A stretch of 64,000 bases of DNA from Myxococcota bacterium (GTDB lineage: Bacteria > Myxococcota_A > SURF-8 > G963663525): the NCBI GenBank assembly GCA_963676915.2, contig CAXXVK010000011.1:73805-137804 (forward strand), given 5' to 3'. The notes beneath the pieces are model-generated. The model saw only the letters and a program-made list of their open reading frames with translations, ran no database searches and was not told the DNA's origin. The stretch's first letter is position 1; each line of letters begins with the position of its first letter. The translations under genes and the position numbers were made by a program. Of this stretch, positions 1-64,000 are shown in pieces.

Positions 1-718
1 CGGTTTCGATGGTCGCCAGTCCCTCTCCAAGGGCGAGAGCCAACTCCAGCGAATCCGCTAGACGGGAACGAATCGTGGGTTTCATGATCAGGCGATCCAG
101 GAAAACCTCGATGGTGTGCTTTTTTTGGCGATCAAGAGAAACGTCCGTTTCGGAAAGATCGACCATTTCTCCGTCGATACGTATACGCGGGTAGCCATCC
201 TGCACCAAGCGCTTCAATTCTTTCTGGTAACTTCCCTTTTTTCCTCGGATAAAAGGCGCAACGACGGAAAACCGCGTGCCTTCCTCCAATTCCATCGCCT
301 GATCTACCATCTGGTTGATGCTCATGGCGGTAATCGGCTGCCCGCAGGAGGGGCAAAAAGCCTCGCCGATACGTGCAAACAACAAGCGGAGGTAGTCGTA
401 GATTTCAGTGACGGTAGCAACGATGGAACGTGGGTTGCGGCTGGCGTTTTTCTGTTCGATGGAAATTGCCGGGGAAAGTCCCTCGATGTAATCGACATCC
501 GGCTTGTTCATTTGCTCCAGAAACTGGCGAGCGTAGGCCGACAGGGATTCCACATAGCGCCGTTGTCCCTCTGCATAGAGCGTATCGAAAGCCAGAGAAG
601 ATTTTCCTGACCCGGAAAGTCCTGTAATTACGATAAGTTTTTCTCGGGGTAACGTCAGATCGACGTTTTTCAGGTTGTGCTGACGCGCCCCTTTGATACG
701 GATGATTTCACTGGCCAC
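1..718 (-). CDS. uvrA: Excinuclease ABC subunit A, 5' part (runs off window start)
   Basis: Not in the ORF track. Manual translation from GTG at 718 gives (M)[66 protein letters not shown], the canonical UvrA N-terminus with Walker A. Confidence 0.96.
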
Positions 719-752
719 AAGCTTGCCTTTCCACGGTTGCCGGTTGCGGTTC

Positions 753-771
753 TTCGTTCCACTGGAACGAA
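753..771. promoter_or_regulatory. Palindrome upstream of uvrA, candidate operator
   Basis: TTCGTTCCA-C-TGGAACGAA: perfect 9-bp inverted repeat 35-53 bp upstream of the uvrA start. Confidence 0.35.
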
Positions 772-1124
772 CCTATAAATTTAGACCATGCTCGGTGAAA
801 AGCAAGGGACAGGAGCGACAGGACTCCCCCCATTTTTTCAAAGCTTGTGTCCCATCATGGGTGCCACGGTCTTTGCCCGAAGGGCAATGGCCGTGAGATT
901 CCAGGTACTTGCACGGCCATCGATTCTTCCAATCGAAGACCGTGGCACCCTGAAGTTTTTATTTGTAAATAAGGTGCTTTTACAAGAAATAATCATTTTC
1001 ACTTTTGAAATTCGAAAAGCGCTGTATTTACTTCCAGATACAAAATCGCAATACGGTTTTTCGGGGGATGTCCTGACAAGAGCGAGGATTAAAGAAGCGA
1101 AAACAAAGAAAAATCTCAGCACAT

Positions 1125-1158
1125 AAAAAAGCCCGTAGAAAACAACCGTTCTACGGGC
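1125..1158 (-). terminator. Rho-independent terminator
   Basis: GCCCGTAGAA/TTCTACGGGC stem followed by a T6 tract on the minus strand, downstream of CDS 1195-1977. Confidence 0.75.
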
Positions 1159-1194
1159 ACTTACATCGTAAATTTGTTCGAGTGTAAAGAACGC

Positions 1195-1977
1195 TTAGTT
1201 GAACGTGATGCTCAAAACCGCGTTTTTATACTGTTCGTCCATATCTTTGATCAAAGCTTCTCGGTCTATGATCTGCTCGTCCCGTTCGTTGGTTACACGG
1301 ATTTTCCCGAGGTGGGTGTCGAAGTTCTGGTTGCCTTTGTAGGTCTTGACCACGAAACGGAAAAAGTCTTTGCTTTCAATGACGTGGCGAGCTTTTTTTC
1401 CTTTTTTCTTCGTGTAGAGCACGTACTGGTTGATCATCAGGCATTCGACCCGATCCGGCGAGGCATCGGAGACTTCGTAACAGTTCTTCTCGCCGTTCTC
1501 GCGGTTTTTCTTATTGAATTCAATGGTTTTGATGTCTTCCCAAGGCACGAAAAATTCGTTGCGGTCATAAGTGACCATCAAGCCTTCGCTAAGTTCCCAT
1601 TGAGGCTGTGCGCCATGGTCCGTAATTCCTTGAGCTACCAGGAAATTGACGATGGTCCCTTTCCAGATTTTCTTGTCCTTCAGTTTGATGCTGACTTTGA
1701 TGTTTCGTTTGTCCGGGGGGAACTGCGGTTCGGGCGCTTTGGCCGGTTCGGCGGCTTGTTCGGGTACCGCTTTTACGTCTGCGGCTGCAGCATCGGGCGT
1801 TGTTGCCGGTTCGGCTTTCGGCTCGGCTTTTTCAGCCGGTTGATTCAACATGGAATCCAACGAATTTTCGAATTCTTCCGCAGAAGGAGCGGCGACCCCT
1901 TCGTCGCTAGCGGCAAAAACCGGAAATGCGAGAATCAGAGAAAAGAGAATCGTTACAAAGCCTGCGGTAATTTTCAT
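1195..1977 (-). CDS. Secreted hypothetical protein with Ala/Pro/Glu-rich linker
   Basis: ATG 1977 preceded by AGGAGA; signal peptide MKITAGFVTILFSLILAFPVFA; followed by a terminator. Confidence 0.75.
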   Translation of the reverse strand: MKITAGFVTILFSLILAFPVFAASDEGVAAPSAEEFENSLDSMLNQPAEKAEPKAEPATTPDAAAADVKAVPEQAAEPAKAPEPQFPPDKRNIKVSIKLKDKKIWKGTIVNFLVAQGITDHGAQPQWELSEGLMVTYDRNEFFVPWEDIKTIEFNKKNRENGEKNCYEVSDASPDRVECLMINQYVLYTKKKGKKARHVIESKDFFRFVVKTYKGNQNFDTHLGKIRVTNERDEQIIDREALIKDMDEQYKNAVLSITFN

Positions 1978-2235
1978 GATCTTATCTCCTGTTGATCCGT
2001 CCCCTTTACGCCCCAACCTTAACGTCGGTTTCCCTTGGCTGTCAAGTTCGAAGCCACTCCCAAGAGCAATTGCAGAATTTGGAAACGTTCTCCCTTCTTG
2101 TAACCAATTATGTCCAATGGTATAAAAAAGGAAATTGTCCACCACCTAAAAATGAGATTCGTACCTCGGGAACGATGCGGGAAATCATGCTTTGTGCATT
2201 GGATCGGAATCCCAGACCTTCGAAGAGAGGAAAAC

Positions 2236-3399
2236 ATGATAAATACCACCCTTATTGATTCCTCAAACGACATCGTGTTGTCACCGTTCCAAGAAGAACA
2301 TATTGCTCCCATTCTTGAATTGATGAACCGGGAGGGCTGGTATTATTACGACCGAAACGAGCTGATGCGCTATTTGAAGCTTGGGGAAGAATGTTTCGTT
2401 CTGCTTTCCGGTAAAAACGTGATCGGTTGCCTGTTTACGACGAATTACGGAAATCAAGCCTGGTTGGGAAACATCATCGTAGCGGGAGCACCGGAAGCGG
2501 CGCAACGGTCGAGCGATTCCATTGGTTATCGTAACAGAGGTTACGCCGGGCGGATGATTCTCCATGCTATGGAAATTCTTGGGAAAAAAGGTGTCAAGAC
2601 CTTTCGTCTGGGTTCGGTGCCAACGGCTATCGGTGCGTATAAAAAGGTTGGTTTTCGAGCCGAATCGTTTACGACGGCCCAGGAGGCTTGGCTTCCTTTG
2701 ACGTTCCGGGACGATCCTCCCGAACTCGAACCTGGAGAAGTTGTCGAAACGATGACCGCCGAGGATGTGACCCAGGGTGTCGCACAACTCGATGGCACCT
2801 ATTTTCGTTCCAACCGCACCACGTTGCTTCAGGAATTGTATGCGGATTCCATTCGGGAGAGTTGCCTTTGTTTGAGGAAAAAGGACGACCTTTTGGGATT
2901 TGTCATGATTCGACGTCGTATGACGCTGAAAAAGGAAGGTGGTTTCGCCGAAGGACCGGATGCGGTTTATCGGTTGGGGCCATGCTGCATTCAACCGGAT
3001 GTCGGCATCAGGGGATTCAAGATCCTTTTTCAAAAAGCGATGAAAGCGGTTCATGCCGAACTCGAACACTTTGAGGGGCAAGCGAAACTCTACGTCGTGT
3101 TTCCGCAAAACGCCGTAAAAAGCAGAATATACGCAGCTTTCGAAGAGATGGGTGGGGCAGATCCTGATCGTGTGTTCAACGAACATGACCAACTCTTCGG
3201 TTCCACCGCTTCGACGAAAAACGACGAGTTATGGAAGGTCATGCAAGAGCTTGGATTTCAACAGGAATACTTCGAGCAGGTTATGAGCGTGACGCCCGGA
3301 GAACCCCCGGAATGTCCTCCGAGGGATCGTGTCGCGGTGCAGTCGCAGGCCGATCCTGAAGGAATCTTCGCTACGGCGACTCCGGGAGATAAAGCGTAA
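2236..3399 (+). CDS. GNAT family N-acetyltransferase (extended, probably tandem GNAT fold)
   Basis: ATG 2236 after GAGAGGAA; acetyl-CoA motif YRNRGYAG and AIGAYKKVGF. Confidence 0.75.
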   Translation: MINTTLIDSSNDIVLSPFQEEHIAPILELMNREGWYYYDRNELMRYLKLGEECFVLLSGKNVIGCLFTTNYGNQAWLGNIIVAGAPEAAQRSSDSIGYRNRGYAGRMILHAMEILGKKGVKTFRLGSVPTAIGAYKKVGFRAESFTTAQEAWLPLTFRDDPPELEPGEVVETMTAEDVTQGVAQLDGTYFRSNRTTLLQELYADSIRESCLCLRKKDDLLGFVMIRRRMTLKKEGGFAEGPDAVYRLGPCCIQPDVGIRGFKILFQKAMKAVHAELEHFEGQAKLYVVFPQNAVKSRIYAAFEEMGGADPDRVFNEHDQLFGSTASTKNDELWKVMQELGFQQEYFEQVMSVTPGEPPECPPRDRVAVQSQADPEGIFATATPGDKA

Positions 3400-3433
3400 C
3401 GGTTTGGTAAAAATGCAATAAATTCGGGAAAAC

Positions 3434-4075
3434 TTACGAACGTTTGTTTTTCATGGCACGGAAAAAGCCAAGAAAATAGTCTCCCGCCGAGGTGACCGAG
3501 AAGAAAAAGGCGAAGTACAGCAGGACCAGCCCTACGGTGTGCAGGTTGACTTCGCTTTCCCAGAAACCGAGGTTGATGATGTACGAACTGTGCACGATCA
3601 TCGCGGCCAAACCACTGAGTTGAAAGGCGGTTTTATATTTTCCCAAAGAACGGGCGGCGATGACCAGCCCTTCCGAAGACGCAATGGCCCGTAAGCCGGT
3701 AATGGTGATTTCCCGCGCCATCAGGATCACCGCAAGCCATAGGGGTACGCGCTCCATATTCAATAGCACCAGCAAAACGGCCAGCACGATCAGTTTGTCG
3801 GCCAGTGGATCGAGAAATTTCCCGATCACCGAAATCTGGTTCAATTTCCTGGCGAGAAAGCCGTCCAGAAAATCGGTTGCAGCGGCAAGACCGAACGTTA
3901 AGGCGGCAATAAAAGAAGCCAGCGGAGTGTCCACCATCATCAAGGCGCAAACCACCGGCACGGCGAAAATCCTACCCAAAGTCAACAGGTTGGGGAGGTT
4001 CGTCAATTCTCCCAGCAGGGAAGGGGAGTTTTTCGGAGTCGAAGACTCATTGTTTTTCGTGTGGTTCTCTTCCAT
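3434..4075 (-). CDS. pgsA: CDP-diacylglycerol--glycerol-3-phosphate 3-phosphatidyltransferase
   Basis: NLPNLLTLGR, TDFLDGFLARKLNQISVIGKFLDPLADK (CDP-alcohol phosphotransferase motif), GKYKTAFQ. Start estimated. Confidence 0.92.
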   Translation of the reverse strand: MEENHTKNNESSTPKNSPSLLGELTNLPNLLTLGRIFAVPVVCALMMVDTPLASFIAALTFGLAAATDFLDGFLARKLNQISVIGKFLDPLADKLIVLAVLLVLLNMERVPLWLAVILMAREITITGLRAIASSEGLVIAARSLGKYKTAFQLSGLAAMIVHSSYIINLGFWESEVNLHTVGLVLLYFAFFFSVTSAGDYFLGFFRAMKNKRS

Positions 4076-4399
4076 GAACCTTGCCATAGCACCAGTTTGC
4101 CGCTTAAGCAATAGTCGGGTGGAGATTTTTACAAGCTTTAACATTTCGACCGTTTTTGATTTTGTTGAAAGATTGACGAAACGCGGTCTTGTTTGGAATA
4201 CCGTTTCCAAGAATGAATACATGTCTGGAGTACTGATAAATTTTTGTGAAGGGAAGGTGGCGGAATCCTTCATGTCTTTTCCGCTTGACGTAGAAGACGG
4301 GCCGCCTTACTTTTGAACAACCAAAGCCATATCGACCCGTATGGGGACATTTTTCCGGGAGAGCCGTGGTTCGGCTGTTCCATGAAAGGTCATTGAACG

Positions 4400-5752
4400 A
4401 TGGGAAACGAATCTCAGGACAAGCGCATCGCGCAAGCCAACAAGCCGTTTGAAGACGCCAACCGGCTTCATCCATACTATCGCGGCAAACTCGAAGTACA
4501 GCCCAAATGCCGCATTCGCGATTTCAACGATTTTGCCATCTGGTATTCACCCGGTGTGGCCGCTCCCTGCCGCGAAATCGAGGCCGACCCGGAAAAAGCC
4601 TACGAAATGACCTCCAAATGGAATTACGTCGGCGTGGTTTCCGACGGTACCCGCGTGCTGGGACTGGGGGATATCGGTCCGTTGGCCGGTTTGCCTGTGA
4701 TGGAAGGCAAAGCTATTCTTTTCAAATACTTGGGTGCCGTAGACGCCTTCCCGATCATGCTGGATACCAAAGATCCGGACAAATTTATCGAAACGGTCAA
4801 GATCCTGCAACCGACCTTCGGCGGCTTCAACCTCGAAGACATCGCGCAGCCCAAATGTTTCCGTATTCTTGATACCTTACGTTCGGAGTGCGACATTCCT
4901 GTCTGGCACGATGACCAGCAGGGAACGGCAGCGATTCTGCTTTCGGGGCTTTACAATGCGGCGAAAGTCGCCGGTCGGACTTTCGAAGACCTGACCATTG
5001 CGATGGTCGGCGCCGGAGCCGCCAACGTGCGGTTTGCAGCCTTGCTGGAAACGGCCGGAATCAAAATGGAAAACATGGTTGTTTGCGATTCTCGGGGAAC
5101 GTTGCATACGGACCGCGAAGACCGCGAGCGGCTGCAAAGCCAATATCCCGAAAAGTGGTGGTTATGCCAACGCACCAACCCGAAACGCATCAAGGGGGGA
5201 ATTCCTGAAGCGATGAAAGACCGGGACTTCGTGGTGTCGCTTTCCACACCGGGACCGGGAATTATCCAACCGGACTGGATCAAAACCATGAACCCCGATC
5301 CCATCGTGTTCGCCTGCGCCAATCCCACACCGGAAATCTGGCCTTGGGAAGCCAAGGAAGCCGGGGCCAAAGTCGTCGCCACCGGTCGCAGCGATTTTCC
5401 GAACCAGGTCAACAACTCCATGGGATTCCCGGCGATTTTCCGAGGGACGTTGGATGTCCGGGCCAAGACGATCACCGATAACATGTGCATCGCCGCCGCC
5501 AAAGAGTTGGCGCGTTTCGCCGAAGAAAAAGGCATTCACGAAGACTATATCGTTCCTACCATGGACGAGTGGGAAGTCTATCCTCGCGAAGCTGCCGCCG
5601 TGGGAATGCAGGCCGTGGCCGATGGCGTGGCCGGGGTTACGGACGCAACCTTTGAAAGCCTCCAGGCTAATGCGACCGAAATGATTCTGGAATCCAGGAA
5701 CAAATTCCAGACCCTGCAACGGGAATTCATTACCGATCCCGACGCCGAGTGA
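4400..5752 (+). CDS. NAD(P)-dependent malic enzyme
   Basis: WYSPGVA, VVSDGTRVLGLGDIG, PVMEGKAILFK, NLEDI, HDDQQGTA, GAGAA, ATGRSDFPNQVNN. Confidence 0.95.
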   Translation: MGNESQDKRIAQANKPFEDANRLHPYYRGKLEVQPKCRIRDFNDFAIWYSPGVAAPCREIEADPEKAYEMTSKWNYVGVVSDGTRVLGLGDIGPLAGLPVMEGKAILFKYLGAVDAFPIMLDTKDPDKFIETVKILQPTFGGFNLEDIAQPKCFRILDTLRSECDIPVWHDDQQGTAAILLSGLYNAAKVAGRTFEDLTIAMVGAGAANVRFAALLETAGIKMENMVVCDSRGTLHTDREDRERLQSQYPEKWWLCQRTNPKRIKGGIPEAMKDRDFVVSLSTPGPGIIQPDWIKTMNPDPIVFACANPTPEIWPWEAKEAGAKVVATGRSDFPNQVNNSMGFPAIFRGTLDVRAKTITDNMCIAAAKELARFAEEKGIHEDYIVPTMDEWEVYPREAAAVGMQAVADGVAGVTDATFESLQANATEMILESRNKFQTLQREFITDPDAE

Positions 5753-5764
5753 ACCTTTTCATCG

Positions 5765-6427
5765 TTATTCGATCCAGTCGGAGATGTCTGTCAGCGCTTT
5801 ACGAGTAATATCGGGAACCTGGCAGTTTTCCGCCGGATATCCGACTGGGAGAATCATGAGCGGAACCTCGTTCTCCGGGCGTCCCAGAATAGAACGAAGG
5901 AAGTTCATCGGACGTGGTGTATAGGTCAGTGTGACCAGACCTGAAAGGTGAATAGCCGAAAGCAACAGACCTATCGCCAGGCAAGCCGAGGTGTGTGAAT
6001 AATAGACCTTTTCACCACGATCCCCGCGCTGCAAACGAAATGCTACGACCAACCAAGGGGCGTCTTCTAAAAACGGCTTTTCGGGTCCGAGTCCCAGAGG
6101 GGCGATATCCTGAAGCATTTCAGAATGTTCGGTGCTTTCAAACAGCTTGCGTTCCACCGACTCACAAGCTTTGCGAATGGTGCGTTTGGTTTCCAGGTCG
6201 GATACGCAAACGAAGCGCCAAGGCTGGCGATTGGCACCACTGGGTGCCGATCCGGCGCAGCGGATGAGGTTTTCCATGGTTTCCTTCGAAACCGGTCGAT
6301 CCGAAAAATGACGGATACTTCGACGCAATGCCACCGTTTCGAAGGTTTGACGACTGAGCCTTTCCGGTGGATCTTTCGGAGAATAGCAACGAAATGCTCT
6401 GGAATTTCGATTGGTTGTGTTATTCAT
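5765..6427 (-). CDS. Nitroreductase family, iodotyrosine deiodinase (IYD)-like
   Basis: RRSIRHFS, APSGANRQPW, KPFLEDAP, KVYY, GLVTLTYTP, LGRPENE, PVGYP..VPDITRK match the IYD subfamily layout. Confidence 0.8.
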   Translation of the reverse strand: MNNTTNRNSRAFRCYSPKDPPERLSRQTFETVALRRSIRHFSDRPVSKETMENLIRCAGSAPSGANRQPWRFVCVSDLETKRTIRKACESVERKLFESTEHSEMLQDIAPLGLGPEKPFLEDAPWLVVAFRLQRGDRGEKVYYSHTSACLAIGLLLSAIHLSGLVTLTYTPRPMNFLRSILGRPENEVPLMILPVGYPAENCQVPDITRKALTDISDWIE

Positions 6428-7842
6428 CGTTCGGTTTCACTCAAATCGACGAACGTACCTTTGATGGTGAAATCCGGATTGCTGCCTTCCGACCATGCCA
6501 CGAAATAGATGTCGTCTTTGATATAGGTAATGGCCGGTTGATAGGGGGCGACTGAAACGGAATTCACGCGGATCGATTCCGAGAATTTTTCAAAGCTCGA
6601 TCCGTTTCTTGCAAAACCACGGATGGTTACGTAGTAGCCTGATCCCGATTCCGAACTGTAATACACTGCCGCACCGCCATCAGGAGACGCTGCGAGTGAG
6701 GGGGAGAACTCGTTTTCGCCGCTGGAAGCCAGCCTTACATTCGTGGAACCGCTGTTTTTCTTCGAAGCATCGATGAGTACGACGTCTCCTTCGTCTGCAC
6801 CCAATGTGCCAAAGGCAAGGTACACGGGACTGTTTTCGTCGCGATAGGCTGCGAACGACGGTCCTGCTCCACCGTTTTCCGTTCGGCTGTCGTATGCGGT
6901 TTCGGAAAGGGGCATCGATGCACCGTAGGGAATCACGTTGTATTGGATGAAATCCTCGTCATCCTCCCAGGCGACATACAGATTGCCAAAGAGATCCGCA
7001 CCCGCGTCCGGGAAGACCTGCGACGTGGAGTCGTCGAAATGCAGTTTCACAACGGACTCGACGGTTTCTCCATCGGAGTCGATCACCTGGGAAAAGGCTT
7101 GCCATTTCCCATAATTTTCTTCACTGATCGTGTCCGGGTCGGCCCATGAACCGACCACGGCGAAGCGGTCGTTCGGTAGGGCGACGACTTTGGCCATCCA
7201 GGCGTTGATGCTTTCATTTTCATCGCTTCGTACCGGATGCAGGGTGCGGTCTTCGTCCATGATCGGTGTGCCGTCGAAACTATAGGTTCTGTAGTGGATG
7301 GATAGATTGTTGGGAGATTCGCCGTTGTCCGACTGCCAGACGAACGCCACGCGGTCGGCGGCAAGGTCGAGATCCGGTTCTGTTTCGTTGAAATCCGCCG
7401 TATTGACTTTGAACGGTGCAACGAGCGTCTGGCCGTCCAGGGCGATGCGGGTAGCGTACACGTCGAATGTGTTCTGTTCATCCGGGCGGTTGTAGACGAT
7501 CCAGACGCCTACGCCATCGAAACGCACCGTAACGTGAATCTGGCAACTTCGGCCTGCGGCGTCGAGATCGAACACCTGTCCGGTAACCGGCTCGATTTCC
7601 GATGTGAAAGCAATGGGTTCCAAGGTCGCGGGCGGTTCTTCTTCTTCGGCTTCTACTTCGGATTCCACTGGTTCGGCGTCCATGTCTCCGGGAAGAGGCT
7701 CGGATTCTTCGACTTCTGCTATGGAATCCGTGTCGCTATCGCCATCCTGTTGTGACGTGGTGTTATCGTCGCTACCACAACCATACAGCGGAAGAAAAAG
7801 ACAAACAGCCACGATCAATAACAAAATTCGTACGCTCGGCAT
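6424..7842 (-). CDS. Lipoprotein with acidic tether and predicted beta-propeller-like domain
   Basis: ATG 7842 after AAGGAG; lipobox LYGC; repeated P-x-x-A...F/YVxW blades; stop overlaps the start of the IYD-like gene (ATGA). Confidence 0.75.
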   Translation of the reverse strand: MPSVRILLLIVAVCLFLPLYGCGSDDNTTSQQDGDSDTDSIAEVEESEPLPGDMDAEPVESEVEAEEEEPPATLEPIAFTSEIEPVTGQVFDLDAAGRSCQIHVTVRFDGVGVWIVYNRPDEQNTFDVYATRIALDGQTLVAPFKVNTADFNETEPDLDLAADRVAFVWQSDNGESPNNLSIHYRTYSFDGTPIMDEDRTLHPVRSDENESINAWMAKVVALPNDRFAVVGSWADPDTISEENYGKWQAFSQVIDSDGETVESVVKLHFDDSTSQVFPDAGADLFGNLYVAWEDDEDFIQYNVIPYGASMPLSETAYDSRTENGGAGPSFAAYRDENSPVYLAFGTLGADEGDVVLIDASKKNSGSTNVRLASSGENEFSPSLAASPDGGAAVYYSSESGSGYYVTIRGFARNGSSFEKFSESIRVNSVSVAPYQPAITYIKDDIYFVAWSEGSNPDFTIKGTFVDLSETER

Positions 7843-8005
7843 CGTCAACAGCTCCTTCGAACGAAGATTAAAAAAACAGCACATTGTACCTGGATTTCGC
7901 AAAAGATCGCGAATTTTCCCGATTTTATCCGATGTTGCCGGTGTTTTTAGGGAAAGCAACGATCTGTGGGGAGTTTTGTATAATTTCGTGCAGATAAAAG
8001 CGTTT

Positions 8006-8755
8006 TTATCCGAAATCGCTGGTGTCGAGGAGGCGGTTGCGTTCCTGAAGTTGCCTGCGGAAGATGAAATTGACGACCTGGCACCGGTCGGACTCGGAAA
8101 TACCGACGAATTTGATGCGCACGATGTATTTTTTCAACGTACCGTCCTGGACTGGTTGATCTCCTACAACGCGCCCCGCGATATTCAGTTTGGAATTTTG
8201 CAACTGAATTTCCAAATAGAGTTCTTGCCCGGCTTTCAGCGGCTGATCGAGCATCAAGGCAATACCGCCGCCGCTGATATCGCGACTTTGAGCGGTTTCC
8301 CCTTCGGCGTCGCACAGAGCGGACCACTGCTTCTGGCTTTTCGTACGTAAAGCAAAGCCGTCGAGGTAGTGATCGGGGATTTTTACGGGAACGAAACGGA
8401 CGTTCAGATGGGTTCCGATACGGAAAAATTCGCGATCCACCTGCTCGATAGGCACAAGCGGTTGTCCCAACTCCAGCAGTACGCTGCGTTCTCCGGTGGT
8501 ATCGGTGCTCAACTCGATGCCTTCGATACGAAACGTTCCAAGTTGAACGATGTTTTGCCGAAGGTATTCGACAAGGACTCTTTTTCCAGGTTGCAGCGCC
8601 TGCGGGGTAATCGCCTCCGGCAAGAACACCACAAGGTTCTTTAAGGATGCCGTATGGTGAGCTTTCGCACCCACTTGCAGGTAATACCCAGCCGTGCATT
8701 CAATCGTCAGGGCAACGAGTTGATCGTTTTTCGGAACTGCAAACTCGTGAGGCAT
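8006..8755 (-). CDS. PilZ-domain c-di-GMP-binding protein (YcgR-like architecture)
   Basis: REFFR (RxxxR) and DISGGG (DxSxxG) motifs; C-terminal FIFRRQ helix. Confidence 0.85.
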   Translation of the reverse strand: MPHEFAVPKNDQLVALTIECTAGYYLQVGAKAHHTASLKNLVVFLPEAITPQALQPGKRVLVEYLRQNIVQLGTFRIEGIELSTDTTGERSVLLELGQPLVPIEQVDREFFRIGTHLNVRFVPVKIPDHYLDGFALRTKSQKQWSALCDAEGETAQSRDISGGGIALMLDQPLKAGQELYLEIQLQNSKLNIAGRVVGDQPVQDGTLKKYIVRIKFVGISESDRCQVVNFIFRRQLQERNRLLDTSDFG

Positions 8756-9218
8756 AAAACTTCTTCCAGGTCGATCTTGAAACGTCGGTTTCTAGTTTGA
8801 TTTCTTTGACTCGGAACGAAGGACGATGGCGTATCAATCCATCCTCGGAACGAAAACGAAATCATTCCTTCGTACCTGTTTTCTTTTTACACTCGAAACG
8901 ATTCGTTTGCAAACGATCGTCTTTCATGCCTACGAAAACATGCGTCAAATTCAGTCAAACGGGAATCGTTTCCCCACGATGTTTTTCAAAATGCCGAATT
9001 GTCCGTGCCAGGAGACTTCCTGTTTCCTCGCCTGAATCATTCATGAAGAATCACCTACGACTTGAAAACTCTCGATGTTTCACTCGTTTCCCGATTTTCA
9101 TCCTCGACAGACTATTGAGTATGCCTGCGGGTGAAATTCGCTCCAACTTCGTGAAACATCTTCGGTTTTCGGCGTCTCGCAACGATTCTCACGAATGTTC
9201 CAGGCCGCACGGACGATT

Positions 9219-9629
9219 TCAGGCTACCTTGAAAAGCATTCGCAGATAACTATCGCTTGCCGACATTCCATCATGCTCTTCTCGTTTAGAACTGGATGAT
9301 GGCTCGACGGAAGCAGTCAGCGCTTGAACGGCGCTTTTTCCTCCCGGCAATTTGCGCATCTGTTCCAATCCAAACTGGAACTCGGTGGACACCCGTTCGT
9401 ATTCCTGCGCAAGACTCTGGCATTCCGCATACTTGCGTTCCAGTTCCTTGCCGAACGATGCCTTGAGTTCATCGGACCAGTGGGTGGACTGGTACATCAT
9501 CCTCGCCGCCGAACGATAGGCATTGAGAGAACTTACGAGCGCATTGAGTTTCAACTCGCACTCGGCGTGCAACCGGAGAAAACTTTCCGGATTGCGACTG
9601 GGCTTCTTTTTCCTGAAGTTTCCGAACAT
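9219..9629 (-). CDS. Hypothetical helical protein
   Basis: ATG after AGGAGA RBS; 136-aa ORF with helical pattern; no family recognised. Confidence 0.55.
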   Translation of the reverse strand: MFGNFRKKKPSRNPESFLRLHAECELKLNALVSSLNAYRSAARMMYQSTHWSDELKASFGKELERKYAECQSLAQEYERVSTEFQFGLEQMRKLPGGKSAVQALTASVEPSSSSKREEHDGMSASDSYLRMLFKVA

Positions 9630-9781
9630 GACAATCTCCTTGCAATCCTTTGCAAACTACTAAACATCCGTGTCATCAAATCCAATCGGTTCGTAGTGGA
9701 GATCCTGAAACAGGAAATTTCAGGTTTTGTGTCGGTTGAGTAGGGAAAAAGTGGAATGTAGATATTATAATTTACCAAAGA

Positions 9782-11857
9782 TTACAGATCGTCATCCGTT
9801 TTTCTCTTTCTGTAACCTACGAGAAACAAAAGAATCGCTGCAAACAGGAACGACCCTGTAAGCCCTGACATTCGGCAGCCATCCGAGGTTTTCGAGGTTG
9901 TTCCTTCCGAATCCAGGTCGCCGCCGACCGCTTCATCGTCGGATGTCACTTGCGGAGCTACGGGAGGGCAGGCGGAGTTGTCCGCCGGGGTTTCCATACC
10001 ATCGGTGGGTTTGTCGCAGAAACCTTGAAGCTTTGCTTCCACTTGCAGATCGAAAGGTGGTTGGGTGGTATCCGTGGCTTTCAAAATGAGGGAAACCTGA
10101 AACGTTCTGGCCGGGGCGTCATCGGCGAAAAGCTCGTCGCGGTCAGGATTTTCCACGGTCAGACTGAAGCTGGTGGTGTCGCCATCGGTTTCGGGAGCGG
10201 ATAGGGATTCGTCCGCATTTTGCCATTGCATCGTGGATAGGTCGAGCGCGGTGCTTTGGACTTCGCCGTCGGGATTGCCGGTTTCATCTACCGTAGCTGC
10301 TTCGATTTCCAGGACTCCGGTCCCGTGAAACGCTGCCGTTTCCAGTGTTACATCCAATCGATAGTAGGGGAAAATCATCTCCGGGGCCGGGTTGCTGTTG
10401 GCCGATCGCAGATCGATGGCGAAATCCATTCGGGAAAACGGCCCTGGCGCGGAAGGATGCAAAACGACGGTTTCGTCTTGGTAGTTCATCGAGTCGGTCC
10501 AGGCCGACATTCTAGGACGGTAAGGGAAGCCGAATTCCACGAAACGGGCTTTGTCGAAGGGGCTGGCGTTCGATTGCAGCACCGTGCCTACCATGTGGGG
10601 ATTTTCGAACAGACGTTCCACAAGATCCTGAACGGAGAATTCCAGAACCTCTCCGACGATTTCCGGCATGGAGCGACCATAGGTGAAATCCCGGTCATCG
10701 ACGCCGTACAGGTGCTTGGTGGAGAGTCCTGTTTCCGGGTCGATACCGAAAACGGCCACGTCGTCCAGGCGTGTCCCACCGCTTTCGAATTCCACGGCGA
10801 GGTTATCCATCCATTTGTCGATGGTTTCGAGGTCTGGAACGATGTCCTGTCCGTCTTCGGTAACTTTCAAATACGAGGACCATTGCGCCAGTCCACTCAC
10901 TGCCCCCATGGAAATCTGACAGGGCATGGAACCGCCTACACCTTCTTTTCCGGTCATTCGCTGGCGATAGTTGGTGCTGCACTCGATGGAAACTTCTCCG
11001 TTTTCCACGATGATCGGATATTCATGGCCGAGGTTGTCGTACTCGGAAACACCGTATAGAGCGGCCAGAATCCCTTCGGAGGCGGACCCCAGGGAGGCGG
11101 CGTCGGTCATGTCCAGTAGAGACTCTGGATTCACTCCTGTGGCGTTTTCGTTCAATATGCCGGTCCAGTTCAGGTAATGGCTACCGTCGGAGTATTGGGA
11201 AATTTGTACTGCAAGTCCGAGATGCGGATTCTGATTTCCGAACGCGGTTTCGGCGTTTTCCTGTGATAGATATTCATCGTTTTCATATCCGTACAGCAGT
11301 GGATGAGCGAGGAAATCGGTAGGATAGCCATGGCGACCGTTGACGTTGAAAACCAATGCAGCTCCGGCACTGTCTACAAACGTGTGACGATTGTAGAGAC
11401 TTCCGGAGGGATTTTCCCAGTCCGGGATGATGTATTCCATGTGGCCGCGCCAGTCCTCGACGGCGTGGGCGGCGTACCCGAAAGCCCACGAAATTTCATG
11501 GATATCTTTTGCATTGGCGATCAGGTGCCGGGACCAGGCGAAGTAGCGGTCCGGGTCGGTGTATCGTCCCCAGCATTCGTTGGAAATTCTGCCGTTGTCT
11601 CCTCCACAGGCGACCGTGCAGAACGAGGCCATGAATTCGTCGGAAAGAATATACCAGACGTCGGGACCATAGGAGCCGTGAACCAACAATCCCAGATTGA
11701 ACGCCTCTTTCCAGCGGTGGGAAATACGGTCGTGCCCATGAACGGTCAACGCGCTGTGCACACCCGGTCCCCAGCCCCAAGCGGGTTTCGAATCGTCGAT
11801 AAGAAAAAACGACAACGTAACGAACAAAACCGAAAAAATGCGTAAAAATTGCTTCAT
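9782..11857 (-). CDS. Zinc-dependent phospholipase C / S1-P1 family secreted protein with C-terminal MYXO-CTERM-like anchor
   Basis: Signal peptide then WGPGVH, GSYGPD, FGYAAHAVEDWRGH (Zn ligands); C-terminus SDGC-linker-TM-RKRK. Confidence 0.75.
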   Translation of the reverse strand: MKQFLRIFSVLFVTLSFFLIDDSKPAWGWGPGVHSALTVHGHDRISHRWKEAFNLGLLVHGSYGPDVWYILSDEFMASFCTVACGGDNGRISNECWGRYTDPDRYFAWSRHLIANAKDIHEISWAFGYAAHAVEDWRGHMEYIIPDWENPSGSLYNRHTFVDSAGAALVFNVNGRHGYPTDFLAHPLLYGYENDEYLSQENAETAFGNQNPHLGLAVQISQYSDGSHYLNWTGILNENATGVNPESLLDMTDAASLGSASEGILAALYGVSEYDNLGHEYPIIVENGEVSIECSTNYRQRMTGKEGVGGSMPCQISMGAVSGLAQWSSYLKVTEDGQDIVPDLETIDKWMDNLAVEFESGGTRLDDVAVFGIDPETGLSTKHLYGVDDRDFTYGRSMPEIVGEVLEFSVQDLVERLFENPHMVGTVLQSNASPFDKARFVEFGFPYRPRMSAWTDSMNYQDETVVLHPSAPGPFSRMDFAIDLRSANSNPAPEMIFPYYRLDVTLETAAFHGTGVLEIEAATVDETGNPDGEVQSTALDLSTMQWQNADESLSAPETDGDTTSFSLTVENPDRDELFADDAPARTFQVSLILKATDTTQPPFDLQVEAKLQGFCDKPTDGMETPADNSACPPVAPQVTSDDEAVGGDLDSEGTTSKTSDGCRMSGLTGSFLFAAILLFLVGYRKRKTDDDL

Positions 11858-11942
11858 AGTGTCAACTCCCGAGAGGGGAAAGAACGGCTGTCGGTAGAAT
11901 GTTTTCCATGCCGGTTCTCTATACCATGTTTCTTTAGACGAC

Positions 11943-11969
11943 AAAAGGCCCGTCGTCATGACGGGCCTT
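11943..11969 (-). terminator. Terminator at end of dcw cluster
   Basis: AAGGCCCGTC/GACGGGCCTT stem with short T tract on the minus strand just after the ftsZ stop. Confidence 0.7.
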
Positions 11970-12000
11970 GGAAGGAAAAACCTTCGTACATCATTCGTTT

Positions 12001-13356
12001 TTAGCGTTCCCGCTCGCGGAGGCGGATTTTCCGTCGTGCCGATTGAATGATGGCCTGGTCGTTGAAGATATCTTCTTCGTACAGGCTGTTGACGCGTGGC
12101 GTCTCGCGGCGCGGACGAGTTTCGCGGGGACGGATTTCACGCGGGGTGTCGGCACGGTCGAAGAAAGACGAAGGAAGCGACTGGGGCGGAGCCACCAGTT
12201 CTTCGTCGTCGGGCCTCGATTTCGGGGCATCGCCGCCCATCGGCAGGTCGTCCTCGAAAATTTCCACAGACGTGCTCGACGAGGCGCGAAGATCGTCGCC
12301 TACCTGCAGTTTCCGACGACGACGAGGAGAGCGTCGGCCACGCGTCGGAGTTTCCGAATCGTTGGCTTCGTCCGGGAAACCGGTTGCGATAACGGTAACT
12401 TGCACACTGTCTTCCATGCTGTCGTCCACCACGTATCCGAAGATAACCGAGGCTTGCGGATCGGCGCTTTGCTGAATGTAGGTAACGGCTTCGTCCACTT
12501 CGGAGGCTCGAAGCTGGGTGGAACCGGTAACGTTGATGAGCACGCCGCGAGCACCCTCGATGGAGAGATCGTCGAGCAGCGGGGAGGAGATCGCCATCCG
12601 GGCGGCGTCCATGGCGCGGTTGGTGCCACTGCCTAGACCGGTGCCCATGATCGCCATTCCCATGTTGGACATGATCGATTTCACGTCGGCGAAGTCCACG
12701 TTGACGTAGCCTGCCGTGGTGATGAGATCGGAGATGCCGCGCACCGCACCGACGAGAACGTTATCCGCTTCTTTGAAGGCTTCGACGAAGCCCAGGTTTC
12801 CGCCGTCGATATCCAAAAGTTTCTGGTTGGGAATCACGACCAGGGTATTGACGCAGGATTTGAGTTCCTTGACGCCTTCCAGTGCCGTGTTCATCCTTTT
12901 CTGACCTTCGAAATTGAACGGCTTGGTAACGACACCGACGGTCAGGATGCCCATGTCCATCGCTTTTTGTGCGATGACCGGGGCCGCGCCCGTGCCGGTT
13001 CCGCCGCCCATACCCGCCGTGACGAACAGCATGTCCACGCCTTGGATCATCTCTTCGATCACCGCCAGCGATTCTTCTGCCGCTTTCTGGCCGACTTTGG
13101 GATAACCGCCAGCGCCAAGGCCGCGTGTCAGCGATTCACCCAATTGGATCTGCAGGGCCACTTTCGAACGTTCCAGCGCCTGCACGTCGGTGTTGGCCAC
13201 GATAAACGACACGTTTTTCACATCGGCTTCCATCATCGACGTAACCGCGTTGCTCCCGGCGCCGCCCGCACCCAGAACCGCCAGTTTCGCCGAGCGGAAG
13301 CTCAGTTCGTCCGCCATGTTGAATTTGATTTCGAAATCGTCTCTGCTTTCCGTCAT
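12001..13356 (-). CDS. ftsZ: Cell division protein FtsZ
   Basis: [36 protein letters not shown]7 loop NVDFAD; ATG 13356 after AAGGAGGA. Confidence 0.98.
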
Positions 13357-13419
13357 TCTTTCCTCCTTTGGGCTCCCTGACCCGAAATTATCCGTACATC
13401 GGAAATCAAACAAGTTCGT

Positions 13420-14479
13420 TCAGTTTTTTTCTTCCATTCCGGCTATGAACGGTCCGCCCACCGTCCACGTCGGAAAAACTGCAACATTCTTTTCAACTCT
13501 TTGAATTTCTTTCAATTTCGCGAGAGGCTGGTTGATTCCCAGCAACGTCACGCGAACGTTGTCTCCGTTTTCACAGGCAATACGGCGACTCCGAAGATTG
13601 GTGTTGTTCACCAGCGTCATCAGCAGGGCTTCCACCTGCTCCAGCGCATTTTCCCGTTGGGGACCGGAGCGAACCGTCAGACAAAGGGTTTCGCTTTGCT
13701 CCAAGGGGATTTTCCACGAGGAACTGCGCGATATCGCTTTGAAAAAGGCATTGCGGGGAGCTAGTCCGCCCGCTGCCGAAGCCGTGGATACCGCGATGGA
13801 AGCTTTCTCGAAAACTTCCTCGGAGAGTTCGTCTGCCTGTTCCGCCTGATCTTCTTCCAAAAACAGGTCGCAGACGGTTTCGATCATCTGCGCCATTTCG
13901 TCGTCGCATTTTTTGAAAATCGTATAGGTTCCCGCTTCAAGAACGCTTTCTTCGAGGTCGGCTCCCGTGATGCGAATCACGCCGTTGCAGGCGCTTTCCA
14001 ACTCGTCGATGGCTTTATTCGCCGTTTCCTGCCGATCTTTTCCTTCGAAATCGAAAGGAAGTCCGACCACGGCTACGGTGGCGATACCCCGGCGTCTGGC
14101 CTCGGAGGCGATGACCGGCAGAGCACCGCTGGCGGTTTCACCGCCCAGACCGCCCACGAGGACGAGTTTTGCGCAATCCACGCAGTTTCAAACCCCATCG
14201 TCTGCGGGAATCCCGAGCACACAACGCACCGTAGCGGCCATCGATACGTCCCCGGTTGACCGGCGTTCCCTGGCCGAACGGCAGACGGCTCAACGGTCGT
14301 AAATGGGAAGATTCCAACAGGTCGAGATCGGTGTCCAACGCCAGCAACGAGACTTGGTCCGGCAGGCGTTCGCGAACCTTTGCCAGAACGTTCAGACCCG
14401 CTTCTCCGACCCCGAAAACACCGACCTGGCAGGCTTGTAGCCTTTGCTGGATGTCTTCTTTCATTTCATTTTTCAACAT
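13420..14479 (-). CDS. Divergent FtsZ/tubulin-family protein (one apparent +1 frameshift at ~14167-14170)
   Basis: Two ORF-track fragments join on removal of one base from a 4-base run: VGVFGVGEAGLN, ALDTD, LVLVGGLGGETASG, PFDFEG, VRVTLLG. ~352 aa; RBS AAGGAG. Confidence 0.85.
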
Positions 14480-14509
14480 AATCAGATGCTCCTTGGCGGC
14501 GGTAAATTC

Positions 14510-15712
14510 TCAGGGTCCGAAAAATTTCGTGATTTTGTTCCAAAGGCTGCGTTTGCCGATTTTCGTGGCACCGTGTCGAGCGCCGTACATCACGAGTCCT
14601 ACGCTCGTAGAAAACTTCGGCTTGGATACCATGTCCGTAAGTCCGGTGAATCCTTTGGGTTTCGCGACACGTACCGGCATATCGAACATTTCTTCGGCCA
14701 GCGTTTCGATGCCTTTGAGCGAGGTGCAGCCTCCCGTAAGGACCACTCCCGCTCCGATGTAGCCTGCCATGCCGGAGGCTTCGATGTTGCTGATGATGGC
14801 CGAAAAAATCTCTTCCATGCGCGCTTCGATGATGTCGCATAACGCCATACGGCTGATCAGGTGACTGGCCCCCACGCCGACCCTTGGAACGTCCACGGTG
14901 TCGGTGTTGTTGACCAACTCGGCCAGGGCGCAGCCTTCGTGTTCCTTGATGCGTTCGGCGTCTTCGGGTGGTGTGCGCAGGCTGACGGCGATGTCGTTGG
15001 AAATCATGTCCCCGCCGGAAGCGATGACTCCGGCATGGAGAAGCGCGCCCTTGGAGTAAATCAGGATGTCCGAGGTTCCCGCGCCGATATCCACGAAGAT
15101 GCAGCCCAGGTCTTTTTCCGGAGGCGTCAACGTGGCGTAGGAAGCGGCCAGCGGATCGAAAATCATATCGCAGACATTCACCCCGGCCTTGTTGCAGCAG
15201 CGCTCGATATTCTGCATGGCGGTCGCGGCGGCGGTGATGATGTGAACCTGAGTTTTCAGCCGCACGCCGCTGATGCCCAGTGGCACTTTGACTCCGGCCT
15301 GGTCGTCCACGATGTATTCCTGGACTTTGGTGTGGAGAACTTTGCGGTCCATGGGGATCGGCACGGCATTGGCCTGTTCCAATACGCGGTCGATGTCGCT
15401 CTGTTCGATTTCCTTGCCTTTGATGGGCACGACGCCATCGCTGTTTTCACCCTTGATATGCGGGCCGCTGATACCGACGAAAACGTCCGAAATCTGTACC
15501 CCGGCCATCAGTTCGGCGTCTTCCACCGAACTGCGGATGGAATGCACCGTTTCCTCGATGTTCGTGATGCTTCCACTGGACATACCCGAGGATTTCTGCG
15601 TTCCCACGCCGATGACTTCAACTTCGCCGTCTTCTTTTACTTCGCTGGCAATACAGCGGGTATCGGATGTTCCGATATCGAGACTGGCGATGATTTCTCC
15701 TTTTTTGGCCAT
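14510..15712 (-). CDS. ftsA: Cell division protein FtsA
   Basis: SLDIGTS, VDIGAGTSD, GVVLTGG, STSVGL; ATG 15712. Confidence 0.96.
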   Translation of the reverse strand: MAKKGEIIASLDIGTSDTRCIASEVKEDGEVEVIGVGTQKSSGMSSGSITNIEETVHSIRSSVEDAELMAGVQISDVFVGISGPHIKGENSDGVVPIKGKEIEQSDIDRVLEQANAVPIPMDRKVLHTKVQEYIVDDQAGVKVPLGISGVRLKTQVHIITAAATAMQNIERCCNKAGVNVCDMIFDPLAASYATLTPPEKDLGCIFVDIGAGTSDILIYSKGALLHAGVIASGGDMISNDIAVSLRTPPEDAERIKEHEGCALAELVNNTDTVDVPRVGVGASHLISRMALCDIIEARMEEIFSAIISNIEASGMAGYIGAGVVLTGGCTSLKGIETLAEEMFDMPVRVAKPKGFTGLTDMVSKPKFSTSVGLVMYGARHGATKIGKRSLWNKITKFFGP

Positions 15713-15714
15713 GG

Positions 15715-16630
15715 TTACCTTCCCATCTCCTCTTGTCCGAAATCCTCGGGCTTCGGAGCCTGGAACCGTATGGAGATTTTTTCCGAATGGTTTCTGTTGT
15801 TCAAGTTGATGCGGAGCGGCTTGCGTTCTCCCTGGAAAAGGTCCGTCCAGTTTTTCCTGAAGACGGTCGAGTTTGCGTTGCCAGTTGTCGTCCCCGACGA
15901 TCACTTTGGTGGGGATCGATCCGACGAGCAGTGCAAATCCCGTCGTTTCCAGAATCACTTCGTGCAGGTCGGCTCTTTTCGACAAAGGATGCTCACGATA
16001 AAGCCGAATCAGGTCGAAAGCGTTCGTAACGTTCTCGCTTACCTTTTTCTTTTCTTCTTCTTTGGCGTTGTTTTTATTCTTTTGGTTTTCTTTTTGATCT
16101 TTCGTCTCGAAATCCGCCGGTTTCAACCCACGGATCAAGGTGTATTCGTCAATGGAATCCAAATCGGCGAGTTTGAAAGGTTCGAGGTCGGTATTGAGAT
16201 ACACGTAGGCTCCCAGGTCAACCACGGCCACGACCTTTTGTTCGGTGACGGCGATGGTCAGCGAACGGTTCAGCCAGTTTCGCGTAATGTCGGCCTGTGC
16301 CACCCACGGAAGTTTCTCGACCTTTCGGGCGGCGGGTTTGGTGTCCATCCCGACGAGATCCATTCCCTGGGTTATTCCCGATTGGAAGATCACAGCATCA
16401 TTGGGAGTTTTTTCACTGCCGGTGACATGGATTTGTTGGAGTTCGATCAGTCCGAACGACGAAACCGGAACGATTCCTTCCCAGGCCAGTGCGGCATAGA
16501 CGAAGACGGACGCCAGGATCACGGTTCCCAGGATTTTTCCGATGTTTCGCGAGGGTGGCGCGACTTCATTCGGATGTTCCAGCTTCCGGTTTTTTCTCAG
16601 CAGAATGTTTGCCGTTCTCTGCGGAGCCAT
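15715..16630 (-). CDS. ftsQ: Cell division protein FtsQ (frameshift near 15855)
   Basis: TM segment, POTRA domain (IHVTGS..LPWVAQADITR..LTIAVTE). Removing one base restores the C-terminus ...LRINLNNRNHSEKISIRF...EEMGR* with TAA at 15715-15717. Confidence 0.85.
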
Positions 16631-16643
16631 AATCGTTAGCCTT

Positions 16644-17605
16644 TCAAGCTTCGGAACTCGTCCGTTCGAGTCCCAGCGAGGCGTCCAACAACATTTCTTC
16701 CATCAAATCGTCGAAACCGATTCCCACACCCTGTGCGATTTTCGGCACGAGGCTGTGAGATGTGAGTCCGGGCATGGTGTTGATTTCCAGCACTACCGTT
16801 CCTCGTGTTTTGTGAAAAACAAGGTCCGTTCGGGTTACGCCACTGCATCCGAGGGCTTTGTGCGTTTTCAGTGCAAGTTCGCAGCATTCTTTGTAATCTT
16901 TGGGTTGAATGCTGGGCGGGTACAGGTAGCGTGTATCGTTGGTCAGGTACTTGGCTTCGTAATCGTAAAATTCTCCTTGAGGAACGATTTCAATGGCTCC
17001 AAGCACCCGTCCGCACAAAATCGCTACATTGATTTCCTTGCCTGGCCTGAATTCCTGAATCAAAAGAGTGTTTTCACCTTCTGTCGCTTTCTCTACCGCC
17101 GGTGGCAATTCGTCGGGATTGCGCACGATGGAGACGCCGACGCTGGAGCCTTCGGTGTTCGGTTTGACCACCACCGGCAAGGGGAAATCCAGGTCTTCCG
17201 CTTTGAGCAGGCGGGCGTCTTCGGCGTCGAAGCGTTGGTATTTTGGGACGGGAATTCCGCTGGCCTGCAAGACACGGGCGCTGAAATCCTTGTCCATCGC
17301 CAGCGCGGAGGACATGACTTTCGAACCGGTGTAGGGGATGTTCATCATTTCGAGCATCCCTTGCAGACAGCCGTCCTCGCCCCATTTGCCATGCAGAGCG
17401 ATGAAAGCCACCTCGATCTCGTTTTTACGCAGATCTTCGGCCACGTTCGGACTAACGTCGATTTCAATGACTTGATATTGTTTGCGTTTCAGGGCGGCGA
17501 GGGCAGCGCGTCCCGGTCTCGAACGAAACTTCGCGTTCCCGCCGATTCCCCACCAAGGAGTACGGCAACCTTTTTTTGCAGCATGGCTTCCCGGCTAAAA
17601 CTCAT
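16644..17605 (-). CDS. ddl: D-alanine--D-alanine ligase (frameshifts near the 5' end)
   Basis: VAVLLGGES, ALHGKWGEDG, VVKPNTEGSSVG, FYDYEAKY, LEINTMPG. Confidence 0.93.
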
Positions 17606-19002
17606 GGCGCTTTCCCTTCTTTTTCCTTCAGCATCGAAAGAACGTCCAGTCCCGTCCGGTGGATATCTCCCGGCCACCAAGGGTCAACAGCAGTTCACCC
17701 GGATCCCAGCGTTTCCACGGCCCGGCGTCCGGCCTTGTCCCGGTCGCCCACGTATTCGACCTGAACGCCCCTGATTCTTGATTCGCTCGACGAGCGTCTG
17801 GCTGTCGATTCCTTCGATGGGCGGTTCGCTGGCCGCGTAAATATCCGTAACGATCAACCGATCGACGTTTTCGAAAGACTGGGCGAATTCGTCCATCAGG
17901 TCGCGGGTTCGTGTGTAGCGGTGTGGCTGGAACAGCACCGTAATCGCCCCGTCGAAGCATTCTCTTGCAGCTTTAAGGGTGGCGCGAATTTCCGAGGGAT
18001 GGTGCCCATAGTCGTCCACGACCGTTACACCGCCAGCTCGACCCTTGATCTGGAACCGGCGTTCCACACCATCGAAAGTTGCGAGGGCTTCGGTCAGAGT
18101 CGCCACGGGAATGTCCAGTTCGAATCCCACGATAAAAGCCGCCAGGGCGTTCAATACGTTGTGGTGTCCCGGTAAGGGAACCTGTACACGGCCAAGTTCC
18201 TTGTCGCCGTATACGATGTCGAATTCCATGCAGAGATTCCGGGCGCGAATGCGGGTGGCGCGGAAATCGTTTGCCTTCTTCGAGGCCGTAGGTAACGTTT
18301 CGACCCTTGATACGTCCGCTGATTTCCCGGACGATCGGATCGTCTCCGCATAATACGTTCACGCCGTAAAATGGAATGCTGCTTGCGAAACTGACGAAGG
18401 CGTCTTTCTAACGCGTCGAAAGAGCCATAATAATCCAGGTGTTCTCTGTCGATGTTGGTGACGACGGTCAGCATTGGTGTGAGTCGCAGGAAACTGCCGT
18501 CCGACTCGTCGGCTTCGGCGACCAGCATCGAACCTTCACCCAGGCGGGCATTGGTGGCCGTAGCTCGTCAGTCGTCCTCCCACGAAAAAGGTGGGGGTCC
18601 ATTCCGGCGGCGGAAAGCAGCCAGGCGATCAAGCTGGTGGTAGTGGTTTTGCCGTGCGATCCTGCCACGGCGATACCTTCCTTGAGGCGCATCAGTTCGG
18701 CCAGCATCTGGGCTCGCGGAATCACGGGGATTCCCCCGGCGGATGGGCCTCGGCCAGTTCGGGGTTGTCCGAACGGAATGGCCGAAGAACAGACCAACAC
18801 GTTGGCGTCGCCAAGGTTTGACGAATCGTGCTTGAAATTGTAGCCGAACGCCGAGTTGCTCCAGTCGTTTCGTGTAGCGCGACTTTTTGAGGTCGGACCC
18901 CGAAACCTTGAACCGCAATCCCGTAAGCACTTCGGCCAGTCCGCACATGCCGACTCCGCCGATGCCTACGAAATGCACGTTTTTGAAGCGTTTTAGCAAC
19001 AT
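17602..19002 (-). CDS. murC: UDP-N-acetylmuramate--L-alanine ligase (multiple apparent frameshifts)
   Basis: [52 protein letters not shown] spread over several frames. Confidence 0.92.
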
Positions 19003-19058
19003 GGGTTCGAACTTTCCTTTATCTCGTATCAAACGGCGTCAAACGCCGCCCGTTTGTG

Positions 19059-20148
19059 TTATTTTCGCACCGATTCTTCAAGCAATTGAGTCACGTTCGC
19101 GGCAGCCTTGGGATGGGCGGCGCTTTGGACCCGTCCCGACATGTTCGCGATTTCTTCCGGATTTTCGATTCGTTCTCGTAAAAAACGCACCAATTCGGTC
19201 GCGTCGATATCCTTTTGCTCCCGTACCCAGGCCGCACCGGCTTCAACCAGTTCCGCTGCGTTGTGTACCTGATGGTTGTCCGCTGCGCCCGGAAACGGGA
19301 TCAGCAGGCTGGGACGTCCCGCGACCGCCAGTTCCGCACAGGTCGCCGCACCGGAACGCGCCACGACAAGGTGACACCACTTCAAAGCACCGGCCATGTC
19401 ATCGATAAATGCCACCGCTTCGGCGTTCAACCCGGTTTCACGGTATCGTTCGGCGACGGCTTCAAGGTCGTGTTGTCCGGTCTGGTGGCGGATCGTCAAG
19501 CGGTCTTTCATCGGTTTCAGGTCCGGGGCGGCGTCTCGAAACAGGTTGTTGATGAACGTTGCACCCTGGCTTCCACCGAGGATCAGAACCTGCAAAGGTT
19601 CTGAAATTTCACGAGTTTCCTGAGAGTCGGAGAGGAACTGGTCCAAAAACTCCTGGCGCACCGGATTGCCGGTGAGGACGGTTTTTTTTCGCATCGAACC
19701 AGCGCGCTGCGTGGCCGAAAGATACCGCCACTTTTTTGGCGAAACGACCGAGTTGGCGGTTGGTCATGCCCGGTACCGAGTTGGGTTCCAGCAGCACCAG
19801 CGGTTTTCTCAGAAACCAGGCGGCCAGACAGACCGGCCCCGCGGCAAAACTTCCCAGGCTGAGCACGACATCGGGACGGAAACGGAGGACGATCCACAGT
19901 CCTTGCAAAAACGCCAGAGGAAGACGCAGCAGCGAAAGCAGCGTTTTGAACAGTCCGACGCGCTTCAGACCGCTGGCCGCCGTGTATTTCACCGGAAGGT
20001 TCTGTTCGGGCAGAATGCGCGATTCGATGCCGTCGCGAGTACCGACGAACAGCACTTCATTGCCTTCCTTTTTCAGCCATTGTTTGGCTACGGCAATCCC
20101 CGGGAAAAGATGGCCACCGGTTTTTCCACCAGCCAGCAACAGTCTCAT
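19059..20148 (-). CDS. murG: Undecaprenyl-PP-MurNAc-pentapeptide GlcNAc transferase (frameshift in T8 run ~19682-19689)
   Basis: GGKTGGHLFPG, EPNSVPG, TGNPVR, GGSQGA, RSGA, HQVHNA. Confidence 0.94.
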
Positions 20149-21290
20149 CTTGCGCCTCCTTTCGGGTCCGCAACGCTGTGACGACTGATGTTGAGCAGAA
20201 TCCCGAAGGCCATCAGCATCGCCACCAGAGACGATCCCCCGTGGCTGTAGAGCGGAAGAACGATGCCTTTCTGAGGGAGCAGGCCCATCACCACGCACAT
20301 ATTCATCAGCGCTTGAATGCCGAACAATGCGCTGATGCCGTAGGCGGCGTACATACCGAAGAGATCTGGCGCTTTGAGTGCGATCCGCCATCCTCTGTAA
20401 ACGATGAACAGATACATGGCAATCAGCGTCATGGAGCCGATGAATCCCAACTCTTGAGAAAGACTGGAAAAAATAAAGTCGCTATGCATTTGCGGAAGGA
20501 AGAAAATCTTGATGGTTCCCTGTCCGAGACCCATACCCGTCAGACCGCCGCTGCCAATGGCCATCACGGACTCTCGAAGCTGGTAATCCAGCACCGTGAG
20601 ATCCTGGTTGCCGAACATGAAGCTCAACGAGCCCAGGTAATCTCTCAAACGCCGGGCGACGTGATCGAACTGCCAGGCGGCCATTCCAAGACCCAGCAAC
20701 CCAATGAAAAACAGTGAAATGATGTAGGAAACCTTGGTTCCGGCAACGAACATCATCACCATCACCACGCAGCCGAGAAGCGCCGCCGTACCTACATCGG
20801 GTTCGGGAGCGATTAGTCCCATAACGATGATCGGTACCAGCAGGAAGCGTAGAAATCCCGAGGTGAAACGCTTGAGTGCGAATTGATCTTCCAACGCCCA
20901 GCGACTCAGAGAATACGCAAGGAACAGTATGAGGGAAAATTTGGCGAATTCAGAAGGTTGAACTTTTAAGCCGAAAATTTTGATCCAGCGGGTACCGCCG
21001 TTCATCGTCGCACCCAGCGGGGTATAGACGAGGATCAGCGCAACAATGGATACTCCCAGAAGGTGGGGCGCCCAGGTTTCCCAGAAATGATAGTCCACCT
21101 TGCTCAGCAGGCCCATAAACAACAGTCCGATCACGGCGTACAGAGATTGTGTACCCACGAAATAGAACTGGTTGCCATGGTTCTTCAGTGCGAGAAAAGC
21201 ACTCGAAGAATAGACGACCAGCAGGCCGCCTGCCAGGCATAGGACGATGCCCGCCCAGAGCAGGGCATCCATGGAACGTTCTTTTTCCAA
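20145..21290 (-). CDS. ftsW: SEDS peptidoglycan polymerase FtsW
   Basis: VYSSS, RWI, QPSEFAK, EPDVG, LPQMHSDFIF, KGIVLP..SHGGSS. Start is TTG 21290 or ATG 21272. Confidence 0.94.
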   Translation of the reverse strand: MEKERSMDALLWAGIVLCLAGGLLVVYSSSAFLALKNHGNQFYFVGTQSLYAVIGLLFMGLLSKVDYHFWETWAPHLLGVSIVALILVYTPLGATMNGGTRWIKIFGLKVQPSEFAKFSLILFLAYSLSRWALEDQFALKRFTSGFLRFLLVPIIVMGLIAPEPDVGTAALLGCVVMVMMFVAGTKVSYIISLFFIGLLGLGMAAWQFDHVARRLRDYLGSLSFMFGNQDLTVLDYQLRESVMAIGSGGLTGMGLGQGTIKIFFLPQMHSDFIFSSLSQELGFIGSMTLIAMYLFIVYRGWRIALKAPDLFGMYAAYGISALFGIQALMNMCVVMGLLPQKGIVLPLYSHGGSSLVAMLMAFGILLNISRHSVADPKGGAR

Positions 21291-21301
21291 CCAACCACTC
21301 C

Positions 21302-22394
21302 CTAGAGGTTGAATTTCAGCTTCAGGCTCGCAAGGCCGACAATGGCCAAGATGATCGAGATAATCCAAAGCCTCACCACAACCTTGGGCTCCGCCCAGCC
21401 CTTCAATTCAAGACTGTGGTGAAATGGGGCCATTCTAAAAATACGTTTGCCCGTCAATTTGAAACTTCCAACTTGCAAAACCACGGAAATCACTTCGAAA
21501 ACGAAAATTCCACCGACAACCACCATCAACAGTTCCTGCTTGGTCAAAAAAGCCAGAACGCCCAAAGCCGAACCGATAGTCAGGCTACCTACATCCCCCA
21601 TAAAAACCTGTGCGGGGTAGGTGTTGTACCAGAGAAAAGCCAGGCAGGCACCGAAGAGTGCCCCGGCGAACACGGCTAGCTCGCCAGCGCCCGGAACGTA
21701 AACCACGTTGAGGAACTGAGCGAACTTGATGTTACCTGCCAAATACGCGAGAATCATGAATACGATCGTGGTGGCCATGGCCGGTCCCCAAAGCCAGACC
21801 GTCAAGGCCGTCCGTGAGGTTTACGGCGTTGGCCGTTCCGGCGATGACAATGGCCGCAAACGGGACATACATCCACAATGGTATGTTAGTAATCGGATTC
21901 CAGACGAACGGCACCTGGAGATCGTTGGCGAAGTCGGTCAGGGTAAACAGCAGCAGTGCGGCGACGGCGGTAATCAGCAACTCCAGTCCCAGGCGCAGTT
22001 TGCCCGAGATTCCCTTGGAGTTGTTTTTCGAGACTTTCATCCAGTCGTCCCACAGACCCAACACGCCGAACGAACCTGTGACCAGCATAGCGATCCAGGT
22101 GTAGGCATTGTCCAACCGTGCCCAGAGAAACGTAGAGCACAGCAAGGAAGCCAGGATCAACGTTCCGCCCATTGTCGGGGTTCCGGCTTTGGAAAGATGA
22201 GACTGCGGGCCGTCGTCTCGAATGGCCTGCCCGTACTGTCGGCGCTTCAGGTCGCGAATCATCACCGGGGAAAGCAGGAATGTAATCAACAACGCCGTCA
22301 GTGCTCCGCCAGCCGTGCGAACCGTAATATACTGGAAGACGCGAAGCGCCGTTTCATCCCCACCGAACAGTTGATATAGAATATGGTAAAGCAT
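21302..22394 (-). CDS. mraY: Phospho-N-acetylmuramoyl-pentapeptide transferase (frameshift ~21790)
   Basis: [35 protein letters not shown]. Confidence 0.95.
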
Positions 22395-23797
22395 CAGTCC
22401 CCGTGTTCCGTACTCTCGTTTTCGAGAGCTTCGACAACGCGTTCCATTTTCGTCGAACGCGATCCTTTGATCAGTATCCAGTCTTCGGGCGCAATAAACG
22501 CCGTCAATTCTTCGGTCAAATCCTCCATCTTTGCGAAAGAATGAACGTTTTCCGCAGGCAATCCCGCGTCACGAGCGCCTTTGGCGATATCCTCGGCGTG
22601 TTCACCGTAGGCGAAAACGTGGTCTGCCCGATACGCCACGGCTTGGTGACCGAGCCGTTCGTGCAGTGCGCCGGATTGTTCGCCCAATTCTTTCATATCG
22701 CCCAGAACCGCCACTTTTCGCGCTTCTCCGGCGGCTTCGGACAAGTAGTTGAGTGCAGCCGCCATGGACGACGGATTGGCGTTGTAGGTGTCGTCGATGA
22801 CCGTGATTTCATTGGAAAGTTCGAGCGTTTTCAGGCGGCTGCCCGGAACGGAGACGGACGCAAGACCCGGCAGCAGATCGTCCAGATTCAGTCCCGCCGC
22901 GATTATGGCCGCGAAAGCTGCCAGCGCGTTGGCAACGTTATGTTTTCCCGGAAGCGGTATTTCCGTGCGGTAAACCTTCAGCCCGGCGAGAAATTCGATC
23001 CGGGTGGAGTCGCGTCCCAAATCTACATGGGTCGCAAGGATGTGGGCTTCGGGATTGTTTAACGAAAACGTAACCTTGCGGCAACTCGTCCGGTAGGACT
23101 GATCCATGACCCGTGAGTCGTCGAGGTTTGCAACGGCGACAGCACCCTCGGGAAGCCCTTCGAAAAGCTCTCCTTTGGCGCGAGCCACACCATCGATGGT
23201 TTTTAGTCCTTCGAGATGAGCTTCCGTCACATTGAGCACGATTCCGATATCGGGACGCAGAATTTCGGTTTGACGCGCCAGTTCGCCTTCGGCATTCATG
23301 CCGCATTCGACCACGGCAAAGCGCTCGGTCGAGAGTCTCAGCAAGGTTTTCGGAACCCCGATGAGATTGTTGTAATTTTTCTCGGTTTTGAGCGTTTCAT
23401 ATTTGGCCGACAGCAGCGAAGCCAGAATTTCCTTGGTTGTGGTTTTTCCCGAGGAACCTGTCAGGGCGAATGCTGTTACGCCCGTACGTGCCCGATGGAA
23501 CGCGGCAAGGTCGCCATAGGCAACGAGGGAATCCGGGACGAAAAACAGTGGTGCGTTTTCAGGCAGGGTGGAGGTGTCGAATCCTTCTTCCACCATGGCT
23601 CCGACGGCTCCGTTGTCCAGCGCTTGTCGGACGAAAGCGTGACCGTCGAAGGTATCGCCTTTGATCGCAACGAACAGGACTCCGGGACGGATATGGCGGG
23701 AATCGGTACTGATTCCGACAACATCGGCGACAGATCCGCGTGCACGCGCACCCGTGGCGTCGATGATGTTTTGTACACTGAAAACCGGGCCGTTCAT
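22394..23797 (-). CDS. murF: UDP-MurNAc-tripeptide--D-Ala-D-Ala ligase
   Basis: TGSSGKTTTKE, NNLIGVP, DDTYNANP, LGDMKELG, KGSR. Confidence 0.96.
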   Translation of the reverse strand: MNGPVFSVQNIIDATGARARGSVADVVGISTDSRHIRPGVLFVAIKGDTFDGHAFVRQALDNGAVGAMVEEGFDTSTLPENAPLFFVPDSLVAYGDLAAFHRARTGVTAFALTGSSGKTTTKEILASLLSAKYETLKTEKNYNNLIGVPKTLLRLSTERFAVVECGMNAEGELARQTEILRPDIGIVLNVTEAHLEGLKTIDGVARAKGELFEGLPEGAVAVANLDDSRVMDQSYRTSCRKVTFSLNNPEAHILATHVDLGRDSTRIEFLAGLKVYRTEIPLPGKHNVANALAAFAAIIAAGLNLDDLLPGLASVSVPGSRLKTLELSNEITVIDDTYNANPSSMAAALNYLSEAAGEARKVAVLGDMKELGEQSGALHERLGHQAVAYRADHVFAYGEHAEDIAKGARDAGLPAENVHSFAKMEDLTEELTAFIAPEDWILIKGSRSTKMERVVEALENESTEHGD

Positions 23798-25317
23798 GCG
23801 TTCCGCTCCCGTATTTCCAAGGCTTTCGCCGCAACTTCCCGATCGTCGAAGTGGCGTTTTTCCCGCCCGACGATCTGATAATCTTCATGTCCCTTACCCG
23901 AAATCAACACTGCGTCACCCGGTTTGGCCCAAGCGATGGCTTCGATGATGGCTTGTTCCCGATCTTCGATAACCGCATAGCCTTTTTCAGCGTCGCAGCC
24001 TTCGGATAACGTCTCGAAACGATGGAGGTTTTCTTCTTGTACGCCCGCTTCGACCTGTTCGAGAATTTTGAACGGATCTTCGGTGCGGGGGTTGTCGGAG
24101 GTGACCATCACCAAGTCCGCCAGCTTTGCGGCGGTGCGTCCCATCGGAGCGCGTTTGGAGGCATCGCGGTCGCCGCCGCAACCCATTACGGAGATCACAC
24201 GACTCGTTCCGGCTTGTGCGCGCAATTCTTCCAAGGCTTTTTCGAGTGAATCCGCCGTATGCGAGTAATCCACGAAAACGTGAATCGACTCGTGGGGAAC
24301 GCGCTCCATGCGACCCGGAATGTTCGTGCAGGTCGAAACCGCCTGTACGGCGTCCTGGAAATTCTCGCCCAACGCCAGCGCCGCTGCGATGGCTTGCGAG
24401 GAATTCGAAAGATGGAACCGGCCGACAAGTGGCAGTGCCAAACGGGCGGATTGTCCGGCAAAATGAAGGATTCCCGTAACTTCGCGCAGGTTGCAGTCAC
24501 CTGGTTCGATGGCGAGTTCAGCGCCTTTGAGGGGCAGCGTCGCGACGCGATATACTGGCCCTTCGAAGCCTTCGACCATATTTTCTCCCCTGGGATCGTC
24601 CAGGTTGGTAACGGCTGCTGCGGGTTTTCCGCCTTCGGGGAGAACGTGCGTGAAAAGGATCTGTTTGGCGCGAAAATAATCTTCCTGATCGTGATGGTAA
24701 TCCAGATGGTCCGAAGCGAGGTTCGTGAAGGCTCCTACGTCGAAGGCAACGCCTCGTGCGCGTCCCTGATCGAGAGCGTGCGAACTGACTTCGCAGACCA
24801 CGACATCCACTCCGTCCGCAAGCATTCGAGCGAGAATGCGTTGGAATTCCACCGGACCGGGTGTGGTGGTCGGGGCGGGAAGTTCGGTTCCCGGCCAACG
24901 ATAAGCCACAGTGCCGATAATGCCCACCGTGTGTCCCAGAACAGTCATGATCGCTTCGAACAGGTACGTAAACGAGCTTTTGCCGTTGGTGCCGGTGACG
25001 GCGACCATTTTCAGTTTTTTGGAGGGATCACCGAAGAAGCGCGCCGCCATATGGGATACAAGTTGCCGGAGGTTTTCCAGAACGATAATCGGCACTTGGG
25101 TGTCGATTTCCACGGAACGTTCCGCCAGCACCATCACCGCACCGTTTTCAATGGCTTTACCGATGTAATCGTGTCCGTCCGCAAGGTGTCCCTTGGTTGC
25201 GATGAAAAGGCTTCCCGGTCGGGCAAGGCGGGAGTCGTCCACGACATCAAGAATGTCGAGTTCTCCGGCCGCACCGGAAAGAGTCATCCAAGGTTTCAAT
25301 AGCTTCGACGAATTCAC
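23794..25317 (-). CDS. murE: UDP-MurNAc-dipeptide--meso-diaminopimelate ligase
   Basis: VTGTNGK, TTP, EVSSH, DHLDYH, DYSHT, GCGGDRD, DNPR (DAP-specific), GKGHE; GTG start 25317. Confidence 0.96.
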   Translation of the reverse strand: MNSSKLLKPWMTLSGAAGELDILDVVDDSRLARPGSLFIATKGHLADGHDYIGKAIENGAVMVLAERSVEIDTQVPIIVLENLRQLVSHMAARFFGDPSKKLKMVAVTGTNGKSSFTYLFEAIMTVLGHTVGIIGTVAYRWPGTELPAPTTTPGPVEFQRILARMLADGVDVVVCEVSSHALDQGRARGVAFDVGAFTNLASDHLDYHHDQEDYFRAKQILFTHVLPEGGKPAAAVTNLDDPRGENMVEGFEGPVYRVATLPLKGAELAIEPGDCNLREVTGILHFAGQSARLALPLVGRFHLSNSSQAIAAALALGENFQDAVQAVSTCTNIPGRMERVPHESIHVFVDYSHTADSLEKALEELRAQAGTSRVISVMGCGGDRDASKRAPMGRTAAKLADLVMVTSDNPRTEDPFKILEQVEAGVQEENLHRFETLSEGCDAEKGYAVIEDREQAIIEAIAWAKPGDAVLISGKGHEDYQIVGREKRHFDDREVAAKALEIRERNA

Positions 25318-25318
25318 G

Positions 25319-27094
25319 TTACAACCTCTCGGCATATGCCGCGCCCTCTTCGGAGTCTTTTGGCTCGTTGGGGCGAATTCCACGTAGTTGCATGATTTTG
25401 CTGGCGATTTTAGAAAACGCGGGACCGGCAACTTCCGATCCGTAGTACGCGCCTTTTTTCGGTTCGTCGATCATCACCACCAGCACGATCTCGGGATTTT
25501 CGGCTGGAAGAAAACCGACGAACGACGAAACCCAATGTTTTTTCGAATACTTGCCAGTGGCAGGGTCGATCTTCTGGGCCGTTCCGGTTTTTCCTGCCAC
25601 GGTATAACCCGGAACTTTGATCTCTGCGCCGGTGCCTTCCGGTCCCATGACGTCGACCATCATGTTCGTGACGATGGCAGCGGTCTTTTGTGAAAACACG
25701 CGGTAGCTTTTCGCTTTCTGTTTCCAACTCTGGTCTTCGATCGGTTTCAGATCCGGTCCAAGCACGTTGCGGATCAGCGTGGGCGGGACGATCACGCCAC
25801 CGTTGGCGATAGCGGCGACCGCTTTGGCCAGTTGCAGCGGTGTAACGCTCAATCCCTGACCGAAACCCAGTATCGCCAAATCGGCCGGTTGCCATTTGGT
25901 CCACTTGTTGAGCAGTCCCTTGTTTTCGCCGTTGGCTTCGATGCCGGTCGGTTTTCCGAAACCAAAAGCTTCGAAAGCAAACGCAAGTTTTTGCGCTCCC
26001 ATCGTTTCCGCAAGTTTCGCACAACCGATGTTGCTGGAAACGACCACGATGTCATGGAGGGTCATCCAACCATGTTTGGAGGTGTCGTGGATCGTCGTTC
26101 CCGGAACATCGTAGGCTCCGTTTTCGCAATAAAAAATCGTTTGCGGACCGGCTAGCCCGAATTCGATGGCGGCGGCGACGTTGAGAACTTTGATGGTGGA
26201 ACCGGGTTCCAGAGCGTGTTCGATGGTGAAGTTGTGCAGGTTGGGCACGTCTTGTTCGCGGATGTCGTTTCCATTGAAGCCGGGATACTGAGCCATAAGC
26301 AGGATGTCGCCGGTGCGTGGATCGAGTCCCACGGCGAGGGCGCGGTCCGCACCGTGTTGCTCGTGTGTCTCTTTGAGCGCTTTTTCGGCAAAATACTGGA
26401 AATTTCGGTCCAATGTGAGAACGACGTGACGTCCCTGGGGAACGTCGAGGTCCAGATCTTTGGAACCGGCAGCCACGTTTCCACGGGGATTTTTGATTCC
26501 CGGTTGCTTGAGGCTTTCACCGCGAAGCCACTTGTCCATCTTGCTTTCGATGCCCATTTTCGGGAGCATCTCGATGTTGGTGAACCCGAGAACGGGAGCC
26601 GCCAGGTGGTTTCCCGAATAAATCCGGCGTACTTCGGTTCGAAGGCCCAGGCCGTCGAACTCGGTTTTGCCGGTCAATTGCTTGACGATCGTTTCGAAGC
26701 GCTGGGCTTCGTCGTCTTCGAGGCGACGTTGCAGCCAGGCGAAGGTTTTTTTCGAGTCGAGCAGTTTTTCCACCCGTTTGGAACGTTTTCCCAAAAAAGT
26801 AGCCATGATGGCTTTGGCCATGTCCGGGTCTTTGATCATCGACGGGTGGGCGTAGATCGACGAAACCCGCTTGCTCACGGCCATTTCGGTCATGTTGCGG
26901 TCAAAGATCGTTCCTCTTAGCGGAGCGATCGAAAGGTCTTTGCTGGTTTGTTCCAGAACCGCCGTTTTATATCGGTCGGAATCGGCGATTTGCAATTTGT
27001 ATAGACGATACGAGACGACACCGTAGCCAACAGCGATCAGAGCACCCACGATCAGGATGCGAATTTGCATGTTGTAAACGATGGAAGCACGCAT
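25319..27094 (-). CDS. ftsI: Penicillin-binding protein FtsI/PBP3
   Basis: RGTIFDRN, EPGSTIK (SxxK), SSN (SxN), KTGTAQ. Confidence 0.95.
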   Translation of the reverse strand: MRASIVYNMQIRILIVGALIAVGYGVVSYRLYKLQIADSDRYKTAVLEQTSKDLSIAPLRGTIFDRNMTEMAVSKRVSSIYAHPSMIKDPDMAKAIMATFLGKRSKRVEKLLDSKKTFAWLQRRLEDDEAQRFETIVKQLTGKTEFDGLGLRTEVRRIYSGNHLAAPVLGFTNIEMLPKMGIESKMDKWLRGESLKQPGIKNPRGNVAAGSKDLDLDVPQGRHVVLTLDRNFQYFAEKALKETHEQHGADRALAVGLDPRTGDILLMAQYPGFNGNDIREQDVPNLHNFTIEHALEPGSTIKVLNVAAAIEFGLAGPQTIFYCENGAYDVPGTTIHDTSKHGWMTLHDIVVVSSNIGCAKLAETMGAQKLAFAFEAFGFGKPTGIEANGENKGLLNKWTKWQPADLAILGFGQGLSVTPLQLAKAVAAIANGGVIVPPTLIRNVLGPDLKPIEDQSWKQKAKSYRVFSQKTAAIVTNMMVDVMGPEGTGAEIKVPGYTVAGKTGTAQKIDPATGKYSKKHWVSSFVGFLPAENPEIVLVVMIDEPKKGAYYGSEVAGPAFSKIASKIMQLRGIRPNEPKDSEEGAAYAERL

Positions 27095-27606
27095 CAGTTG
27101 ATCATTCTCTCCCTGGGCAGTGTAACGACCGACGCCGGTTCGGGAACCCGCATTCCGTACCGAATCGCTTCGGCTTCGATTCTGTTGATCGGTGCAAGCT
27201 CGTGCACGTCGGCGAGGTATTCCTGGGTCTCTTGAAGCAGGCGTTTTTCCTGCTTTTGCAGTGTCGAAATTTCAAAGCCGAGGCGGCGTTGCTCGGTATG
27301 GGTCCAGGTCAGGAACATCGCGCTCGCCAATAGCAAAAGCACTGCCACGAGGAATGAGGCGTAACCGCTGTGCAGCAAGTTCGAAACGAACGAACGGTTG
27401 TTGCTGGCGATGTCCATGTCCTTCCGGGACGGCTTTGCCGGCTCTCGGGGAATTTCCGGTGCGAGGGAAAGAGGCGTGAAAACGGGTGCATCAAAGCCCG
27501 CCGATTCGTTTTGTCGTACCCGGACCAGTTGCCGTGCGGCGACGACACCGGGACCGGAAATCACGATTCGAGCCGATTTTCTGGGATTGGTGCTTGAGTT
27601 AGTCAT
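27094..27606 (-). CDS. ftsL: Cell division protein FtsL (long N-terminal cytoplasmic segment)
   Basis: Position between rsmH and ftsI; single TM, coiled coil, RIEAEA..GM..P motif. Confidence 0.75.
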   Translation of the reverse strand: MTNSSTNPRKSARIVISGPGVVAARQLVRVRQNESAGFDAPVFTPLSLAPEIPREPAKPSRKDMDIASNNRSFVSNLLHSGYASFLVAVLLLLASAMFLTWTHTEQRRLGFEISTLQKQEKRLLQETQEYLADVHELAPINRIEAEAIRYGMRVPEPASVVTLPRERMIN

Positions 27607-27609
27607 GAT

Positions 27610-28593
27610 TCACCTCTTGCATACCACCCTCAGTTTCGCACTGCGGGATCTCGGATTGGCGTCGACTTCTTCCGAAGTCGGCGTTACGGGTTTCGGAGTC
27701 AGTACTTCGACCAGAGCTTCCCGGTCGTATCCCGGTACTGGCAGTCCCGGAGGACCGTCCTGGCGACGGGTCCATTCTTTGATGGCGTTGCGGACCATGC
27801 GGTCTTCCAGCGAATGGAAGCTGATGACGGCCAGTCGTCCGCCGGGGGCCAGTATGTCGAGCACGTTTTCCAGAAAACGTTCCAGGTTTTCAAGTTCTTG
27901 GTTGAGGAGCATCCTCAGCGCCATGAAGGTTTTGGTGGCGACGTGGATTTTCTGTGGCCAGAATTTTCGCGGTACTGCCGAAGCCACGACATTGGCGAGG
28001 TCTTCGGTCGTCGCGAGTTTCCCCTCGGCCATTTCCCGCTTGATCGCTTCGGCGATGCGACGGGCGAAACGCTCTTCTCCCAGTCTGCCGATGGCTTTTG
28101 TCAAATCTTTGGCGCTTTTTTTGCCGAGAAGATCCAACAATTGCTGCTTTTGATCGCGATCCATACGCATGTCGAGCGGACCCGAGCGCTGGAACGAAAA
28201 ACCGCGCTCGGCTTCGTCGAGTTGGAACGAGCTGACGCCCAGGTCGATGACGATACCCTGAACCTTGCCGCGTTCTTCCGGCAGCAGCAGGCTGGCGATA
28301 TCGGCGAAATTCCCATGCCGGGCTTCGAAACGCGATCCGAAGCGTTGCAATCGCTCAACGGCTCGTTTCAACGCGATCCTGTCTCGGTCGATCCCGATCA
28401 ATTTCCCGAAATCGTTGAGCATTTCGAGAATCATTTCGGAGTGTCCGCCTCCGCCCAGAGTCGCGTCTAGGTACAAGCCGTCCGGCTGCACATCGAGAAA
28501 GCGGACGCTTTGGGTTTTCAGTACCGTGACGTGGCGCGGCGAACCGGCCATAGGTTCGGGAGACTGACAAGGATTGTTCCAAGGAGCCATCAT
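27610..28593 (-). CDS. rsmH: 16S rRNA C1402 N4-methyltransferase
   Basis: HVTVL, DATLGGGGHS, DLGVSSFQLD, RGFSF, PLDMRMD, ISFHSLEDR, NPRSRSAKLR. Confidence 0.97.
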   Translation of the reverse strand: MMAPWNNPCQSPEPMAGSPRHVTVLKTQSVRFLDVQPDGLYLDATLGGGGHSEMILEMLNDFGKLIGIDRDRIALKRAVERLQRFGSRFEARHGNFADIASLLLPEERGKVQGIVIDLGVSSFQLDEAERGFSFQRSGPLDMRMDRDQKQQLLDLLGKKSAKDLTKAIGRLGEERFARRIAEAIKREMAEGKLATTEDLANVVASAVPRKFWPQKIHVATKTFMALRMLLNQELENLERFLENVLDILAPGGRLAVISFHSLEDRMVRNAIKEWTRRQDGPPGLPVPGYDREALVEVLTPKPVTPTSEEVDANPRSRSAKLRVVCKR

Positions 28594-29423
28594 TTCTCAC
28601 CTCCTTCTCCCGGTGTCGTTCCCGGAGGAGTACCTTGCGGAACTCCCGGTGGAGCGGGGGGGAAAGGCGGTGCGCCCGGAGCGGGAGGTTGCGTCGGCCA
28701 TGCAGGCGCTGCCTGTGGCCAGGGCTGCGGAATCGCCATAGGTTGCTGAGGAGCATACGGATAAGCGGCATTTGGCGGCCAGCCTTGTTGTTGCGGGTAT
28801 TGTCCCGGCCAGGCGGCGGCTTGGGGTGGCGGATATCCTGCGGCTTGCTGTGGGTAATAGGCGGGAGCCGCGCCACCCTGTGGCGATCCCGAACCCGGCA
28901 TCGGCGCCGGTCCGGGGTTCATCGGCGGCGGAGTTTGGGTTCCGCGACGATGATTTTCCCTCAAGGCCCGCAAATAGGCGGGAGCCGAGGGGGTGATGTT
29001 CTGGTAATCCTGCTCGGCCATACGGACGGTCCAAAGCTCGGCGTATTCTCCGACGCCGACCCAGGAAATTTCTTCCCGATCGGTCAGATGCAGAGCGGAA
29101 CGGATGGAGGCCGAAAGCGTGACGCGCCCCTGTTGATCGATGCTGGCTTTCATGTGTTTACCCACGTAATGGCGGTAAAACACGGTGCGGAGTTCGTCGT
29201 CAGGAGCGGTCTCGACCAGATCCATTTGCTCCTGCCAACCATCCAGGGGCCAGGCTTCGATATGTCGGGGCTGGGACAGACTGGGAACGAGGACGAGCTG
29301 GCTTTGCCCGCGTTCGCGTAGATCTTTCAGGAACGGAGCCGGGAAGCTCGCCCTATGCTTTAGATCTACCTGGAAGGGATACGATCCCCACCAGTTGATT
29401 TTTTTTGTCGTTTCATCGGCCAC
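28590..29423 (-). CDS. mraZ: Transcriptional regulator MraZ with C-terminal Pro/Gln-rich extension
   Basis: First gene of the dcw cluster; VDLKHR and IDQQGRV repeats, GVGEYAELW; tail ends overlapping the rsmH start (ATGA). Confidence 0.85.
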   Translation of the reverse strand: MADETTKKINWWGSYPFQVDLKHRASFPAPFLKDLRERGQSQLVLVPSLSQPRHIEAWPLDGWQEQMDLVETAPDDELRTVFYRHYVGKHMKASIDQQGRVTLSASIRSALHLTDREEISWVGVGEYAELWTVRMAEQDYQNITPSAPAYLRALRENHRRGTQTPPPMNPGPAPMPGSGSPQGGAAPAYYPQQAAGYPPPQAAAWPGQYPQQQGWPPNAAYPYAPQQPMAIPQPWPQAAPAWPTQPPAPGAPPFPPAPPGVPQGTPPGTTPGEGGEK

Positions 29424-29961
29424 GACAAAACCTCAGTCCCAGTAAAATGCTAGAAGTACACTAAATACCCAGCAAAATTCTTGATTATTTTCAATAAGAT
29501 AAAAATGCCACTTTTTAAGAAAAATCTTAATGGGTCGATATGGAGCATTTTAGAGCTATTTGGGTCAGATTGGCAAGTAAAAAATCAAATCTAAGTCCCT
29601 GAATTTCTTTGAAAATACATTAAATATATTTTAAAGCATGTGTCAGTCTAGTGTTATCAATTACTTATGTATGATAAGTGATAGAAAATTGCAATCCCAA
29701 TTACTGGATTTTTTTCTCCCTAGATCGAAAAATGAGCATACTTTGAGGCACGGATCTTGAAATGTCCTTTAAACAGGGACAAAAGACAGAAATACGCCAT
29801 TTAACATGTGTGGAAGTTGTCGAGATCCGTTGCTATTTGGTTTTAGCGATTGAAAACCTTGAAAATGAAGTCTGTTCTTTGGTTAGGTCGGATGAAGAAC
29901 CACCCGGCCTCCGATTTAGAGGTGTTTTCGAGACGACAGGAGGTTTACTGGGGGGGGGCTT

Positions 29962-30846
29962 TTAGTTGTAATCGCCGAGTTTGTCGATTTCTTCTTTGGC
30001 CTTGGACGTATAACGCGATCCGGGGTAACGGAAGATCAGGTCTTCGAAGAAGAGTTTGGCGTCCCGCTTCATTCCCATTCCCAGAAAACATTTGGCCAGC
30101 ATGAATAGCGCCCGGTCCTGCATATCACCGTTTTTGTATCCATCGAGCACTTTTTGGAAGGTCATCGCGGCCTGGTGGTAGTTTTTTTCGTCGAAGTAGC
30201 TGTTTCCAATCCAGATTTCGGCATCGTCGGCCATGGAGTCTTTGGGAAAGCGTTTCAGGAAATTGAGCATCAGCCGTCGTCCTGGGATGGTTTCGCCTTT
30301 TTGAATCAGTTTTCTTCCCTGACGAAACAGGTCTTTTTTATCTTTGATGTTCGACCCATCCTGAATCACGGGTTCTTCCGGTGTGACGGCTTGGGGGGTA
30401 GCGTCGGAGGAGACTCCAAGTTTCGCTTCCAGTACTTCGACGCGTCGGGAGAGTTTGTCGATTTTTTCGCTAAGCTCCATTCGCGCCACTTGCGTGGTAT
30501 GGTCGTTTTGTTCGATCAGACCGGTCAGCATTTGGATCTGGCGGCGCAACTCCTGGACTTCCTGACTGTCGAGGATGTTGTCCTCTCCCATTCGCGCTTC
30601 GACCTGAGTAATTTTTGCCGACATGCCTTGATCCCGCTGGATCGATTCATCCGTCTGTTTTTTTTGGTCTTCTTCCAGGGTGTTGAGGTGGGTTTGCATG
30701 GCCAGGAGATCTTGCTCGAGCCGTTCGTGCTCTTCTTTGGTGACAAGACAGCCCGGCAACAACAAGCCGAAGACGAGAAAGAGCGAGAAAACGGTCCATC
30801 CTTTGGGAATCAAACGGCTTTTCGTCGGTTTGCGCGAATGGATCAT
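29962..30846 (-). CDS. cpoB: Tol-Pal associated CpoB/YbgF-like coiled-coil + TPR protein (lipoprotein signal)
   Basis: Downstream of pal; LPGC lipobox, coiled coil, TPRs (FLKRFPKDSMADDAEIWIGNSYF...YPGS). Confidence 0.82.
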   Translation of the reverse strand: MIHSRKPTKSRLIPKGWTVFSLFLVFGLLLPGCLVTKEEHERLEQDLLAMQTHLNTLEEDQKKQTDESIQRDQGMSAKITQVEARMGEDNILDSQEVQELRRQIQMLTGLIEQNDHTTQVARMELSEKIDKLSRRVEVLEAKLGVSSDATPQAVTPEEPVIQDGSNIKDKKDLFRQGRKLIQKGETIPGRRLMLNFLKRFPKDSMADDAEIWIGNSYFDEKNYHQAAMTFQKVLDGYKNGDMQDRALFMLAKCFLGMGMKRDAKLFFEDLIFRYPGSRYTSKAKEEIDKLGDYN

Positions 30847-30861
30847 ATGTCATCCAATTTC

Positions 30862-30895
30862 AAAAAAGGGCGGAAGTGCAAGCCTTCCGCCCTTT
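30862..30895 (-). terminator. Terminator/attenuator between pal and cpoB
   Basis: AAAGGGCGGAAG/CTTCCGCCCTTT stem with T tract on the minus strand. Confidence 0.7.
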
Positions 30896-30917
30896 GAGAG
30901 TCCGAAAAACAGGAAAC

Positions 30918-31655
30918 TCAGTCCTTGATGATCGTCTCACCACGGCGGTTCTTGGCCCAGGCGTCCTCGTTGTGACCGTAGGACAGCGGACGTTCCTCAC
31001 CGTAAGAGATCGTTTCGATCTTGTTGCGGGAAATGCCGAGATTCACGAGGAAATCACGGACCGCACGGGCACGACGTTGACCCAGCGCGAGGTTGTATTC
31101 GAGGGAACCGCGTTCGTCGCAGTGACCTTCGATCTTGACACGCACGCTGCCTTTGCTCTTGATGCATTCGTAGTTGTCACGCAAGGTCTGGCGTGCTTCG
31201 CTGGTCAGGTAGTATTCGTCGAAATCGAAGTGAATCGTCTGGATTTCGCAGGCTTCCGGTGTCGGAGCGGAAGAACCGAGTGCAGGCGGCATGCCTTTTT
31301 GACGGGCTTCATCTTCACTCATGCAGCGATCTTGCCAGCAGACGTTCTCGCCACTGCAATCGTCGGCAGAGTCGCACTCGGCGACGCATTTGCGGACTTC
31401 GCCTTGCAGACGGCAGACCCGATTGGAGGCGCAATCGTCGTTGGTCGCACATTCATGGCGAACTTTGGCTTCCAGACAGTTGCCGCCACGGCATTCCAAT
31501 CCAGCCTCGCAATCGCTGTTTTCGAGACATTCCGGTGGCGGAGGAGGAGGGGGATCTTCTTTACCGCATCCACCCAACCAAAGCGTGCCCACAATCAACA
31601 GTCCCAGGATGACTCCCGGGGAAAAGATAACCTTTCGGTTGGATCTGGTCATCAT
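30918..31655 (-). CDS. pal: Peptidoglycan-associated lipoprotein with Cys-rich insert
   Basis: LGGC lipobox; IHFDFD, IEGHCDERGSLEYNLALGQRRA, ISYGEERP, WAKNRR. Confidence 0.9.
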   Translation of the reverse strand: MMTRSNRKVIFSPGVILGLLIVGTLWLGGCGKEDPPPPPPPECLENSDCEAGLECRGGNCLEAKVRHECATNDDCASNRVCRLQGEVRKCVAECDSADDCSGENVCWQDRCMSEDEARQKGMPPALGSSAPTPEACEIQTIHFDFDEYYLTSEARQTLRDNYECIKSKGSVRVKIEGHCDERGSLEYNLALGQRRARAVRDFLVNLGISRNKIETISYGEERPLSYGHNEDAWAKNRRGETIIKD

Positions 31656-32129
31656 AACCCCTTTCCTTCTTTTTGATCCGAATCGTAAATAACTGTTCGT
31701 CTTCATTGAAAAATTCGTTATATCGCTTCGGTTTGGAACCCATCTCCCGAATCGATACCGTAACTGTATTGTAAGTTTTGATCGCGTTGCGTCAATACAT
31801 ATTTTTTTCAAATAAAGCATTCATTCTTGCACACGGATTCCTATTCTATTAAATATACGTATAAAGATCAAGTTTTTTCGCTGACAAGTAGCTTTATTCA
31901 TCGAAAAAAATCTCTAAAAAGAATTGTAATCATCATGGGTTATAAAACCAAAAGAAAAATGATAGAATAGATGTAAACTTTTACGAACCCAAAAAAAGAA
32001 ACATCAGTAACTGTAGAGGAAATTCCAAATTGTTGTCAAGGAATTCACATCTTATGATTTTAGTACTGCTGTTCTTGGATAGAATTCGATTACTGTTTGT
32101 AAATGGAAGATTTTTAGAGAGAAAACGAG

Positions 32130-32642
32130 TTATTTTTTGGCAGGATTCACTTCGATGACGAGGATCATCACACCTTTTTTGTAGCGACTACCCCCCAGAA
32201 TCACCATATGACCGTCACGGATCAGTAAATCCGTCTGTATGCGCTTGGGAATGGATAGCGAGATCTTCCACATCTCACTCTGTTTTTCGACCGGTATTAG
32301 CGAAAGAGGTTTGTCATCGGGAAGGATCAACGTCCCTTTCTGGCCGATCTTCAAAGAGAGGCTTTGCTCGTTTTCGAGATGATATTGGGTAAAATCGAAA
32401 AGCTGATTGAGTCGTTTTTGTAAAGGTTTCAATCTCGGATCGACCTTGTTTTCCCCTTTGGCTGCATAGACGATTTGTACTTTCAATGTGGGGGAAGCCG
32501 TTGTTTCGGCACGAACATCGGTCGAAAGAGCAGAAATCAGCGCCAGCACCATGAAAATTATTGGAGAGATTCGAAAAAGTCCGCTCATCATCGGTCGTTT
32601 CAACTGCATTGTCCGGGATACTCCGGACGAAAAAAAGGTCAT
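32130..32642 (-). CDS. Exported hypothetical protein, third gene of the ECF operon
   Basis: Signal-like hydrophobic segment followed by a beta-rich domain; 6 bp after the anti-sigma stop. Start uncertain. Confidence 0.65.
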   Translation of the reverse strand: MTFFSSGVSRTMQLKRPMMSGLFRISPIIFMVLALISALSTDVRAETTASPTLKVQIVYAAKGENKVDPRLKPLQKRLNQLFDFTQYHLENEQSLSLKIGQKGTLILPDDKPLSLIPVEKQSEMWKISLSIPKRIQTDLLIRDGHMVILGGSRYKKGVMILVIEVNPAKK

Positions 32643-32648
32643 TCCGGG

Positions 32649-33149
32649 TCAGTTCATATTTTCTTCGAACAACCAGATCACTTTCACCGGTTCGTTTTCT
32701 CCGTCGATTTGAGTTTCAAAGACTCGTGCTTCGGATTCGAACGTGTTCAGGTTCTGAACGATTACGTTATTCGGTTCCCAACTGGAGTCGGATTGGCGGT
32801 GCTGATAATGCAACCCTACCACCAAAGCCAGTGCTGCCGCTGCAACGGCAACCGAAACCGGTTTCCACAGATTTGAAAAACGTTGCTGCCAGGAGGAAAG
32901 AGTCGGCGTTGTTTTTTCTTCCGACAATCGTTGTTCGATCTCGGCCGCTAGGGCATCTTCGTCTAGCGAGCGCAGCGCCTCTTCGGTATCGTGGCGCAGT
33001 CCCTTGCCGATCTTCTCAAGCCATTCGACTTCGGATTCCAGCGTGGGATCGTTCGACAAAGCCTCTTGAACCATCTCACGTCGGGTATCGTCAAGTTCTC
33101 CGTCGTGCAGCCGATGCACGTCTTTCACTGTTGTTTTGTTTCGTTTCAT
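32649..33149 (-). CDS. Membrane-anchored anti-sigma factor
   Basis: ATGA-coupled to the ECF sigma gene; HDGEL anti-sigma-like helix, single TM, C-terminal VIW strand. Confidence 0.75.
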   Translation of the reverse strand: MKRNKTTVKDVHRLHDGELDDTRREMVQEALSNDPTLESEVEWLEKIGKGLRHDTEEALRSLDEDALAAEIEQRLSEEKTTPTLSSWQQRFSNLWKPVSVAVAAAALALVVGLHYQHRQSDSSWEPNNVIVQNLNTFESEARVFETQIDGENEPVKVIWLFEENMN

Positions 33150-33766
33150 GTTCGATCCTTTGTTCCTTCGCGGTGGCGATTCATGGATTTCTGTATTTTC
33201 TTCCGCGCATGGAACAGCCGGGACATCACCGTCCCGAGACTGCAATCGATCGCCTCGGCGATCTCTTCATAGCTTAACCCTTCTACCTCTCTCAACACAA
33301 TGACTGCTCGGTGTTTTTCCGAAAGTTTTTCCATGGCCTCTCCGACCATTCGACCCAACTCCTTCGTTTCCAACGCTTTGAGCGGGTGGGGAGGAGCGGC
33401 GCTTCCTGGAAAATCGGCGTCTGTCGCTTCGGTAAACACTTCAGGTAGTTCACCGAACAGGACGGTCTTTTTTCTGTGGCTTTTCCCGGCGGTACTGATC
33501 GACAGATTGACGGCGATTCGGTAAAGCCAGGTATAAAATGACGAATCGCCTTTGAATTTACTCAAATGTCGAAACGCCCGGATAAAAACCTCCTGGGTGG
33601 TGTCTCGCGCCTCTTCCCGGTCGCGGACGATTCCGAAGCAAATCCCGAAAACCCGGCCTTGATAGCGCCGGACCAACTCGCTGAAAGCCCTCGAATTGCC
33701 GTTTTGCCCCTGTTCGACCAGTTCAAGGTCGCTCAGTGGTTCCGGCTGTTCGTGTCGAGCCTTCAT
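33146..33766 (-). CDS. ECF RNA polymerase sigma factor (RpoE-like)
   Basis: AFSELVRRYQ, QEVFIRAF, FKGDSSFYTWLYRIAVN, LREVEGLSYEEIA, GTVMSRLFHAR. Confidence 0.93.
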   Translation of the reverse strand: MKARHEQPEPLSDLELVEQGQNGNSRAFSELVRRYQGRVFGICFGIVRDREEARDTTQEVFIRAFRHLSKFKGDSSFYTWLYRIAVNLSISTAGKSHRKKTVLFGELPEVFTEATDADFPGSAAPPHPLKALETKELGRMVGEAMEKLSEKHRAVIVLREVEGLSYEEIAEAIDCSLGTVMSRLFHARKKIQKSMNRHREGTKDRT

Positions 33767-33790
33767 ACCTACTCAACTATTCGACTTTCC

Positions 33791-33837
33791 AAAGGACGTA
33801 AAGATTCAGAAAGAAAAGCTTTTACGTCCTTTTTTTT
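33791..33837. terminator. Stem-loop between ugd and the ECF sigma gene
   Basis: AAAGGACGTAAA/TTTACGTCCTTT inverted repeat; the long T tract is on the plus strand, opposite to the flanking genes. Confidence 0.45.
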
Positions 33838-33840
33838 CGT

Positions 33841-35163
33841 TTAAACGATACCGATGCCGTGATAGTCGAACCCCATTTCTTTCAACTTTTCAGGCAACCA
33901 CAGGTTTCGACCATCAAACAGGGCTTTTCCATTCATTAATTTTGCAATTCTTTTGAAATCGGGAGAGCGGAACTGCCGCCACTCGGTGACGAGAACCAGG
34001 GCGTCCGCGCCTTTGCAGGCGTCGTACATGTCGTCACAGTACAGGAGATTGGGTTCGTCTCCGAAAATGCGACGGGATTCGTTCATCGCGACAGGATCGT
34101 AGGCCTGCAAACGAACTCCGGCTTCGAGCATTTCCTTTGCAAATACCACCGAAGCCGCTTCACGCATGTCGTCGGTTTCCGGTTTGAACGACAATCCCAG
34201 AAGGCCGATGGTGCGGCCTTTCAACTCTCCTTTGAAGTACTCCCGGATTTTCTGACCCAGAACCATTTTTTGCTTGTCGTTGCGTCCATGGACGGAGGCC
34301 AGCACCATCGGATCGACACCGACATCCCGAGCCGTGCGGATCAACGCCTGCACGTCTTTCGGGAAGCAGGAGCCACCATAACCCACGCCCGGAAAAATGA
34401 ACGAGTATCCAATGCGGGAGTCCGCACCGATACCCTGCCGTACTTTTCGTACATCGGCACCGACTTTTTCGCAGATACACGCGATTTCATTGATGAAACT
34501 GATTTTCGTGGCCAACATGCAGTTGGATGCGTATTTCACCATTTCCGCCGAAGGGGGGTCCATGAAGATCAGTCGATCCTGTCGCAGCTGGAACGGACGG
34601 TACATGACCCGCATGAACCGTTCGGCGCGTTCGGTTTCGCAGCCCACCACGATCCGGTCGGGTTTGAGGAAATCATCGATCGCCGCGCCTTCTTTAAGAA
34701 ATTCGGGATTGGATACCACGTCGAAGGGGATGTCCAGCCCACGGCGGTCCAATTCTTCCTGAATGGCATGACGTACTTTGACTGCCGTTCCCACCGGGAC
34801 GGTGGATTTGTCGATGACGACCGTGTAATCCGTGATCAACGACCCGATTTGCCGAGCGGCCTGAACGACATAGGAGAGATCCGCCGACCCGTCTTCCCCC
34901 GGAGGAGTACCCACGGCGATGAAAACCGCTTCGGCACCCACGATGGCTTCAGACAATTTCGTGGTGAACGCCAATCTACCTTCTCGGGTGTTGCGTTCCA
35001 CGATGGCGTCAAGGCCTGGCTCGTAAATCGGGATTTCCCCGGATTTGAGCTTGATGATTTTCCCTTCGTCCACATCCACGCAGGTGACGTCGTTGCCGAC
35101 TTCCGCGAAGCAAGCGCCCGATACCAAACCTACGTATCCTGTCCCTATCATTACGATTTTCAT
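33841..35163 (-). CDS. ugd: UDP-glucose 6-dehydrogenase
   Basis: IGTGYVGL, PIYEPGL, KSTVPVGT, SNPEFLKEG, GYGGSCFPKD, FKPETDDMR. Confidence 0.96.
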   Translation of the reverse strand: MKIVMIGTGYVGLVSGACFAEVGNDVTCVDVDEGKIIKLKSGEIPIYEPGLDAIVERNTREGRLAFTTKLSEAIVGAEAVFIAVGTPPGEDGSADLSYVVQAARQIGSLITDYTVVIDKSTVPVGTAVKVRHAIQEELDRRGLDIPFDVVSNPEFLKEGAAIDDFLKPDRIVVGCETERAERFMRVMYRPFQLRQDRLIFMDPPSAEMVKYASNCMLATKISFINEIACICEKVGADVRKVRQGIGADSRIGYSFIFPGVGYGGSCFPKDVQALIRTARDVGVDPMVLASVHGRNDKQKMVLGQKIREYFKGELKGRTIGLLGLSFKPETDDMREAASVVFAKEMLEAGVRLQAYDPVAMNESRRIFGDEPNLLYCDDMYDACKGADALVLVTEWRQFRSPDFKRIAKLMNGKALFDGRNLWLPEKLKEMGFDYHGIGIV

Positions 35164-35500
35164 GTTTGCCGGTCCCGGTAAATAGACTAGAATAATTTAG
35201 GTAACCGCTGCCTCATGCATATCTGCAATACGGATATTTGTCAATTGCAGGAAAACGCGATACAACGGACGAACCTATAATCGTTGGAACTCGAAACGTC
35301 TTCTAAAAGGAATCCCTTAGAAGGGATTTGGAGAAAGAAGAAACGATTTCGAGAGAAATTTCTCCAATGTAGGGATGGGGTGTTTTTTACTGACAGTCTT
35401 GCATCATTATGCGTATAATGGCACGTCAAATCGGTTGGAACACCCGAGAATGAAACAACGACTTGTCAGGCATGGATCGAACATGACGAGGAAATTCAAG

Positions 35501-37351
35501 ATGATACGCCTTTTCTCTTTGCTGTTGGTCACCTGTTGGCTCATTTCCTGCGACTCCAAAGACACGCGTGTTTTCGAGCCGTCTCAGACCGGTGGGGATA
35601 CCGATACGGTCACGGATAACGTCGAAGCCTCCTGCACGAACGGCGAAAGCTGTGATGACGGGATTGAATGCACGACGGACGATATCTGCACCGATGGAGT
35701 CTGCAAAGGATTTATTCGGGGGGATTCCTGCCTGATCGATGATGAATGCTATTCGGGCAGCGATTTCAATCCCGGAAATCGCTGTCAGTTCTGTTCTCCG
35801 GCACAAAACCAAGAGGAATGGACCAATCTTCCAAATGGTCAAACCTGTAACGACAGTGCGGAATGTACCTCTGATGACGTATGTCAAAACGGAACCTGTA
35901 CAGGTGACATTGCTGATGGTTATTGCTTGATTGGTGGCGAGTGTTTCGAGACGGATGAGGCCAAGGAAGGAAATATCTGTCTCGTATGCGATCCCGATTA
36001 CGATCCAGTAGGATGGCGTTCCTACACCATGCTCCCGGAATGCGACGATAACGACCCCTGTACCACCGATTCGTGCGATCTCGATAGTGGGATCTGTAGT
36101 AACGAGGAAATCGCAAACGATTGCGGTACGTTGACTTGTGGTGCTTCTCCTTCGGGATGCTATGAATGCGGTGACTGCGAAGGATTCAACCATGAATGCC
36201 TCAGCGGTCAGTGTAATATTCTCGTCGACGATTGCGGCGATTCGGGTGGTTTGCAGGACGGTGCCGCCTGGCCGATGGTGGGCTATTGCGTAACGCATCA
36301 GGGAAGAAGCCCGTATTCGGGACCGATAGCCGGGCAGGTTCAGGTTGCGGTTAGCACCGGTGGGGCGATTCGGTCCGCTCCTGCGATTTCCGGCAGCGGG
36401 CGGCTGTACGTAGGGTCCACCGATGGAAAACTATACATTTACAACCCGTCGTCTGATTCTCTCGAATGTACTTTCACCGCAGGGGATGAAATTCTTTCAA
36501 CTCCAGCCATTCATAAAAGTGGAACCGTATTTTTCGGCTGTCAAAACGGATACTTGTACGGGATCAACATGGCGTGCAACCAGTTGATCAAATTCCAAGC
36601 TGATGGTGCTGTGTATTCTTCCCCTGTGATCGGAGCCGATGGAACGGTCTATTTTACGACAGAACAGGGGTCGCTTTATGCGATCGATCCCAGTCGTCCT
36701 GCCGGGGAACAGTTGAAATGGAAATGGAGCGATTCCAATGGTCAGGTTACGCGTAACACGAATTCTTCGCCCACAATCGATGCAGATGGCAACATTCTGT
36801 TCGGTTCGGTGGATGGAATCGTTGTTGCGATCGATCCCGATGGTGAAGAAATCGCTCGTCGGACCGGCGTAGGGTCGGTTATCACTCCTATTGCTATTAG
36901 TGGTGACGGGGAAATTCTGACGGGAACAACGTTCTCCAAAGCGTATTCGTTAACCTTGGATTCGGTTTTCAGCGAAGATTGGGTCTACGATGCAGCCGGC
37001 CCGGTATTCGGACCTGCGATTGGTACCGATGGCGTGCAACTGTTCCCCGCCAAGGATGAAAACCTCTATGCCTTCAATCCATCCGATGGAACGGTCGATT
37101 CCCGTTGGACCATCGATCTTCAAAGCCCATCGCGTTGTACACCGCTGGTCGGTGCGGATGGCTTGGTCTATGTCGGTACTCAGAATTCCCACCTGTTCGT
37201 CATCGATCCAAGCGGAAGCGGATCGGTCAAATCCGAGACGGTGGTCAGTTCTCAGTCCGGGATCGGCGGTCAACTTTGGGGATTGTCTATGGCGAAAGAC
37301 GGAACGTTGTATATTGCTTGTGAAGACGGAAACTTATACAGCTTCCAGTAA
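35501..37351 (+). CDS. Lipoprotein with Cys-rich repeats and PQQ-like beta-propeller
   Basis: LISC lipobox; CDDGIECTTDDIC / CDDNDPCTTDSC repeats; SSPVIGADGTVY-type blades. Start estimated. Confidence 0.82.
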   Translation: MIRLFSLLLVTCWLISCDSKDTRVFEPSQTGGDTDTVTDNVEASCTNGESCDDGIECTTDDICTDGVCKGFIRGDSCLIDDECYSGSDFNPGNRCQFCSPAQNQEEWTNLPNGQTCNDSAECTSDDVCQNGTCTGDIADGYCLIGGECFETDEAKEGNICLVCDPDYDPVGWRSYTMLPECDDNDPCTTDSCDLDSGICSNEEIANDCGTLTCGASPSGCYECGDCEGFNHECLSGQCNILVDDCGDSGGLQDGAAWPMVGYCVTHQGRSPYSGPIAGQVQVAVSTGGAIRSAPAISGSGRLYVGSTDGKLYIYNPSSDSLECTFTAGDEILSTPAIHKSGTVFFGCQNGYLYGINMACNQLIKFQADGAVYSSPVIGADGTVYFTTEQGSLYAIDPSRPAGEQLKWKWSDSNGQVTRNTNSSPTIDADGNILFGSVDGIVVAIDPDGEEIARRTGVGSVITPIAISGDGEILTGTTFSKAYSLTLDSVFSEDWVYDAAGPVFGPAIGTDGVQLFPAKDENLYAFNPSDGTVDSRWTIDLQSPSRCTPLVGADGLVYVGTQNSHLFVIDPSGSGSVKSETVVSSQSGIGGQLWGLSMAKDGTLYIACEDGNLYSFQ

Positions 37352-37397
37352 AAGGAACGTTTCGAGGCATAGGAAAATGCCTGAATGTGAGCTAACT

Positions 37398-37431
37398 ACG
37401 GGATTTCTTTATAAGAAATCCCGTTTTTTTT
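37398..37431 (+). terminator. Rho-independent terminator
   Basis: ACGGGATTTCTT-TAT-AAGAAATCCCGT followed by a T tract. Confidence 0.8.
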
Positions 37432-37443
37432 GGGGGATGACTT

Positions 37444-38379
37444 CTAGTCTTTTTCTTCCATCGGCGGTGCAACGGTCTCCTCGGAACTTTCGCTTCGTGA
37501 TTCCAGTTTTGGAGCGGTAGCGCTTGTTTCCTTGGCTTTTGGATTTCTCTGTTCTTCGTACAAACGAACCCAGTCTTCTTCAAGCAGGGTTTGGAGATCT
37601 TCGGGTACTTGTTGTTTCTTATCGATATCTTCGTTAGGGGACGCCGCTGACGTGGCTTGTTTGTCTGTAGCTTCTTCCGAGGGGTTCTCGTCGGTTTCGT
37701 TGGTGGAGTCGAGGGGAGGGGGAACGGTTTGATTTTCCTCGGTTTTATCTTGGGTAGAAACTTCGTAGTCTTCTTGTTCCTCTTCCATTTCAGGTAGGGG
37801 AGGAGGAACAAGCGGAGATTCCGGGACGCTTTCAAGAACTTGACCGGATTCTCCATCCAGCAGGTTTTGCTCGTCAGTTTTCTGCTTGCGTTCGAGAATG
37901 ATCTGTTCGATCCGCCATCCGGCAAGGGCGGAAAGCTGGGTCAGTTTGGACAATCGCGAGGGAGAAGGCCGGTTGTTGGAATCGACATAAGCCAGCACCG
38001 GGACGCGACCGGCGACACTGACGGGAATCGCGACGAAGGGGCGGGGCGGCTTAAGTCCCCGCATTTCCAGAATCGCCCGCCATTCCGGCAATCCTGTAGA
38101 GACGCCTCCGACCGGCACCCCGGAGCGAAGCGCTCGCGAAAACGGGCTGGGAGAGTCCAACGGAATCACGAGGTTGTCCAGTTTGGAAATTTTTCCCGTT
38201 GCGGAAAAGGTTTTCCAACCATAGGCAAGTGTGCCTTTGACGTTGAACAAGAGGACGAATTCGAACCAGTCCGTCAATAGATCGCCGAACAATAGTCCGA
38301 CCTCTCCGGGAGTTTTCCGTTTATGCAACCTCGTTTCGAATTCTTTCAGAATTTCCGCGAACGTAGCAGCCTCGGTCAT
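37444..38379 (-). CDS. Hypothetical protein: GAF-like domain plus acidic disordered tail
   Basis: FVAIPVSVAGRVPVLAYVD is a GAF-like strand pattern; ATGA-coupled to the RDD gene. Confidence 0.6.
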   Translation of the reverse strand: MTEAATFAEILKEFETRLHKRKTPGEVGLLFGDLLTDWFEFVLLFNVKGTLAYGWKTFSATGKISKLDNLVIPLDSPSPFSRALRSGVPVGGVSTGLPEWRAILEMRGLKPPRPFVAIPVSVAGRVPVLAYVDSNNRPSPSRLSKLTQLSALAGWRIEQIILERKQKTDEQNLLDGESGQVLESVPESPLVPPPLPEMEEEQEDYEVSTQDKTEENQTVPPPLDSTNETDENPSEEATDKQATSAASPNEDIDKKQQVPEDLQTLLEEDWVRLYEEQRNPKAKETSATAPKLESRSESSEETVAPPMEEKD

Positions 38380-39599
38380 GCCAACTCCTCGATCCTCCGG
38401 TGCTCGCCCGGAGCCAGTTCCCGACGCATTACCATCGTGCCCGCCCATCGGTCGTGCGGGCTTTGTCCTTGCTTGTACTTATATAATCCTATCAAGGAAT
38501 ACCCCACCGCCGCAAGTCCGAAAAGAAGGGCAAAGGTACGTTTGATGCTGATTTTCAGTCCTACAGGCTCGCTGTTTTTCATGACCGTACGAATGCCGAA
38601 GACGGTTTGGCCGGGGCTTTCTCCGCAAGTGGCGGTAAAGAAGACGAGGTAGACGAAGACCACCGTCAGATAGAGAAAAGCCAAAGATATCAGCAAGGAC
38701 GGGTCGGCTCCGAAGGAAGCGAGTGTGGAAAATGGATTGTCACCGAGTTGAATGTCGAAGAACATTCCGGCAAAAAAGCCCAATCCAACCCAGCCCATTA
38801 TGACAAACAGCGTGAGCGTCAATGCCAGATCGAAAAGACCGGCCATGATGCGGTCCGTGGGGGATGCTGTGATGATTTTCACCCGCTCTGTCGGTATGGA
38901 AATCCTCGGTGGTTCGGGAGCTTTTGAAGAGGCGAGCGGTAGTTCCTGTTGGATGGGACCGGAAACCACTTTTTTCTTTTTGCGACCGTGTCCACGACTC
39001 CAGGGAGGATCGGATTTTTCAGAATCGGGCATACGAAACTCGATGACGGAAGAACTTTCTTCCTGAATATCGTCGAGGGGAATCAATTCCTCGTTTTCAC
39101 CGAACAATTCCTCGATCACGATTTCGGCGGATTCGTTGCGGAAATCCTGGGCTTTTTTAGGTTGATTCTCTTCTTTTGACCCGGTTTCGTCGAAAATATC
39201 TCTCAATAAAGACTGCAATTTTTCGGAAGTATCTTCTTCTTGCGGAGGCATTTCAACCGCTGCCAGTTTCGGTCGGTTTTCGGCTGGCTTTTTCGGGTTT
39301 TCGGATTTTTCAGGAACGGAAACGGTTTCCATCGCTTTGGAGTTGGACACCACCCGCAGCGGTTCGACCTGACGCCATGGGTTGTCGTGGTCTTCCCGGC
39401 GAGGATCCTCCAGTTTTTCACGGGATCGAACCAGCACGACGCCATCGGAATCCGAGTTTCTGTTTCGTGTTCTGTCCGGCCCGTTTTTTACCAGGGCTTT
39501 CGAGCCTAGAGGGCATCCGCAGACCTCGCAATGCGTGGCGCTTTTAGAACTGGGCCAATAGCATTTCGGACATTTGACGAAATCGTTTTTCTTCTCCAT
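38376..39599 (-). CDS. RDD family membrane protein with N-terminal zinc ribbon
   Basis: CPKC...CEVC; ASPTDRIMAGLFD, GESPGQTVFGIR, HDRWAGTMV. Confidence 0.85.
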   Translation of the reverse strand: MEKKNDFVKCPKCYWPSSKSATHCEVCGCPLGSKALVKNGPDRTRNRNSDSDGVVLVRSREKLEDPRREDHDNPWRQVEPLRVVSNSKAMETVSVPEKSENPKKPAENRPKLAAVEMPPQEEDTSEKLQSLLRDIFDETGSKEENQPKKAQDFRNESAEIVIEELFGENEELIPLDDIQEESSSVIEFRMPDSEKSDPPWSRGHGRKKKKVVSGPIQQELPLASSKAPEPPRISIPTERVKIITASPTDRIMAGLFDLALTLTLFVIMGWVGLGFFAGMFFDIQLGDNPFSTLASFGADPSLLISLAFLYLTVVFVYLVFFTATCGESPGQTVFGIRTVMKNSEPVGLKISIKRTFALLFGLAAVGYSLIGLYKYKQGQSPHDRWAGTMVMRRELAPGEHRRIEELA

Positions 39600-39672
39600 G
39601 ACGGTCCTTTTTCGATCCTGTGGAAACCTTGTTTCGTGTTGTCTGAAGTTCTGAACGCCGATTTCCGAAGCG

Positions 39673-40404
39673 TCAGGACATATCTCCCCAAAAACCTTGC
39701 AAAAGACTTACAGCGGCAAGCGGAGCGGTTTCGGCACGTAGTACACGCGGTCCCAACGAGACGAATCGAGCGCCGCTTTGCTGCAACAGTCGGGCTTCGT
39801 CGTCAGTGAATCCACCTTCGGGACCGCTGAAGACTCGAAACCGTTCAATGTTGGGTCGTTCTTCGAATAGCGTGCTCAATGAAATCGCCTCTTTTGAAAA
39901 ATGCAGCGCCAGGTCTATCCCGATCGGTGGGTTTTCCAGTGCTTCGGAAAGCGTGATCGGTGCATGGATTTCGGGCAGGCGAATCCGTCCGCTTTGACGG
40001 CAGGCTTCGGCGGCGATGGTTCGCCAACGCTCCAACCGGGTCGTCTTCTGCTTGTCGATCCGTGCGACGGTCCGTTCGGTCGCTAGTGGCCGAATTGCGG
40101 ATACGCCCAGCTCGCAGCATTTTTGGATCGCCCAGTCCATCCGTTCTCCCTTGATCGACGCCGGTAAAACCTCGATTTCAACCGGCGGCGATTCTTCCCG
40201 TCGAACGTGTTCGATAACCGTGGCTTCCGCTTCGTTGCGGGAAAGTTCATCCAGACTGGCTCGCCACTCGTCGGCAACGCCGTCGAAGACGAGAAAGTCC
40301 TGTCCTTTTTTCAGGCGCAGCACCCGTACGAGATAATGTACGGCCTGGCGTGGCAATTGAACCTTGCCCGGTGCCTTGACCTCTGGTAAATATAACCGTT
40401 CCAT
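39673..40404 (-). CDS. rsmE: 16S rRNA U1498 N3-methyltransferase
   Basis: HYLVRVLR, QKCCELGV, EACRQSGR, GPEGGF, SLGPRVLRAETA. Confidence 0.95.
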   Translation of the reverse strand: MERLYLPEVKAPGKVQLPRQAVHYLVRVLRLKKGQDFLVFDGVADEWRASLDELSRNEAEATVIEHVRREESPPVEIEVLPASIKGERMDWAIQKCCELGVSAIRPLATERTVARIDKQKTTRLERWRTIAAEACRQSGRIRLPEIHAPITLSEALENPPIGIDLALHFSKEAISLSTLFEERPNIERFRVFSGPEGGFTDDEARLLQQSGARFVSLGPRVLRAETAPLAAVSLLQGFWGDMS

Positions 40405-40640
40405 ATCCCTTGCCGAGCGATGGCTTGATTGTAAACTATATTCATTATATCATCTGGTCTCAAAAGATGCCAACAAAGATTTGTTATCGTTCATTTTTTC
40501 AAGGGAGGACTTTTTCGGGAAAAGAGATCGAAAAATCCCGAAAATGAAACATTTGAGTGCAATTTGACGCAATGATGCGGGAGTTTTCGTATGCCGGGCG
40601 CGGTCCGGTGCGAACCATTCCCTTGCTTGAAGGAAAAAAC

Positions 40641-41450
40641 ATGCCGCAGGATTCTACGCCCGTAGTATCGGAAAAACGCCCGGAATTGAACAACATCGCT
40701 ATCGTGTTGGTAGAGCCACTGTTTCCCGGAAACATCGGTTCGGTGGCGCGAGCGATGAAGAATTTTTCGTTATCCGACCTTCGGATGGTGCATCCGCCCC
40801 AGGATCGGGGACACGAAGCCTACAATATGGCTCATGGGGCGCGGGAATTGCTGGAGAACGCCAAACGGACCTTCACCCTGGAAGAGGCTATCGACGATAC
40901 AACGTACCTTGTCGCCACGACGGCGCGACTGGGCGGCTGGCGGCGTAAAGTGCTATCTCCTCGCGATGCTGCACCGCAGATTCTGGAAATCGCCGCTACG
41001 AACAAAGTAGGGATACTTTTCGGAGCGGAGGATCGTGGGTTGACCAATGAGCAGCTTAGTGCCGCTCAGATGCTTGTAAGTATTCCCACGGGAGAAATGG
41101 CGTCGCTCAACCTGGCGCAAGCGGTGTTGCTGATCGGGTACGAACTGTTCGTCGAACCGTTCGATTCTTCCGAAAGCGACCGGCGGGAATTGGCCAAAGT
41201 GACGCGATTCAACACCTTGCTCGAACATTTGCGGGATTCGTTCACGTTGATCGACTTCATGCGGTCCTACAACACCGACTACTGGATGCAGGCGCTTCGC
41301 CGGATCTTCGGACGGTCTCGACTCGACGAACACGAAATCGACATGTTGTTCGGTCTTGCCCGGCAGATCCGCTGGGCGGCACGTCATTTGCCGGATGCCG
41401 AAGAGCGGTTCGAGCGCATCGGGCAATCCCTGGAAAACAAGAAAAAATAA
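40641..41450 (+). CDS. TrmJ-like SPOUT RNA methyltransferase
   Basis: IVLVEP..PGNIGSVARAMKNF, LFGAEDRGLTNE, SLNLAQAV. Confidence 0.9.
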   Translation: MPQDSTPVVSEKRPELNNIAIVLVEPLFPGNIGSVARAMKNFSLSDLRMVHPPQDRGHEAYNMAHGARELLENAKRTFTLEEAIDDTTYLVATTARLGGWRRKVLSPRDAAPQILEIAATNKVGILFGAEDRGLTNEQLSAAQMLVSIPTGEMASLNLAQAVLLIGYELFVEPFDSSESDRRELAKVTRFNTLLEHLRDSFTLIDFMRSYNTDYWMQALRRIFGRSRLDEHEIDMLFGLARQIRWAARHLPDAEERFERIGQSLENKKK

Positions 41451-41480
41451 AAAAAGGCAGGCGAATCAATCGCCTGCCTT
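41448..41480 (-). terminator. Rho-independent terminator
   Basis: AAGGCAGGCGA/TCGCCTGCCTT stem with T tract on the minus strand, between convergent genes. Confidence 0.75.
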
Positions 41481-41508
41481 GAATGAACTCAGACTGACCG
41501 AGCGAAAT

Positions 41509-42717
41509 TTATTTGTCGCTCGTGGGGGCTTCGAAGTGCCCGAAGTGCATGGTCTGACCGCCGTCCATCGCGACGATGGTTACGGCATTGGGGAACAGCA
41601 TGAAATCGTAGTTGTTGATGGGAGTGATTTCGCCATCGACCAACGCGAGCGCCACGAAGCTGACCTTGGTGCCTTCAGGGACGCCGGGGGCTACGTCGAT
41701 GAAAGCGAAGGTGCCGTCACTGTTGGTGTTGGTCAGGGTGTTCATCGGAACGAGGTTGGACACGTTGGCGTTGAAATACGAGGTTTTTGTCGCTTTGACG
41801 CTCATCGCCACCGTGGCGTTTTTCACCAGGCGGTCTCCGCAGTCACGAACCGTACCCGAAGCCACCGAGCGGTCGCTACGCACGCCCTGGGTAACGCCTG
41901 CCGTCGCCGGAACGAGTTTCCAGGAGGCATCGGAAATGGCGTTGACTTCGATGTCGTAATCTTCGTTCTCGACAACGTCTTTTTTGTCGATATAGATGTT
42001 GAACTGGTAGGTGTCGTGGAAGTCCACGTTGCCTTCATCGTAGGATTTGAACACCAGCCAACGATTGACCGGAACGTCATTGATGGTCATTTTGCACTGA
42101 CCCTGATCGTCTTCCGGCTCCGTGACTTTGGTGGGGGTAATCAGGGATTCGCTGGTCGGATAACTGGTTTTGATCTCACCGCTTTCGTCGTTCTGGTTGT
42201 GAATTTCCACGATCAGCGAAGTGCAGGGAGCGGCCACGCCGAAGACTTTCACGCGGGCGGCCAGATTTACCGTCGATTCTTCGGTGAAGTCGTCTTCGAG
42301 TCCCGCGCTGGAGCAACTGAAATCGGGATCGACAGGCTCATCGTTTTCCAGAACCGGATCGTAGCTGCCCTTTTTCTTGCGGTCGTCGTAATCGTAGTAG
42401 GAATTTTCCCAATATAGGCTGGCTTCCTGCTTCGGTTCTACGGCGCAAATGCCGTCTTTGGTGTCGTCGGCTTTCCAGCAGAAGCCCTTGGAGCAATCGC
42501 CGTCTTCCTGGCAAGTGTTGAGCAGGGTTTCATCCACTACGCTGTCTTGTTCCAGACCGTTTTCGGGGGTGTCTTCCGCGCCTTCGTCGGTATCACCCGA
42601 AACGTTCGAGTCATTGTCGCCAAGATTCAAAGCTTCATCGTCCGATCCGCATCCAGTTCCCAGCAGAACTAAAGCGAACAGGCAAGCGATCATTGTCAAC
42701 CAAACGTGCTTTTGCAT
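41509..42717 (-). CDS. Lipoprotein with Cys module and carboxypeptidase-regulatory-like beta-sandwich domains
   Basis: GTGC lipobox, GGAGGA RBS; GTVRDC..VKNATV..TNSDGTFAFIDVAPG. Confidence 0.75.
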   Translation of the reverse strand: MQKHVWLTMIACLFALVLLGTGCGSDDEALNLGDNDSNVSGDTDEGAEDTPENGLEQDSVVDETLLNTCQEDGDCSKGFCWKADDTKDGICAVEPKQEASLYWENSYYDYDDRKKKGSYDPVLENDEPVDPDFSCSSAGLEDDFTEESTVNLAARVKVFGVAAPCTSLIVEIHNQNDESGEIKTSYPTSESLITPTKVTEPEDDQGQCKMTINDVPVNRWLVFKSYDEGNVDFHDTYQFNIYIDKKDVVENEDYDIEVNAISDASWKLVPATAGVTQGVRSDRSVASGTVRDCGDRLVKNATVAMSVKATKTSYFNANVSNLVPMNTLTNTNSDGTFAFIDVAPGVPEGTKVSFVALALVDGEITPINNYDFMLFPNAVTIVAMDGGQTMHFGHFEAPTSDK

Positions 42718-42957
42718 GTCTTCCTCCATCCCCAAGGGATTTTCGACTGAAATCAAAAAAGATAATATACCATAAATTGAAATTAAACGTGAACCTTATA
42801 CAGTGCGGGAGGATTCCAGGTCAAGCTATTCGAGTGGAGAGCACAAAGTTTATCTGATCACAGGAACTTCTGTGACCCGAAAAGCCAGGAAATATCATAG
42901 GTTGTCTCTTGACATCGCATCGCCAGTAGTCAGTTTATTTAAAATGAATACAAATAG

Positions 42958-43698
42958 GTGGTTGCCATGTACATTTTTCGCACTTTTCCCAAATTGAATC
43001 GTTTCTTCGCCTTTTCCACATTTTCGAAATGGAGCCGACATCTCGGTTTTCGGGACTTTGGGTTGTGGAACGCTGCATTGGTGGTTCTGCTTCTCCTATT
43101 GGTAGGATGCGGAGACGATGGCGGAACGACGTTGGATGCGGACGCCGACTTTGAAAATTGGGAAGAAGAGGAAAGTGTCGAAACGTCCGATACATCCGAA
43201 ACGGTATTTATGTCGTACACAGATGATGAAAAAACCGTATCTTTTGTGGATTTGGAGCGATATCTCGGGAAATGGTACGAAATCGCTACCTATGTCATCC
43301 CATTTCAAGTCGGTTGTACCGGTTCGACGGCAACATACGCCCTCGACGGCAACGATGTCGCCGTTACCAACGAGTGTATGCTCGAATCTCTCGATGGGGA
43401 ATACAAAGTGGATACGGCCAGAGCGGAAATTGTCAACGAGGAAACCAACGCGGAATTGTTGGTGTTTTTCTCCGAAAATTTCGGTGCGGATTATTGGATC
43501 ATCGAGTTGGATGGCCAGGAATCCGAAGAACCCTACGAGTGGGCCGTTGTCGGCAGCAGCTTGACTATCTTTTTATGGATTCTCAGTCGAACGCCTCAAA
43601 TCGAAGAGACACGTCTGACCAAGATTCTTGCTCGACTTAAGGAACGAGGATACGACCTGGAAAGTCTCACTTACACGGTTCAACCGGAAGACGAGTAA
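42958..43698 (+). CDS. Lipocalin family lipoprotein (Blc-like)
   Basis: VDLERYLGKWYEIA, DYWIIELD, YEWAVVGS, LWILSRTP; LVGC lipobox. True start is probably downstream of 42958. Confidence 0.87.
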   Translation: MVAMYIFRTFPKLNRFFAFSTFSKWSRHLGFRDFGLWNAALVVLLLLLVGCGDDGGTTLDADADFENWEEEESVETSDTSETVFMSYTDDEKTVSFVDLERYLGKWYEIATYVIPFQVGCTGSTATYALDGNDVAVTNECMLESLDGEYKVDTARAEIVNEETNAELLVFFSENFGADYWIIELDGQESEEPYEWAVVGSSLTIFLWILSRTPQIEETRLTKILARLKERGYDLESLTYTVQPEDE

Positions 43699-43708
43699 AA
43701 TTCGACAG

Positions 43709-44194
43709 CTATTGCAACAAGCTCTCGATATCACTTGCAATTTTTGATGGTTTTGTAGCGGGAGCATACCGTTTGACCGGTTGACCTTTTCTGTCGATCA
43801 GAAATTTTGTGAAATTCCACTTGATGGCTTTGCTGCCGAACAGACCTTTTTGAGCTTCCACAAGGTAACGATAAAGTGGGTGAGCTTCCGACCCGTTCAC
43901 CTGTATTTTTGAGAACATTGGAAACGTTACGCCGAAATTCAACGAACAGAACTGCTGAATTTCTTTTTCGTCCCCAGGTTCCTGGTTTTGGAATTGGTTG
44001 CAGGGAAACCCTAAAACAACGAATCCTCGATCTTTGAACTGTTGATACAGTTTTTCCAATCCCTCATATTGGGGAGTGAATCCGCATTGGCTGGCCGTAT
44101 TGACGATAAGCAAAACCTTGTCGTTGTATTCGGAAAGCGATTGTTCCGTTCCATCGATGGTTTTGGCCTGAAAGTCATAAACGGAATGTTGCAT
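43709..44194 (-). CDS. Glutathione peroxidase family (Cys-type)
   Basis: VNTASQCGFTPQY, LGFPCNQF, IKWNFTKFL. Confidence 0.95.
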   Translation of the reverse strand: MQHSVYDFQAKTIDGTEQSLSEYNDKVLLIVNTASQCGFTPQYEGLEKLYQQFKDRGFVVLGFPCNQFQNQEPGDEKEIQQFCSLNFGVTFPMFSKIQVNGSEAHPLYRYLVEAQKGLFGSKAIKWNFTKFLIDRKGQPVKRYAPATKPSKIASDIESLLQ

Positions 44195-44301
44195 GAAGAC
44201 TTCCTTTCAATCTTTTATTCAGATAGTGAAAGAAAAGCTTCTAAAAGAAATCGCCTGTTGTCAACCCACTTGAATCATAAATAAATTACATGGTGAAGCG
44301 G

Positions 44302-45660
44302 TTATTTCTCGGCATCCAAAGCAAGCCCGGAGGTTTCTACAAGCGCCATCAGCACCGCGCCGATGCCGTAGGAAATGTCATCCTTGCGGGTCAGGTCGGC
44401 GTAATATTCATATTCACCAACGGAGGTGGGACCGGAAATGTCCGTAATTACAGGACGATTCTGGTCGTCGCGCTCGATGCGGGAGCGTACGCCGTCCATA
44501 GCTTTTCCGATGGCCGGAAGGATGGAGGCGTCCTGGAAACCGTAACGGTAGGCTTTGGCTGCGCCGAAGGAAAACAGCGCCGCCACGCTCGTTTCGAGGT
44601 AGTTTTCCGGCTCGCCTTCACCGCCTGCCGGTCGATTCATGATGGTGTGCCACAATCCGGTTTCCTGATCCTGGTATTGCAGAAAAGCCGCTACTTGCTT
44701 ATCGAGGGCGTCGAGCATCGAAGGAACCGTTTCGCCACGGTTGTAGCGTACCCGAAGATGATCATACCCGGCTGCCGTAACCCAGGCGTTACCACGTCCC
44801 CAATACACATTGTCTGTCTGTTCGTACAAAGAATAAATCGAGTGCTTGTAAAATCCTGATTCCTCTTGCAGTAAATCGGTAAATACGTTGAATTGGTATA
44901 CGTATTCGTCAAGGGCTTCGTCGTCGTCGGAGTACTCGCCCCAGCCGGTCAACACGTTTCCGAACATGAACAGCGAATCGACCCACAACGTTACGCCCAG
45001 GGCGTCCCAGGTGCCGAGATGATTCAAGCCGCCTTCCGGTGTGCGTAAGGCGCGGTGGTACAAGTAGTCGAAGGCGTCGTCCATTACGGCCTGGTATTTT
45101 TCATCGCCGGTTTCTCTCAGAAGGAACAAGGCCAGCGAAGAAGGAGCACAAGAATCGCTGGATTCCATCATGTAACCTTCGTCCATATGGTGATCGATCC
45201 ACGCACGGATGTACTCCAGGTATTCCGATTTTTCCGTGACGCGATAGACCGCCGCAACGCCGAGCATCATCACGGCTTCTCCCCAGTCCCATTTCACATC
45301 TTCCGGGGCGTGCAGGGCGATTTGTTTGTCTACGATTTCCTGAGCCAACTGGATGTTTTCCGAGGACGGATCTCGTTTCGTGCGGTGGCAGGCGTCGTCC
45401 GGGGGAGTGTCCGACGTGCAGTAATCGTAAGGATTACGGGTGCCTTCAAGCGCTTCGACGACGGGAAGGTACTGCGCCAGATGGTCCGATGTCTCACCGG
45501 TTTCGTCCGTGTCGCCGGAAGTTTCTTCCACATCGCCGGTTTCGTCCGTGTCGCCATCGGAAACACTGGAGTCGTCCGAGTCGCTGCAAGCCGTCAGAGC
45601 CAGCACGAAAAGACATAAAAAGCTACAGACAAGTGCATTCCATAAAATTTGTCGCGTCAT
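44302..45660 (-). CDS. GH88/GH105 unsaturated glycoside hydrolase lipoprotein
   Basis: LTAC lipobox; WDWGEAV, LWVDSLFM, YWGRGNAW, QDQETGLWH, YLETS, YGIGAVLMA. Confidence 0.85.
   Translation of the reverse strand: MTRQILWNALVCSFLCLFVLALTACSDSDDSSVSDGDTDETGDVEETSGDTDETGETSDHLAQYLPVVEALEGTRNPYDYCTSDTPPDDACHRTKRDPSSENIQLAQEIVDKQIALHAPEDVKWDWGEAVMMLGVAAVYRVTEKSEYLEYIRAWIDHHMDEGYMMESSDSCAPSSLALFLLRETGDEKYQAVMDDAFDYLYHRALRTPEGGLNHLGTWDALGVTLWVDSLFMFGNVLTGWGEYSDDDEALDEYVYQFNVFTDLLQEESGFYKHSIYSLYEQTDNVYWGRGNAWVTAAGYDHLRVRYNRGETVPSMLDALDKQVAAFLQYQDQETGLWHTIMNRPAGGEGEPENYLETSVAALFSFGAAKAYRYGFQDASILPAIGKAMDGVRSRIERDDQNRPVITDISGPTSVGEYEYYADLTRKDDISYGIGAVLMALVETSGLALDAEK
45497..45555. repeat. 20-bp direct repeat encoding GDTDETG twice
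   Basis: CCGGTTTCGTCCGTGTCGCC at 45497 and 45536. Confidence 0.8.
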
Positions 45661-45693
45661 GACGTTCCTTATCCGATGGTTTCTTTCGGTCGA

Positions 45694-47070
45694 TTACGAC
45701 TTGTTTTTTTCCGAGTTTTCGTGAACCTGTTCGAGTTTTCGGTAAATGGTGCGGGCCGCGATGCCCAATACCTGAGCCGCCACCTTTTTGTCTCCTCCGA
45801 ATCGGCTCAACGTTTCGAAAATGATCTGTTTTTCGATTTCATCCAGCGTGGAGCCGAACGGCACGACGTACGGTTGCCGTGTCGAGTCGTGGGCTTCGAT
45901 ATCCTCGAACAGATCCTCCACTTCGATCCATTCGCCCCGGCATAGAATCACGGCCCGTTCGATGGTTTTTTCCAACTCGCGCACGTTGCCGGGCCAGGGA
46001 TGTTCCAGTAATTTTTCCATGGCCGTACGCTGGAATCCCACCAGTTTCCGTTGGTTTTTTGCAGCGTAATGGGTCAGGAAATATTGGGCCAGCAGCGGGA
46101 TGTCGGCCATGCGTTCTTGCAAGGTCGGCAGACGGACGTTGATCACGTTGAGGCGGTAGAAAAGGTCTTCTCGGAATTTCTTTTCTTCCACCAGACGGCG
46201 AAGGTTACGGTTGGTAGCCGCCACGATGCGAACGTCCACTTTCAACGTGCGACTGCTGCCCAGACGCTCGAATTCCCCTTCCTGAATCACTCGCAGCAAT
46301 TTTGCCTGCAATGTCAGGGACATGTCCGAAATTTCATCGAGGAACAGCGTCCCGCCGTCGGCCGTCTCGAAGCGTCCTGCCCGTCGATTCGCCGCGCCGG
46401 TGAACGCGCCTTTTTCGTAGCCGAACAGTTCCGATTCGAGAATCGATTCCGGTAGCGCCGCGCAATTGACCGCCACGAAGGGGCCGCTTTCGCGCTCCGA
46501 AAGGCGATGGGCCGCCCGAGCGAACAGTTCCTTGCCGGTTCCGCTTTCGCCGGAAATCAGCAATGTGGCTTTCGACGGAGCCGCCTGACGCAGAATTTCC
46601 AAAGGGCGTTTCATCGCTGCCGCCGATCCGATGATGTCGGAAAGCGGCGAGTTGCGTTGCAGTTGGTCGCGTAGTTTCTTGTTTTCGTTGAGTAATTTGC
46701 GTTTTTCCCCGGCTCGCTCGACGGTTTTCAGTACCTGTACCCGTTTGAACGGCTTGGTGATGAAGTCGTAGGCTCCTTCCTTCATCGCTTCGACCGCCGT
46801 TTCTACAGTGCCGTACGCCGTCATCAGAATCACGTCGCAATCCAAGCCGATGGCCCGCACGCCTTTGAGCAGGTCCAGGCCGTCCATTTCACCCGGCATC
46901 ATCAGGTCGGTGAGGATGATTGGGATACCCTGGGAGCGGGCGATGTCCAATCCCTCGTTTCCCCTTTGCGCACGATGCACGCCGTAGCCGTCTTTGGTAA
47001 ACAGTCGCTCCAGCGTGTCCAAGTTCGCCTGGTCGTCATCGACAATCAGAATGTCGCATTTGGAAGCCAT
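45694..47070 (-). CDS. Sigma54-dependent response regulator (NtrC/AtoC family)
   Basis: Receiver (ILIVDDD, DLMMP), GESGTGKE, ESELFG, GAFTGA, LFLDEI, WPGNVREL, C-terminal Fis-type HTH. Confidence 0.95.
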   Translation of the reverse strand: MASKCDILIVDDDQANLDTLERLFTKDGYGVHRAQRGNEGLDIARSQGIPIILTDLMMPGEMDGLDLLKGVRAIGLDCDVILMTAYGTVETAVEAMKEGAYDFITKPFKRVQVLKTVERAGEKRKLLNENKKLRDQLQRNSPLSDIIGSAAAMKRPLEILRQAAPSKATLLISGESGTGKELFARAAHRLSERESGPFVAVNCAALPESILESELFGYEKGAFTGAANRRAGRFETADGGTLFLDEISDMSLTLQAKLLRVIQEGEFERLGSSRTLKVDVRIVAATNRNLRRLVEEKKFREDLFYRLNVINVRLPTLQERMADIPLLAQYFLTHYAAKNQRKLVGFQRTAMEKLLEHPWPGNVRELEKTIERAVILCRGEWIEVEDLFEDIEAHDSTRQPYVVPFGSTLDEIEKQIIFETLSRFGGDKKVAAQVLGIAARTIYRKLEQVHENSEKNKS

Positions 47071-47115
47071 CGGTTCTCTTTTCCGTTCATTTCCGACCTT
47101 TGACGGCACGAAAAC

Positions 47116-47967
47116 TTATTTCTTTGTGCCGAATTCTTTTTCCAACAGCTTTTTACACTGCGGTTTGAACAGGATGCCGTCGGGGTATTCTTCTTTTTTC
47201 GGGTCCAGTCCTACACAGGTTTCCAGGGCTTTTCGGGCTTTTTCCCGATCGTCTCCCTTGTCCCGTTTCAGGTAGGTTTCGGCAAGATAGAAATGCGTTC
47301 GAAGTTTCTGCGGGGCATCTTTGGCCGAGCGCTCCAGCAGCTTGGCCGAGCGGTCGAGATCCCGTTTCATTGCCGGAAGTTTGAACCAGTACCGACCGTA
47401 GCCGCGAGTCGGTCCCGCCATTTCGTATTTGGCGTTGATCTTGATCGCTTTTTCCAGCGCCTCTTCGTAGTCTCCTGAAACGCCTTTGAAAACCGCCGAA
47501 ACCACGCCGATGGCTTTGCCGTATTGTGCCAGGGAAATTCCGCCGAAATAGTAGCCTTCGACGCGTTTCGGTTGCAGTTTGACCGCTTCTTGTCCGGTTT
47601 CCCAGCCCTTTTTCCCCATTTTTTCTTTGATGTCGTCGTTTTTCGCCCATTCGGCAATCCAGAAACAGGCCCGAGCGATACGCCAGTTGGCATCGAAACG
47701 TTCTTTGTCGGTTGTGGCTTTTTTCAAAGCGGTTTCGGCGAAGTCCAACGATTTTTGGATGTTGCCTTTGCGATGGCGTTTCTTCCAGGTGGTATCGGAG
47801 GACCGGAAGAGGTCCGCAACCGTCGGTTCCTGCGGTGTGGCCGGAGCCTCTACCGTTTTCTCGGCAGCGTTTTCCCCTGCATTCGGCGCTTGCGCATCAA
47901 GCGTTCCCGCCCAAACGGGCAATGTCCACAAAAGTCCACACAAAACGATGAAACTTGCACGCAACAT
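47116..47967 (-). CDS. Secreted TPR-like helical protein
   Basis: Signal peptide ending VWA; helical repeats (WRIARAC, AVKLQP, AIKINA, FYLAETY). Confidence 0.7.
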   Translation of the reverse strand: MLRASFIVLCGLLWTLPVWAGTLDAQAPNAGENAAEKTVEAPATPQEPTVADLFRSSDTTWKKRHRKGNIQKSLDFAETALKKATTDKERFDANWRIARACFWIAEWAKNDDIKEKMGKKGWETGQEAVKLQPKRVEGYYFGGISLAQYGKAIGVVSAVFKGVSGDYEEALEKAIKINAKYEMAGPTRGYGRYWFKLPAMKRDLDRSAKLLERSAKDAPQKLRTHFYLAETYLKRDKGDDREKARKALETCVGLDPKKEEYPDGILFKPQCKKLLEKEFGTKK

Positions 47968-48156
47968 GGCATTCCCTTTCGAATTCGATTGGAACCAGAA
48001 AACCCGGTCAAGATACCATCGCTTGCGCCGTTTTTTCAATGTTTTCCGAAATCGAAAGGGTTTGGGATGCATTGTGTCCTCAAGGAGGACCATTGCATGA
48101 TCTTGCACTCGTTTGTCGTTTTATTTCAAATCAGTGGGTCAAGTTACACAAGGTTG

Positions 48157-50139
48157 TCATTCGGGAGGAAGAGTGGCAACGAATTCTTCGAACCGTGGAT
48201 CATGCCGGATGCGGTCGAAATCCTCGTCGTTGGCGATTCTTTTTTGTGTTAAGAAAATCTTTGAAACGCTTCTACATTTTTCCAGCCACTCGATAGATAT
48301 TTCCGTATCTCCTTTACATGCGAAAAGACATCCAAGGTTGTATAGTGCATGATAATAATCTGGATTGATTTTCAAAGCGGCAATGTATTTTTCGTAAGCC
48401 TCGTCCATCAACTTGTCCGCCTCTTCACCTTGTCTCGTTTTTGCCTTTTCGTTCAGAGTGAGACCCCAGTTGTAAAGCGTTTCGTGATTATCTGGCTTGA
48501 TTTGCAAAGCAGCTCTATATTTTTCGCAAACCTCTTCCCACAACTTGTCCGCCTCTTTTCCTTTTCGCGTTTTTGCTTTTTCGGACAGAGCATTGCCCCA
48601 ATTTATTAGTGCTTTGTACGTATCTGGCTTGATTTTTAAGGCAGCTTTATATTTTTCACATGCCTCTTCCCACAACTTATCCGCTTCTTCCGTTTTTCGT
48701 GTTTCTGACTTGTTGTACAGTGCAAGACCCCAGTTGTTTAGTATTTTGTGCATGTCTGGCTTGATTTTCAAAGCAGCTTTATATTTTTCGCAGGCATTGT
48801 CCCACAACTTGTCTGCCTCTTTTCCTTTTCGTGTTTTTGCTTTTTCGGACAGAGTGTTACCCCAGTTGTATAGCGCCTCGTGCATGTCTGGCTTAATTTT
48901 CAAAGCGGCATCATACTTTTTGCAAGCCTCATCCCACAATTTATCCGCCTCTTCCCCTTGTTGTGTTTTTGCCTTTTCGTGCAATTTGTTTCCCAAATCG
49001 ATTAAGGACCACGCGTACATTTCCTGTAACTCATCCGAAAGCGGTTGGGAGGCTGCTTGTAATATTTCCGTAACCTCTTTGTGGCGACCTTGGAAATACA
49101 GATTCGAGACGTTTTTAGTGAGTTGCTTTTCTTCTTTTTGGTGCTCTGATTCTTTCGGGCATTCCGGAGTGTTGTCGATCAGGCATTTTTTTGCCAATCG
49201 CAATTGATTTTTAGGTTTTTCTAACAGATCATAACCTGCTTTTTCGCCTTTTTCGGAATAAGGCTGGAACTGTTCCAGGATCGAGAGTTGGTGAGAAAAC
49301 GGATCGGCGATAAACGGAGGGAGGTCAAGCTGTAATTCCTGACATAGCTTATAAAAAAAGCTATCGGCATCGTAGCCTTCAACCCAATAGGCATGTTTTT
49401 CACGGTTTAATAATTTTTCCTGCACGACTGGAATGGGTTCCGAATCCCGGTATCCTACCCAATAGAGAGCATTGTTGAATTTTTTCCCTGCCAGATTCTC
49501 GAAAACCGGATCGTTATCACCGCTGTATCCAACCACCAGCCATGTGCGGCGTAATGAGGCATCCTCAAATGCTGGAGCCAGATCTTTGGCATGGTCTTTA
49601 ACATCCTCTTGGGTATGCAACTGAACGAAACCGCCATGTTGACCGTGCAGGAAGAAAACCGATGGATCGCAGACCAGATCGGCTTTGAAGCGGGTCGAGA
49701 TGGCTAGATCATACACCGAAGGAAAACAGTGATACAGTGACAATGCACGGAGGGTGAGGTTGTCGAAATTCGTGGTCAGAATTCTACCCACATATCCTTG
49801 ATCTACCAGATACCCGAGAAGAAGATGCGCCCAGTTCAATCTGGATTTGGCAACGTAATCCGCAATGAGATCGTACCGAGGGCCAGTATCCAATTCCCCC
49901 ATCAAATAAGGATAGGTAGGTTTTTCAGGGGCGGTTTTTTCCTGGGCGCGTCTGTAAGCACCCGGATCGTTGTCTTCAATCCATTTTTCAATGCCACTCG
50001 CCAAAGGAATTCCGGCAGAAAACGAGCAGCCTGCTCCGATCAGAACCGAGCAGGGGACTTTTCGGTCTCTACCACGTCTCAGTGATACCGCAACGTCGGA
50101 AATAGTACGTTTGATGTCATTTTTCATAGATTGTTTCAT
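48157..50139 (-). CDS. SIR2-like domain protein with TPR repeats
   Basis: VLIGAGCSFSAGIP, ILTTNFDNL, FLHGQH, VVGYSGDND; five 44-aa TPR-like repeats; C-terminal YNLGC..DEDFDRIRHDPRF cap. Confidence 0.87.
   Translation of the reverse strand: MKQSMKNDIKRTISDVAVSLRRGRDRKVPCSVLIGAGCSFSAGIPLASGIEKWIEDNDPGAYRRAQEKTAPEKPTYPYLMGELDTGPRYDLIADYVAKSRLNWAHLLLGYLVDQGYVGRILTTNFDNLTLRALSLYHCFPSVYDLAISTRFKADLVCDPSVFFLHGQHGGFVQLHTQEDVKDHAKDLAPAFEDASLRRTWLVVGYSGDNDPVFENLAGKKFNNALYWVGYRDSEPIPVVQEKLLNREKHAYWVEGYDADSFFYKLCQELQLDLPPFIADPFSHQLSILEQFQPYSEKGEKAGYDLLEKPKNQLRLAKKCLIDNTPECPKESEHQKEEKQLTKNVSNLYFQGRHKEVTEILQAASQPLSDELQEMYAWSLIDLGNKLHEKAKTQQGEEADKLWDEACKKYDAALKIKPDMHEALYNWGNTLSEKAKTRKGKEADKLWDNACEKYKAALKIKPDMHKILNNWGLALYNKSETRKTEEADKLWEEACEKYKAALKIKPDTYKALINWGNALSEKAKTRKGKEADKLWEEVCEKYRAALQIKPDNHETLYNWGLTLNEKAKTRQGEEADKLMDEAYEKYIAALKINPDYYHALYNLGCLFACKGDTEISIEWLEKCRSVSKIFLTQKRIANDEDFDRIRHDPRFEEFVATLPPE
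48334..48993 (-). repeat. Five tandem 132-bp intragenic repeats (44-aa TPR units)
   Basis: Recurring KAKTRxGxEADKLWxxACEKYxAALKIKPDxHxxLxNW, also visible at DNA level. Confidence 0.9.
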
Positions 50140-50539
50140 GAGCTTGGAGTCCTCGAAAAACGTGTGTCCTATTTGTAGGGTATTGTAGATAGTGTAACCA
50201 TTAATATTAGTATATTTTATCATATGTTTATGCAACCAATATTCGGTTGAAGTTCTTGTTTTTTGTCAAAATCAGGTGTTCTGGAATAATTAGCATAATC
50301 AACCTGGCCGATCTGATTCTAATCCTTTGTGGCCAAAGTAGCTTTTTCGTCATTTAGAGGACGAACAATCTCCACCGACCCCCGGTTTTCAACCCCCCAT
50401 TGCATTGCAAAGATCCCGAATTATTTTTTCTCTGAAAGGACGTGAATCTCGGACGCCTTTCGAGGTGCCGGCCACAGAATGGGTAAGTGGCCGGTATGGT
50501 TCAGGAAAACAATGGATTTCTACGGGAGGAAACGATTTC

Positions 50540-53146
50540 ATGGACCTGAACAGATGTACGGTAAAATGTCAGGAAGCGCTTCAGGAAGCCCAGACCAAGG
50601 CCGTGATCCACAATCATCAGGAAGTCGATGGCGAGCATTTTCTTTCGGCGCTTCTGGAGCAATCGGATGGGCTGGCTCCGCGACTGCTGCAACGCATGGA
50701 AATTCCCGTCGAAGCGTTCAAAGAACGACTCGATCGGATTTTGGGCGATAAACCGCAGGTCAGCGGTCCGGGAACGGAACCGGGAAAAGTCTACATCACG
50801 CAACGTTTGAACAAACTGCTCGTTCAAGCGCAAAACGAAGCCAAAAAACTCAAAGACGAGTACATTTCCGTCGAACATGTGATGCTGGCTTTCATCGACG
50901 AGGGAAAAAGCACTCCCACCGGAAAACTTTTGCACGAATTCCATGTAACGCGTGATCGTCTGCTGAAGACGCTGACTTCGATACGCGGGCATCAGCGCGT
51001 GACCAGCGCCGATCCAGAAGGTACCTACGAGGCGTTGCGAAAATACGGGCGGGATCTCGTTGAAGAAGCCCGCTCCGGCAAGCTCGATCCGGTCATTGGT
51101 CGGGACGACGAAATCCGCCGGACGATTCGTATTCTGTCGCGTAAAACCAAGAACAACCCGGTGCTGATCGGTGATCCCGGTGTGGGAAAAACCGCGATCG
51201 TGGAAGGTCTGGCCCATCGGATCGTTCGGCAGGACGTTCCCGAAGGTCTCAAAGATAAAACGATTTTCGCTTTGGACATGGGTTCTCTTGTGGCAGGAGC
51301 CAAATATCGCGGTGAGTTCGAAGAACGCCTGAAAGCCATTTTGCAGGAAATTCGGGAATCGCAGGGACGCATCCTGCTGTTTATCGACGAGTTGCATACC
51401 ATCGTCGGTGCGGGAAAAACCGAAGGTTCGATGGATGCCGGAAATATGCTCAAACCCATGCTTGCTCGTGGAGAGTTGCATTGCCTCGGCGCCACGACCC
51501 TCGATGAATATCGGAAATACATCGAGAAAGACAAAGCCCTGGAGAGGCGTTTTCAACCTGTGGTGGTGGAAGAACCCACCGTCGAGGATACCATTTCCAT
51601 TCTGCGGGGACTCAAGGAGCGCTACGAGATTCATCACGGCGTACGGATACAGGATAGCGCGCTCGTTGCCTCGGCGATGTTGTCCAACCGCTATGTGAAC
51701 GATCGATTCCTGCCGGACAAAGCCATTGATCTGATCGACGAAGCCTGCGCGACCATCCGCACGGAAATCGACTCCATGCCCACACAACTCGACGACGTAT
51801 CGCGTCGGATCATGCAGTTGGAAATCGAAGAAGCGGCATTGAAAAAAGAAAAGGACCGCGCCAGCAAGGAGCGGCTCGATAGCTTGAGAAAAGACCTGGC
51901 GAATCTGCGTACCGAAGCCGACGCCATGCGCGCCCAGTGGGAGAACGAAAAGCAGGCGATTCAGGATGTCCAGACCTTGCGGGAAGAACTGGAACAGGTT
52001 CGGCACGATATCGAAATTGCCGAGAGGGATTACGATCTCAATCGGGCGGCGGAGTTGCGACACGGAAGACTCCCGGCACTGGAGCAACGTCTCAAGCAGG
52101 AAGAGGAGTTGTTTTCGAAAAACCAGGTCGGGGACCGTCTGTTGCGGGAAGAGGTTACGGAAGAAGAGATCGGCGAAACGGTGTCTCGCTGGACCGGGAT
52201 TCCCGTCTCGCGATTGATGGAAGGCGAGCGGCAAAAAATCCTCAAACTCGATCAAATTCTGCACGAGCGTGTAATCGGACAGGATGAAGCGGTTCAACTC
52301 GTCGCCGATGCGGTGATCCGCGCCCGTTCCGGGATCAAAGATCCGAGGCGGCCTATCGGAACGTTCATTTTCCTGGGACCGACCGGCGTGGGTAAAACCG
52401 AACTGGCCAAGACGCTGGCGCATTCGCTGTTCGACTCCGAGGACAACATGGTTCGCATCGACATGAGCGAATACATGGAGAAACACACCGTAGCTCGTCT
52501 GCTCGGCGCGCCTCCCGGCTACGTGGGATTCGAAGAGGGGGGTCAACTGACCGAGGCCGTGCGTCGCAAACCCTACGCCGTGATTCTGTTCGACGAAATC
52601 GAAAAAGCCCATCACGACGTGTTCAACGTCTTGCTTCAGATTTTCGATGACGGCAGGCTCACCGACGGTCAGGGGCGGACGGTTGATTTCAAAAACACGG
52701 TCATCATCATGACCAGCAACATCGGTTCACACGCACTGTTGGAGGGTATCGACGCCAACGGTGGACTGCGTGATGCTGCCAGAGATCGTGTAATGGGAGA
52801 ATTGCGTGGGTACTTCCGACCGGAATTTCTTAACCGGGTGGATGACATCGTGCTGTTCAAACCTCTGACGCTGGAGGAAGTCGAGCAGATTGTGGGGTTG
52901 TTGACCGAGGATCTGGCTCGAAGGCTGGAGGATCGGCGCATCCGCATCGATATCACCGAAGAAGCACGGCGTTTTATAGCCGAAGCGGGATACGACCCCG
53001 TCTATGGTGCGCGGCCATTGCGTCGTTATCTCCAACGAGAGTTGGAAACCCGCATCGGGCGGGCGTTGCTTACCGGAGAGGTTTCCGACGGCTCCACACT
53101 GCGTATCACGGTAAAGGGCAGAGAGTTGGACGTTGCGTATGGATGA
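50540..53146 (+). CDS. clpB: Chaperone/disaggregase ClpB
   Basis: GGAGG RBS; [16 protein letters not shown], coiled-coil M domain (AAELRHG), [23 protein letters not shown]. Confidence 0.97.
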
Positions 53147-53149
53147 TCG

Positions 53150-53183
53150 AAAAAAAGAGCAGGCGTGCTGCCTGCTCTTTTTC
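53150..53183. terminator. Bidirectional terminator
   Basis: AAAAAGAGCAGGC/GCCTGCTCTTTTT between convergent genes. Confidence 0.85.
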
Positions 53184-53212
53184 AATGATTTCAGATTTTT
53201 TTTCGGCTGAGA

Positions 53213-53785
53213 TCAGAACCAGAAACTCACGCCACCCACGAGATTGATGAACTGCGGGTTGCCTTCTCCGGTGGATACGAGCACTTTGTACTGGGATTGC
53301 AGAAACAGATCGATGTTGGGGAAAGCCCGGTAGCCGAAGCCGAACAAGCCGCCGAAATGCGGAAGAATGACGTTGTCTGGTTTGAATTTACCGTTGGACA
53401 TACCCAACGTAGCCGCGAAAAACACCCGCCAGTAATCTATGGGTACCACGAACTTGAAGTTCATCGACAAATCGGTGATGCCGGTGATGTCGTATTTGAG
53501 TTTTCCGTCCGATGTTGCGACTTTCTTGCTACGTACCAGGCGATAGATGTTGGCCTGTGGCGTGACGTAAAACGTTGAAATGATGGGAATATCAACGAAG
53601 AAACCCCAGGACTCCGTAATATTGTAGCGGTCGTGAAGGGGAAAATGCGCACCGGCATAGGCGCTCACTCCGGCTTGTCGATCTGAAACGGGTCGTTCGT
53701 CGGGAATTTCATCGGCCCAGGAGATCTGAGGCAGAAGGAGAAACAGTGCCACGATCCACCCGCCGGTTTTCGTCCAACGCTTCAT
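53213..53785 (-). CDS. Small outer-membrane beta-barrel-like protein
   Basis: Signal peptide ending SWA; alternating amphipathic strands; C-terminal GVSFWF. Confidence 0.7.
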   Translation of the reverse strand: MKRWTKTGGWIVALFLLLPQISWADEIPDERPVSDRQAGVSAYAGAHFPLHDRYNITESWGFFVDIPIISTFYVTPQANIYRLVRSKKVATSDGKLKYDITGITDLSMNFKFVVPIDYWRVFFAATLGMSNGKFKPDNVILPHFGGLFGFGYRAFPNIDLFLQSQYKVLVSTGEGNPQFINLVGGVSFWF

Positions 53786-54292
53786 CGTTGCGTTCCTTTC
53801 GGTCTTTATCCCGCGATGGTTTACACGAGATGTATGGATTCGGTTAATTTACACTGAAAATATTTTATGCGATTGGGACGAGAAAGTCAAACTTCGGTCG
53901 TTTCGTGCCGGGCGATTCAATTTTTGAATGATTTACCCCATTCAAGTGCTTTCGGGGTGGCACGGTCTTTCACCGTGAGGTGAATGGCCGTGAAATTACG
54001 AAAAATCCGGGCCATCGATCCGTTCCGGATCGAAGACCCGGGCACCCATTCCTGGATTTATAGAGTTAGATTTGTACCGAATCAAGAACTGAATCACCCT
54101 GCGTTTCGTGCCGCAAAAGAAAATCTTCGGTTGAAAACGACGAAGTGGAGCCGAAGGACAAAAAACGGCTTCGGTTCGGACATTATCGGTAAAGAGTCTG
54201 GCTTTTGGCTCCTCATTGGTGTAAAAGTATACGGGTAGTGAGTGTATTTGGGGGGATTGGCAGGCATTCAGCAGGAAAGCCGAGGCATAGGG

Positions 54293-55314
54293 ATGCAGGA
54301 AAAACTTGACCAATTGCGTGCGGAAGCCCTGGACGCCGTAAAGGCGGCGGGTTCCAAAGAAGCCCTCGAAGAACTTCGGGTAGGCTACCTTGGACGAAAA
54401 GGCGAGATTACGGCGCTTTCCAAGCAAATCAAGAACGTACCACCGGAAAATCGTCGCGAGTTCGGTCAGGCGGTCAACGAGCTGAAAAACAACGTCGCGA
54501 AGGCTATTGAAAATCGACTTGGCGATTTGAAAAAAGGTCGTTTCGACGCTATCGAGGAAATCGAGCGCATCGACGTAACCTTGCCGGGTTTGAATCCGCC
54601 GAGGGGACATTTGCACCCTCTGACGCAGATTCAAAGTGAATTGGAGGATATCTTTTCGTCGATGGGATTTTCCATTCTGGATGGTCCCGAGTTGGAAACC
54701 GACGAGAATAACTTCGAAAAAACTAAATATTCCGGGCGACCATCCCGCCCGCGACATGCAGGGACACCTTCTGGACCAAAGACGGAAACCTGCTTCGAAC
54801 CCACACCTCTCCGATTCAGATTCGTGGTATGGCCAAAATGAAACCGCCGCTACGGATCGTCGGTCCAGGGCGTGTGTTCCGGTACGAAAATATCGACGCC
54901 AGCCACGAGCATACGTTTTATCAGATGGAAGGGTTGATGGTCGATCGGGACATTTCCGTGGCTCATCTGATTCACTTCATGCGTACGCTATTGGCCGAGA
55001 TTTTTCAGGGAGAGGTCAACGTTCGCCTGCGTCCCGGCTATTTCCCCTTCGTGGAACCCGGTTTCGAGTTGGATTTCAATTGCCGGATCTGCGGTGGCAA
55101 GGGATGTTCTACTTGCAAGCACACCGGTTGGGTCGAATTGATTCCCTGCGGACTCGTTCACCCCAACGTGTTGCGAATGAGCGGTATCGATTCGGACAAA
55201 TGGTCCGGTTTCGCTTTCGGTCTGGGATTGTCCAGGCTCGTGATGATGCGTTACGGCATCGACGATATTCGGCACCAGCTTTCGGGAGATTTGCGCTTCA
55301 CCGAACAGTTCTGA
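54293..55314 (+). CDS. pheS: Phenylalanine--tRNA ligase alpha subunit (two apparent +1 frameshifts at ~54720 and ~54762)
   Basis: GHLHP, HPARDMQ(D)[39 protein letters not shown]. Confidence 0.95.
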
Positions 55315-55392
55315 CGGTCGTTAACAGGAATACGGACGGCTTCGATATCCCGATCCTTCTTTCGTTCGGGACGTTCGCCGGAGGAAACAGGC

Positions 55393-57858
55393 ATGTATAT
55401 TTCGAAAAACTGGATCAACGATTTCGTAAACAGCGACGTTCTTTCACCGGAAAATCTGTCGCTCAAACTGACGATGGCCACGGCGGAAGTCGAAAAAACG
55501 GAAAAGATCGGCGGGCGGTGGTTCAACCAGGTGAAATCAGCGCTTGTCGAGGAGGTCAAACCTCACCCCAATGCCGACAAACTGCGGCTGGCGGTGGTGT
55601 TCGATGGCACGAACCGGTATGAAGTGGTTTGCGGCGCTCCGAATCTGGAAAAAGACCAGATCGTGCTCTTCGCTCCCATTGGCACGGCGTTACCGGGCGG
55701 AAACCTGACAAAATGCGAGATTCGTGGCGTAGAATCCTCCGGGATGATCTGCGCCGAAGATGAATTGGGGATCGGCATCGATCACACGGGAATTATCGTG
55801 CTGCCTGAATCGACTCCTTTGGGTTCGACCTTGGAAGAGTTGATCGGCGCGCCCGATACCGTCATCGAAATCGACAACAAATCCCTCACGCATCGACCTG
55901 ATCTGTGGGGACATCGGGGGATCGCCCGAGAAGTTGCGGCGTTTCTAGGTCAACCGCTGCATCTGCCGCAACCTACGCCGGAAGAACCCCAGGTCAAGAA
56001 ACTCGACCCATTGAGCATTGAAATCGAGTGCCCCGATTTATGTCCCCGTTATTCGGCTATCGTCGTGGACAACCTGAGTGTGCGTCCCTCTCCTCCCTGG
56101 ATGCAACAGCGCCTTCGCGCCGTGGGACTGCGACCGATCAACAACCTTGTGGATGTAACCAATTATATCCTGATGGAATACGGCCAGCCGATGCACGCTT
56201 TCGATCGTCGAATGATCGAAGGCGATCTGATTCTGGTACGTCGTGCGGATAGCGACGAGCATTTCGTCACGTTGGACGGCAATCCTCAAACATTGAAGAA
56301 TACCTCCGTGGTGATCGCCGACCGGCGCAAAGCCGTGGCTTTGGGTGGCGTGATGGGTGGACGGAACTCCGAAGTGCTCGACGATACCTCTTGTGTCGTC
56401 TTGGAATCGGCCAATTTCGACGCCGCCTGCATTCGTCGCACGGCGAACCGTCACAACCTGCGTACGGACTCCGCCGTTCGTTTTGAAAAAGGGCAAGATC
56501 CCTGCAACACGGTTCCCACGCTCTGGCGTGCGTTGGAACTGCTTCGTTTGACCTGCCCCGAGGCTCGGTTGGTGTCCAATCTGATCGATGCCTGGCCGAA
56601 TCCCCCGAAAACGGTTGAAGTTCAGACGGATTACGCCGTGATTCGCAAGCGCCTGGGGGTGGATATCTCGAACCGGAAAATCACCGATATTCTCGAAAGC
56701 CTTGGGTTCGAACTGTCGTTCAAAGGCAAAGACAAAGCCACCGTTCGGGTGCCGAGTTGGCGATCGACGGGAGATATCGGTATCGAAGCCGATCTCGTCG
56801 AGGAAATCGGTCGCATGTACGGCTATGACAACATCACTCCCGTAGCGCCTACCGCGATTTCCCAACCCCCGGTTGCAAACCAGGAACGGCTCTTCGAGCG
56901 AAAAACGAAAACCATCTGGTCGCTGGAATTGGGATATTCCGAGGTGGCGAACTACTCGTTCTCCGGGAAAAAGCTCAATGAAATGGCTGGATTGGGCGGT
57001 TTGCAGAGCGTGAAGCTTAAAAATCCCGTCAGCGTGGAGTACGACCGGATGCGTACGAGCCTCATTCCACACGTGCTGCGGAACGTTCGGGAAAACCTCA
57101 GATATTACGAGCAATTCAAGCTGTACGAGATCGGCCGCAGCTACCATCCCGAAATCACTACGGATGACGGTCTTGCGGCGGAACGTCGCTGGCTCGTGGC
57201 GGCACAGGCCGGCGATTGGGCGCATTGGCTCAATCAGAAAAGCGAGAACCTCGTCCGGCATCTGGCGGTCGATGACAACGAAGCCAAGGCGTTGGGACCG
57301 TTTTTAGCGGCCAAAGTCGATATGACCAACTACCTCAAGCGTATCGCCAATTTCGATATTGCCTGGCGACGCCTTCCCGAACCTCCGCCTTTCGCCCATC
57401 CCGGACGACAGGTACAAGCGCTGCTCGGTGGAAAAGGTGTGGCTTTCGTTTGCGAAGTGCATCCGAAGGTGTTGGAGAATTTCGAGATCGATTGCCCGGT
57501 GGAGTTGATCGTCATCGAGTTGGATACGCTGTTCGCTCGTACCTCGAAAGCCAAAGTTTTCAAGCCGTTGCGACGTTATCCCGTTCACGAATTCGAGTTG
57601 ACGGTGGATATCGGCCGCGACCGGGACAGCCTAAAAGTGGAGGAAACCATCCAACGTTCGTTGGGAGCGCATTTCGTTTCCTGCCGCTTGATGTACCTGT
57701 ATGCCGGAGAAAAACTCGAACCGGGCAAAAAGGCGGTGACGTACACCATCGCTGTCGGGGCGGACGATCACACCCTCTCCCCGAAGGAAATCACCCGTCT
57801 TCGCGACAAGATGTTCAACGGATTGAAGAAAAGCGGAATGATCGTCCGTGGGGCTTGA
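55393..57858 (+). CDS. pheT: Phenylalanine--tRNA ligase beta subunit
   Basis: HPNADKL, VCGAPN, RGVESSGMIC, RPINNLVDVTNY, GQPMHAFD, DLVEEIGRMYGY, LKNP, MRTSL. Confidence 0.97.
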   Translation: MYISKNWINDFVNSDVLSPENLSLKLTMATAEVEKTEKIGGRWFNQVKSALVEEVKPHPNADKLRLAVVFDGTNRYEVVCGAPNLEKDQIVLFAPIGTALPGGNLTKCEIRGVESSGMICAEDELGIGIDHTGIIVLPESTPLGSTLEELIGAPDTVIEIDNKSLTHRPDLWGHRGIAREVAAFLGQPLHLPQPTPEEPQVKKLDPLSIEIECPDLCPRYSAIVVDNLSVRPSPPWMQQRLRAVGLRPINNLVDVTNYILMEYGQPMHAFDRRMIEGDLILVRRADSDEHFVTLDGNPQTLKNTSVVIADRRKAVALGGVMGGRNSEVLDDTSCVVLESANFDAACIRRTANRHNLRTDSAVRFEKGQDPCNTVPTLWRALELLRLTCPEARLVSNLIDAWPNPPKTVEVQTDYAVIRKRLGVDISNRKITDILESLGFELSFKGKDKATVRVPSWRSTGDIGIEADLVEEIGRMYGYDNITPVAPTAISQPPVANQERLFERKTKTIWSLELGYSEVANYSFSGKKLNEMAGLGGLQSVKLKNPVSVEYDRMRTSLIPHVLRNVRENLRYYEQFKLYEIGRSYHPEITTDDGLAAERRWLVAAQAGDWAHWLNQKSENLVRHLAVDDNEAKALGPFLAAKVDMTNYLKRIANFDIAWRRLPEPPPFAHPGRQVQALLGGKGVAFVCEVHPKVLENFEIDCPVELIVIELDTLFARTSKAKVFKPLRRYPVHEFELTVDIGRDRDSLKVEETIQRSLGAHFVSCRLMYLYAGEKLEPGKKAVTYTIAVGADDHTLSPKEITRLRDKMFNGLKKSGMIVRGA

Positions 57859-57871
57859 TTTCCAGATTTAC

Positions 57872-57904
57872 CGGTCGGGTAAATTTCTTGCCCGACACTT
57901 TTTT
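57872..57904 (+). terminator. Terminator after pheT
   Basis: GTCGGGTAA/TTGCCCGAC stem (one G-U pair) followed by ACTTTTTT. Confidence 0.6.
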
Positions 57905-57921
57905 CTACTTGATTGTTTCGA

Positions 57922-59326
57922 TTATTCCTGAGTTGCCAAAAGATCCTCGCCCATGGCGATTCGCAAGGCAGCGTGGTTTTCGCGGATTTTCATCTCGGCA
58001 ACGATCCAATCGTTTTCGGCTTTCAGTGCCAGCGTTTGTGCTTGGAGCAGGTCGGCGGTCGTGGTTTGTTGCACGTCGTGCCGGATTTGCTCGATGCGCA
58101 GGTTTTCCCGCGCTTCTTCCAGTTGCGCTTTCGCGACATCCATCGACTTCTTCGCCTCGTCCAGATCTAGGCGTCGGGCTTCGACATCGAGACGAATTTG
58201 ATCTTCTCCACCCTGGATGCGGATTTTCGTTTGTTGTTCTCGGATCTTGGCCTGTTTCAGCTTGTAATACGTCGCTCCCCATTCCCAGACGTTCCACTCC
58301 AGTACCAGTCCGCCGAAATATTGGTGGCGTGGCTGCATGGCCCCCATGCCGTCGGCGAATTCGTAACGGAAAATGGCGTTCAATTCCGGTAACATATCGG
58401 CGGTGGCGACATGCTTTCCGAAATACGCGGCGTCGAGCATCAACCGTGCGGATTGCAATTCCGGACGGTCGAAGATCGCCTGCGCCTGGGCATCTTCGAG
58501 AGGTGTTTGCTCTTTTTGCGAGGTCAGGTCTTCGAGACCGTCCAGGACCGGTTCCAGCGGGTCGTGGATGTCCCGATGCATGTAGACATTCAAAGCCGCT
58601 TTGGCAAGATCGATTCCTTTTTGGGCCAAAAACGCACCTTTTTGAATTTCCGCACGTTGTACCTTGATCTTCAGCAGGGCGTTGCGTTCGACCAGATCAG
58701 CGGCCATCAAAGCGTTGACTTTTTCTTCGTAGACATCTACCTGATTCAGTCCGGCATGGGCTGTTTCGAGCATCCGGCGGGCGGTCAATAGACCGAGATA
58801 AGCCCGAGTGACCTCCATTTGCAATTTGCGAACGCCAGTCAGGCGGTTCTTGTTGGCGGCATTCATTTGAGCCTGGGTAGCTTTGTATCCGCTGTAGACT
58901 TTGTAAATCTGCACGAGGGGTTGGGCGACGGTTACCGTAGAGGTGAACGTCAATTGGTCGTGCAAGGTAAACGACATGTTTTTCGGGATATTGCACATCG
59001 CCCATCATCGCCTGTACGCCTTCAGGTAGTCCGGCGAACATTTCCTGCAAAAACGACAGGTCGAAGTTCATCAGAGATTCATCGTCCCAGACCAGGAACT
59101 TTGCATCGGTTTGAACCACCGGTAAAAAGCGTCCCCGAATGCTTTTGCGCTCCATGTCGAGCATTTCGGTTTCCTGATCGAGTACGCGAACCTCGGGGTT
59201 GTTGGCAATCGCCTGCTCCAGGCAATCTTGCAGCGTCATCGTTTCGGCGGTAGCGAACGAAGGAAGGCTGACGATCAGCCAAATCCAAAAGAACGGTAAC
59301 GTCCGTTTCCAAAACGTCGGTTTCAT
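57922..59326 (-). CDS. TolC-family outer membrane efflux protein (frameshift ~59000)
   Basis: Signal peptide, MTLQDCLEQAIANNP, FLP, VAQPL, RPEL, WNVWEWG, ARENL..DLLQAQ. Confidence 0.88.
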
Positions 59327-59360
59327 GCTCAATCTCCGAAAATCTTTTGTTTTCAGTGTG

Positions 59361-62300
59361 TTATGCATTTGCATTCTCAGGCTCATCTGGCAGGATTTTG
59401 GTTTTGCCGAATGCTGCGAAATAAATGACCGGGATCACCACGAGCGTCAGCACTGTGGAGACGGCCAGCCCGAAGATCATCGCGTAGGCCATGCCTTCCC
59501 ACAAAATCCCACCGAACAGCGCGAGTGGAATCAGTCCGCCGATGGTCGTCGCCGCCGTCAGGATGATCGGTCGCAAGCGCTGGCGTCCGGCTTGAATCAC
59601 GGCCTGACGCATATCCGCACCGCTTTCGACGGCTTTTTGTACGAATTCGACCCAGACCACGGCGTTTTTGATCACCATGCCCGCCAGCGAAATCACACCG
59701 AGAAACGGCATGAATGCAAAACTGTTTCCGCTGGCCAGCAAACCTAAAATTGCACCGACGATGGCCAGCGGAACGCTTGCCAGAATCACCAGGGCTTTGG
59801 GAATCGAGTTGAATTGAATCACCAGCATCAGCAGGATCAGGGCGATAATCAGCGCGAAAATGATCGACATTTCACCAAATGATTTGTTTCGTTCCTTTTC
59901 TTCACCGATGCTTTCGATGGAATAGCCGTCGGGAAGGTCGAGAGCTTCGACCGCCGGGCGGATTTCCTTGAGGATTTCCGACGCCAAACGGTTGTGACAA
60001 CCGGACAGCACGGTGAATGCTCGTTGCCCGTTATGTCGCTTGATAACACCCGGTCCCCACTCGGTTCCGATTTCGGCGAAAGCGTTTAGAGGAACCTTCG
60101 CTTTGGTGACCTGGGAAGGTACGGTGATTCGGTTGAGAGAATCCGCCATGGTGCGTTCGTTTTCGACCAGTCGGAAATACACCGGGATTTCCTCGTCTCC
60201 TTCGCGTAACTCCGTCACCGGCAATCCCTCGTAGGTGGAAACAAAGGCCAGCGCGACATCCGTAGCGGTGACTCCGGCCATCAGCGCCGCTTCAGAATCG
60301 ACCCGGACTTCCAGGTTGGGGACTTCCTCGCCGCCGTTGTCTCGTACCTGATACGATCCTTTCGTGGATCGCAGGATGGTTTTCAGTTGGGTAGCGATGT
60401 TTTGGAGCGTCGAAATGTCCGGTCCGGTGATGCGTAGGGCTATGGGAGCCTCTACCGGGACGCCCATGGTCAGATTTTCAACGACGATCCGTGCTCTGGC
60501 GATGTTTCGGCGGAATTCTTCGTTGAGTTTTTCCACGAACGGGCGCGTGAATTGGGAATCATCCATCGAAACGACCACCTGAGCGTAATTGGTCGAATTG
60601 AATTGAGGTTTGATGGTCATATAGAATCGGGGACCGCCTTTGCCGATATACGCGGCGGTGTTGGTGACATGTTTTTCCTTCCGCAATCGGTCCAGCACTT
60701 GCCGGGTGACGTTCTCGGTATGTTGCAGGGAAGAACCTTCCGGCAGCCAGATGCTGATGGTGAACTGGTCGCGCTCCGCTTCCGGGAAAAACGAGAATCC
60801 TACGATGGGAAGAAGCGCCATTGCTCCGACAAAAACCGCAATCGTCAGAAAAATCACGCTCTTTCGGTATTTCAAACACTTTTCGATCAATGAACGGTAC
60901 AGAAGGGAGGCTCGACCTTCGGGACTCTCTTGCGTGCCGTTTCCGTTGGTGCGGGGTTTGAGAAAGGTGTGGGCGACGATCGGCGTCATGGTCACAGCCA
61001 GCACCAGCGAAGCCAGAAGCGAGGAAGAGACGACAATAGGCAACGCACGCACGTAGTCGCCGGTTTCTTCGCTCAATAAAAGCAGTGGCAGGAAGGCCAG
61101 CACGGTTGCAAGTGTGCCGGTCAACGCAGGAATCGACAACTCGCGGGTGCCTCTCCAGGCCGCTTCGAAGGGTGTTTCGCCGCGAGACAGATGCACGTCG
61201 ATGTTGTCGGTGACGATAATCGCATTGTCTACCAGCATTCCAAGAGCAATGATAAACGCCGCGATGGAAACCGTTTCGAGATCGACGCCGAACAGCGGCA
61301 TTACCGCAAACGTCAGGAGGATCGACAGCGGCAGGGAAAAGGCGATCAGCGTGGCTGAACGGGCACCCATGGAAAGGAACATCACCAGAATGACGATTAC
61401 CAGACCCTCGAACAGGTTGGTCATGAAGGTTCCGACGAAAGATGCCACCTGACGCGGCTGGTCGTGTACGAGATCGAGCTGAATGTTTTCCGGTAGTGCT
61501 TTTTTGAATTCTTCTGCGACCTTGCGAACCTCTTCGCCCATGGATACGAGGTTGTGACCGTCCCGCATGCGGATGTCCAATCCTACCGACGGAAGCGAGT
61601 TGGTCAGCATGAAATCCAGCGGCGGTTCTTTGTATCCCCGGCGGACGGTGAAGACATCTTTGACTTTGAGAGGTGCGCCGGTTTCTTGGGATACGTCAAG
61701 TATCGCGTTGGCGAGTTGTTCTTCGATATGAAAGCTGCCGGTGACTTCCAACCGGTAGTTGCGCATCGGAGTTCGGACGTAACCGGAAGGCATGTTGACG
61801 TTTTGCAGATCCAGCACCTGGCGGGCGACGAGTGGGGAAAAGGAATACATCGTAAAACTGTCCATCGGACCTTCGATGTAAATAGCTTCTTCCTGTTCGC
61901 CCAGCAATTCGACTTTACCGACCGATTGAACTCGTTTGATGCGGGTTTTGAGTGATTCGGCCCATTTTTTCAGTTCGGCGGGTGGAGCCGTTTCGGACGA
62001 AAGCGAGTAAATCATGGCCGTTACATCGCCGAAATCGTCCATCACATCCGGGCCGATGATGTTGTCCGGCAGATCCGGCCGGACTTCGGTCAGTTTGTTG
62101 CGTAGTTTCTGCCAGGCCATGTCGATATCGCAATCGTAGACCATCCGCACGAAAAGGACCGAGAGGTTTTCCCGAGTGGTCGAGGTGATTTCCTCGATGG
62201 TGTTGATTTCCTCCACTTTTTCTTCGATCTTCTGGGTGACCAGCCGTTCCATCTTTTCGGCGCTGGCGCCCGGCCAGATCGTGATGACCAGGGCTACCGA

Positions 62301-62426
62301 GATCTTGAATTCCGGGTCTTCCCGCTGGCTGATGGTGAGATAGTTGTACAAGCCGACGGCCAGCACCAGTATCAGCAGAATCCAGACGGTGGCTTTGTGT
62401 GTCAGGGAAAACCTTGGGATGTTCAT
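59361..62426 (-). CDS. RND efflux transporter permease (AcrB family)
   Basis: WPGAS, ALGMLVDNAI, GTLATVLAFLPL, RLRPIILTAATT; 1021 aa. Confidence 0.95.
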   Translation of the reverse strand: MNIPRFSLTHKATVWILLILVLAVGLYNYLTISQREDPEFKISVALVITIWPGASAEKMERLVTQKIEEKVEEINTIEEITSTTRENLSVLFVRMVYDCDIDMAWQKLRNKLTEVRPDLPDNIIGPDVMDDFGDVTAMIYSLSSETAPPAELKKWAESLKTRIKRVQSVGKVELLGEQEEAIYIEGPMDSFTMYSFSPLVARQVLDLQNVNMPSGYVRTPMRNYRLEVTGSFHIEEQLANAILDVSQETGAPLKVKDVFTVRRGYKEPPLDFMLTNSLPSVGLDIRMRDGHNLVSMGEEVRKVAEEFKKALPENIQLDLVHDQPRQVASFVGTFMTNLFEGLVIVILVMFLSMGARSATLIAFSLPLSILLTFAVMPLFGVDLETVSIAAFIIALGMLVDNAIIVTDNIDVHLSRGETPFEAAWRGTRELSIPALTGTLATVLAFLPLLLLSEETGDYVRALPIVVSSSLLASLVLAVTMTPIVAHTFLKPRTNGNGTQESPEGRASLLYRSLIEKCLKYRKSVIFLTIAVFVGAMALLPIVGFSFFPEAERDQFTISIWLPEGSSLQHTENVTRQVLDRLRKEKHVTNTAAYIGKGGPRFYMTIKPQFNSTNYAQVVVSMDDSQFTRPFVEKLNEEFRRNIARARIVVENLTMGVPVEAPIALRITGPDISTLQNIATQLKTILRSTKGSYQVRDNGGEEVPNLEVRVDSEAALMAGVTATDVALAFVSTYEGLPVTELREGDEEIPVYFRLVENERTMADSLNRITVPSQVTKAKVPLNAFAEIGTEWGPGVIKRHNGQRAFTVLSGCHNRLASEILKEIRPAVEALDLPDGYSIESIGEEKERNKSFGEMSIIFALIIALILLMLVIQFNSIPKALVILASVPLAIVGAILGLLASGNSFAFMPFLGVISLAGMVIKNAVVWVEFVQKAVESGADMRQAVIQAGRQRLRPIILTAATTIGGLIPLALFGGILWEGMAYAMIFGLAVSTVLTLVVIPVIYFAAFGKTKILPDEPENANA

Positions 62427-63490
62427 GGCAGTACCACCTTGTCACCCTGACGGACATAATTGGTTCCTCGAACGATGACCGATTCACCTTTTTTGAGTCC
62501 CGACAAAATTTGGAGGGTTTCCTCGTGTCGTTCGCCGACCTCGACCGGGCGTTCCTCGACGATCAACGTGGAAGGATCGACGATTTTTACGATAGGTTTT
62601 CCCGCCTGATCGTGCGAAATGCAGTGAATTGGCAGGAAAAAACCTTCTTTTCGCCGATCGTTGACGAAAAGGTGCGCCAGCATACTGGGGCGCAGCAGAT
62701 TCTCGGGGTTCGGTACTTCGATATTGGCGTTGTAAGTACGGGTGTAGTCATCTGCCACAAGATCGATGAAAGCCACTTTTCCCGTAAATTTTCGGTCGAT
62801 TCCCTGAATTTCCAGATCGACATCCTGACCCGGCTTGAACAGTGGGAGATCCCGTTGCGTTATGCCGAATTTGATTTTGATACGGCTGAGATCCAGCAAC
62901 ACTACGGCGGGTTTGCCGGGACCGATCACCTGCCCGACACTCGTACGTAATTCGTGAACGATGCCCGAAATGGGAGCGACGAGACGCGTGTAATGGACCT
63001 GACGGCGTGCCTGATTTCTTTGAGTCACAGCAGCTTCGTACTTGCCTTCGATTTCATCCAGATTGCTTTGGGGCAGGGCGTCTTTTTGCACGAGGGAATT
63101 CACGCGATGATAGTTCGGCTCCAGCGCTTTGACCTGGGTGCTGGCCAATTGCTCGACCAGTTGGTAATCCTCGGGATCGATGGTGGCGAGTAGCTGACCT
63201 TTGGTGACGAGTTCGCCTTCGGAAACACGCATCGAGGTTACACGCCCCGCAACCAGGAAGCCGATGCCGTGGGACTCCCATGGATGGCTGTAGCCCGAAA
63301 AGCGGCGCTGCGTTTCCACGGTGCGACTTTCGACGTTCACCACCTCGACCTTGGCTGGTGGCGCAAGGGATTCCTCTTCGCCGGAGGCTGACGAACATCC
63401 GACGAGTATGCCCGTACAACTCAGGATCGCCATGAGGACGAAAGCTGTGTTCATGATTTTTTGTGTGGCGAAAAGACGTGTGTTTTCCAT
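62423..63490 (-). CDS. RND efflux membrane fusion protein
   Basis: LVGC lipobox, GRV..EGELVTKGQLLA, LVAPISG, LRPSM, GLKKGESVI. Confidence 0.93.
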   Translation of the reverse strand: MENTRLFATQKIMNTAFVLMAILSCTGILVGCSSASGEEESLAPPAKVEVVNVESRTVETQRRFSGYSHPWESHGIGFLVAGRVTSMRVSEGELVTKGQLLATIDPEDYQLVEQLASTQVKALEPNYHRVNSLVQKDALPQSNLDEIEGKYEAAVTQRNQARRQVHYTRLVAPISGIVHELRTSVGQVIGPGKPAVVLLDLSRIKIKFGITQRDLPLFKPGQDVDLEIQGIDRKFTGKVAFIDLVADDYTRTYNANIEVPNPENLLRPSMLAHLFVNDRRKEGFFLPIHCISHDQAGKPIVKIVDPSTLIVEERPVEVGERHEETLQILSGLKKGESVIVRGTNYVRQGDKVVLP

Positions 63491-63540
63491 TGATTACCTC
63501 AACGTGATGTCCCGGTGGACACGACCGTATATCGTGAAAC

Positions 63541-64000
63541 TCAGACCGTAGCTTGTTCGACCAAATCGATTAAAATCCTACTTAAATAGAAGCGGACGAG
63601 TTCTTCCAATTCTTCTTTCGGAGTTCCCGAAACGTGTTCGATCACCAGTCCTTGCACAAGGACGTTGCTGACGCCGAACAGCAGCCGGATGCGATCTTCG
63701 CCCTCTGGTGTCAGCTTTTTCTTTTCCCTTCGAAGCAACTCAGTCACCAGAATCGCAACTTCTTCCTGAATGCGGTTCAAGTGCTGCTGCTTGATTTCCT
63801 TGAAATCCTCGTCCGTGACGGTTTCGGACATCAGTTGCAGCCAGATTTTGTCGAGCGCCAATCCTTCGTCTTCGTTGAAATGGTTGCTCATTACCACTTT
63901 GAGCAGTGTGTCTTCGACGTTTAGTCCCCAGTCGAGAGGATTGTCATTTTCGAAATCGATATAGCCTTCGTAGAGACTGTCGAGAAGAGCCAGTGCTATT
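63541..64000 (-). CDS. Probable TetR-family regulator, C-terminal part (start beyond window)
   Basis: Open helical reading frame directly upstream of the RND operon; the HTH is not in the window. Confidence 0.5.
   Translation of the reverse strand, partial: IALALLDSLYEGYIDFENDNPLDWGLNVEDTLLKVVMSNHFNEDEGLALDKIWLQLMSETVTDEDFKEIKQQHLNRIQEEVAILVTELLRREKKKLTPEGEDRIRLLFGVSNVLVQGLVIEHVSGTPKEELEELVRFYLSRILIDLVEQATV

What the first reader, a model, noticed from the sequence alone, without database searches (positions are those of the whole stretch)
13420..14479. Second, catalytically degenerate FtsZ/tubulin-family gene inside the dcw operon between ftsA and ftsZ
Seen: the ORF track splits this gene in two, but removing one base from the 4-base run at 14167-14170 gives a single ~352-aa ORF with its own AAGGAG RBS. 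It aligns along the whole fold with the neighbouring FtsZ: GVGEAGLN vs [11 protein letters not shown] vs NTD, GGLGGETASG vs [16 protein letters not shown] vs PFNFEG, VRVTLLG vs VQVTVIATG. The T3 loop RGLGAGG is replaced (NRGRIDG), the catalytic T7 loop NVDFAD is absent (QAEQADEL), and there is no long linker or FtsA-binding tail. Known: T7 acidic residues activate GTP hydrolysis in the adjacent subunit. The bacterial FtsZ paralogs I know (rhizobial ftsZ2, magnetosome FtsZm, BtubA/B, TubZ) do not sit in this position. Inference: a co-transcribed pseudo-GTPase that could cap, nucleate or co-polymerise with FtsZ filaments, i.e. a two-component Z-ring. Best candidate for an undescribed system in this window.
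Basis: partly seen in the sequence, partly recalled or inferred. Interest (0 to 1): 0.88.

Follow-up and report, generated by a model that had tools for sequence, protein, structure and literature searches.

The report
Dead FtsZ copy between ftsA and ftsZ
An uncultured myxobacterial lineage carries, between its cell-division genes ftsA and ftsZ, a second FtsZ-like gene that has lost the GTP-handling motifs yet is kept by selection; the break seen in this window is most likely a sequencing error.

Summary
ORFs 14479..14138 and 14181..13420 (minus strand) are one ~352-aa gene, here called X. An intact 353-aa ortholog (67% identity) lies between ftsA and ftsZ in the only congeneric genome, and its reading frame passes through exactly the 4-base run at 14167-14170. 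A ~94%-identical metagenome contig lacks one base at that run. At least five one-base homopolymer insertions break mraY, murG, murC, ftsQ and X within 8 kb of the window, so the frameshift is most likely an assembly error.

X belongs to the Tubulin/FtsZ superfamily (Pfam 47.9 bits) but is not an FtsZ equivalog (82 bits against a 295 cut-off). It keeps 32 of 42 highly conserved FtsZ columns. The ten lost include the nucleotide loops T1, T2, T3, T4 and T6, and the T7 loop is absent. dN/dS is 0.21 (0.15-0.28), against 0.05 for ftsZ and ftsA.

X was found only in this family-level lineage: 2 of 10 genomes of the order, and no other relative among 1.84 billion representatives. A role as a non-catalytic partner of FtsZ is inference only; the one complex prediction gave no answer. 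The same two genomes also have an FtsZ tail lacking the P-x-F motif and a ZipA-like protein.

The parts
13420..14479 (-). Gene X: a ~352-aa degenerate FtsZ paralog, split in this assembly into 14479..14168 (residues 1-104) and 14166..13423 (residues 105-352), with the stop codon at 13420-13422
   Evidence: Ortholog P0002. Pfam and NCBIfam.
14167..14170 (-). AAAA run (TTTT on +) holding the one-base excess that breaks the frame
   Evidence: The contig of run X2 has one base left out at 14167. The Logan contigs of run X1 end at 14169 and restart at 14168.
14489..14494 (-). AAGGAG ribosome-binding site, 9 nt upstream of the ATG (14477-14479)
   Evidence: Read.
14390..14413 (-). T1 loop GVGEAGLN, with Glu in place of the conserved Gly
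   Evidence: column G, 91% among FtsZ rows, is E in both orthologs.
14168..14230 (-). Remodelled helix H3, GALCARDSRRRWGLKLRGLRK. Net charge +7 against -4 in FtsZ; H3 (residues 82-99) is 89% identical between the two orthologs
14125..14154 (-). T4 'tubulin signature' GGLGGETASG in place of GGGTGTG (third Gly is Glu/Asp; a further Gly is Ala)
13816..13851 (-). Acidic, poorly conserved stretch in the place of the T7 loop and H8 (no NxDxxD)
   Evidence: 4 of 12 residues identical between orthologs.
13465..13479 (-). VFPTW in the 36-aa C-terminal tail (VFPAW in the ortholog)
   Evidence: In the AF2 model residues 325-343 have pLDDT under 50.
12001..13359 (-). Canonical ftsZ (452 aa from the ATG that matches the ortholog's start), 60 nt downstream of X
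   Evidence: TIGR00065 at 400.5 bits, cut-off 295.2.
12037..12048 (-). IQSA in the FtsZ C-terminal peptide, where relatives have IPSF or IPTF
14510..15712 (-). ftsA (400 aa by comparison with G001), 30 nt upstream of X
15718..16630 (-). ftsQ, broken by an extra A in the A5 run at 15851-15855. This creates the spurious 706-aa ftsQ-ftsA ORF

Best explanation
X is one real gene, a lineage-specific paralog of ftsZ of about 352 aa, inserted between ftsA and ftsZ. It is most likely co-transcribed with them (gaps of 30 and 60 nt).

Shown:
- X is intact in both relatives where it could be read, and it evolves under purifying selection.
- It is colinear with FtsZ over both domains.
- Its losses include the glycine-rich phosphate loops T1 and T4 (each now holds an acidic residue), T2, a shortened T3 and the T6 Asn. 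The T7 catalytic loop is absent.

Inferred:
- The frame break in this window is an assembly or sequencing error.
- X arose by local duplication of ftsZ, changed in a burst, and was then constrained.
- X neither binds or hydrolyses GTP nor activates hydrolysis in a neighbouring subunit.
- X works as a non-catalytic FtsZ-fold regulator of the Z-ring.

My preferred mechanism is as follows. X binds FtsZ through its conserved nucleotide-side face and its charge-reversed basic helix H3. It does not bind through its unconstrained T7 side. X would then behave like a natural 'bottom-interface mutant', capping or decorating filaments rather than forming a two-sided co-polymer.
For: Identity and integrity:
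- P0002 is an uninterrupted 353-aa ORF between ftsA and ftsZ in G001.
- A 10.9-kb contig of run X2, ~94% identical and from another study, spans the gene and lacks one base at 14167.
- Contigs of the probable source run X1 (depth 2-2.9) end at 14169 and restart at 14168. I read this as what reads disagreeing between 3 and 4 T would give.
- 5 of 5 frame breaks examined against G001 are +1 insertions in runs of 4-8 identical bases: mraY 21786-21789, murG 19682-19689, murC 17768-17771, ftsQ 15851-15855 and X. Runs of 4 or more make up 7.5% of the window.

Selection:
- dN/dS window vs G001 is 0.21 (bootstrap 0.15-0.28, 352 codons). ftsZ gives 0.050 and ftsA 0.048.
- Against X2, 23 changed codons are synonymous and 12 are not. 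This uses 39 of the 40 differences shown; 38 more were not shown.

Family:
- Pfam Tubulin 47.9 bits, cut-off 33.
- phmmer aligns X residues 19-314 to solved FtsZ chains.
- The AF2 model has pLDDT 86.1, and its best Foldseek hits are all FtsZ (E 2e-21, TM 0.71-0.79 on the target).

Degeneracy:
- X keeps 32 of 42 columns that are at least 85% conserved in 79 FtsZ-family rows.
- The ten lost include G>E in T1, N>D in T2, G>N and a deleted G in T3, G>D/E and G>A in T4, and N>G in T6.
- The T7 region is 4 of 12 identical between orthologs, against 70% overall. H3 is 16 of 18 identical, with net charge +7 against -4 in FtsZ.

Origin:
- A tree holding X with the order's FtsZ clade is not rejected (p-AU 0.754, lnL 12 higher than the free quick tree).

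Capping logic:
- Passages of PMC8936486 say that bottom-interface mutants are toxic and that MciZ caps filaments that grow from the bottom end.
Against: No result shows that X touches FtsZ. No RNA data were available.

The nucleotide-side face that I propose as the binding face is itself heavily altered and lacks the GTP that forms part of the normal interface.

Only two full sequences plus one partly seen contig exist, so the conservation mapping is weak.

The C-domain homology taken alone is faint (hhalign E 0.0039, probability 8.7%). The confident AF2 model depends on FtsZ rows in the alignment; with X rows only, pLDDT is 41.6.

No raw reads were seen. X1 was laid as contigs at depth 2-3, so a true frameshift allele in this population is not excluded.

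Promoter and terminator scans were at chance level, so co-transcription rests on spacing alone.
Confidence: 0.5

Rival explanations
1. Division of labour after duplication. X keeps a tether-binding tail (VFP-x-W) and attaches to FtsZ filaments. The catalytic FtsZ of this lineage has lost the P and F of its own C-terminal peptide. X would then be an adaptor between FtsZ polymers and FtsA or the lineage-specific ZipA-like protein.
For: The FtsZ tails of the two X-bearing genomes read ..[11 protein letters not shown]... All 89 other complete FtsZ ORFs in the fetched loci hold [ILVMTA]-P-x-[FYW] in their last 30 residues; L005 and L014 are one genome.

X has a low-confidence 36-aa tail with VFP(T/A)W and an identical GMEEKN end.

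A ZipA_C protein with an N-terminal hydrophobic stretch (a likely membrane anchor; no topology prediction was run) occurs in G000 and G001. It was found in none of 19 other relatives searched and in 3 of 301 genomes of the phylum. No SepF hit was found in G000, which is 90.8% complete.
Against: The X tail is less conserved than the protein as a whole (20 of 36 residues against 70%).

The motif match is short and was noticed after the fact.

FtsZ keeps a conserved LPSSFF stretch in its linker that might serve as a displaced peptide.

The third ZipA_C-bearing genome, G261, has a canonical DIPTFF tail and no second FtsZ match, so ZipA_C does not go with loss of the tail motif.

No binding test of X with FtsA or with the ZipA-like protein could be run.
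Confidence: 0.12
2. X kept the FtsZ fold but took on a job that does not involve binding FtsZ filaments, for example as a scaffold for another divisome or envelope protein. It stays in the operon only because of where it arose.
For: Both longitudinal faces are strongly altered. The stem branch is extremely long (9.8 changes per column). A new conserved basic helix has appeared. By language-model features the nearest clusters are ~342-aa Tubulin-only proteins of Nitrososphaerota (score 0.95). Passages of PMC3684127 report that the Nitrosopumilus FtsZ homolog, which has a variant AGKAGSA motif, did not polymerise in yeast.
Against: Retention exactly between ftsA and ftsZ in both genomes, with 30-65 nt gaps, suggests dosage coupling to the Z-ring genes. 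The Atlas hit is a lead without an alignment.
Confidence: 0.2
3. The frameshift is real, and X is a freshly inactivated pseudogene in this strain.
For: The assembled sequence has four T at 14167-14170, and the X1 contigs match the window elsewhere without differences.
Against: The X1 contigs do not bridge the run, and depth there is about 2. Four essential neighbours carry the same kind of +1 homopolymer insertion. Substitutions against the 94%-identical relative are mostly synonymous in the repaired frame.
Confidence: 0.1
4. X is made by programmed +1 ribosomal frameshifting, or by transcriptional slippage, at A-AAA-C.
For: tRNA-Lys could re-pair one base downstream on AAAA (inference from the sequence).
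Against: Both relatives encode the protein in one frame. The run is short. The same kind of break occurs in mraY, murG, murC and ftsQ.
Confidence: 0.02

Closest known systems
Canonical bacterial FtsZ (TIGR00065; Pfam PF00091 + PF12327)
   Same: Two-domain fold and colinear alignment (residues 19-314 to solved FtsZ chains). Conserved PFxFEG, H7 F..D and many core glycines. Located in the dcw cluster.
   Different: 82 bits against a 295.2 cut-off. No PF12327 hit. T1, T3, T4 and T6 are degenerate, T7 is absent, H3 is charge-reversed, and a 36-aa tail replaces the ~100-aa linker plus C-terminal peptide.
Truncated FtsZ paralogs of Hyphomicrobiales (FtsZ1 and FtsZ3 of Agrobacterium; Aubry et al., bioRxiv 10.1101/2025.09.29.679267; abstract and Introduction read)
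   Same: A lineage-restricted ftsZ duplicate that lacks the long C-terminal parts and is proposed to tune division. FtsZ1 overexpression blocks division.
   Different: The paper calls those duplicates FtsZ GTPases. [quoted passage not shown] X lies between ftsA and ftsZ and has lost the GTP motifs.
Thaumarchaeal FtsZ homolog (Nitrosopumilus Nmar_1262; PMC3684127, passages read)
   Same: An FtsZ-family protein with a non-canonical signature motif (AGKAGSA there, GG[DE]TASG here) that did not polymerise in yeast. Similar length. Nearest clusters by language-model features.
   Different: It is archaeal and not encoded beside a functional ftsZ. No alignment-based kinship to X was shown; in the tree the position of X is unresolved.
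FtsZ filament cappers and inhibitors (MciZ, SulA, MipZ) and engineered bottom-interface FtsZ mutants (PMC8936486 passages; PMC9897490 search listing only)
   Same: This is the working analogy only: a protein that occupies one filament end and cannot propagate the polymer.
   Different: The natural cappers named are not FtsZ-fold proteins. Binding by X is untested.
Plant ARC3, an FtsZ-like domain protein that inhibits chloroplast Z-ring assembly (recalled; no call made)
   Same: An FtsZ-derived, non-GTPase regulator of FtsZ.
   Different: It is eukaryotic, fused to other domains, and of independent origin.
FtsZl-1 and FtsZl-2 families (Makarova and Koonin 2010, PMC2875224; abstract read)
   Same: Divergent members of the FtsZ-tubulin superfamily in bacteria.
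   Different: Those are linked to vWA, GTPase and OmpA-family genes for membrane remodelling. X sits in the dcw operon, and its best matches are FtsZ proper.

Membership tests
Tubulin/FtsZ superfamily (Pfam PF00091) | Score above Pfam's gathering cut-off (33 bits) | tested here: met
   P0002 scores 47.9 bits, E 2.6e-12. The window's C piece scores 43.1 bits.
FtsZ proper (NCBIfam TIGR00065 equivalog) | Score above the curated cut-off of 295.2 bits | tested here: not met
   P0002 scores 82 bits. The neighbouring ftsZ scores 400.5 bits.
FtsZ proper | Tubulin signature GGGTG(S/T)G in T4 and a glycine-rich T1 loop | tested here: not met
   X has GG(D/E)TASG and G-x-G-E-A-G-x-N. The columns are 97%, 92% and 91% Gly in 79 FtsZ rows.
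FtsZ proper | T7 synergy loop NxDxxD | tested here: not met
   There is no such motif. The region is acidic and 4 of 12 identical between orthologs.
FtsZ proper | FtsZ C-terminal domain (PF12327) | tested here: inconclusive
   No HMM hit even at E 10, and hhalign gives E 0.0039, probability 8.7%, in register. The fold is present in the AF2 model (Foldseek TM 0.71-0.79), but that model relies on FtsZ rows.
FtsZ proper | Long linker plus conserved C-terminal peptide (hydrophobic-P-x-F) | tested here: inconclusive
   X has a 36-aa tail with VFP(T/A)W. Its function is unknown.
Truncated Hyphomicrobiales-type FtsZ duplicates | GTPase domain retained (inferred from the paper's term 'FtsZ GTPase'); such duplicates are reported outside the dcw operon | tested here: not met
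   X's motifs are degenerate and the gene lies between ftsA and ftsZ.
FtsZl-1 / FtsZl-2 | Genomic link to vWA, GTPase and OmpA-family genes | tested here: not met
   The context here is mraY-murG-murC-ddl-ftsQ-ftsA-X-ftsZ. The family's features were taken from the abstract only.
Decaying duplicate (pseudogene) | dN/dS near 1 and no intact orthologs | tested here: not met
   dN/dS is 0.21 (0.15-0.28). The gene is intact in G001 and in the X2 contig.

The most novel reading that the evidence does not exclude
This myxobacterial lineage has split the Z-ring protein into two co-expressed parts. One is a polymerising GTPase (FtsZ) whose own tether-binding peptide has lost its Pro and Phe. The other is a nucleotide-free FtsZ-fold subunit (X) that rides on or caps the filaments and links them, through its own tail or its basic H3 face, to FtsA and to a ZipA-like anchor gained by the same lineage. 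This would be a natural two-component bacterial Z-ring, comparable in logic to chloroplast FtsZ1/FtsZ2 or to alpha/beta-tubulin.
Probability: 0.12. Interest if true: 0.8.

Novelty: new variant of a known kind. Interest (0 to 1): 0.55.

Why it matters
FtsZ duplicates are known, but the bacterial ones I found in print are called FtsZ GTPases and are reported outside the dcw operon. A selected, nucleotide-dead FtsZ fold encoded between ftsA and ftsZ would be a natural experiment in how a filament subunit turns into a regulator of its parent polymer. It would resemble the engineered one-faced 'capper' mutants used to work out FtsZ polarity.

The same lineage also has an altered FtsZ tail and a ZipA-like anchor that is rare in its phylum. 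This points to a rewired Z-ring tether that could be tested with purified proteins.

The practical lesson is that this assembly carries systematic homopolymer insertions. Split genes in it should not be read as pseudogenes.

Tried and rejected
Complex prediction of G001 FtsZ residues 15-345 with X: verdict 'no answer' (score 0.00, mark 0.32), and the controls were not folded. This is not evidence either way.

AF2 with X rows only: pLDDT 41.6, uninformative. The confident model therefore leans on the FtsZ rows.

Tree of 46 rows: X sits on a 9.8-change stem and its place is unresolved. Only the AU test was usable, and it merely fails to reject a local origin.

Searches that found no further X relatives:
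- The search for related loci in genome contigs with P0002: none.
- The search for related loci in metagenome contigs: one locus, L013. It is a different 205-aa N-domain-only FtsZ-like protein with intact motifs, not an X ortholog.
- The search for homologous proteins: 4 hits among 4834 candidates, and only P0002 is an ortholog.

No RNA holder was listed, so nothing can be said on expression. Run X4 laid nothing and X3 only fragments.

Promoter and terminator scan: 1 and 4 sites against 0.9 and 4.6 expected, which is chance level.

Programmed frameshifting was considered and rejected (see the rival explanations).

ESM Atlas: a lead only, with no structure search possible.

Literature: searches (listings of the top 10-20 only) showed no description of an ftsZ paralog between ftsA and ftsZ or of a bacterial nucleotide-dead FtsZ. 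I did not read beyond the listings except for the four papers cited. No supplements were opened; the supplements of Aubry et al. may list duplicates in other phyla.
Full report
WHAT IS THERE

On the minus strand the window holds ftsQ, ftsA, two overlapping ORFs (14479..14138, 113 aa; 14181..13420, 253 aa) and ftsZ. The two ORFs overlap in different frames at an AAAA run, which reads TTTT at 14167-14170 on the + strand. An AAGGAG lies 9 nt before the ATG at 14479. I call the gene X.

ONE GENE, INTACT IN RELATIVES

The only congeneric genome held (G001) has an uninterrupted 353-aa ORF, P0002, that is 67-74% identical to the two pieces. It also lies between ftsA (33 nt upstream) and ftsZ (65 nt downstream). 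Its sequence runs ...RRRWGLKLRGLKR-LVLVGGLGGDTASG.

THE FRAMESHIFT IS MOST LIKELY AN ARTEFACT

Three lines of evidence point the same way.

1. A 10.9-kb contig of run X2, from another study and with 83 differences in 1301 bases, spans the whole stretch. Its only indel is one base left out at 14167.
2. In run X1, which holds 93% of the sampled words and is probably the source, depth is 2-2.9. Its contigs end at 14169 and restart at 14168. I read this as what a k-mer assembler would produce if the few reads disagree between three and four T. No contig bridges the run.
3. tblastn of G001 ORFs against the window, followed by DNA alignments, shows that every frame break I examined (5 of 5) is a one-base insertion in a homopolymer of the window:
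   - mraY, G4 at 21786-21789
   - murG, A8 at 19682-19689
   - murC, G4 at 17768-17771, with further frame changes upstream
   - ftsQ, A5 at 15851-15855
   - X, A4 at 14167-14170

Runs of four or more bases make up 7.5% of the window. Five inactivating hits in essential wall and division genes within 8 kb are not credible as biology. The 706-aa 'ftsQ-ftsA fusion' ORF is one of these artefacts; in G001 the two genes are separate. I did not see raw reads, so a real allele is not excluded. I give it about 0.1.

SELECTION

Nei-Gojobori dN/dS between the window and G001 is 0.12 for codons 1-104 and 0.26 for the remaining 248 codons. Overall it is 0.21 (bootstrap 0.15-0.28). The values for ftsZ and ftsA are 0.050 and 0.048, at dS 0.7-1.3.

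Against the X2 contig, 35 codons of the C part differ: 23 synonymously and 12 not. This uses 39 of the 40 differences the tool showed; 38 more were not shown.

X is therefore constrained, though about four times less than ftsZ.

FAMILY AND FOLD

- P0002 passes Pfam Tubulin (47.9 bits, cut-off 33) but shows no FtsZ_C hit. It scores 82 bits on the FtsZ equivalog model, whose cut-off is 295.2.
- phmmer aligns residues 19-314 to solved FtsZ chains at E about 1e-16.
- X is 31% identical to its own neighbour FtsZ over 198 residues.
- An AF2 model built with 79 FtsZ-family rows has pLDDT 86.1 and pTM 0.83. Its best Foldseek matches are all FtsZ (E 2e-21; TM on the target 0.71-0.79).
- Two caveats apply. 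With X rows alone the model is poor (pLDDT 41.6). The C domain alone gives only hhalign E 0.0039, although in the right register.

WHAT IS LOST AND WHAT IS KEPT

Of the 42 columns that are at least 85% conserved in 79 FtsZ-family rows, each X ortholog keeps 32. The losses, pooled over the two orthologs (each ortholog lacks ten), are:
- T1: Gly to Glu
- T2: Asn to Asp, and Thr to Ala in G001 only
- T3: Gly to Asn, plus a deleted Gly
- T4: Gly to Asp/Glu, and Gly to Ala
- one Leu and one Thr near S5
- T6: Asn to Gly
- one T7 Asp, in the window's copy

No NxDxxD motif exists. In its place is an acidic stretch that is only 4 of 12 identical between the orthologs, the least conserved part of the protein (overall identity 70%).

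The most conserved parts are S2, H10, H9, S10, S4, the T4/H4 and T5 regions, and helix H3. H3 is 16 of 18 identical and has turned from acidic (-4 in FtsZ) to strongly basic (+7).

That acidic side chains in both phosphate loops exclude GTP is my inference from what is known of FtsZ mutants (recalled). It was not tested here.

DISTRIBUTION AND ORIGIN

X-level matches occur in 2 of 10 genomes of the order, namely G000 and G001, the only members of their family held. None occurs in the 39 other relatives searched, which show only their FtsZ.

Among 1.84 billion representatives, only P0002 and the window's own piece pass E 1e-30. The next hit is at 1.4e-22, the level of ordinary FtsZ.

An order-level relative titled 'Myxococcota bacterium' has ftsQ, ftsA and ftsZ with a 75-nt gap and no X.

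In a 46-row tree X sits on a stem of 9.8 changes per column and cannot be placed. A tree that holds X with the order's FtsZ clade has a higher likelihood and is not rejected (p-AU 0.754). A local duplication, followed by a burst of change and then constraint, is the simplest history. It is inferred, not shown.

HOW IT MOST LIKELY WORKS

The shown facts are position, constraint, fold and dead motifs. From these I infer a non-catalytic FtsZ-fold regulator made together with FtsA and FtsZ.

The T7 side is unconstrained, while the nucleotide side and H3 are conserved. I therefore favour one-sided binding to FtsZ (end capping or lateral decoration) over a true co-polymer.

[quoted passage not shown] X resembles such a one-faced subunit. 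This step is analogy. The single complex job gave no answer. My confidence in the whole statement is 0.5: about 0.9 for identity and integrity, and about 0.4-0.5 for FtsZ binding.

LINEAGE-SPECIFIC COMPANIONS

The FtsZ of the two X-bearing genomes ends ..[13 protein letters not shown]... Four order-level and six phylum-level relatives have I-P-(S/T)-(F/Y) or (T/V/A)-P-(T/A)-F at the homologous place. All 89 other complete FtsZ ORFs in my loci hold [ILVMTA]-P-x-[FYW] in their last 30 residues (L005 and L014 are one genome).

A ZipA_C protein occurs in G000 and G001. It has an N-terminal hydrophobic stretch that is a likely membrane anchor (no topology prediction was run), a charged linker and the C domain. 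It was found in none of 19 other relatives and in 3 of 301 genomes of the phylum. The third carrier, G261, has a normal DIPTFF tail and a single FtsZ.

G000 shows no SepF or MinC_C hit and has a ZapA (the genome is 90.8% complete).

These coincidences feed the boldest reading, a split Z-ring protein with X as adaptor. Against it stand three points: X's tail is less conserved than the rest of the protein, the motif match is short and post hoc, and a conserved LPSSFF in the FtsZ linker could be a displaced peptide.

COMPARISON WITH WHAT IS KNOWN

Bacterial ftsZ duplicates are documented. [quoted passage not shown] The paper calls them FtsZ GTPases, and FtsZ1 blocks division when overexpressed (abstract and Introduction).

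A nucleotide-motif-degenerate FtsZ homolog that did not polymerise in yeast is known from Nitrosopumilus (passages). FtsZl families have a different gene context (abstract). ARC3 is recalled only.

X fails the membership tests for FtsZ proper and for the Hyphomicrobiales type. It passes only the superfamily test.

In five literature searches (listings only) I saw no dcw-embedded dead FtsZ paralog. I rate it a new variant of a known kind.

VERDICT

Interest is 0.55. This is a real, selected pseudo-GTPase copy of FtsZ in a striking position, but it is known from only two genomes and one contig of an uncultured lineage, and its function is unproven.

Noticed in passing
window 15851-15855, 17768-17771, 19682-19689, 21786-21789 (and 14167-14170): Relative to G001, the assembly carries one-base insertions in homopolymers that break ftsQ, murC, murG and mraY. 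The 706-aa ORF 16630..14510 that looks like an ftsQ-ftsA fusion is such an artefact. murC shows further frame changes between about 17770 and 19000.
   Followed up: partly
window 12037-12048 (minus strand); L002 FtsZ tail: The FtsZ C-terminal peptide reads IQSA where relatives have IPSF or IPTF. 89 of 89 other complete FtsZ ORFs in the fetched loci keep hydrophobic-P-x-aromatic. A conserved LPSSFF lies further up in the linker.
   Followed up: partly
G000 contig C34 163-1320 (L095); G001 C4 (L096 3844-5193): A ZipA-like protein with an N-terminal hydrophobic stretch (a likely membrane anchor), a charged linker and a ZipA_C domain (78 bits). It is present in the two X-bearing genomes, in none of 19 other relatives, and in 3 of 301 genomes of the phylum. 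In both genomes it is followed by a ~1030-aa secreted protein.
   Followed up: partly
L100 (G261 C191): In the third ZipA_C-bearing genome of the phylum, ftsZ (373 aa, DIPTFF tail) is preceded directly by an ftsQ-like ORF, with no ftsA between them in the 4-kb locus.
   Followed up: no
L013 700-1317: A metagenome contig encodes a 205-aa N-domain-only FtsZ-like protein with intact GGGG, GAGG and SGGTGTG motifs. It is not in a dcw context.
   Followed up: no
window 9782-11959 (minus strand): A 725-aa ORF just downstream of ftsZ is conserved at 70% in G001 (708 aa) and has no NCBIfam hit at E 1e-10. It has hydrophobic stretches near both ends; I ran no signal-peptide or topology prediction.
   Followed up: no
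window 13679: The X1 contigs also break between 13678 and 13680. This suggests read disagreement at a single base in the low-depth source run.
   Followed up: no
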